Assembly: GCA_050253415.1 (NCBI GenBank)
Contig: JBFWJC010000007.1
Coordinates: forward strand, 1 to 64,000
Direction of reading: 5' to 3'
DNA length: 64,000 nt
From: Pedobacter sp.
GTDB taxonomy: Bacteria; Desulfobacterota; Desulfuromonadia; Desulfuromonadales; Syntrophotaleaceae
A program made the position numbers and the translations under genes. Numbering within the stretch: the first letter of the stretch is position 1; every line of letters starts with the position of its first letter. Below, in pieces: positions 1-64,000 of this stretch. The notes beneath the pieces were generated by a model. That model did not search any database. It was not told the DNA's origin and was given only the letters and a program-made list of their open reading frames with translations.

Positions 1-1
1 T

Positions 2-169
2 CAGGCGATGGAAGACGTTAAGGCGGGGCGTTCTGAGCCGATAGACGATTTGCTTGAAATGATCGAAGAAGACAAAAACTGGCTTGAGGAAAACAAAACC
101 GCAATCGATAACTACAATGAGCGCATCGAGAGGGATGGCATTTTTGGCTCTTGCAAGAGGAGATTTTGA
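2..169 (+). CDS. 5'-partial small protein ending in a CcdA-like toxin-binding tail, preceded by an antitoxin-like helix
   Basis: Not in the ORF track. Frame +2 reads QAMEDVKAGRSEPIDDLLEMIEEDKNWLEENKTAIDNYNERIERDGIFGSCKRRF*. W-x-EEN-x-x-AI-x-x-YN...G-x-F...RF matches the CcdA family C-terminus. Confidence 0.75.
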   Translation, partial: QAMEDVKAGRSEPIDDLLEMIEEDKNWLEENKTAIDNYNERIERDGIFGSCKRRF

Positions 170-222
170 GGGCCCAGACAAGATCCCCCAGAACGGCTTA
201 TTTTTAACTAGTCCTGAAACAC

Positions 223-257
223 AGAAACCCCGTCCGGATTGCCAGACGGGGTTTTCT
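223..257 (+). terminator. Probable intrinsic terminator
   Basis: Hairpin AAACCCCGTC-loop-GACGGGGTTTT downstream of the 2..169 ORF. Confidence 0.6.
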
Positions 258-585
258 CGCATTGCAGGATTTCTAACACACTCCCCTACTCTGCACCATC
301 GTAATTTCCCACAAGTTGTCCCAAATCAGATCCCAGTTCACCTTGGACAAATAGGACACCAACCAACCAATGCAGCGAATCCCAACTTTGCTCCGAAAGA
401 TGGGGTTCAACAACCAATTTTGTGTATTTCAGCGTTCACGCCAGTGAAAAACTAAAACCCTAAATCAAGAAATGAAAAAAAGACGATAAAATAGTTGCTT
501 GTGGTGTCATCTTTGAGAAGTCTGTTCAACATTGTCAGGAGTGGAAAGATTGACCATGGAGAATCCGCCCCAGAAGGAGGTGTAG

Positions 586-840
586 ATGGCATACTCGAAC
601 CATGAGAGAGCGGCTGACCGCATGACGCAGCAGTCGCTGCGAGAGGTCGCAGAGGGGTCTTCTGCACCAATCGATGATCTGCTCCTGATGGTCGACAAAG
701 ATAAAAACGAATCTGTTGGCCAAGGCTGGCATGAGCTTCATTCTGGTGAAGGTGAGGTCGTGGCCGAGGATGATGACTTTTCCGAGTCTGTCAGAAATGA
801 AATCCGAGAGCGACCAGGGCATGCATCGGACGATGATTAG
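586..840 (+). CDS. Small acidic protein with antitoxin-like (ParD/RelB-type) C-terminal helices
   Basis: Strong RBS AAGGAGGTG. SLREVAEGSSAPIDDLL resembles AMEDVKAGRSEPIDDLL of ORF 2..169. A second motif is GWHELHSGEG...DDDFSESVRNEI. Confidence 0.6.
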   Translation: MAYSNHERAADRMTQQSLREVAEGSSAPIDDLLLMVDKDKNESVGQGWHELHSGEGEVVAEDDDFSESVRNEIRERPGHASDDD

Positions 841-1013
841 CCCTGCCGCTTGCCCAACCGCTCCATGTAGTCGCGGACAGCGGCCCGAAGTTTGTCGTTC
901 GGCGCCGACGCGTTCTCGATCGCGTCAAAAAACCTTTCAGCGTCTTCCGTGCTTAGTCGAATCGTAGATTCCAGCGAGGCCACGGTGCTATTTTTGGGCT
1001 TGGAAAATTTCAT
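837..1013 (-). CDS. 58-aa protein resembling the C-terminal half of TacA/AtaR (DUF1778) antitoxins
   Basis: Below the ORF-track cutoff. RBS GGAGGTG precedes MKFSKPKNSTVASLESTIRLSTEDAERFFDAIENASAPNDKLRAAVRDYMERLGKRQG*. The I-x-LS-x-x-D-x-x-x-F-x-x-A-x-EN-x-x-x-PN-x-x-L-x-x-A pattern is typical of DUF1778. Confidence 0.7.
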   Translation of the reverse strand: MKFSKPKNSTVASLESTIRLSTEDAERFFDAIENASAPNDKLRAAVRDYMERLGKRQG

Positions 1014-1041
1014 GGCCCACCTCCGGAGGGCTTGCTAATCA

Positions 1042-1131
1042 TCAAAACCGTCTTTTGCGTGAACCGAAAACACCATCTTTCTTGATATGCTCATTGTAGT
1101 TGTCGATCGCCTCTTTGTTCTCTTCGAGTCA
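1042..1131 (-). pseudogene. CcdA-like tail cut off from the upstream ORF by an in-frame TGA at the conserved Trp
   Basis: In frame with 1129..1467 it reads (TGA)LEENKEAIDNYNEHIKKDGVFGSRKRRF*. It is 22/28 identical to the tail at 83..166. Confidence 0.75.
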
Positions 1132-1467
1132 GCGCTCTTCAAGCTTCTCACTCTCCTCATCAAGCTCACGATTGATTCTTTCGAGCGAATACTCAGCGAA
1201 GTCACTTTCCTCACCCTTTATAAGTGTCTTGCGTAAGGCCTCTTTTTTGGCAACATCCTGAAGGATGATCGATGCGAGCTTTGTCATCCCCTCATCCCTG
1301 ACATGCAGCACCTCACCTTTCGTGGCTAGAGACTTTTCAAGGTCTTCAGCAATGTATCGATAGACACGCAAAGAGTTTTGGCTATCTCCATCCGGTGACT
1401 TAGCATTGTAGCCGGAAACACGTAGGATCTCTCTGTAATTAATTCTGGTGCGGATTTCAAAAGGCAT
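1129..1467 (-). CDS. Unknown N-terminus fused to a ParD-like toxin-binding segment
   Basis: RBS GGAG. Residues ~74-104 (KKEALRKTLIKGEESDFAEYSLERINRELDE) follow the ParD2-type pattern KL..LR..LI.GE.SG.A.Y.L.....ELD. Confidence 0.7.
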   Translation of the reverse strand: MPFEIRTRINYREILRVSGYNAKSPDGDSQNSLRVYRYIAEDLEKSLATKGEVLHVRDEGMTKLASIILQDVAKKEALRKTLIKGEESDFAEYSLERINRELDEESEKLEER

Positions 1468-1577
1468 AACGTGACTCCTGACAGGGCAAGTTATGGTAAT
1501 TACTCTTATAGTGATTACTATAATAATGTTCGCTAATACCTAAGTCGTCACTCCACCAATTCGACCCCACTGAAGAA

Positions 1578-1838
1578 TTATTTTTGCTCTCTACCGGGGC
1601 AATCATGCTCCTCGACAGCAGCGCCCTCCGCCTTGACAGTGACACAACAATTGCAGTTATCGAAATTTTTGCAGCGAAAAAACAGCTCGATCACCTCAGG
1701 AATTACGTCAAAATCAAACGCAGGAACTACCAGGGTCATCCTTGCGCCGCATCGATGGCAGAGTAAATTTCCGGGGCGATAGTCACTCCGCTTTTGCTCT
1801 GGACTGTGAGGCCATTGCGCTATCCCCGTTTTTCTCAT
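1578..1838 (-). CDS. Small C4 zinc-ribbon protein
   Basis: CHRCGARM...FFRCKNFDNC, like topoisomerase-type or Ogr-type C4 fingers; RBS-like AAAGGTGG upstream. Confidence 0.55.
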   Translation of the reverse strand: MRKTGIAQWPHSPEQKRSDYRPGNLLCHRCGARMTLVVPAFDFDVIPEVIELFFRCKNFDNCNCCVTVKAEGAAVEEHDCPGREQK

Positions 1839-1856
1839 TGAGCCACCTTTCCAACT

Positions 1857-2174
1857 TCACTTAACCAACCCGTTTCCGACGACATACAAACGCCCCACGT
1901 CGGTAGACAAGATCTGCTCCTTGTGGTCGATCCAGGTTTTTTCAGCCAGAGCCTTGGCCTCCTTGTGGTTCTTAACAACATTATCAAATTCGAGACTTAC
2001 AAGAAATCTATACTCATCTTCGGGTATTTCCGGGTCATCGGCATCATCTAGATAAAAAACCAACCAGGTGCGCTCATCACCGCCCTTCCAGTAACAGTAG
2101 ATGGTCGCATTATCCAAGGCAAAAGTAGCACAAAGATAATCTGGCAGATATTTCATTGGAGTGGTTTTGGCCAT
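1857..2174 (-). CDS. Hypothetical acidic protein
   Basis: 105-aa ORF with GGAG RBS, co-oriented with 1578..1838. Confidence 0.55.
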   Translation of the reverse strand: MAKTTPMKYLPDYLCATFALDNATIYCYWKGGDERTWLVFYLDDADDPEIPEDEYRFLVSLEFDNVVKNHKEAKALAEKTWIDHKEQILSTDVGRLYVVGNGLVK

Positions 2175-2464
2175 AGTGTCTCCGTAGGCTTCCCCTTTCT
2201 GAGGGGTTATCTGTTTAGGTTAAAAATTGTTGCATTTCAATTGTAGAGCCCCTCTTATAACGCCTATGGATAATAAAACTTCCTGCAGGCTAAGGTGTTG
2301 TAACCGTCCCTTGGAAAAGAGGCATGAGGTTATCTCCTTCTGATAGCTGAGCCCTCTTTCTGCCCGCGACCTCTAAAATTCCTGGTAGCACAAAGCCTTC
2401 CCCGGCTGTCGGGATTGACTCGGGACTGTCTGGAAAAAGACTTCCGATTTGTGTCCACAAGTCA

Positions 2465-2493
2465 AGCATAGCCGCCCCGCGGACAACTTGCAA
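2465..2493 (-). promoter_or_regulatory. Candidate sigma70 promoter for the minus-strand small-ORF operon
   Basis: TTGCAA-N17-TATGCT on the minus strand. Confidence 0.45.
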
Positions 2494-2792
2494 GTGCCGG
2501 TGTTTGTTGCAGAATTAACACTTTTGTTAGTTTTTATAATTGGGGGATTTGTACACTATTTCAAGAGGGTTTCTAAGAGTGTTGCCCGCAATTTTGCTGA
2601 GTAGCAACGATAAAATTTGAAAAACTTTTTTTAAAAAAGAGTTATAGATAGTAGGCATGTAGAAAACAGAGGGGCGGTTACGTCGTGGGGTGTGTAGTAG
2701 AGATATTTCTTGAGGAGGGGGCGATGGTTCAATCCATCTTGCTGCGCAATTAAGTTTTCAACAGGCAGTGAAACTACGAAGGGAGTCTCAAC

Positions 2793-2944
2793 ATGACTAA
2801 AAGAGCCCAGCAGGACATTAATAGAAAATTAAAGGTCTTAAATCACGCTAAAGAAACTGAAATATAGCTAAGACTTGCCGTTACTTCGGGATTTGTCGAC
2901 AGACTTTTCATGTTTGGAAAAAAGCGTTTGCGACACAGGGTGAA
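2793..2944 (+). mobile_element. IS481-like transposase N-terminal remnant (frameshifted, truncated)
   Basis: MTKRAQQDINRKLKVLNHAKET, then after a frameshift NIAKTCRYFGICRQTFHVWKKAFATQGE, which is the HTH start of IS481-family transposases. Confidence 0.65.
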
Positions 2945-3442
2945 ATAGTGGTTTCTGTCCCTAACAAACTTGCTAGGATGAGACACCGTCCAAATCATTG
3001 ATCTGCCGCCGCTTTTCGCCGTTCCACCCCTTGTTTTTCATGCCCTTCTTTGGTAGGATCATCGACAAGTAAAATAGGCTAGGAAAAGGTGCAAGCAGAG
3101 GTAAGGCATTCACTCTGGCCACTTGTTTTTGGCTTTTAAAAGCCGCTTAGGCTCGGGAATCTCTCAGAAAGCGAACAGGGCAATTTGCCGGGGTGAGGCT
3201 TTCCATAAGCGGGGGCTATTGCGCAGACATGGTCGATTCACCGGGGGTACCACGCAGGTCGCAACCATACAGGATATTGTACTGACCGATAACTAAGAAC
3301 ACCACCTGCCCTCTCCCGGCACGAGGAACCCCGGCACCCCTGGCAGACTAATCGGTATACGGCCTCATCCGAACCAATGTCTGTTCGTGGGTCATTACCA
3401 GTGACTATTGCATAGTCTCATAAGCTCAATTCAATCCTAAAC

Positions 3443-3480
3443 AAAATAAAGCCACCAAATGGAAATGGGTGGCCTTATTT
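3443..3480. terminator. Hairpin terminator just downstream of the broken dut
   Basis: AAAATAAAGCCACC-loop-GGTGGCCTTATTT. Confidence 0.55.
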
Positions 3481-3530
3481 ACAGGAGAATTCCGATCGAT
3501 GCTTACATGTCAACTACGATGGGAATACAG

Positions 3531-3878
3531 TCAAATATTTTTTATGATGGAATCTCGAATAGTTACATATCGAACCCCATACATACAGTTTCCGCCAGAT
3601 GGTTTTTCTATACATAAAGCATCTATGGTACCTGGCGCGTTCACCAATGTCACGCCACGATGCAAGGCAAGACCGGAACGTGGCCTTACCTGGGCTTCAA
3701 AACCAACAGGAATAGCCATAGCAATGCCAGTAGGAACAACGGCTCGACAACCGGGCTCGACGACCAACTCTTCTTCTGGACAGGCAAACACATCCATCCC
3801 GGCAGCATGACGACTCATATATCGGGGCAGCTGTGCCCGTGAGCGCAATTTTTTAACTTTAATTTTCAAGATATCCAT
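3531..3878 (-). pseudogene. dut: Truncated dUTPase; homology ends at ~3618 and 28 unrelated residues follow
   Basis: Motifs [12 protein letters not shown] and NAPGTIDA are present. The expected DYRGE and motifs 4-5 are missing. Confidence 0.9.
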
Positions 3879-3922
3879 AATTATACAAGAAGAAAGAACA
3901 ATTGTTAAAAAATGCCCTTGGG

Positions 3923-5182
3923 TCAGCCGAGAGTCAAGTCAACCAAGGGAAACCCATTCCCCGAAATCGGGCCAACCAGTTGCAGATTAAGATACTCATC
4001 TCGCAAAAACTCGCGCGTCAAACGCAAAATATCCTCACCACTTACTTGCTGAACACGTTCGATAACTTCATGCGGAGATTGCACCCGCCCGAGATATATT
4101 TCGTTTTTGGCAAGGCGGATCATTCTATTTTCGGTGCTTTCCAGGGACAGCATGAATTGTCCCTTAATAAGCTCCTTGGTAGCCTGCAATTCGTCAGGGT
4201 CGGGCTCGCAATGTTGAAACCGAGACAGCTCTTTCAATACCAGATTGATCGCATGCTGAACTTCATCGGGGGAGGTGCCGGCATAAACAATCAGCGCACC
4301 CGCATCGGAATGCGAACTTAAATAGCTGTAAACCGAATACGCCATCCCCCTTTCTTCACGTAATATCTGAAACAGTCGAGAACTCATACTACCACCGAGC
4401 ATGGTATTCAGAAGGTTCCCGGCAAAGCGATTTTGGTGACGTTGCCCCGGAGCAATGGTGCCTAGACAGAAATGCACCTGCTCGATATCTTTTTGAGTTA
4501 CCTGGATACAGGAGTGACTAACCGGGGGCTCAGAGATAGACGTCTTGACTCCTGCCTTATGACCACGAAACAGTTGATCAATCTGCGATACCAATTGCTC
4601 GTGATGCACATCCCCGGCTACACAAATAATCAGATTGCTACCACAGTAATTTGTATCGAAATATTGGACCAACTGCTGACGATCGAGGGATTGAACCGAT
4701 TGAATGGAACCGATGATGGGTTTGCCAAGGGGATGCCCACGCCAGTAAGAGCTCGTGAACAATTCATGAATACTTTCTTCAGGGGAATCTTCAAGCATGT
4801 GGATCTCCTGAAGAATTACCCGACGTTCTTTTTCAAGCTCATCAAGATCTATGACTGAATTCAAGAGGATATCTGATAGCAGATCCACAGCCAGGGACAA
4901 ATTATGCCCGGACACCTTGGCATAGTAGCAACTGAATTCAGAGCTGGTAAAGGCATTGAGTGCCCCGCCCACCGAGTCGATTTCTTTAGCGATGGACGGG
5001 GCACTACGATGTATCGTCCCCTTGAACAGCATGTGCTCCAAAAAATGAGAAACACCAGCTTGTTCAAGTGATTCATGGCGTGATCCGCATTCAACCCAAA
5101 ATCCTACCGTAGCCGAAAAGGCTCCGGGAATACGCTCGGAAAGAATGCGGATACCATTATCCAGGACAGACTTTTCTACCAT
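3923..5182 (-). CDS. M16 family zinc peptidase
   Basis: Inverted zinc motif [17 protein letters not shown]; usual position downstream of pnp. Confidence 0.93.
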
Positions 5183-5194
5183 AACAAGGAGGGA

Positions 5195-7294
5195 CTATTC
5201 TTCCTCAGGCAAAGTTTCGCCCAAGGCTTCCTTGCGAGACAATTTTATTTTGCCCTGGCGATCGATATCGAGGCACTTAACCAGAACCTTGTCTCCTTCG
5301 TTAAGAATGTCGGTAACATTCTTAACACGTTCTTTAGCCAGCTCAGAGATATGAACCAGGCCTTCAGTGCCGGGGAAAATTTCCACAAAAGCACCGAAAT
5401 CCATGATTTTTTTAACGGTGGCCATGTAAAGTCGACCCACCTCGGCATCCTGAGTGAGGTTCCGGATCATCTTGATGGCAGCCTTGCAAGCTTCGCCATC
5501 GGACGATGCGATATTAATGCGACCGTCGTCTTCGATATCGATAGAACAACCGGTGGCCTCAATGATACCGCGAACATTTTTACCACCAGGTCCGATGACA
5601 GTGCGCACTTGATCCGGCTTGACATTGATTGTGGTAATACGCGGAGCATAAGGAGACAGATCGCTACGTGAAACAGCAATCGCCTCGGCCATCTTGCCGA
5701 GAATATGGATACGCCCTTCACGTGCCTGATCAAGAGCCTGTCCCATGATTTCTTTGCTGACGCCGCTGATCTTGATATCCATCTGCAAGGCAGTAATACC
5801 ATCACGGGTACCCGTGACTTTAAAATCCATGTCACCAAGATGATCTTCGTCCCCGAGAATATCCGAGAGGACGACAACATCGTCGCCTTCCTTGATAAGA
5901 CCCATGGCAATACCGGCAACAGCCTCCTTGATGGGCACACCTGCGTCCATCAGTGCCAGAGAAGCACCGCAGACACTGGCCATGGATGAAGAACCGTTCG
6001 ACTCGAGAATGTCGGATACGACACGCAAGGTGTAAGGAAAATCATCATGGTTGGGCAGTACCTGTGCAATGGAACGTTCTGCAAGCATACCGTGACCGAT
6101 CTCACGACGGCCGGGGAACAGTCGCATGCTGGTCTCACCTACACAGAACGGAGGGAAGTTGTAGTGAAGCATGAACTTCTTGAATTCCATGGACTGGACA
6201 TTGTCCATGCGTTGCTCATCCTTGGAAGTACCAAGAGCAACAGCCACCAGCGCCTGGGTTTCCCCGCGGGTAAACAATGCGCTGCCATGAGCTCGCGGCA
6301 GCACGCCGATTTCACAGGTGATGGGTCGAATGGTGTCTTTGTCACGCCCGTCGATACGGACCTTATCCCGAGCCACCATCTGGCGAACAAGGCGTTTCTG
6401 AAGACTTCCGAAGGCTTCGCTGACATCGTCAGACTGTCCTTCAAATTCTTCAGCCAGAGCTGCCAATATATCCGTTTTGATCTCAGCCACGGCAGCATAA
6501 CGTTCCTGCTTGGTGCGGATCTTGACAGCTTCCACCAAACGCACCTCTGCCAACTCAGCGACCTTGGCAACAATAGCGGGATCGATGACTTTTACAGAAA
6601 ATTCACGTTTTTCAAGCCCAGCTACTTTAACCAGCTCAAGCTGGATATCAAGCAGCGGTTGCAGAGCTTCATGGGCAAAAAACAGAGCGTCAAGCATCTC
6701 CTGCTCACTAATAAAATTTGCCTCGCCCTCTACCATGATGATGGCATCACGGGAACCCGCAACAATGATATCCATATCGCTGCTGGCACGTTGTTCGAGG
6801 GTCGGGTTGGCAATCAAAACGCCCTCTACGCGACCCACCCTTACTGCGGCGACAGGACCATCGAAAGGGATATCGGAAACGGCCACGGCCGCTGAAGCAC
6901 CAAGCATAGCCAAGGTGTCAGGATCGTTTTGCTCGTCTACCGAAATCACTGTCGGCATGATCTGGGTTTCAAACATGTAGCCCTTAGGGAAAAGAGGGCG
7001 TAACGGCCGGTCGATAAGGCGGCAGACCAACGTTTCACGTTCTGTCGCACCGCGTTCACGACGGAAAAAAGAACCGGGGATTTTGCCACCGGCGTAGAAT
7101 TTTTCCTGGTAATTGACAGTGAGAGGGAAAAACCCTTGCCCTTCACGCAATTGTTTGGCGCTTACTGCGGTACATAGAACCTTGGTATCACCATAGGTCA
7201 CCACTACTGCACCGTCAGCTTGACGCGCCATTTTGCCTGTTTCAAGGGTCAAGGTCTGCCCATTGAACTGACATTCAACTTTTTGATAAGCCAA
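5195..7294 (-). CDS. pnp: Polyribonucleotide nucleotidyltransferase
   Basis: Two RNase PH domains ([18 protein letters not shown]) plus KH and S1 domains. Confidence 0.98.
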
Positions 7295-7322
7295 ATTATT
7301 CTCCTTTTTTGCGAGGCTAAAT

Positions 7323-7476
7323 CCGAGTCACCGCATGCCCCGCAGAATCTTTCTCTTAAAACGGCTAAAGGAGACTGACCTGAAACAACAGCCGCTCACC
7401 ATCGCGGACCGGCTGTTCTCTCCGGGCAACCTCCATTAGCATACAAAAAACTCAGGCAGCAGGCCTCTCGACTCGG
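7323..7476 (-). promoter_or_regulatory. Long nested stem-loop in the rpsO-pnp spacer (likely pnp leader/RNase III substrate)
   Basis: Nested inverted pairs CCGAGTC/GACTCGG, GCTAAAGGAG/CTCCATTAGC and AACAGCCG/CGGCTGTT. Confidence 0.55.
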
Positions 7477-7497
7477 CGAGAAGCGTGCTGCCCTTTA

Positions 7498-7764
7498 CTA
7501 CCTACGGATACCGAGGCTCTGTATGATTGTGCGATACCGTTCCACATCGTTGCGTTTGAGATAGTCCAGAAGACGTCTCCGCTGTCCGACAATTTTCAGC
7601 AAACCGCGACGGGAATGATGATCTTTTTTGTGGGTCCGAAAATGCTCGGTCAGATAGGTAATGCGTTCTGACAGCAGAGCAATCTGCACCTCAGGAGATC
7701 CTGTATCACCTTCATGTCGTTTATACTGCTCGATGAGTTCCTGTTTTTTATCAGTGGCTAACAC
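7498..7764 (-). CDS. rpsO: 30S ribosomal protein S15
   Basis: [24 protein letters not shown] start at 7764 after GGAGG. Confidence 0.97.
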
Positions 7765-7829
7765 TTTGCCACCTCCTTTCGTGTTAAAATGCAACCTAAA
7801 TGGTTATTATAACGATATAAAGCGTAATC

Positions 7830-7858
7830 TTATTACCATAGTTAAGAGACTGTGTAAA
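7830..7858 (-). promoter_or_regulatory. Candidate sigma70 promoter of rpsO
   Basis: TTTACA-N17-TAATAA with extended TG. Confidence 0.4.
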
Positions 7859-7861
7859 GCG

Positions 7862-8785
7862 CTATTCAAAGCCTCCGCAATCATTAAAAACCTTCAAAAG
7901 TTCAAAGTCTCCACGAGATTCATGGTTACGTGAAGGTGCGAAACGGGTAATCGCCAAAGGACCTTTGGGACTAACCAACAGAACCAAGACTCCTTCGGCA
8001 AACTCTATGGACCCAACAACCATATCGATCGTAGGTGGGATACCGTAACTCAGCCTCTTGACTCCCTCGTCAGAAACAACGAGAGACGGGTACTCCCTGA
8101 GAGCCTCACCAATACTAAGCAAAAAGCGATGGCGGTCCTCCGGGGCAGCCTGCTCGATTTCTTCGAGGGTAACAGCATCTGCTTCGGTAAAGGGAGCACT
8201 TTGCAGACGTCTTAAAGAGGTCAGATGAGCACCACAACCTAGCTTAGCACCAATATCATGACAGAGCGTGCGAATATAGGTCCCCTTCGAACAGGACACA
8301 TCAAATGTTACGCATGGCGACTGAACGCTCAGCTGCTGCAGACTGAAAATCGTTACCCGTCGTGCTGTCCTCGCAACCTCAACCCCTTGACGTGCCAATT
8401 TATAAAGCGGCACACCGTCTTTTTTCAAAGCAGAGTACATGGGCGGAACCTGGTCAATGGGACCCACCATCGACATACAGACATCACGGATCTCATCAGC
8501 GCACAGATGCGATGTTTCATGAGTACCGAGAACCTGACCTTCAGAGTCTTGCGTATCGGTTACCTTGCCCAGCAGCAAGGAAGCTCTATAAACTTTATTT
8601 TCCTCCATGAGAAACTGGAGGATACGAGTAGCTTGGCCTAGAGCCACTACCAGCACTCCGGTGGCCAATGGGTCAAGTGTACCTGCATGGCCAACCTTAC
8701 GCAAACCGAAAAGACGTCGTACGCGTCCAACAACCGCATGGGAGGTCATCCCCTGAGGTTTATCGACAATCAGGATACCGTTCAT
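7862..8785 (-). CDS. truB: tRNA pseudouridine(55) synthase
   Basis: GHAGTLDPLATG, PPMYSALK, CSKGTYIRTL. Confidence 0.97.
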   Translation of the reverse strand: MNGILIVDKPQGMTSHAVVGRVRRLFGLRKVGHAGTLDPLATGVLVVALGQATRILQFLMEENKVYRASLLLGKVTDTQDSEGQVLGTHETSHLCADEIRDVCMSMVGPIDQVPPMYSALKKDGVPLYKLARQGVEVARTARRVTIFSLQQLSVQSPCVTFDVSCSKGTYIRTLCHDIGAKLGCGAHLTSLRRLQSAPFTEADAVTLEEIEQAAPEDRHRFLLSIGEALREYPSLVVSDEGVKRLSYGIPPTIDMVVGSIEFAEGVLVLLVSPKGPLAITRFAPSRNHESRGDFELLKVFNDCGGFE

Positions 8786-9741
8786 AGAGAAAGTGGGAGA
8801 AGTTCGTTCAGACGATCGAAGACAATCTGGCGAACTTGCTCCATACTGCCTGAAACAGTCGCCCCTGCAGCATTATGATGTCCACCGCCACCAAGCTCAC
8901 GCGCAAGGGACCCTACATCAACATGCCCCTTGGATCGAAAACTGACTTTAAACAGGTCACTTTCGACCTGCCGGAAGAATAACGCGACCTCAACGCCCCG
9001 AATAGAGCGCGGATAATTAATCAGTCCGTCGGTATGTTCGGGTCCAGCTCCAGTAGCGAGAAACATTTCACTGGTAACAGTCACGGAACCAAAGCGACCA
9101 CAGGAAGAAACGGTAAGCGTATCCAAAACACGAGACAACAGCTTAACCTGCTCAACCGGATGGCTTTCGTACAGATTGCCTGCCACATGCCAAGGGGATA
9201 CGCCAGCCTCTATCATAGCCGATGCAATAGCAAAGGCTTCCGGATTGGCATTGGAATACCGAAACGAACCGGTATCGGACAAGATGGCGGTATAAATGCA
9301 GACCGCAACATCTGGCGACACCGGATGTCCTGAAGCTAGGATCACGCGATGGATCATGGCTCCGGTAGCACAGGCATCATCATCAAGGTAATTAACACTA
9401 CCAAACAGTTGAGAATGAGGGTGATGATCAATGTTAATGAGTTGAAGACAATGATCAGGAAGAAAGTCCCCGGCCCTGTCTAATTGTCCAGAGTCGAGAA
9501 TAAAACCGGCATCATAGCGATCCAGCAGGCTACGATCGCTCACAACCTGGTGAGCCCCTGGCAAAAACTGAAGTTCCTCAGGGACACCATCAACATTAAA
9601 GGCAACAGCTTGCTTTCCGATTTCACGCAGAAAGTTGACCAGGGCGAGTGTCGAGGCAATGGCATCGCCGTCAGGGTGCGCATGGGAAGCGACCACGAAA
9701 TGGTTCCCCTCCCGAATGACATTAAGGATCGCCTCAATCAT
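8782..9741 (-). CDS. nrnA: DHH/DHHA1 phosphoesterase (NrnA-like)
   Basis: [24 protein letters not shown]; start placed at 9741. Confidence 0.88.
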
Positions 9742-10111
9742 CACTAGACTGGTCTTCGTTCCTGATTTGATCTTCATTCAGTTGACGCAACAAACTATCG
9801 ATCCGGTTTCCGTATTCGAGTGCTTTATCAAATTCAAAAATAAGTTCAGGCACATAGCGCAAGCGCAAGCGACGTGAAAGTTCGCGCCGGATAAAGGGCT
9901 CCGCACTCTTAAGACCTCTCTGAGTATCTACACGTTGTGTCTCATCACCATAAACGGTGTAGTATACTCGCGCCAGATGCATGTCGGGAGTCACGCTGAC
10001 ACCCGTAATGGTTACAAAACCAACTCGCGGGTCCTTAAGACCCTTGAGGAGTAGCGCCGAAATTTCTTTTTGCAATTGTTCGCCGACGCGATGGGGACGT
10101 GGATGATCCAA
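9734..10111 (-). CDS. rbfA: Ribosome-binding factor A
   Basis: [25 protein letters not shown]. Confidence 0.96.
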
Positions 10112-10120
10112 ATTATCTAC

Positions 10121-10411
10121 CTATCCGTAATGAATGAGCTCTATGTCCTGGCCGACAATCTCGGCAAGACCAATGCGCTCTACTTCTTCAATCACCTTCT
10201 GCAAAATCTGATGTGCAGAAGCTTCATTATTTTCGAGAATTGCGAATCCCAATGCAGCGCGCTGCCACAAGTTTTGATGATCAATCTCTGCGCAGCTTAT
10301 CGGAAACCTTGCCCGACAACGGCCCAGAATACTTTTGACTACCGCACGCTTTTCTTTAAGACTCTGACTCCCATGGACCAACACATCGAGCCTTAAAACC
10401 CCGATAACCAT
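10121..10411 (-). CDS. DUF503 (YlxP-like) protein
   Basis: SLKEKRAVVKS; lies between infB and rbfA. Confidence 0.85.
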   Translation of the reverse strand: MVIGVLRLDVLVHGSQSLKEKRAVVKSILGRCRARFPISCAEIDHQNLWQRAALGFAILENNEASAHQILQKVIEEVERIGLAEIVGQDIELIHYG

Positions 10412-10428
10412 GGAAGACTCCTCTATTA

Positions 10429-13284
10429 TCAAAGAGAGGTCTTAACCTCTTCCATCTCAAAAACCTCTATAATATCGCCAACTTTTATATCGTTATAGTT
10501 TTCAAGACTCAAACCGCATTCATAACCGCTTTGGACTTCGCGAGCATCATCCTTAAAGCGCTTGAGGGATGCAAGCTTCCCTTCCCAAATGACGACATGA
10601 TCGCGGATGAGGCGAACCTGAGCGTTGCGCAGGACCTTACCTTCAGTGACATAGCAACCGGCAATGGTTCCAACCTTGGAGACACTAAAGGTTTCACGAA
10701 TTTCAACCTTACCAAGAGCCTTCTCTCTCAAGGTCGGTGCAAGCAGTCCTTCCATGGCATCGCGAATATCGTTCACAGCATCGTAGATAATGTTGTAGAA
10801 ACGGATATCAACGCCTTCGACTTCAGACAAAGAAGAAGCCTTAGGTTCAGCTCGAACGTTAAAACCAATAATGATCGCGTCCGAAGCAGAAGCCAGGGAG
10901 ACGTCACTTTCAATGATCCCACCTACACCCGTATGAATTACCACCAGGCGACAGGCCTCGGTAGAAAGCTTAACGAGAGACTCTCGCACGGCTTCTACGG
11001 AACCCTGAACATCACCCTTAATGATTACCTTAAGCTCCTGGACTTCACCTTGCTGAAGTCGGGCATAAAGCTGTTCAAGGGAGATTTTACTAGTGGTAGC
11101 CAGTTCCTGCTCACGTATTTTCCGCTGCCTATGGGAGGCAATATCCTTGGCCGCTTTTTCTGTTTCTACGGCATGAAAAGTATCCCCGGCGATAGGAGTT
11201 CCGGAGAGACCCGTAACCTCTACAGGACAGGACGGACCAGCCTCTTCAAGGCGCTCCCCACGGTCATTGCTCATTGTGCGAACTCTGCCGAAATGCAAAC
11301 CTGAAACGATGGGATCACCGATACGCAGCGTACCATCCTCAACCAGAACAGTGGCCACCGGCCCACGCCCTCTATCGAGACGGGCTTCAACGATAGCGCC
11401 TTTAGCCCTCTTATTGGGGTTTGCCTTAAGATCAAGAACTTCGGCCTGAAGCAGAACCATTTCCAGCAGGCTATCGAGATTGGTGCGGTTTTTAGCTGAC
11501 ACTTCGACGAAGATTGTATCGCCGCCCCACTCCTCAGGAACCATCTCAAATTCGGTCAGTTCCTGTTTGACGCGATCAGGATTGGCGTCGGGTTTATCCA
11601 TTTTGTTGATTGCCACGACCATGGGCACGCCTGCGGCCTTGGAGTGATTTATCGCTTCCTTGGTCTGAGGCATAACACCGTCATCGGCAGCAACCACCAA
11701 TATGACAATATCAGTAACCTTGGCACCACGTGCGCGCATGGAAGTAAAAGCTTCATGGCCGGGGGTATCAAGGAATGTTATTTTTTGACCGTCAACAGTG
11801 ACGTCATAGGCTCCGATGTGCTGTGTAATGCCACCGGCTTCGCCATCAGTAACATTGGTAGTCCGTATCGCGTCAAGCAAGCTGGTTTTACCATGGTCAA
11901 CGTGCCCCATGATCGTTACCACCGGGGGCCGCGGTACAGCACCTTCGTCACTACCACCTTCTTCAATAATGCCAGCGGTATCAGCCAGAAGATTTTCTTC
12001 ATCAAAAGCGACGTTTTCGACTTCGTAGCTAAACTCCGAGGCTAAAAGAGCAGCGGTTTCAAAATCAAGAGGATGGTTAATCGTAACCATTTGGCCCTGA
12101 CGCATCAATTCGGTGATCAGATCTTTGCTCTTGACCCCCATGCGTTTGGCCAACTCGCCGACGGTAATAACATCACTAATACGAATAATTCGCTTAATCG
12201 CCTTAGAGACGGTTACTTCGGTTTTCTTCTGAACCTTGGGACCTTTTTTGCCACGGCGCAAGCGACGTTCATCACGATCAGGCTCATAGACTTCGCGGCG
12301 ACCGCGACGTGCCTTGCCACCATCTTGCACTTCTTTATCTTTATCGTGAAAGCCGCCTTTACCTTTTTTGGCCTTTTTACCACCGCGCACTTCTTTGTCA
12401 GCGGCAGGACCGCCATCATGCGGAACAACAGGTTGTGGCGCGACTTCTTTCACCCGAGGTGCTGCTGCACCGGGTGCGGGCCTGGCGGTCTTGGGCCGTT
12501 CCGGCCGTTCTGGACGCTCCGGACGACCTCGATCGGTCTTACCGCGTTCAGGTCGCTCACCACGTTCTTGACGTTTTGGAGGAGGAGCCAGTGTTGACAG
12601 CTCAACACGTCCGAGGATCTTGGCCCGATTGGCCGTAGCTTTCTCTACTTTAGGTTTATCCTTGGTCACCGAAATATCAGCCGCTTCCGGCTGCCCTTCT
12701 ATTTTATCGGCCGTTTTGGATGCTTCTAGCGTACCTTCCTTCGACTCAACATCAGCCACTGCGGATGGTTTATGTTCAACTTGGGGCTTTTCTTCGGCGA
12801 CCGGTGTGATTTCAGATTGCATTTCCGGCGCGGAGGGTGCCGGCGATTCAGGCGTTTTTTCTTGTACCGCCTCGACTATTTCTTCAGGCTCAACCACTGC
12901 GATTGTTTCAACCACAGCTTCCTGCGCAGAAACGGCAGGCTGCTGGTCCTCAGCAGGAACTTCGGGCTGTTTTTCTTTCACGGAAGACTCTTCAACGGGA
13001 GTAGCCTCGTCAGCACTGACCTCTTCTTCAGCCGCGGGGGGGAGCGACTGCTCAACCGAGGGGACTTCCTTGCGACGACGCCGAATGACTCCAGCAGTTA
13101 TGCGCTGTTCTTCTACACGTTCGACTTTGGCAGGTGCGCCTTCGAATCTCTCCAGGTCTTCTTCGCTCAGCACACTCATATGACTTTTGACATCAATGCC
13201 GGCTTCGTGAAGCTTTTCCAACAACACCTTATTATCCAGTTCCATTTGTTGCGCTAACTCGTATACCCGTATTTTTTTACCCAT
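10429..13284 (-). CDS. infB: Translation initiation factor IF-2
   Basis: [17 protein letters not shown]; long low-complexity N-terminal region. Confidence 0.98.
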
Positions 13285-13924
13285 TAAACTCCCCCGCGAA
13301 TTTGCTCAACCGTTCCAATTCATTCTTAATCGCAACGGCTAGCGAACCATATTTTAACGCGACCACGCCGCGTTCAGACTTACCAAGCAGGCTTCCGAGA
13401 AGCTCCTTGCTAAAAACAGGAAAACAAGCCACGTTACTGCGGTCAGCAGCCCTGTCTACCTTTTCGGCAATAGCCGGCGAAAGGTCAGCTGCTCTTACCA
13501 ATAACCCGAACTCTTTTCCGCCCTGCAACTCAGTCAACACTTGACGCGTACCGGAAACAACCTGCCCGGCCTTGCGGGCCATGCCAATCAAGTCTAATGC
13601 TTTGCATTGAGCCTGGTCGTGCAACACTCGCCAAAGCTCACTTGCAGTTGGCCTATCCCCCCCTCGGAGAGAACGACATAAATGCCCGCGCTTAACGGCT
13701 GACTCAATGCACTCCAAATCAAAGCAGGTATATACGCCGCGACCGGGTAACTTCTTCCGATAATCAACGACAACTTCACCTTGCGGGCTCAGAACATACC
13801 GTACCAAAAGATCTTGGTCAAGGGACTTCCTGCAACCGACGCAGGTACGCTGAGGGCCGTGTTTATCATCGTTGCCCTGATCAGATTGATGGATCTTCGA
13901 TCGGGCCTTCTTCATTTGAATCAC
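13277..13924 (-). CDS. YlxR (DUF448)-L7Ae fusion RNA-binding protein
   Basis: PQRTCVGC...PGRGVY, then [14 protein letters not shown]...[11 protein letters not shown]. Confidence 0.85.
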
Positions 13925-15101
13925 ATTCCTCCGTCAGCTCAGTTGCCACATCCGACAAAGGCTCAGATTCAACACCTGCCTCATCGGCAATTCCGGCTGC
14001 GTCACTCGTATTATCGGATGCAACATCAGCGACTGAATCAGACAGGCCCAAGGCCTCTTTCGCAGCTTCCGCGGCGCGAGATTCACTCTTTATATCAATA
14101 TTCCAACCGGTAAGCTTAGCCGCCAAACGAACGTTTTGCCCTTTCTTGCCGATTGCTAAGGAAAGTTGATCATCGGGAACAATAACCTCAAGAGCCTGTT
14201 CATCATTATCCAGATAAATCTTGGTAACTTCTGCAGGCGCAAGAGAGGCACAGACAAACCGACCAACATCAGGCGACCACGGAACAATATCGATTTTCTC
14301 ACCACGCAATTCAGAGACAACGTTCTGTACGCGAGAACCACGCATACCAACGCATGCTCCGACAGGATCAACATCCGGATCGTAGGATGCCACGGCGATC
14401 TTGGTCCGGCTACCGGCTTCACGAGCTACGGCTTTTATTTCAACGATTCCCTCAGCGATCTCCGGGACTTCGAATTGAAAAAGAGAAGCGACCAGACCGG
14501 GATGAGTTCTCGACAAAATTATCTGAGGACCTTTGGTAGAGATCTTAACCTCGGAAATAAGTACGCGTGCCCGGTCTCCCTGACGGTAGTTTTCGCGGGA
14601 AACCTGCTCACGATGAGGCAATAGCCCTTCGGTCAAGCCAAGATCGACAATCAAATCACCACGCTCATAGCGTCGCACGATACCATTAACAAGCTCCCCA
14701 ACACGGCCCTTGAACTCGTTATAGATTTTTTCGCGCTCTGCCTCACGAACCTTCTGAATAATGACCTGCTTAGCGGTCTGGGCAGCAATACGGCTGAAAT
14801 TACCACTTTCGATCTTCATGCCGAGCGAATCACCGACCTCGACATCTTCGTCGATTTCGCGGGCTTCCTCAAGGTCGATCTCTTTGTAGGAATCAACCAC
14901 CTCATCGACAACGGTAACGAACTCAAACAGCTCAACTTCACCCAACTCGTCATTGAAGTGTGCTTCAAGGTCGCGGGTATTCCGGTATTTCTTATTGGCT
15001 GCAGAAAGCACGGCAGATTCAAGGGCTTCAACTAAAACCCCACGATCTATGCCCTTTTCCTTGACGACTTGTTCGATGATATGGTTAAGATTTACCAACA
15101 T
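13881..15101 (-). CDS. nusA: Transcription elongation factor NusA
   Basis: RIAAQTAKQV; S1 and KH domains; AIGKKGQNVRLA. Confidence 0.98.
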   Translation of the reverse strand: MLVNLNHIIEQVVKEKGIDRGVLVEALESAVLSAANKKYRNTRDLEAHFNDELGEVELFEFVTVVDEVVDSYKEIDLEEAREIDEDVEVGDSLGMKIESGNFSRIAAQTAKQVIIQKVREAEREKIYNEFKGRVGELVNGIVRRYERGDLIVDLGLTEGLLPHREQVSRENYRQGDRARVLISEVKISTKGPQIILSRTHPGLVASLFQFEVPEIAEGIVEIKAVAREAGSRTKIAVASYDPDVDPVGACVGMRGSRVQNVVSELRGEKIDIVPWSPDVGRFVCASLAPAEVTKIYLDNDEQALEVIVPDDQLSLAIGKKGQNVRLAAKLTGWNIDIKSESRAAEAAKEALGLSDSVADVASDNTSDAAGIADEAGVESEPLSDVATELTEECDSNEEGPIEDPSI

Positions 15102-15183
15102 CTAAATCCCCCTCGATGCTTTTTATAATCCGCAACCTGAAACCAGGCAGCGGCCTATTTCGATAACGCTTACCAGCGTTAAA

Positions 15184-15672
15184 TCAGAATTCAATTTCCA
15201 GATTGGCTTTTTCGATATCTTCGAGAGGCAGTTCAACCCGAAAACCATTTTTTTCTTTCAACTCGATAATCACCTTGCCATCACGTAGACCTTCAAGAGC
15301 TCCGGTAAAGGTTTTACGTCCTCGCCCCTTCCCATCGATATCGATGGGAACGCGCGTCTTCACCTTAACCATGCGTCCGGAAAAGCGCTCGTAATCGCTA
15401 GCCTTGGTCAACGGCCGATCGAGACCAGGCGATGAGACCTCTAAATTATAGGCTGGTTCAATCAGGTCTTCAACCTCAAGGAGAACACTGACTTCACGGC
15501 TGACTTCAGCGCATGTATCCAGGGTAATTCCACCAGGCTGATCAATAAAAAGCCGAAGAACCCAACCTTGCCCTTCTCTCTGGTATTCAAGGTCCACAAG
15601 CTCACAATCCTTATCATCGAGGACAGGAAGCACAAGGGCCCGAACTTTTTCCAGAACTGTATTTTGCTTCAT
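15184..15672 (-). CDS. rimP: Ribosome maturation factor RimP
   Basis: YNLEVSSPGLDRPL; start placed at 15672. Confidence 0.96.
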   Translation of the reverse strand: MKQNTVLEKVRALVLPVLDDKDCELVDLEYQREGQGWVLRLFIDQPGGITLDTCAEVSREVSVLLEVEDLIEPAYNLEVSSPGLDRPLTKASDYERFSGRMVKVKTRVPIDIDGKGRGRKTFTGALEGLRDGKVIIELKEKNGFRVELPLEDIEKANLEIEF

Positions 15673-15696
15673 ACAAAAACTTTCGCTGCTTGAAAT

Positions 15697-15724
15697 AAAA
15701 AAAGTGAGCTTAAAGCCCACTTTT
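15697..15724 (-). promoter_or_regulatory. Terminator-like hairpin in the rimP-nusA leader
   Basis: AAAAGTGGGC-TTTAA-GCTCACTTTTTTT on the minus strand; candidate promoter TTGCGT-N17-TAACAA at 15751-15779. Confidence 0.55.
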
Positions 15725-15838
15725 CCGTAGTGAACGAACCTGACAGCTGATTGTTACCACGAAGTATCGAATAACGCAAGAAAAAAATAATTTTCAACCA
15801 CTTGCAAGACCTTAGGTTTGCTGGGCTAAATGTTGTTA

Positions 15839-17134
15839 TCAGACTCTTTCGAGCAAGGTGATACTTTCCGTGTGATGCGTCTGAGGAAAAAGATCAAAAG
15901 GCCGCGACCAGATAAGCCGGTATCCGTTGTTCAACAATACCTGCAAATCTCGCACAAGAGTAGGTGGATCGCAGGAAACATACAGTATTTTGGCCGGACG
16001 CACGGCAACCAACTCTCGGGCCACGTCATAAGCACCGCTTCGCGGTGGGTCGAGAATGACAAGGTCGAGAGGCAAATCGCTACCATAGAGGGTCGCGGCG
16101 CCATAAGCTTCCCTGGCGAAAAAGGCTGCGTTGCCGACCTCATTAAGCCGAGCGTTAAGTCGCGCCATCTCGATACTCTGCGGATAAGCTTCCACTCCGA
16201 TCACTTCTTGCGCCAGACGAGCCACGGGCAGACTGAAGTTGCCCATTCCACAAAAAAGATCCAGCACCCGGCTAGGCGGGTTGGAAATCAAAGCGCCTAT
16301 GACTTCACGGACCATGGCACGATTCTGAGGCAAGTTGATCTGGGCAAACCCACCAGGACCATAGCCGAGACGAAGAACAGGGCTGTCAACCTCGACAATT
16401 AACTCGAGAGGTCCGCATACATGCGATGGCGTTGATTTGCGATCCGATTGAACAAAAACGGCGACCCCTGAACCCATGGCCAGTGGTTTCAGATGGGCGA
16501 CAAAATCGTCTACGTCAGAGATAAGGCCATGAATGACGGCTCGCACACGGTCTTGGTCATCAACCGCAAGATCGATTTGCGGGACCCGCTTTGCCCACCG
16601 GGTATTTGAAATCCATTGGCGAAGCAGATCCTTGGCGTGGTTCAATGCCGGATGCATAATTGGACAGCTCGAAACCGGTATGACGTTATGACTGCCGCGT
16701 CGATAAAATCCGATTTGAAACCCTTTCGACGTATCGACACATTTAAATTGAACCCGGCTTCGATAGCCCCATTGTTCAGGAGACGGAACAATCGGCAACA
16801 CTGCTTCAGGCGCCACACCCAGCTTACGTACCAGAAAGTCCTTATAAATCCGTTCCTTCCATACACACTGTTCCGAATAGGAAAGATGCTGCCATTGACA
16901 CCCCCCACATTTGCCGAATAACGGGCAAGCAGGCGCTATTCGAACCCCCGAAGAAACCAGCAACTGCTCAACTTGCGCTTCGGCAAAGCGTTTCTTTTGC
17001 CTGGAAACAACGCATCGCACCCGATCGCCTGGCGCGACAAGGGGAACAAACACCACTTTTCCATCGTGATGTCCAATACCACTGCCACCGTACGCCAGAG
17101 ATTCAATCAGCAGATCATCTATATACTCAGCCAT
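15839..17134 (-). CDS. rlmD: 23S rRNA (uracil-5)-methyltransferase, RlmD-like
   Basis: TRAM domain; C..F..CGGC Fe-S motif; LDPPRSG, YVSCDP, DLFPQTHHTE. Confidence 0.9.
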   Translation of the reverse strand: MAEYIDDLLIESLAYGGSGIGHHDGKVVFVPLVAPGDRVRCVVSRQKKRFAEAQVEQLLVSSGVRIAPACPLFGKCGGCQWQHLSYSEQCVWKERIYKDFLVRKLGVAPEAVLPIVPSPEQWGYRSRVQFKCVDTSKGFQIGFYRRGSHNVIPVSSCPIMHPALNHAKDLLRQWISNTRWAKRVPQIDLAVDDQDRVRAVIHGLISDVDDFVAHLKPLAMGSGVAVFVQSDRKSTPSHVCGPLELIVEVDSPVLRLGYGPGGFAQINLPQNRAMVREVIGALISNPPSRVLDLFCGMGNFSLPVARLAQEVIGVEAYPQSIEMARLNARLNEVGNAAFFAREAYGAATLYGSDLPLDLVILDPPRSGAYDVARELVAVRPAKILYVSCDPPTLVRDLQVLLNNGYRLIWSRPFDLFPQTHHTESITLLERV

Positions 17135-17143
17135 CTGATACGG

Positions 17144-17878
17144 CTACCCTTCTTTACGCTGGCTGTAAAGCCAGTCCAAGCGACTCCACAGCCCTCTCAA
17201 GATACGCACTTCACGATCATTGAGGCCGGCACGACCGAAAATCCGGCGGAAACTGCGCAGAATATGATCCGGATTCTGAGGATCAAGAAAACCGATATCC
17301 GTAAGAGTGGATCGCATATGCTGATACATCCCCTCCAGCACATCGATGGAAGAGGTTTTCTTTCTGCCGGAGGTTTTGCCGCTGGATGCAGCGCGGACCC
17401 GGGCGGTTTCATACAGACAGATGGAAACTGACTGTGCCAGATTCATCGATGGACAAGCATCATCAGTGGGGATGGTAACAAAACGTTGACAAAGATCAAG
17501 CTCTGCAGTTTCCAGCCCCTTGTCTTCCCGACCAAAAACCCACGCCACCCTGCCCTCTTTCGTAACGGGGGCAAATTCCCTGGCAGCATCATCGGGATGA
17601 AGAAAATCCTCACGGTATTTGCCGAATCGACGGGTTGTTCCGAAGGCCAGACTGCAATCGGCCAGCGCTGACTGCAAGTCTGGATATATACGAGCATTTT
17701 CGAGAAGCGAAAATGCCTTGACCGCCATCCTGCGCGCATCGTCGCTCAAATGATCGGCTACCGGATTAACCAGACGCAATTCGGAAAACCCGAAATTCAT
17801 CATGGCTCGACATACGGAACCTATATTTAGTGGACCCTGAGGTTCGACGAGAACCACGCAGAGATTGTCAGAGTTCAT
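17144..17878 (-). CDS. trmJ: TrmJ/LasT family SPOUT methyltransferase
   Basis: NIGSVCRAMMNFG, FGREDKGL, SMNLAQSV. Confidence 0.88.
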   Translation of the reverse strand: MNSDNLCVVLVEPQGPLNIGSVCRAMMNFGFSELRLVNPVADHLSDDARRMAVKAFSLLENARIYPDLQSALADCSLAFGTTRRFGKYREDFLHPDDAAREFAPVTKEGRVAWVFGREDKGLETAELDLCQRFVTIPTDDACPSMNLAQSVSICLYETARVRAASSGKTSGRKKTSSIDVLEGMYQHMRSTLTDIGFLDPQNPDHILRSFRRIFGRAGLNDREVRILRGLWSRLDWLYSQRKEG

Positions 17879-17928
17879 AACCGGTATTTCCTTTATCCTT
17901 AATTAATTGCAAGCATGCGAATTCGTTT

Positions 17929-18744
17929 TCAGCCTAGAGATCCCAAAGCGTATTGCAAGAGACTGACGCCAGCGATGGCAGCAGTTTCAGTACGCAGAAT
18001 TCGCTGGCCGAGAGTAACAGGTTGAACCCCGGTGGCGGCGGCCTGCTGTGTTTCCATAAGGGAAAAACCTCCTTCAGGACCAACAATAAGCGCAACGCTT
18101 GAAATTCCTGGCCGTTGCAGAGCATCGCGCAATCGCAGGGTCGTTTCCCCTTCGTAAAACATAACGTTCAGATCCCAGCAGGTGGTTTCCTCAAGGACCT
18201 CCTCAAAGGTCATGACGGGTCCCAATTCGGGAATATCCGGCCTACGGCACTGTTTAGCGGCCCGCTTAACAATTTCGGGCCAACGATGAGATTTACGTTG
18301 TTTGGAGTCGCGCGCTTCCGGAGTCGTAGAGCGTGATGACACAAAGGGGACGATACGATCGGCCCCTAACTCCACTGCTTTTTCCAACACAAGCTCGAAG
18401 CGTTCTCTCTCCGGCAAAGCTTGATAAAGAACCACGGGAACCGCTGGCACCAGGTTTGATGTGAGAACTTCAAACGGCACCACCTCACCGGGCCCCAAAA
18501 GTCGTGCGCGAAAAACTATGTCCAGTTGATCGACAACAGTCAGAATCGAACCCGGTCGATACCCCCAAAAGGACAAGGCCCTGACCGCTTTGGGCGGCAG
18601 GGCCACTTCCCTTTCGATAACGGCTGTCTGGTCAAGCCGCACGATACTCTGGAGGCCGCCTCCGTTAACGCATGGCAACCTCAAAACCTGTCTCCCGAAA
18701 GTAAGCAAAACGCTTGCGCGCTGCGACCAATAGTTGCGGATCAT
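17929..18744 (-). CDS. rsmE: 16S rRNA m3U1498 methyltransferase (true start uncertain, probably downstream of 18665)
   Basis: KAVELG, IVGPEGGFS, LGQRILRTETA. Confidence 0.85.
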   Translation of the reverse strand: MIRNYWSQRASVLLTFGRQVLRLPCVNGGGLQSIVRLDQTAVIEREVALPPKAVRALSFWGYRPGSILTVVDQLDIVFRARLLGPGEVVPFEVLTSNLVPAVPVVLYQALPERERFELVLEKAVELGADRIVPFVSSRSTTPEARDSKQRKSHRWPEIVKRAAKQCRRPDIPELGPVMTFEEVLEETTCWDLNVMFYEGETTLRLRDALQRPGISSVALIVGPEGGFSLMETQQAAATGVQPVTLGQRILRTETAAIAGVSLLQYALGSLG

Positions 18745-19099
18745 AAACTTCTACAAAGTCGATAGCCAGATCAAACTGACGAATAAATTCCGCCGAGCAG
18801 GGTTTGCCCATAATCAGAACCTTTGCGCCATTCGGATTACGCTCTTCAACCTCGATGATAACAGGCTCGTCCAAGCACTCAACGGCACCGTTGTCGTAGA
18901 CGTGAGGGATGAACGCTCCTTTTTTCCAGGTCCACATGAAACGATCGAGGGTCACTCCCTGGTTGTCATCACACACCATAACGACAACCCGCTGACCTTG
19001 CATAAAAAAGTCCTCGGCAAAATCGCATAGATGTTTGGCTTTTTCAGGGCGCTTGATCTTAACGAATTCAACCCGCGTCATGCTATCGATGCCTTGCAT
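18665..19099 (-). CDS. holC: DNA polymerase III chi subunit
   Basis: LDRFMWTWKKGAFIPH and ARKRFAYFRETG match HolC motifs. Confidence 0.8.
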   Translation of the reverse strand: MQGIDSMTRVEFVKIKRPEKAKHLCDFAEDFFMQGQRVVVMVCDDNQGVTLDRFMWTWKKGAFIPHVYDNGAVECLDEPVIIEVEERNPNGAKVLIMGKPCSAEFIRQFDLAIDFVEVYDPQLLVAARKRFAYFRETGFEVAMR

Positions 19100-19120
19100 T
19101 TATTCAAAACGTTTTCAACT

Positions 19121-19693
19121 TCAGGCTACTGCCTTACGGGCGTATTCAGCACCACAATCCAAAGCCAGAATGTTCCCAGGAATGAACCCTTTATTACGCT
19201 CGGGCAATATACTATCGAGTCCGGACTTCAAACTATCCATAGAAACCACACCGGTATGCGCGGCATAAGCACCAAGAATGACCATGTTTACCAATCGCGC
19301 GTTACCGAGTTCAGCTGCCATCTCATTAGCCGGAATAGCAAGCTTTTGAATGTTCGCTTCAAGCTGTGGCACCTCTTCGACAAGGCAGGAGTTATAGATG
19401 CAAAGACCGCCCGAGGCAATACGTTTAAAATATTTATCCATGGCAAGCTGATTAAAAAGCAGCATGGAGTCGGGATGCCCCATAACCGGGGAACCGATTT
19501 CCTCCCCTGAAACGATCACGGTGCAAGTGGCAGCCCCCCCACGTTTTTCGGGGCCGTAAGCAGGAAAATAGGTTGCGTTTTTATTTTCCAGAATTGCAGC
19601 ACACGCCAACAGGTTACCAATGAGCAAAATACCCTGCCCACCATACCCGGCCATAAAAACGTTATCGCTCATTACGTCAAGTCCATTTCGCAA
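19121..19693 (-). CDS. 2-oxoacid:ferredoxin oxidoreductase gamma subunit
   Basis: AGYGGQG, YGPEKRGG, NMVILGA. Confidence 0.92.
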   Translation of the reverse strand: MRNGLDVMSDNVFMAGYGGQGILLIGNLLACAAILENKNATYFPAYGPEKRGGAATCTVIVSGEEIGSPVMGHPDSMLLFNQLAMDKYFKRIASGGLCIYNSCLVEEVPQLEANIQKLAIPANEMAAELGNARLVNMVILGAYAAHTGVVSMDSLKSGLDSILPERNKGFIPGNILALDCGAEYARKAVA

Positions 19694-19725
19694 ACAGTTT
19701 TAAATTTAAAACCAGAAGCCGGATC

Positions 19726-20484
19726 TCACCCTGAAGTCGTGATGTCCTTATAAACGCCTAGCGGGAAGAAGTCCATCAATTCCTTACCGACACGTTTATT
19801 GGCTTCGATCGCGGACATGCCCCAGTTGGTCGGGCATGCACCCAAAACCTCCACAAAGGCAAACCCTTGTTTTTTGACTTGCATTTCAAAAGCCTTAAGA
19901 ATCGTGCGTCCAGCCTCCATAACACGCTTAGGAGTATCGACGGCGACCCGGGCAGAGAAAGCCGTTCCGTCAAGCATGGCAAGCAATTCAGCCATACGAA
20001 TGGGATGTCCCTCTTTAGCCACATCGCGACCATAAGGTGAAGTCGTGGTGACCTGTCCCGGCAGAGTCGTTGGAGCCATCTGTCCGCCAGTCATACCGTA
20101 GGTCGTGTTGTTAAGAAAAATGACCGTCAGCAACTCACCACGGTTGGCAGCATGAATGATCTCAGCGGTACCGATAGCTGCCAGGTCACCGTCGCCCTGA
20201 TAGGTAAAAACAACGCTGTCCGGATGGACGCGTTTCACACCCGTACCAACGGCGGGAGCACGTCCATGAGGGGCTTCCACGACATCGATATCGAAGTAGT
20301 CATAGAGCAAAACGCTGCAACCGACAGAACCGATACCGATAGTTTGCTGTTGCACATCGAGCAGGTCGATAGCTTCAGCAACCAGGCGATGCACGGTACC
20401 GTGATGACAGCCGGCACAATAGTGAGTAGGGACCTCTTTTAATGACGAGGGGCGCTGAAAAACCGTCTGGATGTTAGGAGCCAT
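19726..20484 (-). CDS. 2-oxoacid:ferredoxin oxidoreductase beta (TPP-binding) subunit
   Basis: YCAGCHHG, GDGD...NN, YGMTGGQ. Confidence 0.92.
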   Translation of the reverse strand: MAPNIQTVFQRPSSLKEVPTHYCAGCHHGTVHRLVAEAIDLLDVQQQTIGIGSVGCSVLLYDYFDIDVVEAPHGRAPAVGTGVKRVHPDSVVFTYQGDGDLAAIGTAEIIHAANRGELLTVIFLNNTTYGMTGGQMAPTTLPGQVTTTSPYGRDVAKEGHPIRMAELLAMLDGTAFSARVAVDTPKRVMEAGRTILKAFEMQVKKQGFAFVEVLGACPTNWGMSAIEANKRVGKELMDFFPLGVYKDITTSG

Positions 20485-20486
20485 GA

Positions 20487-21554
20487 TCAGTCCTTATAAT
20501 GCTTGCAGATCTGTGCAAAAATTTCTTCGGGATCAGGCAATGAACCGGTACCGCCAGGACGGCCGTAAAACCTTACGTCCGCCATAGGATCCACGGAAAG
20601 ACGAACATCTTCAACCATCTGGCCGTTATTCAACTCAACACAAAGCACCTTTGGTGTTTTTGCCGTTGCCGTGCGATAAATCTCTGCCGGAAAAGGGAAA
20701 ACGGTAATTGGCCGGATCAAACCGACTTTAAGCCCTTCCTTACGCGCCATGGCAATAGCTGTCTTAACGATACGCGCCGCACCGCCGAAGGCTGTCAGGA
20801 TCAGCTCGGCATCGTCGAGTCCAACTGCTTCAAAACGGGTTTCGTTTTCTTTGAGTTGCGCGTATTTGGCATGCAGATGCCAGTTATGCGCTTCCAGTTC
20901 CCCATCGGCAAGGTACAAAGACTTAACGGCGTTACCTTTGGCGCGTCCCTGTTTGCCGGTTATGGCCCAATCTTTGGGGGGCAGATCTTCTGAAAGCTGG
21001 TGCGCATGGGGAATGAGTGCTTCTTTCATCTGTCCCAGCATGGCGTCCCCTAACACCATTGCAGGAATACGATAACGATCGGCCAGATCGAAGGCCAGCA
21101 TAGTTAGATCGTATAACTCCTGAACCGAATGAGGGGCAAGAACGATAAGGTGATATCCTCCGTGGCCCGCTCCTTTAACCGCCTGGAAGTAATCGGCCTG
21201 GGACACATCGATTCCTCCAAGACCAGGCCCGGGGCGCTGAATATTAACAATGACGGCCGGCACTTCAGAGCCTGCCATAAAAGACATACCCTCGGCTTTA
21301 AGAGAGATTCCCGGCCCTGACGAAGAGGTCATGACACGCCCGCCTGCAGCTGCTGCCCCTAGCACCATATTGATGGCAGCTACTTCGCTCTCGGCCTGAA
21401 CAAATGTGCCCCCAACCCTGGGCATTTCCCGGGACATAAATTCAGGGATATCATTTTGGGGAGTAATGGGATAGCCAAAATAATAGCGGCATCCAGCCTC
21501 GATGGCTCCCATGGCAACGGCTTCGTTGCCTTTGACAAATAAACGTTTTTTCAA
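20487..21554 (-). CDS. 2-oxoacid:ferredoxin oxidoreductase alpha subunit (Vor-like)
   Basis: GYPITPQ, QAESE, TSSSGPG. Confidence 0.92.
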   Translation of the reverse strand: MKKRLFVKGNEAVAMGAIEAGCRYYFGYPITPQNDIPEFMSREMPRVGGTFVQAESEVAAINMVLGAAAAGGRVMTSSSGPGISLKAEGMSFMAGSEVPAVIVNIQRPGPGLGGIDVSQADYFQAVKGAGHGGYHLIVLAPHSVQELYDLTMLAFDLADRYRIPAMVLGDAMLGQMKEALIPHAHQLSEDLPPKDWAITGKQGRAKGNAVKSLYLADGELEAHNWHLHAKYAQLKENETRFEAVGLDDAELILTAFGGAARIVKTAIAMARKEGLKVGLIRPITVFPFPAEIYRTATAKTPKVLCVELNNGQMVEDVRLSVDPMADVRFYGRPGGTGSLPDPEEIFAQICKHYKD

Positions 21555-21635
21555 AACAACCTCCTGGCTGCGTTGAAACAGGTATAAGAAAATTCGGAAT
21601 TGCGAATGATAATCTGGGGATTTATCAAGACCTGA

Positions 21636-21872
21636 TTAATCGTCAGCCTTGGTAATTTTAAGTGCGACATCCGGGCAAACCCGAGCGCACAAGGCACAGG
21701 AAATGCACTTTTCCTGGTCGGACGCACCTATTTCCACCAGCGGATACCCCTGTTTATTGAGCTTGTTGCCAATCTTCAATAATCGTTTGGGGCAGGCTTC
21801 AGCGCAAAGTCCACAACCCTTGCAGAACTCTTCATCGATAATAATTTTTTTCACTGACAACACCTTCTTCAA
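21636..21872 (-). CDS. 2[4Fe-4S] ferredoxin, delta subunit
   Basis: Two CxxCxxCxxxCP motifs. Confidence 0.92.
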   Translation of the reverse strand: MKKVLSVKKIIIDEEFCKGCGLCAEACPKRLLKIGNKLNKQGYPLVEIGASDQEKCISCALCARVCPDVALKITKADD

Positions 21873-21918
21873 AACGTCCGACAGTTCAATGCGCCTCTAT
21901 TTACATCGCAGTTGGCGA

Positions 21919-21947
21919 AACATATCAAATTGCCCGAATTTTGGCAA
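21919..21947 (-). promoter_or_regulatory. Candidate sigma70 promoter of the oxidoreductase operon
   Basis: TTGCCA-N17-TATGTT with extended TG. Confidence 0.45.
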
Positions 21948-22177
21948 CACTGAATGAAAGTTCCTGCTTTCTTAACAAATCTGTTTCGCAATCCGCATCG
22001 AATATATGTAAAACACGCGCACCTTCAGCGCGTACGCCTCAAATAAACGGGAAACAAATCCATCGAGTAAAACCATTACCATCAGACCATTTCTGTTTAT
22101 TTTTACAAAATATGCAAAGCGGGTAAACCTTCCACAACAAAGTGCGTCTATAAAGCCAAACGAAAGGAGAAATAACC

Positions 22178-22645
22178 ATGAAAAAAAATACGTTCGTCCT
22201 TGCTTTATCCGCCGCGACCATAGGTATCGCCTGCCTGGTTGCATCACCAGCCTGGTCCGCCAGTCGCTACGACCAGTCCCAAATCAAGCAGCAAAAAAGA
22301 ATCGAACAGGGTGTCCGATCCGGGGAACTTACACGTCACGAATTGGCACGTCTGCAAAATGAGCAGCGTCAAATCAAACATTTTGCTCACCGAGCCAAAG
22401 CTGATGGCCATGTCAATAAGTGGGAACGCAGGCAGCTAGCAAACATGAAGAAACAAGCAAGCAGACATATCTACACGGCTAAACATAACCGCATGAACTC
22501 CAATTCATGCCGCCACGAATGGAACCAGCACTACGAGGGATATGACAACCGGCCACGCAGAACATCGTCGAGGCATAACGGATCATTCAGCGGCGCAGTT
22601 GTTCAACCCGGCTTATCCGTAGCGTGGAATGTTGGCCTTCACTAA
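22178..22645 (+). CDS. Exported hypothetical protein
   Basis: AAGGAG RBS; signal peptide; RIEQGVRSGELT..E..RL motif. Confidence 0.8.
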   Translation: MKKNTFVLALSAATIGIACLVASPAWSASRYDQSQIKQQKRIEQGVRSGELTRHELARLQNEQRQIKHFAHRAKADGHVNKWERRQLANMKKQASRHIYTAKHNRMNSNSCRHEWNQHYEGYDNRPRRTSSRHNGSFSGAVVQPGLSVAWNVGLH

Positions 22646-22659
22646 AACCTGCCAGAAAC

Positions 22660-22699
22660 AAAAAATGGCCCGTAGTTAATAGCTGCGGGCCATTTTTTT
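22660..22699. terminator. Bidirectional intrinsic terminator
   Basis: AAAAAATGGCCCGTAG-loop-CTGCGGGCCATTTTTTT. Confidence 0.85.
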
Positions 22700-22785
22700 G
22701 CCTCCTGCCCGCCTTCCGCTATAATCTACAAACATATGCCTTACAGGACACTTTCCCAGATCATTACCAAAAAAAGGGGCTAATT

Positions 22786-23982
22786 ATGAGCTATCGTGGA
22801 ACCATCGGAATCCTTACCGGAGGAGGCGATGTCCCAGGTTTGAATCCAGCGATCAGAGCTGTCACATTCCGCGCCTTGCGTGAAGGCTACAGGGTCATCG
22901 GCATTCGCCGGGGATGGGGAGGCCTGGTAGATTATGAAGCCGATAGTCATACGGATAACAGCGCCCATGTACAAATCCTCACCGAGGATATTGTCAATCG
23001 GGCGGGCCGTACGGGGGGCACCTTTTTGCATACCTCACGCACCCTGCCCGCGCGTCTTCCGCGCACCGCCTTGCCAGAACATCTGCGAACGCAATACAAC
23101 AACGACATTAACGACGTTACCCCTCATATATTACGCGCTATCGAAACGATCGGTATCGATTATCTCATCCCTATAGGCGGAGATGATACCTTGAGTTATG
23201 CGGAACGATTAAGCCGGGAGGGAGTGCCCGTCGTGGCCATTCCAAAAACCATGGACAACGACGTTACCGGCACAGATTACTGTATCGGCTTCAGCACCTG
23301 CGTCACCCGCACCATCGAGTTGACCCACACCTTGCGCACGACCGCAGGTTCGCATGAACGGTTGCTGGTCATTGAAGTATTCGGACGCTATGCAGGATTT
23401 ACAGCGATGCTGCCGACCGTGGCCGGCGCAGCAGACCGCTGCGTTATCCCTGAACAGCCTTTTGACATGGAACATTTGACCAGACTGCTGGTTGAGGATC
23501 GCAACCGCCACCCCAGCGCCTATGCGGTAGTTCTGGTGTCCGAAGGTGCGACGATGATTGATGAGGAAAGCATGTCCTTTGAAAGTCTGGAAAGCGATCA
23601 ATACGGTCACAGGAAATTAGGAGGCATCGGGGATAAAGTCGCCGCAAGACTTAAGGAATTATCACCTAAGTTCAATAATGGTAAGCGCATCAACATCGTT
23701 AATCAACGACTAGGATATCTTGTACGTTGCGGCAATCCTGATGCCATCGACTCTATCGTGCCTATGGCTTATGGCAATCTGGCTCTGGATCTAATCCTTG
23801 AAAAACGTACGGGGCAGTTGGTTGCACTGCGTAACGGTTGTTATGCGAGCGTACCGATTGACATGGTGACCAGCCGCAAGAAGATTGTCGCCGTCGACAG
23901 GCATTACAACAAAGAACGTCTCAGGCCAAAATACGAAACATTTCGGGATCAGCCCATGTTTATTATGACCAGCGAAATTTAA
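22786..23982 (+). CDS. Phosphofructokinase, probably PPi-dependent
   Basis: TGGGDVPGLN, GGDDT, PKTMDND; start placed at 22786. Confidence 0.9.
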   Translation: MSYRGTIGILTGGGDVPGLNPAIRAVTFRALREGYRVIGIRRGWGGLVDYEADSHTDNSAHVQILTEDIVNRAGRTGGTFLHTSRTLPARLPRTALPEHLRTQYNNDINDVTPHILRAIETIGIDYLIPIGGDDTLSYAERLSREGVPVVAIPKTMDNDVTGTDYCIGFSTCVTRTIELTHTLRTTAGSHERLLVIEVFGRYAGFTAMLPTVAGAADRCVIPEQPFDMEHLTRLLVEDRNRHPSAYAVVLVSEGATMIDEESMSFESLESDQYGHRKLGGIGDKVAARLKELSPKFNNGKRINIVNQRLGYLVRCGNPDAIDSIVPMAYGNLALDLILEKRTGQLVALRNGCYASVPIDMVTSRKKIVAVDRHYNKERLRPKYETFRDQPMFIMTSEI

Positions 23983-24088
23983 AAACTCCGATATCCATCT
24001 ACAGGATTGTAAATAGTCGATTAAGAAATAGCCGATAGTTTTTCAGCTTACAACCATACTTTCGGAGTCATATTTTGCCGTTAGTACA

Positions 24089-25345
24089 CCGAGTTGCCCA
24101 CGAAAAGTGGACACCCTCATCAATGAGGTTACTCTAGATTAAGAGTGTCAACATGGCCAAGAAGAGAACGAAGTCGTATCCAGAATCCTTCCGCCGCGAG
24201 GCCATCAGATTGGCCAATCAGTCGTATAAAACCGCAGCCGATGTGGCCTGGGAGCTGGGAATTCATGTCGGACAAATTTACAACTGGCGGACTCAGTTCA
24301 ACAAGTTGTCCAAAAACCAGTTCATCGTGGTGGATGGCACGAATTACTCCAGGGAAGAAATTGCTGAAATCCGCCGCCTGAAGAAGGAGATCGCCGAGCT
24401 CAAAGAGGAGCGCGACTTCTAAAAAAAAAAAGCAACGGCATACTTCGCGAAGGTCGACAAGTAAAGTATGCCCTGATAGCATCCTGTCGGCTTGAGTTCA
24501 GGGTGACGATGATGTCCGGGTTCGTGCGGTATCACGCTCTGGATTTTATGCCTGGTTGAAAAGATCGGTCAGCCAACGTGCTCAGCACAAAGCTACCGTC
24601 GCTGAGGCGGTTGAACAGACTTATCGTCAGTTCAAAAAACGCTACGGAGCGCCGCACTTGGCGGTTGAGTTGTCGAAACAGGGGATCGCCTGTAGCCGTA
24701 ATCATGTAGCAAGGCTGTTGAAGGAACGCGGATTGCGGGCGCGAAACGGCAGAGGGTTTCGCCATTACCCCCGCGCCGAGGCCATGACCAACGTCAACGC
24801 CAATGTGCTGAACCGGGATTTTACGGAGTCGGCACCCAATGTGAAGTGGGTGTCAGATATTACCTACATCAAAGTCAGCCCGTAAGCTTCCCTGGCAGCA
24901 ATCCAGGATTTGTATTCACGGCGGGTTGTTGGCTGGGCGTTCGACACGCACATTCGTGAAAGCCTGATTCTGGAAGCTCGTGATATGGCGGTATCAGGTC
25001 GGGATATTCAGGAAGGGGCCCTGCTGCATACGTATCGAGTTGTTCATTTTCGCGGGCACGAATACGAGGAAACCTTGAAGATGCGCGGTATTCGCAGCAG
25101 CATGAGCCGAAAGGGAACTGCTGGGACAATGCTGTGATGGAGTCGTTCTTCAGTCGCCTGAAGGTGGAACTCATCTATGCCGAGAACTACAGAACCATCG
25201 ACGAGACGCGTGCCGGCATCTTTGAATACATCGAGATTTTCTACAACCGAAAACGCCGACATTCGGCCCTCGGCTATATCATCCCGCAAGCGCATGAGCG
25301 GGCATTTGAGCAGTTAACCGTGTCCACGATTCGTGGGTAGGACCA
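24089..25345 (+). mobile_element. Degenerate IS3-family insertion sequence
   Basis: Inverted ends CCGAGTTGCCCACGAAAAGTGGACAC / GTGTCCACGATTCGTGGGTAGGACCA, flanked by TACA on both sides. orfA is at 24153-24422. orfB is broken into pieces (WVSDITY, ESFF, YN.KR.HS). Confidence 0.93.
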
Positions 25346-25380
25346 TACAAACTACACAGGTTTCCTCTATATCCGGAACT

Positions 25381-27690
25381 TCACAATACCCCCTCGAGCA
25401 GATTCAACCGTTGTCGGGCTTCCTGGTTAGCCGGATTAAGAATAAGCACATCCTGATACACTTTTTTGGCCTTGAAGGTAATCCCCATTTCCTGATAAAT
25501 TCGCCCTTTGGCCAGCAAAAAATCAAGGTCCTGAGGATACTTGGAACTAGCCACCATCAAAGTGTCCAGGGCATCATCGTATTCCTGATATTTTTCAAAA
25601 AAACGAGCCAAAGGCAGAAAAATCGACTTGTCGGGATACTCCTCCTGTCTGGCCAGTGCGAGTGATTTGCGAAAAACGACATTCGCTTTGGTGTTTTCGC
25701 CATGTTGTATAAGATATAAACCATAGTCGTGATAACTTCTGGAGAGATCCGGAAGAATTTCCATTCTATGCGAATCATCAATACCATGGTTGGCTACTTG
25801 TTGAATCCAGAACAGGGTGTCGTCAGGCGAGGACTTTATAAAACTACGGATCAACGCCAGAGCCTTTGTGAGCTTTTGAGTGTTCACTAACTGCTCAATA
25901 TAGGCAAGTTGAAATTCACGAGATGACGGATCGCTGTCCAGAGCAGCAAGAATTAGTTTTTCTGCTGTAACGTAATTTCCGACGCTGAAAAAGTACTGCC
26001 CTAGTCCATAAAAGGATCGACCGTCTAGAGGATCCAGACGCATCCCAGCGACAAAATATTTCAAAGCGCCATACTCATCATTCAAATCCACGGCCTGATA
26101 TCCTCTAATATATCGATAACGAGGATTCAAAGGATCGAAAAAAGAAGCCAGCGCTATCAGGTCTCGAGAAGCTTCGCGCGCTTCGGTAGTCTCCGAGACC
26201 GAATTCCGCGCTACAGAATATAACTTTCGTCCAACCAAGTCCCCGATGTAAAAATAGCTGAAAAATATGACCACAAGGATCGTCAGAATGCTCGTCAGTA
26301 CCCACCTCAGACGATGAGGCTTGTTTTGAAGAGTTGATTGCACCGAAGATTCCGTAGCTGTCGCAAGTAGACCGAGTAACATAAAAAGCAGCAAGAAAAA
26401 ACCACTAAAACCCTGCCCCCCCGTTGAAAAGTAACTGAGGATAAAAGCAAAAAAGCTCCCCATGCCTGCTGCATATAGATAAACAGAGAGTTTTTGTCGT
26501 CGATGCAACCAACGCCGAAAGGTCCAATTAATAAAAGAGAACAGAAACCATCCCGCCAATCCAAATCCAATCAGCCCCGCTTGACTTGCCAAACGAAAAA
26601 TGCGCTGAACCGGCGCACCAAGAGCAATATTGTTTTCCTGTGATCGTCGGTAACGTTTGCCGATGGAGGAAAAAGAACCGTACCCGGCACCAGTTAGAGC
26701 AAAATCAGAAACAACCTGCCTTGAAACAAGAATTTCTGAGAATGGTTTCTCTTCCACAGCAGAGGTTTGTGCCGAGCCAGGTTGATCCGAACCAGCTAAA
26801 GGCAAAGAAATGGCCAGAATCAATATCATAAATAGATAGATAAACAAATATGGACTTTCCCGACGGCCACGACTTCGCAACCCTAAGAATATCAACATCA
26901 GGAAAATGGCAATAAAAAGTATTATCAACCCTTCCCACCAGTAGGTTGCCAAGGCCAAAGGAATTGCAACAGCCGGCAATCCGTAAATGAAATACCTGTG
27001 CTGCCCGAATGTAACGAAAAAATCACTTAGACGCTCTTTTAATGTTCCGTATCGAACCGAAGGCCTGTCTGTCAGAAAAAGAGCCAGCGACAATGGGCAA
27101 ACCATCACCATGAAGGTTGTTACTATGGCCGTATGCTGCAATGAAAAGGCTAACTGGGTTCCATTAGGACTCGGGAAAACCAAAAAAACGATATTTATAA
27201 CCCACAACGCAAGGATACCACCAGCAAGCCCTCCGGCTAGGCCGGCAAGGAAACCAACTGCTACTTTCAATTGTTTGCGCTGTGCCAATAGATTGGCAGT
27301 AACGATATAGGCAGCCCAGTAACTAATCAAATGGAAGAGGCTTTCCAGCGAAGCCTTGGTAGCCAAGGTTAACGGCAACCAGACTCCCCCCTGGAAAATA
27401 CCAACGGTCTTCTGATGGATTGTCCACGCATTTGGAGATAAAAGACGCATTAATTGAGGTGGGATGGGTACAAGTTGTATCAGACCGAAAACGATAAGTG
27501 CCAAAAGAGCGTTAGAACCCGCAGGAATATGAATATTCGAGGGATCATGCCGGTGCTCATAATGCAGAATTAACAACGCAAGAAGTGGAAGCAGGCAAAC
27601 CAAAAAATCGGACCACCATACATGGAAAAACTCGGAACACGGTGCCCAGAAAAACATCAAAAGAAGAAGAGAGAAACCGACCCTATTCAT
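25381..27690 (-). CDS. O-antigen ligase-like polytopic membrane protein with C-terminal TPRs
   Basis: Many TM segments, TGAGYGSF loop motif, TPR-like helices; start placed at 27690. Confidence 0.7.
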   Translation of the reverse strand: MNRVGFSLLLLMFFWAPCSEFFHVWWSDFLVCLLPLLALLILHYEHRHDPSNIHIPAGSNALLALIVFGLIQLVPIPPQLMRLLSPNAWTIHQKTVGIFQGGVWLPLTLATKASLESLFHLISYWAAYIVTANLLAQRKQLKVAVGFLAGLAGGLAGGILALWVINIVFLVFPSPNGTQLAFSLQHTAIVTTFMVMVCPLSLALFLTDRPSVRYGTLKERLSDFFVTFGQHRYFIYGLPAVAIPLALATYWWEGLIILFIAIFLMLIFLGLRSRGRRESPYLFIYLFMILILAISLPLAGSDQPGSAQTSAVEEKPFSEILVSRQVVSDFALTGAGYGSFSSIGKRYRRSQENNIALGAPVQRIFRLASQAGLIGFGLAGWFLFSFINWTFRRWLHRRQKLSVYLYAAGMGSFFAFILSYFSTGGQGFSGFFLLLFMLLGLLATATESSVQSTLQNKPHRLRWVLTSILTILVVIFFSYFYIGDLVGRKLYSVARNSVSETTEAREASRDLIALASFFDPLNPRYRYIRGYQAVDLNDEYGALKYFVAGMRLDPLDGRSFYGLGQYFFSVGNYVTAEKLILAALDSDPSSREFQLAYIEQLVNTQKLTKALALIRSFIKSSPDDTLFWIQQVANHGIDDSHRMEILPDLSRSYHDYGLYLIQHGENTKANVVFRKSLALARQEEYPDKSIFLPLARFFEKYQEYDDALDTLMVASSKYPQDLDFLLAKGRIYQEMGITFKAKKVYQDVLILNPANQEARQRLNLLEGVL

Positions 27691-28387
27691 CAATAGGCCT
27701 CCCGGCAATGACAGCAAAAGGATTGGTAGTAACCAGATCAAGCGCAGCCGATGTCCCGATAATAGCTGCGGCTTCTTCAACCGCAGGAGAAAGAACGGGG
27801 AGCCGGTAGGTTGGAGAGTGTGCATCTGTAGCCAAAAAATGAACCCGATGTTTTTTCAGCAGGTAAATCGCACAATCCCTGGCATCAGCACCAAAGTTTC
27901 CTGTCAGACTGCCGGCCGTTACCTGCACGAGACAACCCGCATCAACCAACCGGAACAACAGTTCCGGGTCCCGAACTATCGAAGGGTTCCGTTCCGGATG
28001 GGTAATGATAGGCTGAAGACCAGCAAGCAGGATCTTAAAAACGATTTCGTTCGCATTACGTGGTAAATGACTGTGCGGAAATTCAAGCAGGAAATACGGA
28101 CCATTGTTAATAGTGTAACAAGCTATCAATTTAGGCGGCAATACGGAACTCACATCAGCTCCCCTCAAAATCTGCGGGGAAACAAATTTGCCTTGTAACT
28201 TTTCGTTGAATTGCTGAACCTGCTCATCAAGAAATGCCGGTGAATGAATATCACCTTTAATATGCGGTGTAGCCACGATATGGGATATACCATCTTCCGC
28301 AGCTATACGAGCCATCTTTAATGAATCAGATAACGTTGCGGCCCCATCATCTATTCCAGGTAAGATGTGACAGTGGATATCAACCAT
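27683..28387 (-). CDS. CpsB/CapC family tyrosine phosphatase
   Basis: DIHCHILPGIDDG, HPERN, TDAH. Confidence 0.93.
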   Translation of the reverse strand: MVDIHCHILPGIDDGAATLSDSLKMARIAAEDGISHIVATPHIKGDIHSPAFLDEQVQQFNEKLQGKFVSPQILRGADVSSVLPPKLIACYTINNGPYFLLEFPHSHLPRNANEIVFKILLAGLQPIITHPERNPSIVRDPELLFRLVDAGCLVQVTAGSLTGNFGADARDCAIYLLKKHRVHFLATDAHSPTYRLPVLSPAVEEAAAIIGTSAALDLVTTNPFAVIAGRPIDE

Positions 28388-28501
28388 AATATGGTAACAC
28401 TAAGCCTCCTATTAGCCTACAAGAGTAACCTCACTACATGATTCATCGGTCGCAGGAAATGATTGATGACGTTCCGAATAAAAACAGCGATCATCCAGAG
28501 T

Positions 28502-30721
28502 CTAATTCTTATTGTCTTGCGTCTGACATTTTGGCGATTCGTAATAATCATAGGAGCTTTGATGGTAATAGCCGCTCTTTGCTGGATCATGGCGATTGAT
28601 GACTATACCAAGTACCCTTGCACTAATATCTTGAAGCATTTTCAGGGACCGCTCCACAATATCAAAAGTGGTCTGCCCAGCATTACTCACCAAGATGACA
28701 CCATCAAATAACCGACCCAGTATACGCGTATCAGCGACAGGCAAAAGCGGTGGGGCATCACAAATAATAAAATCGAAGTCATGACTAGCCGTTTCCAACA
28801 AGGTTTGCAAACGTTTTGAAGTTAACAGCTCTGAAGGATTAGGTGGAATAGGACCAGCCGGTATAATTGCCATGTGAGGCAGCGGTCCCTTATGCATAAT
28901 CGGCGCATCCACATCCCCTGCAAGAAAATTACTGAGTCCTTTAACATTGCTGATCTTGAAAATTTTATGGAAACGAGGTCTGCGCAGGTCTCCTTCAATG
29001 AGTAGAACCCGATGATTTGACTGTGCTGTACTCAAAGCTAGATTGGCGGCGGTTGTGGTCTTCCCCTCCCCCATAACAGAACTAGTTATAAGAATCTTCT
29101 TGGGGGGATTATCCGGAAAAGATAGTTGGATGGCCGTTCGAATACTACGGAAACTTTCCGCCAAGGCAGACTGCGGTTCGGTAACGACCATATTTTCCAA
29201 ATGATCAGCATTCCTTTTGCGTTGGATCACTCCGATGACAGGCACTCCTAGCACAGCTTCTACGTCCTCAGGGTCCTTGATTGTATTGTCCAGATATTCC
29301 AGGAAGAACACCAGGGCGATACCGCCAAGCACTCCAAGTAAAATCCCGATCTGAAGATTTAAAGCAACCCATGGTTTAGAAGGTTTAAGGGGTACCGTAG
29401 CTTTTTCCACCAGCCAGAGGTTAACCGGTTGGGTTTCTTCGGTAATACTTTGTTCTCTTAGTTTTAGCAACAGGGCATCGTATAAGGTCCGATTGGTATC
29501 GATAACTCTTTTCAGTTGCCCATATTGAATAAATTTCTCATTTAGCACCAAGGCTTCCGTTTTACTGTTTTCCAGTTTTTGACGGAGACTTCTTTCATTA
29601 GAAAACGCAAGTTCGTATTCGTTTTTGATGGATTCGACAATACGCTCGATTTCTTGATTGCGCTTTCTCTGCAAAATCTGAAGATCCCCCCGGGTTTTAA
29701 CCATCAGAGGGTGTTTGGGACCGAACTTATTCCCCAACTCCATCATCGATTTTTCGGTTTCCACAATTTGGGCACGAAGGGCTTGCAATGCAGGATCTGA
29801 AGCAATCGCAGAAATAGTCTGGGCAGACTGGTAATTCCTGCCGACAGACCGAACCTTACTGTAAAGTGCCTCAAGTTCCTTGCGTCGCGATTCGGCACGC
29901 AATAACTGGATATTGATTTCCGACAACCTTTCGGGAGTGACGGTCATGCGATTCTCAATCGTCACCATATTATTGGCTTTCATATAATCTTGCAGGGCCT
30001 GCTCCGACTCTTGGAGTTTAATCGCCTCAGCCTCAGCCTTTTGCGTCATCCAATCTAGACGTCTTCGCGTAGAGTCCAGTTTCATTTCGAGGATTTCCTC
30101 GATATAAGCCTTCGCCGTCGTATTAGCGATAAGAGCTGCCAACTCCGGATTCGGAGAGAAAAAATTAATATTAATTATGCGACTTTCCAAGACAGGACGA
30201 ACCTGTATTTCTTCGCTGATCTCAATAGCAATTTTTTCGGCATCCGACAATTGTCCCCGTTCTTGTTCCTCTGGAGCCTGCCGTCTCATAAATAAGTTTC
30301 GGACGTTTATATAAAAGTTTTTTATTTTCGGCAGGATAATACCCAGAGATGAGTTACGCCCGGAATGTTTGCCATAAAAAGCTTCGGGATTCTTATCCAG
30401 ACCCAACGTTTGTACGACTCGCCGTGCTACGGCGCGACTTTTAATCAACTGAAACTGGGTTCCGTAAAACTCGGGATCTGTACTTCTACTGACGTATCTC
30501 CCGGTCAGGTTATCGCCTTCCGCTTTCTCGATCATGATTTTGGTGTTTCCCTCGTACAGGGGGGTAGAAGCAAACGTATAGAGCAACACCAGGGAGAAAA
30601 TGGTAATGAAAAATCCGACCAGGACATTCCTGCGCTTTTTTAATACCCTGAAAATGTCTCTTAAATGAAGGTATTGATGTTTGATCAGCATAGAGATATC
30701 ACCTTCCTGACTATCAATCAT
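28502..30721 (-). CDS. wzc: Polysaccharide co-polymerase / BY-kinase
   Basis: Two TM segments, coiled coil, GEGKTT, DLRRP, C-terminal Tyr cluster. Confidence 0.93.
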   Translation of the reverse strand: MIDSQEGDISMLIKHQYLHLRDIFRVLKKRRNVLVGFFITIFSLVLLYTFASTPLYEGNTKIMIEKAEGDNLTGRYVSRSTDPEFYGTQFQLIKSRAVARRVVQTLGLDKNPEAFYGKHSGRNSSLGIILPKIKNFYINVRNLFMRRQAPEEQERGQLSDAEKIAIEISEEIQVRPVLESRIININFFSPNPELAALIANTTAKAYIEEILEMKLDSTRRRLDWMTQKAEAEAIKLQESEQALQDYMKANNMVTIENRMTVTPERLSEINIQLLRAESRRKELEALYSKVRSVGRNYQSAQTISAIASDPALQALRAQIVETEKSMMELGNKFGPKHPLMVKTRGDLQILQRKRNQEIERIVESIKNEYELAFSNERSLRQKLENSKTEALVLNEKFIQYGQLKRVIDTNRTLYDALLLKLREQSITEETQPVNLWLVEKATVPLKPSKPWVALNLQIGILLGVLGGIALVFFLEYLDNTIKDPEDVEAVLGVPVIGVIQRKRNADHLENMVVTEPQSALAESFRSIRTAIQLSFPDNPPKKILITSSVMGEGKTTTAANLALSTAQSNHRVLLIEGDLRRPRFHKIFKISNVKGLSNFLAGDVDAPIMHKGPLPHMAIIPAGPIPPNPSELLTSKRLQTLLETASHDFDFIICDAPPLLPVADTRILGRLFDGVILVSNAGQTTFDIVERSLKMLQDISARVLGIVINRHDPAKSGYYHQSSYDYYESPKCQTQDNKN

Positions 30722-30752
30722 TCAGCACTAGAATTCTCACAATCATAAACGA

Positions 30753-31559
30753 TCAGAAAAAACTTTCAGGAACCAAAATAACGTCATCCGGTTTAACCGG
30801 CGTGTGAAGCGGCACCTTTTCCAGAACGCGCTCGCTGCCGTTGACCTGGCGAATGATCTGGATCCGTTTTTGGGAGGCCAGTTCGGTAAATCCACCGGCC
30901 ATGGTAACGGCTTTTATAACGGAGGTACCCGTCTCGAATTTATAGGCATCGGGCTTTTTAACCTGCCCCGTCACATAAAACACGCCGGCTTTTGAAACGA
31001 AGATACTGTCGCCACCGCGGATGGTAAGTTTTGAATTTGCCCCGGTTCTTTCCATAAGATTTTTTAAATTCACCGTAATGGTGTCGTCCTGGTCGGGGTT
31101 GGCAGGATTCTTTCGTTTGATGGTCACATCATCCCCGGCCTCATCGGTCAACCCTCCGGCTTTGGAAATCAACTCCATAAGTGTAGTGGCCCCGCTCAAT
31201 TCATAAAGACCGGGAACAACCACCTCGCCCATAATGGTGGCTTTCTGACTGCCGAATTTTTCTACAAAGACCGAAACCTGCGGATCGAGGATATAGCCCT
31301 GAGCCAGCTTGGAAGCTATTTTCTGGGCCACCTCGGATATGGACAGGCCATCGATTGCAATTTCTCCAACCAGGGGAAACAGGATAACCCCCTTGCCACT
31401 GACCCGAGTGGTTGTATTCAAATCCGGGCTGTCGTATACCATGACCTTGAGGACATCTCCTTCCCCCACCCGATAATCCAATTCTTCCGCTGTGGCAGTA
31501 TTTCCACAAAGGACTATCAGCAACAGGATTAAAACTAATCTGGAAATCTGCCTTGTCAT
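30753..31559 (-). CDS. Polysaccharide export protein (Wza/OPX-like, SLBB domains)
   Basis: YRVGEGDVLKV, PLVGEI, AGG repeats; ends VPESFF. Confidence 0.9.
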   Translation of the reverse strand: MTRQISRLVLILLLIVLCGNTATAEELDYRVGEGDVLKVMVYDSPDLNTTTRVSGKGVILFPLVGEIAIDGLSISEVAQKIASKLAQGYILDPQVSVFVEKFGSQKATIMGEVVVPGLYELSGATTLMELISKAGGLTDEAGDDVTIKRKNPANPDQDDTITVNLKNLMERTGANSKLTIRGGDSIFVSKAGVFYVTGQVKKPDAYKFETGTSVIKAVTMAGGFTELASQKRIQIIRQVNGSERVLEKVPLHTPVKPDDVILVPESFF

Positions 31560-31616
31560 GACTATCTCCTCATTGGCTATCGTGTTTTATGGAACCAGAA
31601 TCGCCAGATAGGTTTA

Positions 31617-32954
31617 CTAAAGTGAAAAAATGAAGTTGATATAGACATTATTCTTATCGTATTCAGATGTCTTGATATTGGAGTCGCGTTTAACAAAGGA
31701 ATAACCGCCGGACAAGGCCAACCAGTTGGTCAAAGTGTATTTTACATCGAATCCAACCGTCCCGCGGTTATCTTCACGATCAAATCCACCTTCATATTTT
31801 GTATTTTCATAAGTTGCGATTACAGATCCTAAAAGCTTGGTTGTAAAACGCTGGTAATAACGAAATAGCATTCTGTGGGAAATCGTATAATCGGCACCAG
31901 AACTGTCGGTTTCACCGGTCGTGCGCGAGGCACGCAGTTCCATATAGGTTTTGGGCGTAAACCGGTGCAAGAACTGAAGCTCTGCCAGTATATTAGTGAC
32001 ATTGTCCAGTCCGGATTGATCATAATCCTTTTCGCCCACACCGGCCATCAACCGCCAGCGTGACTTGCGGGTTTGTTCCCACTGCAGGCCCAGATAAACA
32101 CGGTTTTCGTCACTATCGGATTGTTCTGCTTTATCGTAATCGATTGTGATGAAATTATATTCGAAAAGCGCAGAGGTTTTAGGCAGGAACCGATAGAACC
32201 CTCGCCACATAAAACTGTGATCGTCGCGATCACGAAACTGATTTTTGGTTTGATCATAGCTCAGGCTGTAAAAGCCATACTCGGCTTCCATAGAGGTCTT
32301 TGAACTTATTTCATAACCGATTACCGCATTTATAAGATTGGATTTGAACTTATCCAGGGTGTCGCTGGATCCGGTGTTGTAAGCGTCGTGATTCAACTCA
32401 TAGATGTCCAACAATTCGATGGATAACCCGCCACGGAAATTGTAGCGGAGGTATCCTTCTGCTCTTTGATTAACGTGATCCTCCGATGTGAATCGGCTGT
32501 GTCGCAGAATATCCGCCTGATAACTGCCGTAGCCTTGAAGGCGAGATTTAGCCTTGGAGCGAAAACGACTCAGGGATAGGCCTCCCGGTGCGGTATTGAG
32601 GGTGCGAAGTTGACGAATCGGATATTTGCTGGCAGGTAGTGTCATCCAGATTCCCGGTGTGATTCGGGTAAAAAAATCGCTTTTGCGATTGTACTCATCA
32701 CTGAAAAGGTTATCTGTAAAATATTCGCCAATCGCCAGATAAGGATGAACATATCCGGTTTTTGATCCGAGGATTTCGCCAATCCTATTGGTCGTAGTGC
32801 CTTGTTCAAAAGGACTTTCGCTATAAGCCAGGGCTGGCATTTCAATAGCAGGACTTACCTCCATCTCACCGGTTTCAACAACCCCTTCCTCTGCTAAGGC
32901 CGGTTGACAAGTGAGAAACACCAACATAAAAAACCACACCATTCTGCATTTCAT
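31617..32954 (-). CDS. EPS-associated outer-membrane beta-barrel
   Basis: Signal peptide, amphipathic beta pattern, adjacent to the OPX gene. Confidence 0.75.
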   Translation of the reverse strand: MKCRMVWFFMLVFLTCQPALAEEGVVETGEMEVSPAIEMPALAYSESPFEQGTTTNRIGEILGSKTGYVHPYLAIGEYFTDNLFSDEYNRKSDFFTRITPGIWMTLPASKYPIRQLRTLNTAPGGLSLSRFRSKAKSRLQGYGSYQADILRHSRFTSEDHVNQRAEGYLRYNFRGGLSIELLDIYELNHDAYNTGSSDTLDKFKSNLINAVIGYEISSKTSMEAEYGFYSLSYDQTKNQFRDRDDHSFMWRGFYRFLPKTSALFEYNFITIDYDKAEQSDSDENRVYLGLQWEQTRKSRWRLMAGVGEKDYDQSGLDNVTNILAELQFLHRFTPKTYMELRASRTTGETDSSGADYTISHRMLFRYYQRFTTKLLGSVIATYENTKYEGGFDREDNRGTVGFDVKYTLTNWLALSGGYSFVKRDSNIKTSEYDKNNVYINFIFSL

Positions 32955-33057
32955 AGCACTCTCCCGGTTAAAAATTACTATTTGTTGCTGCAACGGCCAA
33001 CGTCCATGTGAGCAATCATTCCGCCAAATTGATTTTTCGTGATTTATTTGAAAAATA

Positions 33058-35001
33058 TTAACCGGTAAAATTTATACTCTTCCCGACTCCCTCTTCAGGC
33101 TTGGATTCCAAGTGTGTCGCTACCTGACTTGTATGAAATTCCGGCACCATATTTTTAAGAAGGTTGATAATTTCTGTCTGATCACCACGCCGTATCGCCT
33201 TGAACAGCAACTCTGTTTCCTCCTTCACCAATCCGTTGGGAGAACTGGTAGCTTCCACTACGCGAATTTTTTCATGCATCGTAGGTTTGATACCTTCTCC
33301 GTCGATCAGCAATTCCTCAAATAACTTTTCACCGGCTCGCAACCCCGTGAAAGTAATTTCGATATCTTCGTATGGCCGCCTCCCAGAAAGACGAATCATT
33401 TCTTCCGCCAGACGAATGATTTTTACCGGCTCACCCATATCGAGAAGAAAAATTTCCCCCCCGTATCCCATGCACCCAGCCTGAAGTACCAACTGAACTG
33501 CTTCTGGAATGGTCATGAAAAAGCGCGTTATTTCGGGATGGGTTACTGTAACCGGCCCACCTTTTAATATTTGCTCCCTAAAAATAGGAATGACACTACC
33601 ATGACTGCCTAACACATTACCGAACCGAACCGTTGTTGCCTTGGTGGAACCGTTGCGCGGCAGACTCTGAGCGTAGATCTCTGCCACCCGTTTAGTCGTG
33701 CCCATGATATTGGTCGGGTTGACTGCCTTGTCAGTGGAAATCAGTACAAAGTGCTCAGCGCCATTCTCGAAGCTTGCGTCGATGATATTGCGTGTTCCCA
33801 GAACATTATTTTTTACCACCTGAACCGGATTGATTTCCGACATGGGCACATGCTTGTAAGCCGCCGCATGAAAAACCACTTGTGGCTTGTATTTTTCAAA
33901 CACTTGGGAAACGCGCGTCTTGTCCCGTATGTCGCTGAGACTGGGAACGAGAATTATACTTGGAAATTTTTCCCGCAATTCATTTTCTAGGTGAAACAGC
34001 GGTGTTTCGGCATTTTCAAACATCACCAGATTTTCCGGACCAAACTGAGCCACCTGACGACAGATCTCGCTGCCGATACTTCCAGCGGCCCCGGTGACCA
34101 ACACACGTTTACCGTGCAGATACTTTTTGATTTCCTCGACATCTAAACGAATCGGTGATCTCCCCAAGAGATCCTCAAGTCTAACTTCCCGGCAGTGTTG
34201 CAGAGATACCTGGCCCGTGATGATGTCCCCCATTGCCGGTAGTATCTTGGATTCGATCTTGTTTTCCTTGCAAAAAGCTACAATGTTTCGCAATTCTTTT
34301 GGCTGGACTGATGACTCGGCAACAATAATCAGATCGATATCATTTTTACCGCAGATTTTTGACATATCTTCCAAGGTACCAAGCACCGGTATACCGTTGA
34401 AGACTTTCCCCTTGCGTTCCTGGTCTCTATCAATGAACCCCAATACTGCTTTCAGCATCTTGGGATTCTCGCGCATCTCTTTAACAATGCTCTGGGCAAC
34501 AATGCCGGACCCAACAACCAATACGCTTTTTTTCTTCTTTCGATAATTCTTGGAAAGCTGCCTTCTTTGCTCCCGGAGTATGCGAACCGAAACCCGCACG
34601 CCGATCATGGTCATGAAACATATAAGGAAATCGAGAACAATAACCGATCGCGGCAAGTTATCCATTTCTCGAACGAATACGGCATACAGAACGACACCAA
34701 AAGAAGCCACCACATTGGCTTTTAAAATCTGCAACAAATCCGGAATTGAAACGTAGCGCCACCAGCCATCGGCCATCCCCATTGTTCGAAAAACCAAAAG
34801 CTTCAATAGCAATACGACAGGAAGCATTTCCAAAATCGATGGCCATAATTTAGATGGGACCTGCAGATCGTAACGCAGCGAGAAGGCAAAAATCAGTGAA
34901 GAAGTGGTGACTAAAAGATGAAATAATAGGATAAAGGTCCTGCGAACCCTGTTATCTAGAACCAGACTCCAAGGATTTGGGGCTGTTTTTTCCTTTGACA
35001 T
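33058..35001 (-). CDS. Membrane-bound UDP-GlcNAc 4,6-dehydratase (CapD/PglF family)
   Basis: TGAAGSIGSE, HAAAYKHVP, STDKAV, RFGNVLGS. Confidence 0.93.
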   Translation of the reverse strand: MSKEKTAPNPWSLVLDNRVRRTFILLFHLLVTTSSLIFAFSLRYDLQVPSKLWPSILEMLPVVLLLKLLVFRTMGMADGWWRYVSIPDLLQILKANVVASFGVVLYAVFVREMDNLPRSVIVLDFLICFMTMIGVRVSVRILREQRRQLSKNYRKKKKSVLVVGSGIVAQSIVKEMRENPKMLKAVLGFIDRDQERKGKVFNGIPVLGTLEDMSKICGKNDIDLIIVAESSVQPKELRNIVAFCKENKIESKILPAMGDIITGQVSLQHCREVRLEDLLGRSPIRLDVEEIKKYLHGKRVLVTGAAGSIGSEICRQVAQFGPENLVMFENAETPLFHLENELREKFPSIILVPSLSDIRDKTRVSQVFEKYKPQVVFHAAAYKHVPMSEINPVQVVKNNVLGTRNIIDASFENGAEHFVLISTDKAVNPTNIMGTTKRVAEIYAQSLPRNGSTKATTVRFGNVLGSHGSVIPIFREQILKGGPVTVTHPEITRFFMTIPEAVQLVLQAGCMGYGGEIFLLDMGEPVKIIRLAEEMIRLSGRRPYEDIEITFTGLRAGEKLFEELLIDGEGIKPTMHEKIRVVEATSSPNGLVKEETELLFKAIRRGDQTEIINLLKNMVPEFHTSQVATHLESKPEEGVGKSINFTG

Positions 35002-35082
35002 GTAAAACCTCCCTTTCCATCCGATACTAGAGCTTGGATATCCCCCAAACAGGGCTGCTCCGATGTCACTTAATATGTTTAA

Positions 35083-35110
35083 TTGATAACATGACTGATC
35101 GGGTTGTCAA
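35083..35110 (-). promoter_or_regulatory. Candidate sigma70 promoter for the capD-export block
   Basis: TTGACA-N16-TATCAA with extended TG. Confidence 0.4.
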
Positions 35111-35534
35111 CATAAGCCGCAGAATGCTTTTTACCGTTGTGGTGGCTTGACTCGATGAAACCTATTCCCAAGTTGGCAAATCAAAGAAGGAGTAAAGAGT
35201 AAAAATGCTAGATAAAAGGTTTTCTGCTCGGAGTTTTCATATGATTTAAACGAGTGGATCATGTGGGAAATAATATCGAGTAAGTGCCAAAAAAACATGA
35301 TAAACAAGGCACATAAATTAAAGCCTTTACGGGTATTAAGTTGAATCGAGGCTAACCTTAAGAGAGTCTTATTCAAAATACAGGAGCAGCAGGGATAATA
35401 AAGTGGAGTCAATCAGACATTGCAATCAATCGCCAATCAATGCTTTTATAAAAAGATCTAAAAGGTAAGAACCACTTTCAAAACTTGAAAGAAAACTTTA
35501 GATGCTCAATAAATCTGACACTAGCGCCGATGTT

Positions 35535-36749
35535 TTACCGGCATGCCATAAAAAGAACTTTTCTGATGCGGTCCGCCATAATGTAAATATCATCACTTTT
35601 AAGGGTGGGATGAACGTGAAACATTACACTTGTATCATTTAGATGGCGCGCATTTGGTAATCGTTCAAGCGGTCCCAGCCCTGCATCCTTAAAAGCCTTT
35701 TCAAGATAAATTTCACCACAGATTCCAGTCATCCCGGGCACTCCGAGCTTTTCGAATGATTGCAGGATACGCTGTCTATTCCAAGCAGGCTGCAAATAAT
35801 CAGGGCATAAAAATCCGTAATATTTGTAGTAGGCATGCTCCATATGGGGGGGGGGTTGGGGCAGCCGCAAAACCGGAATACCATGCAATGCTTCCGTCAG
35901 AAGACGAGCATTTCGACGCCTTATACTTAACCATTCATCAAGTTTTATCAGAGCCATACAGCCTAAGGCGGCCTGCATCTCAGTCATGCGCCAATTTGTT
36001 CCGAAAGTATCGTATAACCAATGAAACCCAAGTTTTTTGTTTAGAGTGTGGGCAGCCGCATAATTTCTCCCATGGTCTTTATATGCCCAGGCCCTCTTCC
36101 ACAAAGCCTTATCATTGGTAATCAGCATACCACCTTCGCCGCCAGTGGGCATGATTTTATCCGTGCAGAAAGAAAAAGCTCCAACATCACCAATGCTTCC
36201 CACCGATTTACCACGATAAGTCGCACCATGCGCTTGGGCGCAGTCCTCGATAACCTTCAAGGAATGTTTTCGGGCCAATTCCATGATGGGGTCCATTTCA
36301 CAAGGACAACCGGCAAGATGAACAACTATAATCGCACGGGTACGTGGGGTAAGAACCTTGGCTACTGTGTCTGCGGTAATATTCTGACTATCCGTATCAA
36401 CATCGGCGAAGATGGGTATAGCACCACACATCACCACCGCACTTGCTGAAGCAATAAAGCTTCGGCAGGTAGTTATCACTTCGTCGCCTGGGCCGATACC
36501 AAGGGCATGCAGAGAAAGTTCCAGGGCAACCGTTCCATTCGCCAAGGCAACGGCATAGCGGGCACCAAATCGTTTGGCAAATTCAACCTCGAACCTGTTC
36601 ACATTCTCACCGGTCCAGTAATTAACCTTACCTGACTGCAAAACCCGGGTAACAGCCTTGATGTCATCCTCATCAAAGACTGGCCATGGCGGCATCAACC
36701 AATCATCAGCGTCTATATTTGCCACGTTATTCACATTACACTTCGTCAT
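35535..36749 (-). CDS. DegT/DnrJ/EryC1/StrS aminotransferase
   Basis: NGTVAL, IEDCAQAHG, SFCTDKIMPTGGEGG. Confidence 0.93.
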   Translation of the reverse strand: MTKCNVNNVANIDADDWLMPPWPVFDEDDIKAVTRVLQSGKVNYWTGENVNRFEVEFAKRFGARYAVALANGTVALELSLHALGIGPGDEVITTCRSFIASASAVVMCGAIPIFADVDTDSQNITADTVAKVLTPRTRAIIVVHLAGCPCEMDPIMELARKHSLKVIEDCAQAHGATYRGKSVGSIGDVGAFSFCTDKIMPTGGEGGMLITNDKALWKRAWAYKDHGRNYAAAHTLNKKLGFHWLYDTFGTNWRMTEMQAALGCMALIKLDEWLSIRRRNARLLTEALHGIPVLRLPQPPPHMEHAYYKYYGFLCPDYLQPAWNRQRILQSFEKLGVPGMTGICGEIYLEKAFKDAGLGPLERLPNARHLNDTSVMFHVHPTLKSDDIYIMADRIRKVLFMACR

Positions 36750-37425
36750 GATTTCCTCTGGGAATCATATGCTGCCTGGTTCCTCTATGTATTCCACCAG
36801 TTGAAGTCTCGCACCTTTCGATATCCAGGTCAGTTTCCACTAGGTCCGGATCGGCAGATACTCCTTGACGATTCAGGACAAACAAGACAGTCTTCAATAA
36901 AATTCTACCATCCAGAAGCAAGGACCAGTTTTCGACATACCAAACATCCATTGCCAATCGCCTGTCCCACGGCAAACAGTTCCGCCCGTGAATCTGGGCC
37001 CAGCCGGTAATACCTGGACGTACCGTATGTCTTAGCCGTTCACGCTGACTGTACCAAGGCAGATAATGACTATACAAAGGCCGAGGCCCCACTAGGCTCA
37101 TATCACCCTTAAGAACATTGAACAACTCGGGCAATTCATCCAAACTGGTATTGCGCAAAATGCGGCCTAAAGAAGTCAGACGCACCCCATCGGGCAACAG
37201 ATTACCGTCTTTGTCACGATCCATGCTCATGGTGCGAAATTTGTACAAAGTGAAGGGACGTTCATTCAACCCTGGTCGTACCTGTCGGAAAAAAACAGGT
37301 TTGCCTATTTTCCAACGCACCAAAAGCGACACCCCCAACAACAGGGGCAACAACAGCATTAATATGGTCCCCGCAAATAGAAGATCCAGACAACGTTTCA
37401 AAAGCATATTGCACTTAAGCTCCAT
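36736..37425 (-). CDS. Initiating phosphoglycosyl transferase (PglC-like)
   Basis: KFRTM, SLDELPEL, MSLVGPRP, RPGITGWAQ. Confidence 0.93.
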   Translation of the reverse strand: MELKCNMLLKRCLDLLFAGTILMLLLPLLLGVSLLVRWKIGKPVFFRQVRPGLNERPFTLYKFRTMSMDRDKDGNLLPDGVRLTSLGRILRNTSLDELPELFNVLKGDMSLVGPRPLYSHYLPWYSQRERLRHTVRPGITGWAQIHGRNCLPWDRRLAMDVWYVENWSLLLDGRILLKTVLFVLNRQGVSADPDLVETDLDIERCETSTGGIHRGTRQHMIPRGNHDEV

Positions 37426-37724
37426 CCGTGGCTTTCCTATTCTTGGACGCTGCCCCGGCTAACAAAGCGATGGGACTTAATCACTCTAATTCCGTAAGGA
37501 CATGATCGTCGCCCGGCGCTCCTTCTCTCCGAAATATCCCTTTATTGGGATAAGATCTTACGATGTCTTTTACATTTTACCAGATCAAGATAAACCTTTG
37601 TCTTATGCGCCATACGTGCGATGAATTTTAAGGCTTCAATATGACGACAAAAAGATTCTTACCATCAAAAAATAGTGAAATGATATCAAATCCATATCTC
37701 ATACTTAACCTCCAGAAATGCATC

Positions 37725-38855
37725 TTATTCAATTGTTTTTTCGTACATTCTGTAGAGTGGGAAAAAATTTGGTTTATTCCCATATAGGCCGGTCTGCTTT
37801 TTCCAGGTTGTGCATAATAAGGAATACAGGTTTTGATTCAAAACCAGACGAAAGGTATGGAATGGGGTTAAACGGGAGGAAAAACCTGCCTTAAACGCGA
37901 ATAAAGAATCGTTACGACCACCAACCCCCCCCCCAAGATGAAAATACCGTGCCCCTTGTACCCGCCCCCAAATACGCATAAAATCGAACATCATTTTGGA
38001 AGGAGCAAAGTCAAGGTAGTCGTCCCGACTGCCGCCAAGATGATACTCCAGAATACCGTCTACCACAGTGAACAATCCGGCAGCCGCAAGCTCGCCATTA
38101 GGGGAAAGAACACTGCACAGATGGAGGTCAGATTTGAGAACTTTACGCAAATCCTCAAAATAGCGTCCTTTGAAAAAATAAAACTCGTCGGCATCCACCC
38201 TCGCCATGGTTTGACGGTAGATGCGAACAAAATCGGGATAATACTCCCAGGCATCCAACACAGCATGAAATCCAGCCTTAAACAGTTTACGAATACCCCT
38301 GCGGTGATTATTACTTATCTCTCTGTATAATTCTTCCGGGGACCGTCGCAGATCGATACTCACTGTATTTCCATGTTCGACAAGATTTCCCATACTGGAC
38401 AGTGTCTGGAAAAGACCATCGAGCAGAGGATGCAAACGTAAAAACAAAGTAATAAACCCCTGATCGCGAACAACCTGGATGAATACCTCCATAAGCCTGC
38501 GGCACGCATCCGAACAATCCGGTCGAGAAAACAGTGGTGATGCATAGCCATAAGGACTTACAGCATCCCATAATTCGCCCTCGTGACACAAACCTTGCGG
38601 CACCCTGCGCAACAATAGAGGTACAAGCATGGCGTCTTCACCGTCACACTCATAAAATGCGACGGGCGTCCCTCCTTCGCAACGAGCTGCAAGAGCGACA
38701 TAACCAGGCAAGTGATACACATCATGGCGAACTCCACGAAGAAAATCGGACCATCGATTATCCCCGGGATACAGAAACACCCCCATTATAAAACCTTTCC
38801 CTGGTGCTACGGTTTGATCGTTTTCAGGAACCTGTAAAGCTATGAATACCCGCAC
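37725..38855 (-). CDS. FemAB-like/GNAT acyltransferase
   Basis: SPYGY, FLRLHP, YHLGG, HLGGGVG...SLFAFKAGF. Confidence 0.8.
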   Translation of the reverse strand: MRVFIALQVPENDQTVAPGKGFIMGVFLYPGDNRWSDFLRGVRHDVYHLPGYVALAARCEGGTPVAFYECDGEDAMLVPLLLRRVPQGLCHEGELWDAVSPYGYASPLFSRPDCSDACRRLMEVFIQVVRDQGFITLFLRLHPLLDGLFQTLSSMGNLVEHGNTVSIDLRRSPEELYREISNNHRRGIRKLFKAGFHAVLDAWEYYPDFVRIYRQTMARVDADEFYFFKGRYFEDLRKVLKSDLHLCSVLSPNGELAAAGLFTVVDGILEYHLGGSRDDYLDFAPSKMMFDFMRIWGRVQGARYFHLGGGVGGRNDSLFAFKAGFSSRLTPFHTFRLVLNQNLYSLLCTTWKKQTGLYGNKPNFFPLYRMYEKTIE

Positions 38856-38902
38856 AAATAAAGGCAGGACATCGCGACACCGGACAGGTCATTAATGAGT
38901 AA

Positions 38903-40018
38903 TCAAAGTCCCAAGTTTTCGAAAATCATGTTATTAACTTTGCACACATCGTATATTTGAACAGCCCTTTCTCTACCAGCGGCGCCCATTTCCTCCCGTT
39001 CCCGTCTGCTATCGATCAAACGTTTCATCGCAGCCACCAATGACTCCACATTACGCGGTGTCACCAGCAAACCGCTCCTGCCATCGACTACAGCCTCCCT
39101 GCAACCGGCGGTATTCGTGGTAATCACGGCTCGCCCCATAGCCATGGCTTCAAGCACCGTGCGCGGGATACCCTCGCCACCATGAGTGGGTAGCACATAC
39201 ACCGAACAATCAGCTATCGCATGGCGAACATCTTTCAGTTTGCCAAGGTATTCCACGATACCCGCCCTATTGGCTTCGGCAAGATCGTCCTCCGAAATGT
39301 ACGAAGTCCCCTTCCCAGTAAAACCAGCCAGGCGAAAGTGGACCATGGGATAATCAGGCCTCAACAATTTTGCCGCTTCCAAATATTCGAAAACTCCTTT
39401 TTCCCTCACCAGACGTGCAATCATTAAAAAGGCGATCTGACCAGGGTAAGTCGCTGGAGAGAAATGCTTCACATTAACTCCAGAGCCAGGAATCACAACG
39501 GAATGAACATTCGATGGCAAAAGATTAAATTTGGTAAAAACTTTTAGGTCATCGTGATTCTGAAAAAAAACAACGTTGTTATGACGAATGGAGATTTTGT
39601 ACAGATAAACAGCTAGTGTGCCCAAGGCTCTGGCCAAAAGCGTATTGCCGGAAAAGGTGTAACCAAGGCCGGTTATCATGGAAGAAATATAAGGTATTCC
39701 CGCAAGTCTGGCGGCAATAGATACGAAAATAACCGGCTTGATCGTGTAACTCAAAACAAGATCCGGTTGAATAGATAGAAACAAGCGAAAAAGCCGCCAA
39801 AGATAGATTAAATCCCTTAAGGGATTCAAGCCCCTTCGTTGCAGAGGAATATCGAAATAGACAACCCCCATGCCTTTAAGGAGGGCTGCTATATCTTTGG
39901 AGGCAGACGGGGCAACCGCACCGACTTTATGCCCCCTGCGTATCAAACCCTCGATCAAATCTCCTCGAAAGTTGATTAGGGAAAAGGCAGAACTGCCAAT
40001 AAGAACCACATGCGCCAT
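38903..40018 (-). CDS. GT4 glycosyltransferase (PglA-like)
   Basis: YTIKP, FFQNHDD, GSGVN, EGIPRTVLEA. Confidence 0.92.
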   Translation of the reverse strand: MAHVVLIGSSAFSLINFRGDLIEGLIRRGHKVGAVAPSASKDIAALLKGMGVVYFDIPLQRRGLNPLRDLIYLWRLFRLFLSIQPDLVLSYTIKPVIFVSIAARLAGIPYISSMITGLGYTFSGNTLLARALGTLAVYLYKISIRHNNVVFFQNHDDLKVFTKFNLLPSNVHSVVIPGSGVNVKHFSPATYPGQIAFLMIARLVREKGVFEYLEAAKLLRPDYPMVHFRLAGFTGKGTSYISEDDLAEANRAGIVEYLGKLKDVRHAIADCSVYVLPTHGGEGIPRTVLEAMAMGRAVITTNTAGCREAVVDGRSGLLVTPRNVESLVAAMKRLIDSRREREEMGAAGRERAVQIYDVCKVNNMIFENLGL

Positions 40019-40105
40019 AAAAGCCCCTCTCCATTATCCTGGATTAAACTTTACAACCAAAAGGTTCCCATTTTGCGTATAATAATCCAAGCTTCCCTCG
40101 GCGAA

Positions 40106-41215
40106 TCACCCTCCCCTTAATAGTTTCAAATAGGACCGGACCGCCTGCTCCTTTTGAAAACGGCCGAGATCAAGATCACTGGGATAACGCGCCTTTCCTT
40201 CAAGTACTCCAAGAATAACTTCGGTCAAGGCAGACAAGTCTCCCACGGGCACCAGTGGGCCGAGTTCCCCACCTTTGAGAACTTCAAAAGGGCCATTCGG
40301 GCAGTCCGTGGAAACCACCGGCATCCCAACAGCCATGGCTTCGATGAGCACCATGGACAACCCCTCCCATCGCGACGACAGGACAAACATGGCTGCATGT
40401 CGCATGTAAGCATAGGGATTAGATACAAAGCCTGGCAGAGCAATGCTGTCCTGAAGATCAAGGTCCACAATAAGCTGCTCCAGAGCTGAACGCTCTTCCC
40501 CTTCCCCAAGGATAATTAAGCGAACAGGCAAGGATTCACGTACCCGTTTTACTGCTCGAATAAGCAAACCATAATCCTTTTGCTCAGTTAAACGCCCAAC
40601 CGACAGAAGGACTGGTGGCTCTCCACTTTTAAACCATGGGTGTTCCAGGGGCTCCGAAGCCCTGGTAAGCAATTCAGGAGTAATAGCCGGGTTATAAATT
40701 ACCTCTATACGCTCGCGTGGAAACCCTGTAACTTTTGCAGCATCATCTGCCACTCCTTGAGATACGGCAACCACGGCTGAAGCTCTTCGGTAGGCCCCTT
40801 TCAGAATACGTGGAACCAACATGCGACGCCAAACAGGCAAGTCTTTCATTTTAATGGACATGGTATTATGCAAAGTTGCCACTATACGGGTCGGTACTCG
40901 AGCCATCCTGCGAGCAACCAGGGCGGCCACATTGGTATGATCCATAGACGAGATCAACCCCATGGGACTCTTGTGGCCCAGGTAAGATTTGAGCCCCCCA
41001 ATGGCGTATCGTATCCGCGAGGCCTGAAGGTCAATCACCGATACGCCTGGAGGAACGTGCTGGAGATAAGGACCTTCCTTTTGCGCCAACACCAAATCAA
41101 CCTTTAACCCCTCTTCAAGAAAACCCTCGGCGAGATTGAGCATGGCACGTTCTGCGCCACCACCACGCAAAGAAGGCAGGAACACCGCGACGAGTTCGGC
41201 TTTGGCATTCATCAT
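40106..41215 (-). CDS. GT4 glycosyltransferase
   Basis: GGGAER, VGRL..QK, EGLSMVLIEA. Confidence 0.92.
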   Translation of the reverse strand: MMNAKAELVAVFLPSLRGGGAERAMLNLAEGFLEEGLKVDLVLAQKEGPYLQHVPPGVSVIDLQASRIRYAIGGLKSYLGHKSPMGLISSMDHTNVAALVARRMARVPTRIVATLHNTMSIKMKDLPVWRRMLVPRILKGAYRRASAVVAVSQGVADDAAKVTGFPRERIEVIYNPAITPELLTRASEPLEHPWFKSGEPPVLLSVGRLTEQKDYGLLIRAVKRVRESLPVRLIILGEGEERSALEQLIVDLDLQDSIALPGFVSNPYAYMRHAAMFVLSSRWEGLSMVLIEAMAVGMPVVSTDCPNGPFEVLKGGELGPLVPVGDLSALTEVILGVLEGKARYPSDLDLGRFQKEQAVRSYLKLLRGG

Positions 41216-41467
41216 ATGGCTTCCTTTCTATCTATGAATGGGGCTGAAGAGATCCCATCTCATGAGAAAATTGCTGCAACTTAATTACTTAAGTAATTAA
41301 CGGAAAACAAACAGCCCCTTTAGTATATGCCACCATAAATAAGGAGATATCTAAGAACAGAACATATCAACCCCAACTTCACGAGCCTCACATCCATTGT
41401 ATCATCGTACTATTCTTCTACAGATATTTGTCGGTTACCATTTGAACGTGGAATTTTTTTGACACCA

Positions 41468-42895
41468 TCAAAGATTCTCCCTTCCCTTACAGAGGAGCAT
41501 TAATTTTCCGCGGGTATTCGCTACATTTAAAACAACCACCATGATGGCATATACAACAGCGCTCATTATGATCTGCGCGGAAAACCCTAATAGCCCGGTG
41601 ACACCACGCAAAGGCCATAAAAAAAGGGCCATACAAAAAGAGGCAATCAATATTTTGAGCATTTCTAAAAGAGGCAACGGCAGGGGGAAATATTTCCTAC
41701 CTGCGATGGCACTAAGAATCATAGAGGAGACATATGCCAAAACCGTGGCATATGCGGCACCGACAATTCCAAAAACAGGAATAAACAGAATGTTCAAGAT
41801 GACGTTTAATAGTGCAGCAAACCCAATGACAAACACCTGTACAAGAGTATGTCGCCCCAGTTGAAAAGCGAGATCGAAATAATATGCTCTAATCCCTGAA
41901 ATCAAGGAAGCCACTGCAACCCATGGAATAAGAGGGATGGCCTGACTGCGAAAAGCCTCCCCTAAAAAAAGGCCTCCTATGTTAGGCGCAAGAATCACCG
42001 CACCTACAGAAGCTGGCAAAGCTACCGAGAACAGCAAAACAGCATTTTGTCTTAACTGCCCACGAGCGGCCTCGACACCATTCTGCTCAAATGCGCGCAC
42101 CGCTAATGGATAAGCAGCCAGATTCACGAACATCATTAAGGTAATAAGTGGATGACGAGTAATATCGTATCCTGCGGCATAAACACCCGTGGCCTTATCA
42201 TCAATGAGCCAGGCAATAAGAAAACGATCCGAACTGCCGACCACAAAGCTTAATGCGAAAGCGGCGGTAAGCGGTAGCCCATAACGTAGCAATTCTTTCA
42301 TCAGGAAATCGGTATTGCTTGGGAAAACCCCTCGCCACTCTTTCCTTGGAACCCACACGCCGGCTACAAGCAAACCAATCAGGATACCCAACAAGGGTCC
42401 GTAAACACCAAATCCCAAAAACAGGAAAAGAACACCGAAACAAAGCGCCAGAGAAGCCCTGGTACCTGATAGCAAGCCGTACCGAGCGGGATTGAGCTTG
42501 CTACGCACAAGCTCCAGATTTAATTCGAACCACGCCTGGGCCCAAAGCAAAGGTACCGCAACTCCTATCAAACCACGCCACGTGGGATCAGGCCACAGTA
42601 ATGCCAGTAAAAGCCCGATGCTTCCGGTTGTGATTACCAACAAACTGAATCCTGCGAGGATTGAAGACAGAAAACCTTTAGGGTTGCCTTGATGGGAGGG
42701 TAAAAAACGTAATAGAGAGAGGCGAAGCCATTGGAAAAAAATAACATTAAATAAACCGACACCGGCAATGACTAAAGCATACCTTCCATAGCTATCCGGC
42801 GACAATAAGCGCGTATAAACGGCAATGGCCACAAAATTCAAGGCCCCTGGGAGTCCCCTGCAAACGGCATAAGCCGCGGTATGACGAAGAAGCAT
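41468..42895 (-). CDS. wzx: Wzx-type flippase
   Basis: YTRLLSPDSYG, many TM segments, GIVGAAYAT. Confidence 0.88.
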   Translation of the reverse strand: MLLRHTAAYAVCRGLPGALNFVAIAVYTRLLSPDSYGRYALVIAGVGLFNVIFFQWLRLSLLRFLPSHQGNPKGFLSSILAGFSLLVITTGSIGLLLALLWPDPTWRGLIGVAVPLLWAQAWFELNLELVRSKLNPARYGLLSGTRASLALCFGVLFLFLGFGVYGPLLGILIGLLVAGVWVPRKEWRGVFPSNTDFLMKELLRYGLPLTAAFALSFVVGSSDRFLIAWLIDDKATGVYAAGYDITRHPLITLMMFVNLAAYPLAVRAFEQNGVEAARGQLRQNAVLLFSVALPASVGAVILAPNIGGLFLGEAFRSQAIPLIPWVAVASLISGIRAYYFDLAFQLGRHTLVQVFVIGFAALLNVILNILFIPVFGIVGAAYATVLAYVSSMILSAIAGRKYFPLPLPLLEMLKILIASFCMALFLWPLRGVTGLLGFSAQIIMSAVVYAIMVVVLNVANTRGKLMLLCKGRENL

Positions 42896-43027
42896 AAAGC
42901 CCCCGGCAAGGCAAGAGGATATCCCCCCGCATCATCAGACGAATAATAGAACCACCAGTGCGACTGCTTCGCTAAAGTTTTCAACATTCGGAGGCGGCCA
43001 TTTTAGCCTCTCGAAATAATCTGCATA

Positions 43028-44212
43028 CTATTTTAGAATATCCTTTATTGATGAGCAGATAAACTCCAGTTCTTTCTCGTTAAGAGACGGATAAATGGGC
43101 AGAGAAACACAACCTCGCCAGATTTTTTCCGCATTCGGAAAATCATCTGGATCCAGCGAGTAACGATTTTGGTAATAGGACATCCTGTGCAACGGTTTAT
43201 AATGAACCGAGGTACCAATGCCCCTGGTTGCCATCTGTTCGATAAAATCTTTTCTATGAACCAATGATTCATCCTTCAAAATAATGGGGAACAGATGCCA
43301 GGCATGACTTTCATAATTTCCCATAATTACAGGGAGATCGACACTTTCAAGGCTCTGCAATTTATCAAAATAGAAACGTGCGCATCGCTCTCTGTTCTGG
43401 CGTAACAGATATGCCCGCTCCAGTTGCGCCAATCCGATGGCGGCATTAATATCGGGCATATTGTACTTAAACCCTGGCGCAAGAACGTCATATTCCCAAG
43501 ATGGATTTTCCGAAGTATAGCGATTCCAGATATCGCGGTCGATGCCATGCAGGCGCATAAGTCTCATCCGGTCGGCAAGACCAGGATCATTGGTTGTAAC
43601 CATGCCGCCCTCACCGGTTGTAATGGGCTTATTGGCATAAAAGCTGAAACAGGTTATATCGCCGATACTACCAACCATCTTTTCCTTTTGCTGTGCAGGA
43701 AAAGCGTGGGCGGCATCTTCAATGACCCGAATGCCATTTTCCCGACAAATGTCAATAAGGCCAGGACCGTGTTCCCCGATCATGTCGGCAACCTGTCCTC
43801 CAAAATGGACCACAATCAAGGCCCTTGCTCCTGGATAGTCCGCAATCGCTTTTTTCAATATGGCCGCGGTAATCAAACTAGTTCCATATTCCACATCAAG
43901 AAAGATCGGATCGGCGCCCAGATATCTCACAACCTCAGCTGTTGCGGTAAACGTCATGGTTGGAACGAAAATTTTATCGCCAGGGCCAATTCCTAAAGAT
44001 TCCAAGGCCAGATGTAATGCTGCCGTACAAGAATTGACTGCGCAGGCGAATTCGGCGTTAACGATAGCAGCGAACTTTTCCTCAAATAGCGCACACTTCC
44101 CGGCAGTCGTTAACCAACCGCTTTCCAGAACCTCCCGGATGAGCTCAAGCTCCTGGCCGTCACAAATAACGCGCGAATAAGGTATTTGGATGGAATTTTC
44201 GGAATCATTCAT
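43028..44212 (-). CDS. Second DegT-family aminotransferase (alternative in-frame start at 44257)
   Basis: NSCTAALHL, IEDAAHA, SFYANKPITTGEGG. Confidence 0.92.
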   Translation of the reverse strand: MNDSENSIQIPYSRVICDGQELELIREVLESGWLTTAGKCALFEEKFAAIVNAEFACAVNSCTAALHLALESLGIGPGDKIFVPTMTFTATAEVVRYLGADPIFLDVEYGTSLITAAILKKAIADYPGARALIVVHFGGQVADMIGEHGPGLIDICRENGIRVIEDAAHAFPAQQKEKMVGSIGDITCFSFYANKPITTGEGGMVTTNDPGLADRMRLMRLHGIDRDIWNRYTSENPSWEYDVLAPGFKYNMPDINAAIGLAQLERAYLLRQNRERCARFYFDKLQSLESVDLPVIMGNYESHAWHLFPIILKDESLVHRKDFIEQMATRGIGTSVHYKPLHRMSYYQNRYSLDPDDFPNAEKIWRGCVSLPIYPSLNEKELEFICSSIKDILK

Positions 44213-44285
44213 AGTTGCTGAGATACTCCTTGTATGGGATGCACAAGTAACATTCATAGTTGCGGAGATACTCCTAGTATGGGAT
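44206..44285. repeat. Two 35-bp direct repeats (period 45), each carrying an RBS and ATG
   Basis: cattcatagttgctgagatactccttgtatgggat (44206) versus cattcatagttgcggagatactcctagtatgggat (44251). Confidence 0.9.
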
Positions 44286-44306
44286 TTACTCAGTAACGTG
44301 CTATTT

Positions 44307-45470
44307 TCAGCTGTTAGATTCCATTTTCGGACAAAGGATATCGGAATATATTTTTTCGTACTGCCTAACAATTTTATCGAGCGAGAACCTGTCCTGTATC
44401 CGTTGTCGACCGAGGGCGCCTAATGTGGCACGACCATTCTGCCCAAGATCGATCAACTCCTGCCAGGCACGGCACAATTCCTCAGGCTGTCCTGGGGATA
44501 CAATCCTACCGGTTTCCCCCACTATATAAGCCGAATCTCCGACATCCGTCACCACAACAGGCACACCACACGCCATCGCCTCCCCGATCGTATTGGAGAA
44601 GGCTTCTCCACAACGTGAAGAGGAAGTAGCGATATCAAAAGCTGCCGTAATTGCTGGGATATCCTTACGCAGACCAAGCAAATGTACAGAGCCGTCAAGA
44701 TTCTTACCATTTATAGAACGAAGAAGATCAGGATTTTCATGAGCAATATCATAACCACAAAGAACAAAATGGACACGAGGATAGAGTCGTTTAAGCAGTT
44801 CCGCAGCTTTAAAAAAGGTAGCGTGGTCTTTTTGAAGATGGTATCTAGCCACTAACCCGATAACGATTGAATCGTCAGGAATGGATAATTCCGCCCTAAT
44901 TTGACTTTTGGCGTGGGAGTCGGGGGAAAATTGAGTCAAATCAAAACCATTAGGGATGACAACAATCTTCTTAGGGTCATAGCCCAGATTTACATGAATG
45001 TTTTTAGCCTTTTCCGCACAACAGATGATTTTATGAGGCAATACGGATGAAATAAGACTACATACCTCGGCCGTCCAGACAGTTGTTTTTTTATCAACCT
45101 GAGGATCGAGATTACTATGACGGATATTCCATACAACCGGAATGTTTCCCGCCAGTTTAGCTGCTAATCCGCCAGCAAGATCAGCATGATACATCCACGT
45201 CTGGACCAGTTGAGTTTTATCCTTCCTAAAGATGCGTATCAATTTAAAAAGACCTCTTGGATCAGGTATTCCAGGCTTCAACCCGAGAATAGTTACAGGT
45301 ATCCCGATCCTCTCAAATTTTTCACATAGAGTAGTGTAAGAAAGCAAGGAGGTGACTTTAGGTGAGAAAACATCCCGATTGATATTAGACAACAACTTCA
45401 ATAGCATCATTTCGGCGCCATTGGAGCCCAAACCGGTAATAACAAAATTAATACGTAGTTTTTTTTTCAT
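44307..45470 (-). CDS. GT4 glycosyltransferase
   Basis: GAEMML, QTWMYHAD, EAFSNTIGEAMA. Confidence 0.92.
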   Translation of the reverse strand: MKKKLRINFVITGLGSNGAEMMLLKLLSNINRDVFSPKVTSLLSYTTLCEKFERIGIPVTILGLKPGIPDPRGLFKLIRIFRKDKTQLVQTWMYHADLAGGLAAKLAGNIPVVWNIRHSNLDPQVDKKTTVWTAEVCSLISSVLPHKIICCAEKAKNIHVNLGYDPKKIVVIPNGFDLTQFSPDSHAKSQIRAELSIPDDSIVIGLVARYHLQKDHATFFKAAELLKRLYPRVHFVLCGYDIAHENPDLLRSINGKNLDGSVHLLGLRKDIPAITAAFDIATSSSRCGEAFSNTIGEAMACGVPVVVTDVGDSAYIVGETGRIVSPGQPEELCRAWQELIDLGQNGRATLGALGRQRIQDRFSLDKIVRQYEKIYSDILCPKMESNS

Positions 45471-45689
45471 AAAGGCCTACAATTTCATCCTGAGTTTGAT
45501 TCATAAGAACAGCTTAGTACGGGCGACCTAAGTTAGAAGGACGGGAAAGAATTTTTTCATCATCCTATCGTGTCATCTTATTGAATCAAGGGCACAACCA
45601 ACAAAAACTCTTTTGTGTGTTGAGTCAATTTTTTGAAAAAAAGGGTGTTTAAAAAATCGTTTAAAATAGAATAACGATCATATAGATAA

Positions 45690-46799
45690 TTAAATACCCA
45701 TCAAATCGGTCATTATTTTATTGACGACATTTACATCAAATTTTTTTTCACAGTATTTTCTACTTTCATGCCCCATTATTTTGGCTTTTTCAGGATTCTC
45801 AATCATCCAACACATTTTCTCGGCTAAAATTTCTGCGTCTTTAGGCGGGACCAAAAATCCATTTATATAATTGTTAACAGTTTCCTTACATCCAGGAGTG
45901 TCAGTAGTAATAATGGGCCTACCAGTAGCCATGGCTTCTAAAATAGTTCTTGGAACTCCCTCTCCATAGAAACTAGGCAAAACATAACATGTACACAAAT
46001 TATAATATTTGTGAACATTTTGGCTTACACCTTTATATTCAATAGTACCCTGTTTTATATATTTTTCTAAGTCCTTTTCTTTCATAGCACTAATAGCTTC
46101 ATCAAAGGGACCTAACAATAAGAATCTTGCTTCAGAAAATTTCCTTTTTACGATTATAGCAGCATCAATATATTCTTTTATTCCCTTCGCCCAAATTAAC
46201 CTGGAAACTAATAAAAAAACGGGGTGTGATGGCATGTCAACTTCTGAAAATTTTTCCAGATTAACACCCGATCCATTCACAACCTTACACTTACAATCAT
46301 TTATAAGTTTCAATCTACTAAACAAGGCAAAATCATCATAATTTTGAAAAAATATGATATTGCATCGTTTAAAGACAATTTTCATTAGGGGAAATATGAT
46401 TGTTTTAACGACACTTGATTTCGCACCTCTCATTTGAAATAAAGCCCCCCTACCATTTATAATAGGGAATATTTTCTTCACCCCGGCAAGGGTCGCAGCC
46501 ATACTTCCATAAAATGCCATTTTTATTCCATATGTGATAATCAAATCAGGTGATTCACGTTTAAAGTTATCTTTTAGCTCTAAAATCAATTTTAATTCGG
46601 AAAAAGGATTCATGCCAATTCTGTCTAATTTTACTCCAAGGTATCTAACTCCCAGAGAAGCAAAATTATTTACACATTCAGTTTCATGCCTTGGTCCAAT
46701 AAAGACGAGATCGTGCCCTTTGCTTTTAATAAGATCTATCAACTCTTCTCTAGAAACATGCATTCGCTTGGCACTAACGCTTAATATCGCTATTTTCAC
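45690..46799 (-). CDS. GT4 glycosyltransferase (AT-rich)
   Basis: FFQNYDD, GSGVN, EGVPRTILEA. Confidence 0.9.
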   Translation of the reverse strand: MKIAILSVSAKRMHVSREELIDLIKSKGHDLVFIGPRHETECVNNFASLGVRYLGVKLDRIGMNPFSELKLILELKDNFKRESPDLIITYGIKMAFYGSMAATLAGVKKIFPIINGRGALFQMRGAKSSVVKTIIFPLMKIVFKRCNIIFFQNYDDFALFSRLKLINDCKCKVVNGSGVNLEKFSEVDMPSHPVFLLVSRLIWAKGIKEYIDAAIIVKRKFSEARFLLLGPFDEAISAMKEKDLEKYIKQGTIEYKGVSQNVHKYYNLCTCYVLPSFYGEGVPRTILEAMATGRPIITTDTPGCKETVNNYINGFLVPPKDAEILAEKMCWMIENPEKAKIMGHESRKYCEKKFDVNVVNKIMTDLMGI

Positions 46800-47379
46800 G
46801 ATACAAATCCTCTCGCCTGAATACTTTATAAAATGTCAAAAATATAATTTTTACATCAAGCATCATTGTTAAATTATCAACGTAAAACAGATCATTTTTT
46901 TGTCTTTCTTCAATGGTACAATTATTTCTAAAATACACCTGGGTATACCCTGTTACCCCGGGTCTAACAGAAAACTTTCTTAAATAATCTTTTGAATATA
47001 AGTGTTCGTTTCCTGTTGGACTTGGTCTTGGACCTACAAAACTCATTTCCCCTTTTAGTACATTAATAATCTGAGGTATTTCGTCAATACTTGACTCTCT
47101 AATATATTTTCCAATCTTTGTGACTCTATGATCGTCTTTGGCATTATATGTACTTCCATCTTTATTTCGAATATCCTTCGAATTAATTTTCATAGAACGG
47201 AATTTATACATTTTAAATTTTTTTTGATTTTTACCAAGACGTTCTCCTGCAAAAATAACACTTCCACCATCTTCCAATTTAATGCCAATACCTACTATTA
47301 AATACAGGAAAACAAATATTGGTAATAACAATATAGACAGCAAAATATCAAAAAATCTTTTGAGGTATTTACTATACAT
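46774..47379 (-). CDS. Second phosphoglycosyl transferase (AT-rich)
   Basis: KFRSM, SIDEIPQ, MSFVGPRP. Confidence 0.92.
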   Translation of the reverse strand: MYSKYLKRFFDILLSILLLPIFVFLYLIVGIGIKLEDGGSVIFAGERLGKNQKKFKMYKFRSMKINSKDIRNKDGSTYNAKDDHRVTKIGKYIRESSIDEIPQIINVLKGEMSFVGPRPSPTGNEHLYSKDYLRKFSVRPGVTGYTQVYFRNNCTIEERQKNDLFYVDNLTMMLDVKIIFLTFYKVFRREDLYRENSDIKR

Positions 47380-47503
47380 AACAACACCCTAATCGATACT
47401 CAACCGTGTAATTAACTAAATACAATTTTTTTAACTCGGAAACAATATTTGTAAATATATGTTAGTGGTAGACGGCGTCTGGCTATTATCAAAGGATCTT
47501 ACC

Positions 47504-48619
47504 CTATAATTCTGTGCGAGATTCCAACGCCTTATTATTCCCAAATACTTCTTCAAGGACCTCATCCGTCAACTCACCAAATAAAGGTCCATTATTAAGC
47601 TGATGAATACCTAAATCACCCAATCGGAGATTGGCTTCAATCAAGATAGGCTCTCCATCTTCTCCGATGGCGATATCCCACGATATCAGTCTAAAATGGG
47701 CCATCTTTTCTTGTTGTTTTTTAACAATTTCTTTTATTTTATCAAATGAAGGAATAATACACTCTGTAAAATTAAATCCTTGAGGGTGCCTCTCATATTT
47801 AATGCCGTACTTAGAGTAAGCAACATCTTTTAACTGTCCACTTTCTTTTATCCCACACGTAATTCCTCCTACACTAGCATTATCTACCCTACTTCCATTA
47901 ACGCCCATTCTTAAAATGGATGATAAAATATGGACTTTCCCTTTAAACAATAGTGTTACTATTCTAATTGTATTAACTGAGCTTGGATGTATTCGTTTTA
48001 TTTCACAATGCTGCACTATTATTTTTTGAACAACAAAGTTTTGAAAGTCGGACAAAAGATACTTTTCTAGTGCTTCCAACCCATCTGTTTCACTCCAAAA
48101 TTTAATCCCTTTGGCACCTCCTGTTCCAACGGAAGGTTTTATAATCAGACTTTTGTTTTCGTCACATAAATCCATGACTTTTTTTACTGATATTATGTTG
48201 TAGTTTTTATCATGAAAAAAACCATTAATTTTTCTGACTACAATTGATGGTTGCCTTACGTCATAAAACAACAAAGAAAAATAGTTTTTATCCATCATTC
48301 CGAAGCTATGTTTTCTATTATTGAAGTGTTGATCAATAATTGTATAATACAAGTCATCTGGCATATATCTAGCATCAAAATTATTGTTTCTTGATGAGTA
48401 ATATTTATGCCAATGAGGTTTGACTTTTTTTGTATATTTACTCCAATACGATAATACTTCTTTTTTAAAGCTTGGTGATAATGAATCAGTTTTTAAAGAG
48501 TAATTATGTTTCAATCTCCAATTATATAATATTTTAATTGCAAGGTTTATGGTACAGATTTCACTTCTATCAAAAAAACCATATATGAAATTTTTTGCAT
48601 TATCTTTGAGCTTCATCAC
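47504..48619 (-). CDS. Sugar-transfer-associated ATP-grasp protein
   Basis: IIKP..G.GG.G, SVNTIRIVT, DN...GG, SWDIAI...LIEAN. Confidence 0.8.
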   Translation of the reverse strand: MMKLKDNAKNFIYGFFDRSEICTINLAIKILYNWRLKHNYSLKTDSLSPSFKKEVLSYWSKYTKKVKPHWHKYYSSRNNNFDARYMPDDLYYTIIDQHFNNRKHSFGMMDKNYFSLLFYDVRQPSIVVRKINGFFHDKNYNIISVKKVMDLCDENKSLIIKPSVGTGGAKGIKFWSETDGLEALEKYLLSDFQNFVVQKIIVQHCEIKRIHPSSVNTIRIVTLLFKGKVHILSSILRMGVNGSRVDNASVGGITCGIKESGQLKDVAYSKYGIKYERHPQGFNFTECIIPSFDKIKEIVKKQQEKMAHFRLISWDIAIGEDGEPILIEANLRLGDLGIHQLNNGPLFGELTDEVLEEVFGNNKALESRTEL

Positions 48620-48758
48620 TAAACCCTTATCTCAAATGTTCAAATATAATAATTAAAGAACTATACATGCAGTTATATAGGAAACATTTTATAAAATGGT
48701 CGATTTAATTACTATATTCTTTATTTAAAGCATTTATATAGATGCGGTTGGTTCATAT

Positions 48759-49874
48759 CTAGGTGTTTTTTGTAATAAAGTATCCTATTTTCTCGAATCT
48801 ATTATTTATTGGCCTTACAATTTGATCTTCTTTATAATATGTTGAATAACACAATGAATTTTCTGGAACCTTATACTTCCCATAGTCCACTTTAGAATTT
48901 GGATATGCACATAAAAATTCTAACATGTATCTATCTTTTGATTTTTTGTAGTTTCTTATTTCACTGGTATTATTATATAGCAAATGTTCAAACAACAACT
49001 TTATAATATTTACCCCAGTATAATGCAATAGAACCTTCCACATATGGCAACCATCCAACCGTGGTGTTACTTCTATAATTATTGGTTTATTTTCTAAAAG
49101 TTTTATTTGAAAGTACATAGGACCGTTATAAATATTAAGTTTTTTAGATACACGTTCCACCAACTCAAGGAGCTCAAATTCAAGTTCCTTGTTTATTATT
49201 TTTGATGGAACAATATGTTTGTGAATTAGTCCGCCTTGAAATTGTTGCCAACACACTCTATCTGACGGAACTAATAATGCTATTTTTCCGTCAATCATAT
49301 AAACATTAACTGATAATTCAGGGCCGCTTATATATTCCTCAATAATAACAAAACCTGACCTAGAGTAATTTTTACTAACCATAAACTTTTCTTTAAAATC
49401 AACCTCATTATGTATAAGTTGAACTCCCCTTTGTCCTTGAGAGTCTGCGGGTTTCATAATAAAAGGAAAGTTAAGGTAAATATCCTCATATTTATTATCC
49501 AATACTTGGTAATTTAGATTACCTTTAAAATCTTTTCCAAGGAATGCTCTCATTTCATTTTTGTTGTTGCATATTCGTGCTGTTTCCCCTGAGACAAAAC
49601 CAGGTAAATTGATTTTTTCGCTAATTTCTGAATAAATTCTTGTGGCTATATCAGAGCCAACTGAATATACACAATCAATTTGATTGTTTTTAATATAGTC
49701 AATCACCTTATCAATGTAAGTAAAATCCAATATTTCATAATTATCGGCTTCTTTACTTCCTGGTCCATCATCACTCTTTGAGCACGCATAGGTTTCAATA
49801 CCCATTTCTTTCAATATACGAATCGCGTCTGCTTGAACCTCAGATACACCTAAAATCAAAACTTTTTTCATCAA
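48759..49874 (-). CDS. ATP-grasp protein
   Basis: KPADSQGQRGV, IEEYISGPE, IEVTPRLDG. Confidence 0.85.
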   Translation of the reverse strand: MMKKVLILGVSEVQADAIRILKEMGIETYACSKSDDGPGSKEADNYEILDFTYIDKVIDYIKNNQIDCVYSVGSDIATRIYSEISEKINLPGFVSGETARICNNKNEMRAFLGKDFKGNLNYQVLDNKYEDIYLNFPFIMKPADSQGQRGVQLIHNEVDFKEKFMVSKNYSRSGFVIIEEYISGPELSVNVYMIDGKIALLVPSDRVCWQQFQGGLIHKHIVPSKIINKELEFELLELVERVSKKLNIYNGPMYFQIKLLENKPIIIEVTPRLDGCHMWKVLLHYTGVNIIKLLFEHLLYNNTSEIRNYKKSKDRYMLEFLCAYPNSKVDYGKYKVPENSLCYSTYYKEDQIVRPINNRFEKIGYFITKNT

Positions 49875-50107
49875 TTATCCCCCTATTTAGAATATTTGTT
49901 ACTACAAAGCTTTGATTTTCGAATGGGTTTTCCGAACCGACAGAAGCAGATCTGTGCACAAAAATGGTTCAGAGCTGAGTCTTTACTTTCATTAGAGCCA
50001 TAGGTGGTATTAATGTTTACACAATCGGCATCTCGCAGATTTCCTTCATCGGCTAAGGTTTGCATACAAGAAAACTCTTTCTGCGATACCCAATACACTT
50101 ATCCTTT

Positions 50108-51502
50108 TCAGCCGGAAATAGTTGTTAGACATTGAGATCCGTGCCGCCTGATAAGGAGTAACAAAAACGTACCCATCACCAGATAAAATCCGATTTTCAG
50201 AGAAATAACTGGGCCGCCATACATGATGCGGAACCCCAGAAAAATCATCCAAGCTACTCTGAATACTTCAATAATCGTTTCATTGTCACCAGAGAATAAA
50301 CGGTCAGCCATCCTAAGCGTTGCTCCAAACGCAAGCAGAAGAAGCACCACTCCGATAGCTCCGCCGCTGTAGTATCCGAAAGAAATCAGATCAATAGGTA
50401 TGGGACCGTTAAACTGTATAAAATTAAAGCTATCAGCGGTCTCCGGTAGATTGACATGAAATATTCGCTTTGGAATCAGATAAGCAATCGCTAATGGAAA
50501 ATCAACAAACAGGTGGTATGGAACCTCGTAAGGGACAGCAAAACAAACCGTGTTGGCTATAGTCCCCAAGGGGAAAGCAAATTCGCTCAGTATAGACACC
50601 AGAACAGAAAAATTTTCAGACTCAAGCAATACAATTTTGCGAGAAAATGCACCTGGATCGATAATAATGTGCGCAAACTGTTTACCGAAAAGGATCACAA
50701 ACACGGCCAAACAGAGTCCGAAAATAAGGGGCCGAATTTTTAAACGCCCGCGAATCATCATACTGACTAACGGAAAAGTAATGAGGTAAGAAACGAATCC
50801 CAAGCGACCAGCCATATGAAACAATTGAACCAATGACAGCAGGAAAGTTACAAAAAACAGAGAGCAATAAAGCCAGGTTCGATGATGTTTCTTAAAATCT
50901 TTCCACAAGGCATAATAAAAAAAGGATGAGGATAAAAGCAGTGGGGAGATATTTTTCAAAAAGGCATAAGGGGTTATAATCGGAGGGTTATCCGATCTCA
51001 TAGGCCCAGCTAATCTGATCAGTTCAATAAAGCCACCAAGCTCCCGAGCGTAAATGAGCAAAGATGATCCACCTACGACGGCAAGTAATGTACCGGATAT
51101 AAACAGTGCCTTTTCAGAATACGTACGAGGACCGTGTATTTCTGCCACGATAGGTACTCGGCCTACTCCATTACAAAGGGAAGAAACAATCCCCCCGGAA
51201 CCACTATAACCGAAAAACAGGAGTAAATAACCGGCCAAGGCATAAAGCTCACCGTAAACTAAAGAAATCGGCTCCAAGGTATGAAACTTCAACCAACTGA
51301 ACCCCGAGTCGGCAAGACCTGTGTGACTAGAGTAGTCGATCATGATCGGGCAAACGACAAAAACGATGAAGTAGAGCACACTTAAAAACCCGAAAAAGTC
51401 CAAAAGTCGGTGATTTTTAGGCCGGACTACCTCGATCACAATGATCAACAATCCAAGAGTGGCAGCGATAAGGGTCAGCATTTTTGCTCTTGGCACCCCC
51501 AT
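50108..51502 (-). CDS. Probable Wzy-type polymerase
   Basis: About 10 TM segments and EPS-locus context; no diagnostic motif. Confidence 0.6.
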   Translation of the reverse strand: MGVPRAKMLTLIAATLGLLIIVIEVVRPKNHRLLDFFGFLSVLYFIVFVVCPIMIDYSSHTGLADSGFSWLKFHTLEPISLVYGELYALAGYLLLFFGYSGSGGIVSSLCNGVGRVPIVAEIHGPRTYSEKALFISGTLLAVVGGSSLLIYARELGGFIELIRLAGPMRSDNPPIITPYAFLKNISPLLLSSSFFYYALWKDFKKHHRTWLYCSLFFVTFLLSLVQLFHMAGRLGFVSYLITFPLVSMMIRGRLKIRPLIFGLCLAVFVILFGKQFAHIIIDPGAFSRKIVLLESENFSVLVSILSEFAFPLGTIANTVCFAVPYEVPYHLFVDFPLAIAYLIPKRIFHVNLPETADSFNFIQFNGPIPIDLISFGYYSGGAIGVVLLLLAFGATLRMADRLFSGDNETIIEVFRVAWMIFLGFRIMYGGPVISLKIGFYLVMGTFLLLLIRRHGSQCLTTISG

Positions 51503-51889
51503 AAAAACATGGCTGAATATACGTTAAGTTAGCAATTCGGCGGTGAGCGAATCTGTCGCCAAAACGCACTGTCGAAACACCGTTGAATGTGGTGATCAAA
51601 TTTTATTACAGCATAACAAAAACCACACACCCCGCAAGGCCCACAGACAAACACCACACCCCTGGAGTATAGTCCCTACAGACCGATCTTTACAGCCCCC
51701 GCCCGCTGCACATGTTCAGAATGACAAAAAATAAAAGCAAAGCTGAAAAGCCCAACAGAGTGGACACCAATATCGATAGAGAACGTCGTACAAGAACAGG
51801 TATGTTGGTGAAATAGGATGTCTATATTCAGGATAGTCGCAATCAGCTGACCACCGAGTAGAAACAAGCGAGAGATATGTCAGAGATGT

Positions 51890-53242
51890 TTATTCAACAG
51901 CGGCGGCCATCTGGTGCAATACTTCTTCTATATTTGTGTAGCCGTCACCGTCGTCGTCGCCGTTGGGATTGGACGGGGCAACAAATTGCCGGATGTTTTT
52001 GGCATAAGTCGGCCATCCGCCACCCTGTACAGGGGTGTCGATAATGTCCCCACTGCCATTCCAGACGTCATTTACCACCCGCTCGTCGAGACTGTCGCCA
52101 TTACTCGTCCCGCGTTCGGCAGGCCGTGCACCGCAGCTTTGCAGCACATAACTTTTAACGCTGCTCGTCGGAAGAATGGTGATGTTATCGTAGGGCACCG
52201 GAGGCGTCCCCACCTGCGGATTACCCCACGACGGAGGATCCATCAGCGGAACAGAAGCACCCGACTCATCAAGCCGCAAAATCAGATTGTCCGATGTGTA
52301 GACTTGCGAACCGACCTTGGTATTGTCGGCCCACCACAGGGGCGCCTTGGTCGCATATTCAGGGCCATCTCTGAAAACATTGCCGATGGTCGACTGAAAA
52401 AGGGTCCCGGCATTGTAGGAATCGCTGTAGTGCATGCGGCCACTTCTGCCGCCATTGTAAACGTAGTTATTGATCACCACCGAGGTGGTCCCACCCTTGG
52501 CGTTCGGGCCGTTACGATCGTCACTTGATGAAATCAGGTTACGCAGCACGGTTATTTTCTTGGCATAGTCACCGATGAGGAAGCCCTTGGAATGGGCACC
52601 TTCCGGGTGAATCGAGTTATCCAGACCTTCGCTGACAATGCAGTTGGAAATGGTGATATTGTCCAGACGACTGTCTTTATAGCCCCAAAGTCCTATGACC
52701 TCGTCAACCGCCCACTGGAAGGAACAGTGGTCAACAACAACATTGTAGATGTCCGAATGACCGACAATCCCCAAACAATCCCGCTCCCCCTCTTCGGAGG
52801 TGTTGTAGGACCGCTCATCACCCGGACGCACCCGGATATGCTGTATCAACACATCGTGCGCGGAGATTTTAAGCCGCCGATTTTTCAACATGATGCCAGG
52901 GGCCGGAGCAGTCTGACCGGCGATAGTGATATATGGGTTGGTAATGATCAGCTCGCTCTGCAGGTTAATGATCCCGGATACTTCAAACACGACAATCCTG
53001 GAGCCGCAGGCCTGCACAGCAGCGCGCAACGACCCTGTCCCGCTGTCATTCAGGTTGGTAACCTTAATGATCTGCCCGCCTCGACCGCCAGCCGTTTCAG
53101 TACCGAAACCTTCTGCACCGGGAAATATTTTCAACTCACCCAGTTGCGAGGTAATTCTATTGTAGCTGCAGGTATTTAATGTGCAGCACATAACGACCAT
53201 GGCGGATAAAGTCCAGATGTAGAAAAATATGGTACGGGCCAT
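51890..53242 (-). CDS. Exported PL1-type (pectate lyase-like) beta-helix protein
   Basis: FPGAEGFG..TAGGRGG, GSLRAA, TIAGQTAP, VDHCS..WAVDE; C-terminal DDDGDGYTNIEE. Confidence 0.85.
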   Translation of the reverse strand: MARTIFFYIWTLSAMVVMCCTLNTCSYNRITSQLGELKIFPGAEGFGTETAGGRGGQIIKVTNLNDSGTGSLRAAVQACGSRIVVFEVSGIINLQSELIITNPYITIAGQTAPAPGIMLKNRRLKISAHDVLIQHIRVRPGDERSYNTSEEGERDCLGIVGHSDIYNVVVDHCSFQWAVDEVIGLWGYKDSRLDNITISNCIVSEGLDNSIHPEGAHSKGFLIGDYAKKITVLRNLISSSDDRNGPNAKGGTTSVVINNYVYNGGRSGRMHYSDSYNAGTLFQSTIGNVFRDGPEYATKAPLWWADNTKVGSQVYTSDNLILRLDESGASVPLMDPPSWGNPQVGTPPVPYDNITILPTSSVKSYVLQSCGARPAERGTSNGDSLDERVVNDVWNGSGDIIDTPVQGGGWPTYAKNIRQFVAPSNPNGDDDGDGYTNIEEVLHQMAAAVE

Positions 53243-53354
53243 GGTTTTGCTCCTCTTATGGAAGTAGGGTAATAATTATACACTACATCATAACACCATA
53301 ACTAGTTAATATCTAATGACAATAACCCAACTTTACGAACGTTTTGCCCGGCGT

Positions 53355-53385
53355 AAAAAAAAGGGATCGTCCAAAGGACGACCCC
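53355..53385 (-). terminator. Intrinsic terminator between the two lyase genes
   Basis: GGGGTCGTCC-TTT-GGACGATCCC-T8 on the minus strand. Confidence 0.85.
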
Positions 53386-53428
53386 GCGCATAGCATATGC
53401 ATAATATTTGTAGTAACGTTATCCGTCG

Positions 53429-56176
53429 TTATTCGACAGCGGCAGCCATCTGATGCAATACTTCTTCTATATTTGTGTAGCCATCACCGTCGTCATCACC
53501 ATTTGGGTTGGATGGTACGACAAACTGGCGAGTGTTCTTGGCATACGTCGGCCAACCACCACCCTGAACAGGGGTATCGATCATAGCCCCACTGCCATTC
53601 CACACATCGTTTATCACCCTTTCATCCAGACGATCGCCATTGGACGTCCCGCGCTCGCCGGGACGTGCTCCGCTATGTTGCAGCACGTAACTTTTAACGC
53701 TGCTTGTGGGAAGAATGGTGATGTTATCGTAGGGCACCGGAGGCGTCATCACCTGCGGATTGCCCCATGACGGAGGATCCATCAGCGGAACAGAAGCACC
53801 CGACTCATCAAGCCGCAAAATCAGATTGTCCGATGTGTAGACTTGCGAACCGACCTTGGTATTGTCGGCCCACCACAGGGGCGCCTTGGTCGCATATTCA
53901 GGGCCATCTCTGAAAACATTGCCGATGGTCGACTGAAAAAGGGTCCCGGCATTGTAGGAATCGCTGTAGTGCATGCGGCCACTTCTGCCGCCATTGTAAA
54001 CGTAGTTATTGATCACCACCGAGGTGGTCCCACCCTTGGCGTTCGGGCCGTTACGATCGTCACTTGATGAAATCAGGTTACGCAGCACGGTTATTTTCTT
54101 GGCATAGTCACCGATGAGGAAGCCCTTGGAATGGGCACCTTCCGGGTGAATCGAGTTATCCAGACCTTCGCTGACAATGCAGTTGGAAATGGTGATATTG
54201 TCCAGACGACTGTCTTTATAGCCCCAAAGTCCTATGACCTCGTCAACCGCCCACTGGAAGGAACAGTGGTCAACAACAACATTGTAGATGTCCGAATGAC
54301 CGACAATCCCCAAACAATCCCGCTCCCCCTCTTCGGAGGTGTTGTAGGACCGCTCATCACCCGGACGCACCCGGATATGCTGTATCAACACATCGTGCGC
54401 GGAGATTTTAAGCCGCCGATTTTTCAACATGATGCCAGGGGCCGGAGCAGTCTGACCGGCGATAGTGATATATGGGTTGGTAATGATCAGCTCGCTCTGC
54501 AGGTTAATGATCCCGGATACTTCAAACACGACAATCCTGGAGCCGCTGGCCTGCACAGCAGCGCGCAACGACCCTGTCCCGCTGTCATTCAGGTTGGTAA
54601 CCTTAATGATCTGTCCGCCTCGACCGCCAGCCGTTTCAGTACCGAAACCTTCTGCACCGGGAAAAGCAGGGAGATAATTTAGGTTAGAGGTTCCCCCTGT
54701 GTTAGCGTCAACCGAACTGGAATCGGCATCGTTATCGACGATGGTTACGGTCGAGGTGGTCACGGTACCCAAGGCGGTGCCACCCGTAGGGTTCTGCAGC
54801 AAAACCGTAAAGGTTTCACTTCCTTCTACTGCCGCATCGTCGGTGATAGCGATGCTGATGGTTTTCTGGGTCTGGCCGTCGGCAAAATTTACCGTAGTCC
54901 AGGAAAAGCTGGTGTAATCCGAGGCATAATCGGCGGTCACGCCCAAGGTACGTACCTCAACGGTCGCCGCACCGCTACTGCCATCAACTCGCTTTAGCAG
55001 CACATCGATTTTACCGGTCCCTTCGTTGACGGAATAATTGGCAGCGCCGAACTCGAAACTTCCCGGGGTGGTCGAGACGGGTGCTATATCCACGACTACG
55101 GCTACAGCCGGAGAAGTGGTTTTGTTGCCGGCCGCATCATAAGCGACCACTGTAAGGTTATGCGTGCCATTGTCCGTTTCGCTTATGGGTAGACTTGCAG
55201 AATAGGTGTTGGTGGTATCGGTGGCGATAAGCTTGCTGCCGTCGTAAAACTCGACCTTGCTGACACCTACATTGTCGCTGGCCTGAGCCACGATGGTCAA
55301 CGTCTGGGTGCTGGTTACCGCAAGGTTCCCGGAAGGGCTGATAATGGCCGCGACAGGAGCCGCAGTATCGCCTACAACCGCCTCATCGTTGTCAACGATG
55401 GTCACCGTCGAGCTGGTCACGGCACCCAGGGCGGTGCCGCCGGTGGGGTTCTGCAACAAAACGGTGAAGGTTTCACTTCCTTCAACCTCCGTATCGTCGG
55501 TGATAGCAATGCTGATGGTTTTCTGGGTCTGGCCGTCGGCAAAATTCACCGTAGTCCAGGAAAAGCTGTTGTAATCCGAGGTATAATCGGCGGTCACGCC
55601 CAAAGTACGTACCTCGACGGTCGCCGCACCAGAAGTTCCACCGACCCGCTGGAGCAAAACGTCGATTTTGCCAGAACCTTCATTCACGGAATACGCCGAA
55701 GCTCCCAGCTGGAAACTGCCGGGTTGCGAATCATTATCCTCAATCGTTATTTCCGAGCTGGTAATACTGCCAAGTGTTGTGCCATTGGTCGGTTTGCGCA
55801 GAAGGACATTAAAGGTTTCGCTCGATTCCTTGGCCGTATCGTCGGTAATGCCGAGGCTCAGATTCATCTGGTTTTGCCCGTTAGCAAATTTGACAGTCGT
55901 CCAGGTCATGCTTTCATAATCCGTCTTATAATCGGCAGTATCGCCCAAGGTGCGCACTTGAACTGTGGCGGCGCCGGAAACGGAACCAGTCCGCTTCAAA
56001 AGCACATTAACCTTGCCTCCACCTTCATTGACCGAATATTTGGCGGAACTAAACTCAAAGCTGCCGGACGCTGCGGCAACGTTCCCAGGAAGAACCATTT
56101 GCATAGTAAGTAACAACACACAAATCAGCCCCCCTATGGATTGTTTCAGATGCGTCATAATAAATGTTTGTCTCAT
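53429..56176 (-). CDS. Exported protein with 3 Calx-beta domains, an Ig-like domain and a C-terminal PL1-type lyase
   Basis: RBS AGAGGGAG and ATG at 56176; signal peptide; three F....YSVNEG...DD...E..ETF.V.L..P repeats; ASDNVGVSKVEFY...AYDAAGN Ig-like domain. Confidence 0.88.
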   Translation of the reverse strand: MRQTFIMTHLKQSIGGLICVLLLTMQMVLPGNVAAASGSFEFSSAKYSVNEGGGKVNVLLKRTGSVSGAATVQVRTLGDTADYKTDYESMTWTTVKFANGQNQMNLSLGITDDTAKESSETFNVLLRKPTNGTTLGSITSSEITIEDNDSQPGSFQLGASAYSVNEGSGKIDVLLQRVGGTSGAATVEVRTLGVTADYTSDYNSFSWTTVNFADGQTQKTISIAITDDTEVEGSETFTVLLQNPTGGTALGAVTSSTVTIVDNDEAVVGDTAAPVAAIISPSGNLAVTSTQTLTIVAQASDNVGVSKVEFYDGSKLIATDTTNTYSASLPISETDNGTHNLTVVAYDAAGNKTTSPAVAVVVDIAPVSTTPGSFEFGAANYSVNEGTGKIDVLLKRVDGSSGAATVEVRTLGVTADYASDYTSFSWTTVNFADGQTQKTISIAITDDAAVEGSETFTVLLQNPTGGTALGTVTTSTVTIVDNDADSSSVDANTGGTSNLNYLPAFPGAEGFGTETAGGRGGQIIKVTNLNDSGTGSLRAAVQASGSRIVVFEVSGIINLQSELIITNPYITIAGQTAPAPGIMLKNRRLKISAHDVLIQHIRVRPGDERSYNTSEEGERDCLGIVGHSDIYNVVVDHCSFQWAVDEVIGLWGYKDSRLDNITISNCIVSEGLDNSIHPEGAHSKGFLIGDYAKKITVLRNLISSSDDRNGPNAKGGTTSVVINNYVYNGGRSGRMHYSDSYNAGTLFQSTIGNVFRDGPEYATKAPLWWADNTKVGSQVYTSDNLILRLDESGASVPLMDPPSWGNPQVMTPPVPYDNITILPTSSVKSYVLQHSGARPGERGTSNGDRLDERVINDVWNGSGAMIDTPVQGGGWPTYAKNTRQFVVPSNPNGDDDGDGYTNIEEVLHQMAAAVE

Positions 56177-56252
56177 AAACTCCCTCTTTGTTGGTGTGAT
56201 CTGGCACCGGTTTTTCCGATGCCACCAAATCTTGTTTGCGCCTTGGAGGCGC

Positions 56253-56294
56253 AAAAAAAAAAGCGCTGCTCTTGGAGATCCCAAAGCAAAGCGC
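56253..56294 (-). terminator. Leader terminator (riboswitch expression platform)
   Basis: GCGCTTTGCTTTGG-loop-CCAAGAGCAGCGC followed by T10. Confidence 0.8.
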
Positions 56295-56340
56295 CGCACA
56301 TGTACCTACTAACCTCGAGGTGCTTCCAGGTTTTGAGGAT

Positions 56341-56432
56341 TTTCGGCAACCCGGCTATCCACCTTATTTTTTGACGTCGGTGGACCCGTAGCTTTGCGTG
56401 GCCAGATCTCTCTGACTTTGCCCTGAACGAAA
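56341..56432 (-). ncRNA. c-di-GMP-I (GEMM) riboswitch aptamer
   Basis: Minus strand TTCGTTCAGGGCAAAGTCAGAGAGATCTGGCCACGCAAAGCTACGGGTCC...GGATAGCCGGGTTGCCGAA carries the GGCAAA, ACGCAAAG and GTTGCCG hallmarks. Confidence 0.9.
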
Positions 56433-56563
56433 ACTTTTCCCCTAGACCATGACCATCGGCATACCCTCCTACCCCGTAGTGGTTACATTGCCCATAGTAA
56501 CGATCCGTCGAATTGTGACGGCTATCACAATGGGTGCGTCAGTCGTTCTGCGGGACATGTAAG

Positions 56564-56580
56564 AGCAAGCCACATGCCAA
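56564..56580 (-). promoter_or_regulatory. Sigma54 -24/-12 promoter
   Basis: TTGGCATGTGGCTTGCT with exact GG-N10-GC spacing. Confidence 0.75.
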
Positions 56581-57272
56581 GTTTTCTTTTATAATTCGGC
56601 AACTTAAAAGACCTACATATACGCTTTATGATAATGAAAAAACTGTCGTTAAATTAACTTTGGCACATGATTTATATTCAACGAAATCTAGAAAATGGAC
56701 AAAAATATACTTTGAAAAAGTTAAGTCATGTCGGGATGTTACTAATTGTAACCATCCGTAAAGGGGATAACAGTTAACTTTATGAGAAATTTTGGGGATA
56801 CAAATGTCGAGAAAAGACGGTTTTGAATTTCAATAATTTGCTTGACCAAGCGTGAGTTTTCACCAATTCAATGAGAAAACGTGACGTACTCGCTACATAT
56901 GTCTTTTGGCATCAACACGTTGCCCTGTCACTTTACGGCGACAACAGCAGAATTCATTCAATCTGGCATGCATCCATCTCTACATACGTGATTTCAATAA
57001 GTTGCGGTACTACTGAAAAATTCAATAGTCATTGCGGTGACAAAATTACCCCCGATATGGAATTTGTCGCCATAACATGACGCACCTACCATACACAGCT
57101 GAATTCCTCGTTGTCGGGATCGCGAAGATATAAAAATAGCACCGAACGCATACCGGTTTTCTCTATATCCCCGACTGGATCAATGTAATTTCAATTAGTT
57201 GGGTATGACTATCATGGATATCGAATAAATTCGAAAGTATGCGATTTTTCCGTTCTCGGCGGATGTATCAAC

Positions 57273-57308
57273 AAAAAATGGCTGACCGGTTTATCCGGTC
57301 AGCCATTT
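57273..57308 (-). terminator. Intrinsic terminator downstream of apgM
   Basis: AAATGGCTGACCGG-TTTAT-CCGGTCAGCCATTT perfect stem with T-tract on the minus strand. Confidence 0.88.
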
Positions 57309-57449
57309 GGCGTCATATTCCTGTTTTAAAAAAAAGCTTTTCTGTATGTGTGGTTAGACTGTGTTCCTTACCCGAGTCGTTAAAATTATTTCCAGGATCT
57401 ACTTTTCGTTGCCTCGCCATCACCTGTTCCGCAATGGCAAGGTACCATG

Positions 57450-58661
57450 TCAAGCAGAGGCAGCCAATAATCTATCCATGAGTTCATGGCCATGTGCCAG
57501 AAAAACACCGCTCGATGCTGCAGCCGCCTCATCGTATCCGGAAACAGGCTGCTGCGAAACGAACTCTCCCCCCGAACCATACAGAATAAAAGGAACCGGC
57601 TCGGATGTATGCGTCATGAGCCTCACAGGGGTGGGATGATCGGGAGCAACCAGCAACCGGAACGCTCCCATGGATTGCAACCCATTGAAGACCGTACCCA
57701 CCACCAGCTCGTCAAAGGCTTCGATGGCGCGAATTTTCTCCTGCAATAAACCTGCGTGCGAAGCCTCGTCGGGTGCTTCGACATGGATATAAACATAGTC
57801 GCGGGTTTGCAAAGCTTCCAGAGCATATTCCGCCTTGCCCCGGTAATTGGTATCGATGAAACCGGTGGCACCAGGAACTTCGATGACATCAAGACCGGCA
57901 TAAATACCGATCCCCTTGATCAGGTCGACAGCAGAAATAACGGCGCCGCTCAGGCCGAAACGCTCCTGCATGGTCGGCATATGCGGCGCGCGACCCTGCC
58001 CCCACAACCATGCGGCATTGGCGGGACGTTTGCCCTCAGCCTGCCGTTGCCGGTTAACGGGATGCGTCGCCAGAATGGTACGCGCCCGCTGCATAAGATC
58101 CCGTAAGCAGTCAGCTCCTTCACCGCGGGGCAGCTGCCCCTTGATAGGCTGGCCGGTAATATCGTGTGGTGGCGTGAACATCATGGTATCGACACCGCCA
58201 CGCCAGACCAGAAGGTGCCGGTATGATACGCCCGGATAAAACTGAAACCGATCCGTGCCAAGCTCCTCCTGCAAGGTCAAAACGATGGCACGCGCCTCCT
58301 CGGTCGAAATATGCCCGGCCGAAAAGTCTTCCATGATTTCCTGGCCATCTATCTGCCCGAGAGTAACCAGATTGAGCCGAAAAGAAACATCCTCAGGATT
58401 GAGATGAACTCCCATGCTGGCTGCCTCAAGAGGCGACCGACCGCTATAACAGCTGGCAGGATCGTATCCGAACACAGATAGATTGGCGACATCACTCCCG
58501 GGAGGAAACCCCTCGGGGATTGTCTGGGCAAGACCGACCTGCCCTTCGCGAGCCAGGCGATCCATGTAAGGGGTATGAGCACATTGCAGTGGGGTTTTCC
58601 CCCCGAGTTCGGCCATAGGCTCATCAGCCATGCCGTCTCCTAATAAAACTACATACTTCAT
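57450..58661 (-). CDS. apgM: Cofactor-independent phosphoglycerate mutase (ApgM type)
   Basis: GDGMAD, PGSDVA, HVEAPDEASH, PDHPTP. Confidence 0.92.
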   Translation of the reverse strand: MKYVVLLGDGMADEPMAELGGKTPLQCAHTPYMDRLAREGQVGLAQTIPEGFPPGSDVANLSVFGYDPASCYSGRSPLEAASMGVHLNPEDVSFRLNLVTLGQIDGQEIMEDFSAGHISTEEARAIVLTLQEELGTDRFQFYPGVSYRHLLVWRGGVDTMMFTPPHDITGQPIKGQLPRGEGADCLRDLMQRARTILATHPVNRQRQAEGKRPANAAWLWGQGRAPHMPTMQERFGLSGAVISAVDLIKGIGIYAGLDVIEVPGATGFIDTNYRGKAEYALEALQTRDYVYIHVEAPDEASHAGLLQEKIRAIEAFDELVVGTVFNGLQSMGAFRLLVAPDHPTPVRLMTHTSEPVPFILYGSGGEFVSQQPVSGYDEAAAASSGVFLAHGHELMDRLLAASA

Positions 58662-58718
58662 CGTATCCTCTGTATCGCTATCCGGTAATCGTCGCCGAAT
58701 AGGCGACGGCCCTGCACA

Positions 58719-59606
58719 TCACCCTCGCGGATGGTGCTGTTGGTGAATGTTTTTTAGTCGTTCCCGTGTTACATGGGTGTAAATCTGAGTGGTGGAAATA
58801 TCGGCATGCCCAAGCATCGCCTGCACGGCCCTGAGATCGGCTCCGTTATCCAACAGGTGCGTCGCAAACGAATGACGCAAGGAATGAGGCGTGATGTTTT
58901 TAGCAATCCCCGCCTGCAAGGCCCGACGCTTAATCATCTTCCAGAAACCCTGTCGTGTCAACCCGTTACCGGACCTGTTTAAAAACAGGAAAACAGGACA
59001 ACCGTCCCCGGCCAATTCACCACGACCACAGGCCAGGTAGTCCAGCACGGCATCTCGCGCGGAATCACCCAGTGGCACGATGCGCTGCTTGCGGCGCTTA
59101 CCAAAAGCGGTAACATAACCGACATCCAGTTGGAGATCCTGAAGGGTCAGGCCTACCAATTCCGATACGCGAAGTCCCGTCGCGTAAAGCAGTTCAAGCA
59201 TGGCCCTGTCCCGCAGATCGTAGCAACTGCCGGATTGCGGCACACTGAGTAACAGATCGACTTCGTCGGGAGACAAGGTATGCGGCAGCGTTGCAAGGCT
59301 TTTAGGCGCCGCCACCTGCGCCGCGGGATTGTTCTCGGCAAGGCCTTCGGCAAGCAGAAAGCGGTGGAACATTCGTAGCGAGACAAGTTTGCGCGCGCGA
59401 CTGCGCGGCGACAGACCGCGATCCTTCAAAACAGAAAGAAAAGCAACCACGACAGGTGGAGCTATCTGTGCGGGAGAGTCTATGCTCTGGTCGCCAAGAA
59501 ACTCAAGATAATGCGCGAGGTCTCGACCATAGGCGTCCAGGGTATTTTTTGATAACCCTTTTTCAACCACGAGATAGTTAAGAAACAGATCGAGATAATG
59601 ATCCAT
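58719..59606 (-). CDS. xerD: Tyrosine recombinase XerD
   Basis: LYATGLRVSEL, LTRQGFW, HSLRHSFATHLL, LGHADISTTQIY. Confidence 0.93.
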   Translation of the reverse strand: MDHYLDLFLNYLVVEKGLSKNTLDAYGRDLAHYLEFLGDQSIDSPAQIAPPVVVAFLSVLKDRGLSPRSRARKLVSLRMFHRFLLAEGLAENNPAAQVAAPKSLATLPHTLSPDEVDLLLSVPQSGSCYDLRDRAMLELLYATGLRVSELVGLTLQDLQLDVGYVTAFGKRRKQRIVPLGDSARDAVLDYLACGRGELAGDGCPVFLFLNRSGNGLTRQGFWKMIKRRALQAGIAKNITPHSLRHSFATHLLDNGADLRAVQAMLGHADISTTQIYTHVTRERLKNIHQQHHPRG

Positions 59607-59673
59607 AAACCTCTATAATTTAATATATTCTCAAGACTCAAGAGAGCTCAACGCCACGGCACTCCATCTGCGT

Positions 59674-62394
59674 TCAGATTTTTTCATCATCCAGACAGGA
59701 TAACAACTTTAACCGCAGCTCCTCAAGACGCTCCGGATCGCGAATTTTCTGGCTGAAAATATCCTTGACGTAAAAGGTGTCTGCCACCTGGTCAACCTTG
59801 GTTGAGATCTTGGCCACGCCCAGATACAGACCAAGGTCGCGCAAGGTTCTGCAAATGCGATACAACACACCGACTTCGTCGTGGGTGTAGATGTCAAGCA
59901 CGGTGTACTCCTGGGAGACTTCATTGTCGACATCCACGCGACTGGGAACTTTGGGATGCCCCGGGTCCCCCCATGATACAGGGCGGTGACGCTTGCGGAT
60001 CAATTCTTCAACCTTGAGCCGCCCTTCGATAACCGCCAGCAGCGATTCTTCCACGGCCTGCCACTTTTCGCTGCCCGCATCGCTGAAACCTGAAGGACCC
60101 TTGACCTGAAGCATGTCAAAAGCTGTTCCATCGCGCTGGGTAAAGATCTGCGCACCGAAAATATTAATCCCGTAGGCCGCCATGACCCCGGTGATCATGG
60201 TGAACAATCCAGGCATATCGTGAGTAACAATAGTTAACTGCGTGTAGGAGCCATCTGGTCCGTTGGCCACAAAAAACCCGAGACGCTTGTCGCGAGTACC
60301 CAAAATCAAGCGAATATGCTCGGCAATCGCCTGACTGCGAAACGACAGCAGATAGCGGGTGCTGGCTTTGCGAAGCCGTTCAGTCACGACTTTGGAATCG
60401 AATTCATCCTCGAGCAGTGCCTGCACTTTGCGTCTGCGATTGCGCAGTTTCTCGGAACGGGTATCCAACAGGAAGTTACCCCGTTCAAGAACGCCATGGG
60501 TCTTGTCAAAAAGTTCCTGCAGCAGGACCGATTTCCAACCGGTCCAGACATCCGGCCCTACCGCCCGCAAGTCCGCAAAGGTCAAAAGATAAAGCATCTT
60601 GAGGTTTTCGCTCATCCCCATGGTGCGGGCAAAATCAACGATAAGGCGATCATCATGCATATCCCGTCGCTGGGAAATATGTGCCATCAGCAAATGATTG
60701 CGCACCAGAAATTCAAGCCGCTGGCTGTCTTCCTTGTTGAGACCAAGGCGCCGGGCTACGGTCGGCATCATATCCGCGCCCTTGTTGCAATGATCGCGGC
60801 CCTCCCCTTTACCCACATCGTGCAGCAACATGGCGAGCAACAAGAGTTCGCGTTTTTCGATATCGTTGGCCACGCCGGTAACCCGCGGCAACTCTTCGGC
60901 ATAGTCCCCATGCCAGAGCTTAATCAATTCGCCGACGGCAAACAATGAATGGGTATCGACGGTGAACACGTGATACGCATCATGTTGCACCTTGCAATAG
61001 ATGCGACCGAACTCGGGGATGAAATGGTTAAGGAACCGCAGATAATGCATATCCTGCAAAGCCTGAAGAACACCACGGTGATAACGCAGGATCTCCATGA
61101 AAGTATCAACCATGGCCTTCGAGCGCCGAACCGTATTGTTGATGCGATGCAGGTTTTCCCGGATATGATTTTTAACCTGGGGACTCAGAGCCACTTCATG
61201 CAACTGAGCCAGGCGAAAGGCCAGCATCATACGCTCCGGATATTCTTCAAATAGGTTACCCTGGGCCATGCGCAACTCGCCATAAAGGGTATAGAACCCA
61301 TCTCCGACCGAACGCTTCAGGATCGTATTGTGACTGGGAGTCGGTGAAGACTGATCGTGCAGGCGCACTTTATCGATCAAACGCGTGGAGATTTCCTCGA
61401 CATGCACGGCATGCGCATAATAATCCTGCATGAATTGTTCGACCGCCAACGCGCGATTATCGTCTTCGTACCCTAGAAACCGGGCAATCTTTTCCTGGTG
61501 GTCAAAACGGATCTGTTCGTTTTTACCGGTGGAAAGAAAATGCAGTTCATTGCGAATGCGCCAAAGATAATCGAACGCCCGATAGAGTTCGTCGTACTCC
61601 CTTTCGGTCATGATCCCCTTAAGAACCAGTTCGGACATGGAACGGGCTTTGAATTTTACCTGGGCCAACCACAAAGCGGTATGCAGATCCCGAAGCCCCC
61701 CTTCTCCCTCCTTGATATTGGGTTCCAGCAAATAAACAGATGAACCGTATTTACCGAGACGTCGGTTGCTCTCCTCGATTTTCTGGGTGATGTACCCTTT
61801 GCTGTTCCAGTTCAGAACTTTATCCAGGACGGTCCGCTCGTACTCGCCAAAACATTCGCGATTGCCACACAAATAACGCGAATCGAGCAATGCGGTTCTG
61901 GCCGTGATATCCTTCTCCGCCATTTCCAGGCAATGCCGTGCGTTCCGGATGCTATAGCCGACATCAAGTCCCAGATCCCACAACAGGTAAAGCATGCGCT
62001 CTGAAACCTGTTCGGCAAACTTTTTCCCTTTTCCGTTGTGAAAAAACATGATGTCGATATCGGAGCGGGGGTTTTGCTGTCGACGACCGTAGCCTCCGAG
62101 TGCCACCACAGCGCATCCGGCCTGCCCCTTTTCAGGCAAATCGGATGAGGCAGCCTCATACAGAGCACTCATCAACGCATCCGCCGCCTCGGTAAGCAGT
62201 TCAACCACTTCATGACCGCTTGCACCACTGCGATGGTACGCCATGATGACATCCCGGCAGTGATTCCAGTAATTGCAGGCCGCAGCAAGCAATTCCGGGC
62301 GCCGCTCGGCATAGGGGAGAGAGGTATCGCAACACAAGTGTCGGAGCGCATCGGGAATCGCGAGTTTTTCGGAGAGATCGGATAAAGAATTCAT
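59674..62394 (-). CDS. glnD: PII uridylyltransferase/uridylyl-removing enzyme
   Basis: GGYGR...SDID, EPNIKE..GGLRD, HD domain, two ACT domains. Confidence 0.96.
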   Translation of the reverse strand: MNSLSDLSEKLAIPDALRHLCCDTSLPYAERRPELLAAACNYWNHCRDVIMAYHRSGASGHEVVELLTEAADALMSALYEAASSDLPEKGQAGCAVVALGGYGRRQQNPRSDIDIMFFHNGKGKKFAEQVSERMLYLLWDLGLDVGYSIRNARHCLEMAEKDITARTALLDSRYLCGNRECFGEYERTVLDKVLNWNSKGYITQKIEESNRRLGKYGSSVYLLEPNIKEGEGGLRDLHTALWLAQVKFKARSMSELVLKGIMTEREYDELYRAFDYLWRIRNELHFLSTGKNEQIRFDHQEKIARFLGYEDDNRALAVEQFMQDYYAHAVHVEEISTRLIDKVRLHDQSSPTPSHNTILKRSVGDGFYTLYGELRMAQGNLFEEYPERMMLAFRLAQLHEVALSPQVKNHIRENLHRINNTVRRSKAMVDTFMEILRYHRGVLQALQDMHYLRFLNHFIPEFGRIYCKVQHDAYHVFTVDTHSLFAVGELIKLWHGDYAEELPRVTGVANDIEKRELLLLAMLLHDVGKGEGRDHCNKGADMMPTVARRLGLNKEDSQRLEFLVRNHLLMAHISQRRDMHDDRLIVDFARTMGMSENLKMLYLLTFADLRAVGPDVWTGWKSVLLQELFDKTHGVLERGNFLLDTRSEKLRNRRRKVQALLEDEFDSKVVTERLRKASTRYLLSFRSQAIAEHIRLILGTRDKRLGFFVANGPDGSYTQLTIVTHDMPGLFTMITGVMAAYGINIFGAQIFTQRDGTAFDMLQVKGPSGFSDAGSEKWQAVEESLLAVIEGRLKVEELIRKRHRPVSWGDPGHPKVPSRVDVDNEVSQEYTVLDIYTHDEVGVLYRICRTLRDLGLYLGVAKISTKVDQVADTFYVKDIFSQKIRDPERLEELRLKLLSCLDDEKI

Positions 62395-64000
62395 TTATTT
62401 GCTATGGTTTTGGAATCCTGGCTAAAGGTACGTACGGCGCGGGCAATGGCCGTAGCGGCATGGTCCTGATATTTTGAACTACCCAGTCGACTTTCCTCGG
62501 TTTTGTTACTGATAAACGCAGATTCAACCAGGACCGAGGGCATATTGGCTCCCAATAAAACATAAAACGGCCCTTGGCGCACCCCATGATTTTTGACGTT
62601 GGAATAGTGCCGCCCGAGGTGGTCTACCAGGGACTTTTGTATTTCAGCGGCCAACCGGCTTGACTCATTAATTTTGGCATTGGCCATAAGATCAAACAGA
62701 ATAAGTTCCAGGTCACCTACTTCCTTGAGAGAGGTGCCGTTTTCCCTGGCTGCCACAGCAGCAGCCTTGTCGTTTTTTGAAAAATTAAGGTAATAGGTTT
62801 CTATGCCCTGCGCATTACGGTTATTGCTCGCATTGGCATGCACCGATATGAACAAATCGGCACCAACCCTGTTCGCAATGGCGGTTCGTTCTTCCAGCGG
62901 CAGGAAAATATCCCTGTCACGGGTAAGTACCACCTGACAACCCAATTCATTTTCCAGACGAACCGCTAGCCGCTTTGCCATGGCGAGGGTAACATCTTTT
63001 TCCAAAACGCCACTGGGCCCAATGGCCCCCGGATCCTTGCCTCCATGTCCGGCATCAACCACAATGCGCCGCAAGTTCCCTGGCCGCGTGGCTGTCGGCA
63101 GGGTAACCTTCAAGGATTTCTCTTCCGGGGTTTTTTCCAGCACTTTAGCAATGGCGTCCCCGGAACCGGCAACCGGCGCATGCAATTCAGGTTTTGCCGC
63201 CTGCAAGGTAGTCGTCTGTTCCCCAGAAACATCTATAACGATACGCTGTGGATTTTCGAGAGCAAATACCTTGTAATCCTTGAAGGTTTCGAGATCGAGA
63301 ACGACGCGGACCATATCTTTGGCGGGGGTTCCGACCCTTATGCTTTGCAGCAAACCATCGGCAACCTTGGTGGTAGCAGGGACCTGTTCTGCTATCAATC
63401 CGGCCTTAATATCGACATAAAGACGCGGCTGTTGACCTTTTTCGGCACCCAGCAGATGCACCGAGTAACCGGCCGGGCTAGATAATTCGACAACCACCCG
63501 GGTATACCCCGGGCTTGACCAGGAGCGAACCTGACTGACTTCGCCCGCCCGCGAAGACGTACGCACGACAGAAGTCGATGCGGGTTGGCTTGCAACCACA
63601 TTTTTGGGCGCATGAGCCCTTAAGCGCTGTTCGCCTTGACGACACAGAGACACCATATCGCCCTGCGGGTACTTGTCGACGACCTGCTTGTAGCGCACAT
63701 AGGCGCCAGATCGGTCCTCAAGACTTCGCTCCAGAATCAATCCGGCCAAGTAGCCGGCATCGTCCGCCAAATTACTTGCCGGATAACGGCTGACCAAGCG
63801 ATCATAAAACTCCACAGCCTGTTGCGCATCGGCCTTACGCCTGGAAATAGCAAACAATCCTTCGGAGGCTTTCCCTCCGAGATACATGCTGTCGACCGCC
63901 CTGGCATGCCCTGAATAATCCTGGACAAACCCCTCGAATCCGTTAATCACCCGAACCCAATTCTCGCGATAAAGTTTGTTTTTGGATGAATTCTGCAACT
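62391..64000 (-). CDS. N-acetylmuramoyl-L-alanine amidase (TPR-like + AMIN + Amidase_3), 5'-partial
   Basis: VDAGHGGKDPGA, LEKD, SVHAN, PSVLVES; frame stays open to the window edge. Confidence 0.93.
   Translation of the reverse strand, partial: LQNSSKNKLYRENWVRVINGFEGFVQDYSGHARAVDSMYLGGKASEGLFAISRRKADAQQAVEFYDRLVSRYPASNLADDAGYLAGLILERSLEDRSGAYVRYKQVVDKYPQGDMVSLCRQGEQRLRAHAPKNVVASQPASTSVVRTSSRAGEVSQVRSWSSPGYTRVVVELSSPAGYSVHLLGAEKGQQPRLYVDIKAGLIAEQVPATTKVADGLLQSIRVGTPAKDMVRVVLDLETFKDYKVFALENPQRIVIDVSGEQTTTLQAAKPELHAPVAGSGDAIAKVLEKTPEEKSLKVTLPTATRPGNLRRIVVDAGHGGKDPGAIGPSGVLEKDVTLAMAKRLAVRLENELGCQVVLTRDRDIFLPLEERTAIANRVGADLFISVHANASNNRNAQGIETYYLNFSKNDKAAAVAARENGTSLKEVGDLELILFDLMANAKINESSRLAAEIQKSLVDHLGRHYSNVKNHGVRQGPFYVLLGANMPSVLVESAFISNKTEESRLGSSKYQDHAATAIARAVRTFSQDSKTIANK

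What the first reader, a model, noticed from the sequence alone, without database searches (positions are those of the whole stretch)
1..1467. Cassette of stand-alone antitoxin neutralisation modules with no toxins: candidate anti-TA or anti-addiction array
Seen: four small ORFs in 1.5 kb on two convergent arms, with overlapping stop codons at 837-840. Together they carry a CcdA-like tail twice, a ParD2-like segment, a TacA/DUF1778-like segment and paralogous x-E-[DV]-x-x-G-x-S-x-PIDDLL helices. The three complete ORFs have good RBSs. Established: in CcdA, ParD and TacA/AtaR the C-terminal part binds the toxin, while the N-terminal RHH binds DNA. Here the complete ORFs show no recognisable RHH and no toxin ORF lies next to them. 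Inference: the element collects and concatenates minimal toxin-binding peptides from several unrelated TA families. This could neutralise host TA defence or the addiction modules of competing elements. I do not recognise this architecture as a described system.
Basis: partly seen in the sequence, partly recalled or inferred. Interest (0 to 1): 0.9.

Follow-up and report, generated by a model that had tools for sequence, protein, structure and literature searches.

The report
Toxin-less cluster of chimeric antitoxin fragments
A small mobile gene cluster encodes mini-proteins assembled only from the toxin-binding pieces of several different bacterial antitoxins, with no toxin genes beside them, so they may act as free antidotes, although this has not been tested.

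Summary
The observation largely holds. Window 1-1467 carries four small genes. A (2-169, cut by the contig start) is a 'PIDDLL' segment plus a CcdA tail. B (586-840) is PIDDLL plus an unassigned acidic tail. C (837-1013, minus strand) is the C-terminal half of TacA. D (1129-1467, minus strand) is a folded phage-type four-strand-plus-helix domain, a ParD-like segment and a second CcdA tail. That tail lies behind an in-frame TGA private to this assembly: relatives and 3 of 3 other metagenome runs read TGG. None has an RHH DNA-binding domain.

I traced PIDDLL to a canonical RHH antitoxin whose neighbour has a ParE/RelE fold. A co-fold places PIDDLL, not the CcdA tail, on that toxin (0.79; best control 0.00). 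CcdB, RES, Pfam ParE and this ParE-fold partner were not found in the genome. One TacA-GNAT pair lies elsewhere.

Block 376-2775 is 91% identical to another genus in a different context. Related proteins reuse the same segments in several combinations. dN/dS is 0.17-0.33 over deeper comparisons.

Best reading (about 0.45): trans-acting orphan antidotes against toxin-antitoxin systems. Rivals are decaying relics, or partners of the unknown neighbours o86 and o105. This is a new variant of orphan-antitoxin or anti-addiction genes. No experiment or expression data exist.

The parts
2..169 (+). ORF A. Its 5' end is cut by the contig start. It has a PIDDLL segment followed by a CcdA-type C-terminal tail. 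The full 70-aa form is in contig C5 (P0031, 98% nt identical over window 1-276).
   Evidence: CcdA E 7.3e-7, profile 38-71/71; 45% identity over 31 aa to the C-end of a canonical CcdA that precedes a CcdB.
207..276 (.). Hairpin repeat of about 63 bp, terminator-like, after ORF A. It is a member of a dispersed family of about 12 copies in accessory regions of this genome. It is not an attC site.
   Evidence: MFE -28.7 kcal/mol, z -4.7. One search shows the real integron's attC sites are different.
586..840 (+). ORF B, 84 aa. It has a PIDDLL segment plus an acidic tail (conserved G-W, H-S-G and D-F positions) with no assigned family. There is no RHH, and an in-frame stop lies directly before the ATG.
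837..1013 (-). ORF C, 58 aa. It is the C-terminal (toxin-binding) half of a TacA/DUF1778 antitoxin with a new short N-terminus and no RHH.
   Evidence: TacA1 E 1.7e-5, profile 44-78/80; 64% identity over 44 aa to the C-end of this genome's own full TacA in C13.
1129..1467 (-). ORF D as it stands, 112 aa. It has a conserved four-strand-plus-helix N-domain (aa 1-~80) and a ParD-like segment (aa ~72-106). It ends at the TGA at 1129-1131.
1129..1131 (-). In-frame TGA in D at the position of a conserved Trp. It is private to this assembly.
   Evidence: W in 5 of 5 intact 141-aa homologues; plus-strand 1129 T is read as C, giving TGG, in all 3 runs that cover it (X2, X4, X5).
1041..1128 (-). Cut-off CcdA-type tail of D, including the original stop at 1041-1043.
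   Evidence: (CcdA E 1.8e-7 when read through).
1578..1838 (-). o86, an 86-aa Cys-rich ORF upstream of D in the same orientation. Function unknown, fast evolving.
   Evidence: Ogr_Delta E 0.032 only; dN/dS 1.14; indel variants.
1857..2174 (-). o105, a 105-aa ORF of a rare family. In other loci it is linked with the N-domain of D. Function unknown.
   Evidence: dN/dS 0.27; 16 representatives; 4 of 401 class genomes, G000 included, all in the window's own family.
376..2775 (.). Conserved mobile block holding B, C, D, o86 and o105. It is 91.4% identical in nucleotides to a block in a genome of another genus (G011), where the flanks are different.

Best explanation
The first ~2.8 kb of the window belongs to a horizontally moving accessory module. 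It encodes small proteins assembled only from the toxin-neutralising segments of type II antitoxins, without the DNA-binding (RHH) half and without toxin genes.

Composition of the four proteins:
- A: PIDDLL segment (from an RHH antitoxin of a ParE/RelE-fold toxin) plus the CcdB-binding tail of CcdA.
- B: PIDDLL plus an unassigned acidic tail.
- C: the toxin-binding half of TacA.
- D: a phage-type four-strand-plus-helix domain (possibly a dimerising scaffold; this is inference), a ParD-like segment and a CcdA tail. In this genome D was recently truncated by TGG>TGA.

Proposed mechanism. The peptides are made constitutively, because they have no autoregulatory domain. They bind in trans to toxins of TA systems encoded elsewhere: in a new host, on a competing plasmid, or in an abortive-infection system. 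This blocks killing or growth arrest. The benefit goes to the element (counter-defence) or to the cell (anti-addiction).

Shown here: the domain composition, the orphan status, the shuffling of segments, the mobility and purifying selection.

Inferred: expression, binding to any toxin (one co-fold only), and the biological benefit.
For: 1. Composition. Pfam matches cover only the C-terminal, toxin-binding parts of CcdA and TacA. ORF C aligns to residues 50-93 of the genome's own TacA. The A tail aligns to the last 31 residues of a canonical CcdA that precedes a Pfam-confirmed CcdB.

2. Origin of PIDDLL.
- 7 of the 16 homologues are 99-100-aa proteins with an N-terminal RHH-like part before PIDDLL.
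- In 16 of 20 genome loci and 33 of 40 metagenome loci the next gene is a 109-114-aa protein.
- The model of that protein (pLDDT 72) has ParE/RelE/HigB toxins as its best PDB matches. The best is PfiT 9w3a, E 5.6e-4, TM 0.58.

3. Co-fold. This toxin with the genome's full-length A (P0031) scored 0.79, with best control 0.00. That mark was reached by 116 of 157 solved complexes and 2 of 215 mismatched pairs, and holds only roughly here because my own alignments were used. The three runs agree in >=90% of contacts and the partner's pLDDT is 71-73. The interface covers P0031 residues 6-43, which is PIDDLL. No residue of the CcdA tail beyond 43 is listed at the interface.

4. Orphan status.
- Own genome (100% complete): no CcdB, RES, Pfam ParE_toxin or the ParE-fold partner.
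- G011: no CcdB or partner, and only partial TacA hits.
- The same toxin families are common in the class. PF07362 is in 158 of 401 genomes. The PIDDLL protein query (P0040) matched in 32 of 401.

5. Shuffling.
- The RHH-less stub plus PIDDLL occurs with four different continuations: a CcdA tail, the B tail, the B tail plus a further module, and a ParD-like tail.
- The ParD-like segment (Pfam 25.2 bits, above the cut-off of 21, in P0038) is also in D.
- The N-domain of D also occurs alone, or with the ParD-like segment plus Xre/ParS antitoxin domains.

6. Selection and mobility.
- Window 376-2775 is 91% identical to G011, with different flanks.
- A-type genes occur in another family, G153.
- dN/dS values: A-type 0.17 (dS 1.09); D against its paralogue 0.29; B against its paralogue 0.33; C 0.29 and D 0.27 against G011.

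7. Phage links.
- The N-domain model of D matches 77-aa actinophage proteins in BFVD (E 3.2e-5, TM by target 0.83, rmsd 1.9 over 80 columns).
- One IMG/VR contig has a stand-alone PIDDLL segment with no RHH and no toxin.
Against: - There are no expression data and no experiment.
- Decay is visible. D has a nonsense codon here. The A copy in G011 is truncated. Of the 7 B-type copies seen, 2 are broken: P0030/L090 and L103. The B paralogue in C1 appears split relative to P0036.
- Short-range dN/dS is weak for B (0.63) and neutral for o86 (1.14), on few substitutions.
- The family is rare. I saw about 15 RHH-less PIDDLL clusters and 8 clusters bearing the D N-domain (5 of them intact 141-aa forms) among 5.8 billion clusters. 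I found none in the plasmid or phage collections.
- Apart from TacT, no target is present in the two genomes examined. Any benefit would have to come from encounters with other elements, which is not shown.
- The co-fold used a toxin from another genome, and ParDE-like complexes are solved. The pass may therefore reflect likeness rather than binding.
- The conserved neighbours o86 and o105 are unexplained and could be the real partners.
- Contig C7 starts inside ORF A, so the immediate left neighbour is unseen.
Confidence: 0.45

Rival explanations
1. The ORFs are non-functional or fading remnants of former toxin-antitoxin loci in an accessory, IS-scarred region. The RHH halves and the toxins were lost, and what remains drifts without a role.
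For: - Private TGA in D.
- Truncated A copy in G011.
- Frameshifted or broken B copies, L103 and P0030.
- A clearly decayed canonical locus in G307.
- A second TacA fragment with 2 TAA stops near the module in G011.
- What I read as a transposase fragment at about 2790-3000 (eyeballed only).
- B dN/dS of 0.63 against G011.
- The review PMC7354431 (passages) reports that most orphan antitoxins in Klebsiella look like degraded systems.
Against: - Deeper comparisons give dN/dS of 0.17-0.33 with dS about 1 for the A, B and D families.
- The RHH-less form has one precise, conserved new N-terminus with its own ribosome-binding site. It then occurs with four different in-frame continuations.
- 5 of 5 database D homologues of this architecture are intact.
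- The whole 2.4-kb block is kept with the same gene order and overlapping stops in another genus.
Confidence: 0.22
2. The module is a self-contained system of unknown type in which D and/or C partner with the neighbouring unknown genes o105 and o86. These could be, for example, a new toxin or effector and its neutraliser, or a phage-derived regulatory pair. On this reading the antitoxin-like tails serve that system rather than foreign toxins.
For: - o105, o86, D and C lie on one strand with short gaps and are conserved as a block.
- The N-domain of D and the o105 family co-occur in four further loci: C5, C1, G009 and UBA6812. There a metallophosphatase lies between them.
- o105 is under purifying selection (0.27).
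- The o105 family is confined to the window's own family: 4 of 401 class genomes, G000 included.
Against: - o86 and o105 have no toxin family or known fold.
- Gene order differs between loci.
- The short N-domain form that accompanies o105 has no tail at all. The tails are therefore not needed for that association.
- The tails are plainly homologous to CcdA, ParD and ParS segments whose partners are known families.
- A and B stand apart on the other strand.
Confidence: 0.2
3. The cluster is an array of integron gene cassettes that happen to carry antitoxin fragments.
For: The genome has a true integron integrase (TIGR02249, 447.6 bits) 8.4 kb from the end of contig C1, followed by a cassette array that runs off the contig. 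The window begins at a contig start.
Against: - The integron's attC sites end with classical TAAC/GTTA core sites. They are unrelated to the hairpin repeat at 207-276.
- blastn-short found no copy of the window's repeat in the C1 array.
- In G011 the block lies between an ars operon and RecJ/RecD2-like genes, not in an integron.
Confidence: 0.05

Closest known systems
Orphan antitoxins acting as anti-addiction modules. Examples are chromosomal CcdA of Erwinia chrysanthemi neutralising F-plasmid CcdB, and the orphan antitoxins on the Bartonella plasmid pVbh. Source: passages of the review PMC7354431.
   Same: Antitoxin homologues without an adjacent toxin. The proposed role is neutralising toxins brought by other elements.
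   Different: Those are whole antitoxins of one family, usually with their DNA-binding domain. Here the RHH is absent. Two neutralising segments of different families are joined in one peptide, and several such genes are clustered.
[quoted passage not shown] PaaA2 of the paaR2-paaA2-parE2 system is recalled from memory. [quoted passage not shown]
   Same: There is no DNA-binding domain, and a short, largely helical or disordered toxin-wrapping peptide does the work.
   Different: Those sit in an operon with their toxin and often a separate regulator. Here no toxin is adjacent, and the toxin families I searched for, other than TacT, were not found in the genome.
Phage anti-TA proteins. Examples are T4 Dmd against RnlA/LsoA (passage in PMC7354431) and orphan antitoxin-like enzymes of T4-like phages against DarTG1 (abstract of bioRxiv 10.1101/2024.07.11.602962).
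   Same: A mobile element carries an antitoxin-like gene without the toxin, to defeat a host TA defence. The N-domain of D has a phage-protein fold, and one viral contig carries a lone PIDDLL segment.
   Different: Those are single proteins, proven experimentally, in lytic phages. Here the proteins are chimeric peptides, clustered, in a chromosomal accessory region, and untested.
Canonical CcdA-CcdB, TacA-TacT, ParD-ParE and the RHH-PIDDLL / ParE-fold pair found here in Desulfuromonadia-class genomes.
   Same: They share homologous toxin-binding segments.
   Different: The window proteins have no RHH, no autoregulatory potential, no cognate toxin gene beside them, and mixed-family composition.

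Membership tests
CcdA antitoxin (PF07362) | C-terminal CcdB-binding segment | tested here: met
   A: E 7.3e-7, profile 38-71/71. D read through: E 1.8e-7, profile 36-71/71. BLASTP against a canonical CcdA: 45% identity over 31 aa, E 9e-9.
CcdA antitoxin (PF07362) | N-terminal RHH DNA-binding and dimerisation domain | tested here: not met
   Profile positions 1-35 are unmatched. The full-length A (P0031) has a 9-residue stub plus PIDDLL instead. D has a four-strand-plus-helix domain.
CcdA antitoxin (PF07362) | Adjacent ccdB toxin gene | tested here: not met
   No PF01845 match in the own genome or in G011 at E <= 0.01. The control rang in E. coli. The left flank of A in C7 is unassembled, but the C5 and G153 copies have no toxin.
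TacA / DUF1778 antitoxin (PF08681) | C-terminal toxin-binding region | tested here: met
   E 1.7e-5, profile 44-78/80. 64% identity over 44 aa to the C-end of the genome's own TacA.
TacA / DUF1778 antitoxin (PF08681) | N-terminal RHH domain | tested here: not met
   ORF C is 58 aa. Profile positions 1-43 are unmatched. The full TacA in C13 matches positions 1-79 plus RHH_5.
TacA / DUF1778 antitoxin (PF08681) | Adjacent GNAT (TacT) toxin | tested here: not met
   No GNAT lies next to ORF C. The only TacA-GNAT pair is in contig C13.
ParD antitoxin (PF03693) | C-terminal ParE-binding segment | tested here: inconclusive
   D scores E 0.022, 15.6 bits, below the cut-off of 21. The C2 paralogue scores E 0.0012. 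The closely similar segment in P0038 scores 25.2 bits, above the cut-off.
ParD antitoxin (PF03693) | RHH domain and adjacent ParE | tested here: not met
   No RHH is present. No PF05016 match in the own genome at E <= 0.001.
RHH-PIDDLL antitoxin of a ParE/RelE-fold toxin (unnamed pair defined here) | PIDDLL toxin-contact segment | tested here: met
   Alignment of 19 proteins with P-I-D-D-L-L invariant. The co-fold interface covers residues 6-43 of P0031, score 0.79 against best control 0.00. This is a model only.
RHH-PIDDLL antitoxin of a ParE/RelE-fold toxin (unnamed pair defined here) | N-terminal RHH-like part and downstream toxin gene | tested here: not met
   A and B start with a 3-residue stub in place of about 43 residues. 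The toxin HMM and alignment find nothing in the own genome.
Orphan antitoxin / anti-addiction module | Antitoxin homologue with no cognate toxin gene beside it | tested here: met
Orphan antitoxin / anti-addiction module | Neutralises a toxin encoded elsewhere | not testable with these tools
   Only one co-fold, with a toxin from another genome. This needs rescue and binding assays.
Integron gene cassette | attC recombination site bounding each cassette | tested here: not met
   The hairpin at 207-276 lacks the TAAC/GTTA core sites seen in the genome's real attC array.

The most novel reading that the evidence does not exclude
A mobile 'antidote cassette'. Elements of this lineage generate, by shuffling short linear toxin-binding segments onto non-DNA-binding stubs or scaffolds, bivalent mini-antitoxins. 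Each would disarm two unrelated toxin families, for example a ParE-fold toxin plus CcdB, or ParE plus CcdB or RES. Several such genes are clustered, giving broad-spectrum protection against toxin-antitoxin-based defence or plasmid addiction. This would be a counter-defence strategy analogous to multi-target anti-CRISPR or anti-restriction loci.
Probability: 0.3. Interest if true: 0.8.

Novelty: new variant of a known kind. Interest (0 to 1): 0.6.

Why it matters
Whether orphan antitoxins act as anti-addiction or anti-defence genes is an old and largely untested idea (review PMC7354431, passages). This locus offers an unusually clean test case, for four reasons:
- The peptides have lost everything except toxin-binding segments.
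- Segments from different families are joined in one chain.
- The toxin families I searched for, other than TacT, were not found in the host genome.
- The natural partner families are identifiable in related genomes.

If the peptides rescue cells from those toxins, three things would follow:
- Neutralising segments are exchangeable building blocks.
- Mobile elements assemble multi-specific antidotes.
- A set of minimal, portable toxin inhibitors would become available.

If they do not, the locus documents how TA systems decay into conserved-looking fragments.

Tried and rejected
- Alternative genetic code (TGA read as Trp): rejected. Other genes in the window read normally under table 11, and other runs carry TGG at the site.
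- Integron cassette reading: rejected.
- tRNA and Rfam scans of the region: nothing found.
- NCBIfam and PHROGs on the window ORFs: only weak hits. phrog_3491 matches D at E 0.0013. NCBIfam CcdA scores E 0.043.
- Foldseek against the PDB for D: no match with E <= 0.001.
- VIA wide search for D: best Z 6.1 (capping protein, AcrIF24 N-domain), which is at the tool's stated noise level.
- ESM Atlas for the N-domain of D and for o105: no usable lead.
- B tail against the ParD-like part of D: hhalign probability 0.1. The PDB profile search gave E >= 0.2 only.
- Sequence search of the PDB with the ParE-fold partner: E >= 0.39. It has no Pfam family.
- D and the ParE-fold partner against the plasmid collection, and D against the phage collection: no match.
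- D in IMG/VR viral contigs: none.
- Genome-contig scan with D: only 2 loci, both near-copies of this genome's own paralogues.
- Expression: no RNA holder was listed, so nothing can be said about expression.
- Earlier-findings look-up: nothing to show.
- In one search my crude script paired a CcdA gene with a downstream 104-114-aa ORF in only 10 of 30 loci. In the others it picked the wrong ORF, so this is not evidence of absence. Only L108 was checked by Pfam.
Full report
**What is there**

The window is the first 64 kb of contig C7 of an 18-contig, 4.1-Mb genome, so position 1 is an assembly edge. Reading the sequence confirms four small ORFs:
- A: 2..169 (+), open at its 5' end.
- B: 586..840 (+).
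- C: 837..1013 (-).
- D: 1129..1467 (-).

The stops of B and C overlap by 2 nt. B, C and D each have a GGAGG-type ribosome-binding site 6-8 nt before the ATG. Two more ORFs, o86 (1578..1838) and o105 (1857..2174), precede D on the minus strand.

Core synteny with genomes of the same genus begins only at about 3619. Everything to the left of that is accessory DNA. It includes what I read, by eye only, as a transposase fragment at about 2790-3000.

**Family matches**

- A matches only the last 34 positions of the CcdA profile (E 7.3e-7).
- C matches only positions 44-78 of the 80-position TacA1/DUF1778 profile (E 1.7e-5).
- B matches nothing.
- D matches ParD only below threshold (E 0.022).

It lies behind an in-frame TGA at 1129-1131, exactly where A has Trp.

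That stop is private to this assembly:
- Five database homologues are intact 141-aa proteins with Trp at this position. The closest is 93% identical and comes from Syntrophotalea acetylenivorans, according to its source name.
- In all three metagenome runs whose contigs cover the site, the base gives TGG.
- The genome does not use TGA as a sense codon. Its other genes read normally.

**D is not just peptides**

An AlphaFold model built from 11 sequences gives residues 1-80 a pLDDT of 82-91, as four strands plus a long helix. The tails have low confidence.
- No PDB match was convincing.
- In the viral library the domain matches 77-aa uncharacterised actinophage proteins (E 3.2e-5, TM by target 0.83, rmsd 1.9 over 80 columns).

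The domain is strongly conserved, with 25 invariant columns. It occurs in several settings:
- Alone, as an 85-aa protein before a metallophosphatase and an o105 paralogue, in C5, C1 and relatives.
- With the ParD-like segment plus Xre-HTH and ParS/MbcA toxin-binding domains, in C2 (Pfam 1.4e-10).
- With other tails (P0008).

**Where PIDDLL comes from**

Searches with B and with the full-length A of contig C5 (P0031) returned a small family.
- Seven of the 16 hits to A are 99-100-aa proteins with an RHH-like N-terminal half, then PIDDLL, then a short basic tail.
- In the genomes of the class, this protein query (P0040) matched in 32 of 401 genomes, the own genome included.
- The next gene is a 109-114-aa protein in 16 of 20 fetched genome loci and in 33 of 40 metagenome loci. 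Three more loci are cut by a contig end.
- That partner has no Pfam family. Its model (pLDDT 72; strand, two helices, four strands) finds almost only ParE/RelE/HigB toxins in the PDB. The best is PfiT 9w3a (E 5.6e-4, TM 0.58).

A co-fold of this toxin with P0031 scored 0.79, against 0.00 for the best of three controls. The tool's mark was reached by 116 of 157 solved complexes and 2 of 215 mismatched pairs, and holds only roughly here because my own alignments were used. The runs agree in at least 90% of contacts, and the partner's pLDDT was 71-73. The interface covers P0031 residues 6-43, which is the PIDDLL segment. No residue of the CcdA tail beyond 43 is listed at the interface. Because ParDE-like complexes are solved, this pass may partly reflect likeness. 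It supports binding but does not show it.

**Shuffling of segments**

In the RHH-less proteins, about 43 N-terminal residues are replaced by a three-residue stub at one precise position. After PIDDLL come four different continuations:
- A CcdA tail: the A type (P0031-33).
- The acidic B tail: P0025-30 and P0034.
- The B tail plus a further module: P0036. P0039 of contig C1 looks like a broken form of this type.
- A ParD-like segment: P0035, P0038 and P0042. In P0038 it passes Pfam's ParD threshold at 25.2 bits.

The same ParD-like segment is the middle of D. The B tail shows no detectable relation to it (hhalign probability 0.1).

The CcdA tail is homologous to the C-end of the class's own canonical CcdA, which precedes a Pfam-confirmed CcdB:
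- PF07362 is present in 158 of 401 genomes.
- The CcdB of L108 scores 1.2e-32.
- The tail shares 45% identity with it over 31 aa.

ORF C is 64% identical over 44 aa to the C-end of the genome's own full TacA.

**Orphan status**

- The own genome (100% complete by markers, 4,535 bases withheld) has no match to CcdB, RES or Pfam ParE_toxin.
- It also has none to the ParE-fold partner.
- Its only CcdA matches are the three tails.
- One canonical TacA-GNAT pair exists in contig C13.
- G011 likewise lacks CcdB and the partner, and has only partial TacA hits.
- The C5 and G153 copies of A have no toxin beside them.
- What lies left of A in C7 is unassembled.

**Mobility and selection**

- Window 376-2775 is 91.4% identical to a block in G011, which belongs to another genus of the same family. 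Gene order and the overlapping stops are the same there. The flanks differ: an ars operon on one side, and RecJ- and RecD2-like genes on the other.
- A and its hairpin form a separate unit. It is 98% identical to a copy in C5 and 89% identical to one in G011.
- An A-type gene also occurs in a different family of the order, G153.

Nei-Gojobori dN/dS values:

| Comparison | dN/dS |
|---|---|
| C, window vs G011 | 0.29 |
| D, window vs G011 | 0.27 |
| o105, window vs G011 | 0.27 |
| B, window vs G011 | 0.63 |
| o86, window vs G011 | 1.14 |
| A type, C5 vs G153 (dS 1.09) | 0.17 |
| D vs its C2 paralogue | 0.29 |
| B vs its C1 paralogue | 0.33 |

The comparisons with G011 rest on only 12-26 differences per gene. 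The deeper comparisons argue that the RHH-less chimeras have been maintained as proteins.

**Signs of decay**

- The TGA in D.
- A truncated A copy in G011.
- Two broken copies among the seven B-type copies seen.
- A C1 paralogue that looks split relative to P0036.
- A second TacA fragment with two stops near the block in G011.
- Clearly decayed canonical loci elsewhere.

The family is also rare. I found it in neither the plasmid nor the phage collection. One 29-kb IMG/VR contig carries a lone PIDDLL segment without an RHH or a toxin, but its start signals are poor.

**Interpretation**

The best-supported reading is that these are trans-acting orphan antidotes. They are toxin-binding segments freed from autoregulation, often two per chain, carried by a mobile block. 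I put this at about 0.45, because nothing shows expression or neutralisation.

The rivals are:
- Fading relics of former TA loci (0.22).
- A self-contained unknown system in which D and C work with o105 and o86 (0.20).
- Integron cassettes (0.05). The genome's real integron, with its integrase in C1, has classical attC sites unlike the hairpin here.

**Relation to what is known**

- Orphan antitoxins and anti-addiction are established ideas (PMC7354431, passages read).
- Antitoxins made of the neutralisation segment alone, and the exchange of linear neutralising motifs, are discussed in PMC10440598 (abstract and Discussion passages).
- Phage orphan antitoxin-like counter-defence is reported for DarTG1 (abstract only).
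- My two literature searches listed no paper on clustered, toxin-less, mixed-family chimeras. This is limited to the held library and to those search terms.

I therefore rate this a new variant of a known kind.

Noticed in passing
window 207-276; also G000 C5:116-181, 3335-3404, 11686-11738, 15347-15409, 19311-19391, 30884-30937, 100533-100564; C2:17759-17813; C4:13252-13303, 15828-15884; C1:1404551-1404592: A hairpin repeat of about 63 bp. It has a GC-rich stem with bulges and a T-run (RNA fold -28.7 kcal/mol, z -4.7). About 12 copies are confined to accessory regions near contig ends. In other metagenomes it has many different flanks (loose ends). It is terminator-like. A mobile or boundary role has not been examined.
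   Followed up: partly
G000 C1:1750302-1759659 (L017): A true chromosomal integron. The integrase scores 447.6 bits on TIGR02249. It is followed by small ORFs separated by classical attC-like repeats that run off the contig end.
   Followed up: partly
G000 C5:28768-30348 and C1:1395992-1397473; L038 4986-6455; G002 C3 island (L142): A recurrent trio: an 85-aa stand-alone D-type N-domain, a calcineurin-like metallophosphatase and an o105 paralogue. In G002, o105 and metallophosphatase genes lie in an island that by eye carries an integrase-like gene (not scanned). In L038 the trio sits near genes that look to me like E1/JAB-type CBASS accessories. That last reading is by eye only and was not scanned.
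   Followed up: partly
window 63/79 joined to 696/755 in contigs of runs X2 and X4 (table 5): Contigs from other metagenomes join an A-like PIDDLL head to a B-like tail. This is the natural chimera type also seen as P0034, P0036 and P0039. It is independent DNA evidence for the head/tail exchange.
   Followed up: partly
L005 1336..1832 (G000 C1:1414861-1415319 region): The B/A-type paralogue P0039 seems to be a broken version of the 123-aa P0036. The final module of P0036 (a Trp-rich tail with a 'GQVEE' motif) is present as a separate 46-aa ORF just downstream in another frame.
   Followed up: no
L143 2962..3159 (IMG/VR contig, 29 kb): A stand-alone PIDDLL segment, 54% identical over 35 aa to the canonical antitoxin. 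It lies between a 208-aa ORF and a 604-aa ORF that I took by eye to be a DNA polymerase (not scanned). There is no RHH remnant and no toxin in 6 kb. The start codon and ribosome-binding site are unconvincing.
   Followed up: partly
window about 2790-3000 and about 3531-3878: A short ORF that I read, by eye and from recalled similarity only, as the N-terminal fragment of an IS transposase. The accessory/core boundary (about 3619) falls inside the ORF that I read as dut, so the 3' end of that ORF differs from relatives.
   Followed up: no
L003 about 2066-3015 (G000 C2:23778-24727): Tandem units of about 267 bp that repeatedly encode the same peptide motif in one frame, next to the D paralogue and a degenerate hipB/hipA-like pair. 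Unexplained.
   Followed up: no
G011 C1:1054283-1054417 (L105): A second TacA C-terminal fragment with two TAA stops, about 1.7 kb from the conserved block in the relative. It has no counterpart in the window.
   Followed up: no
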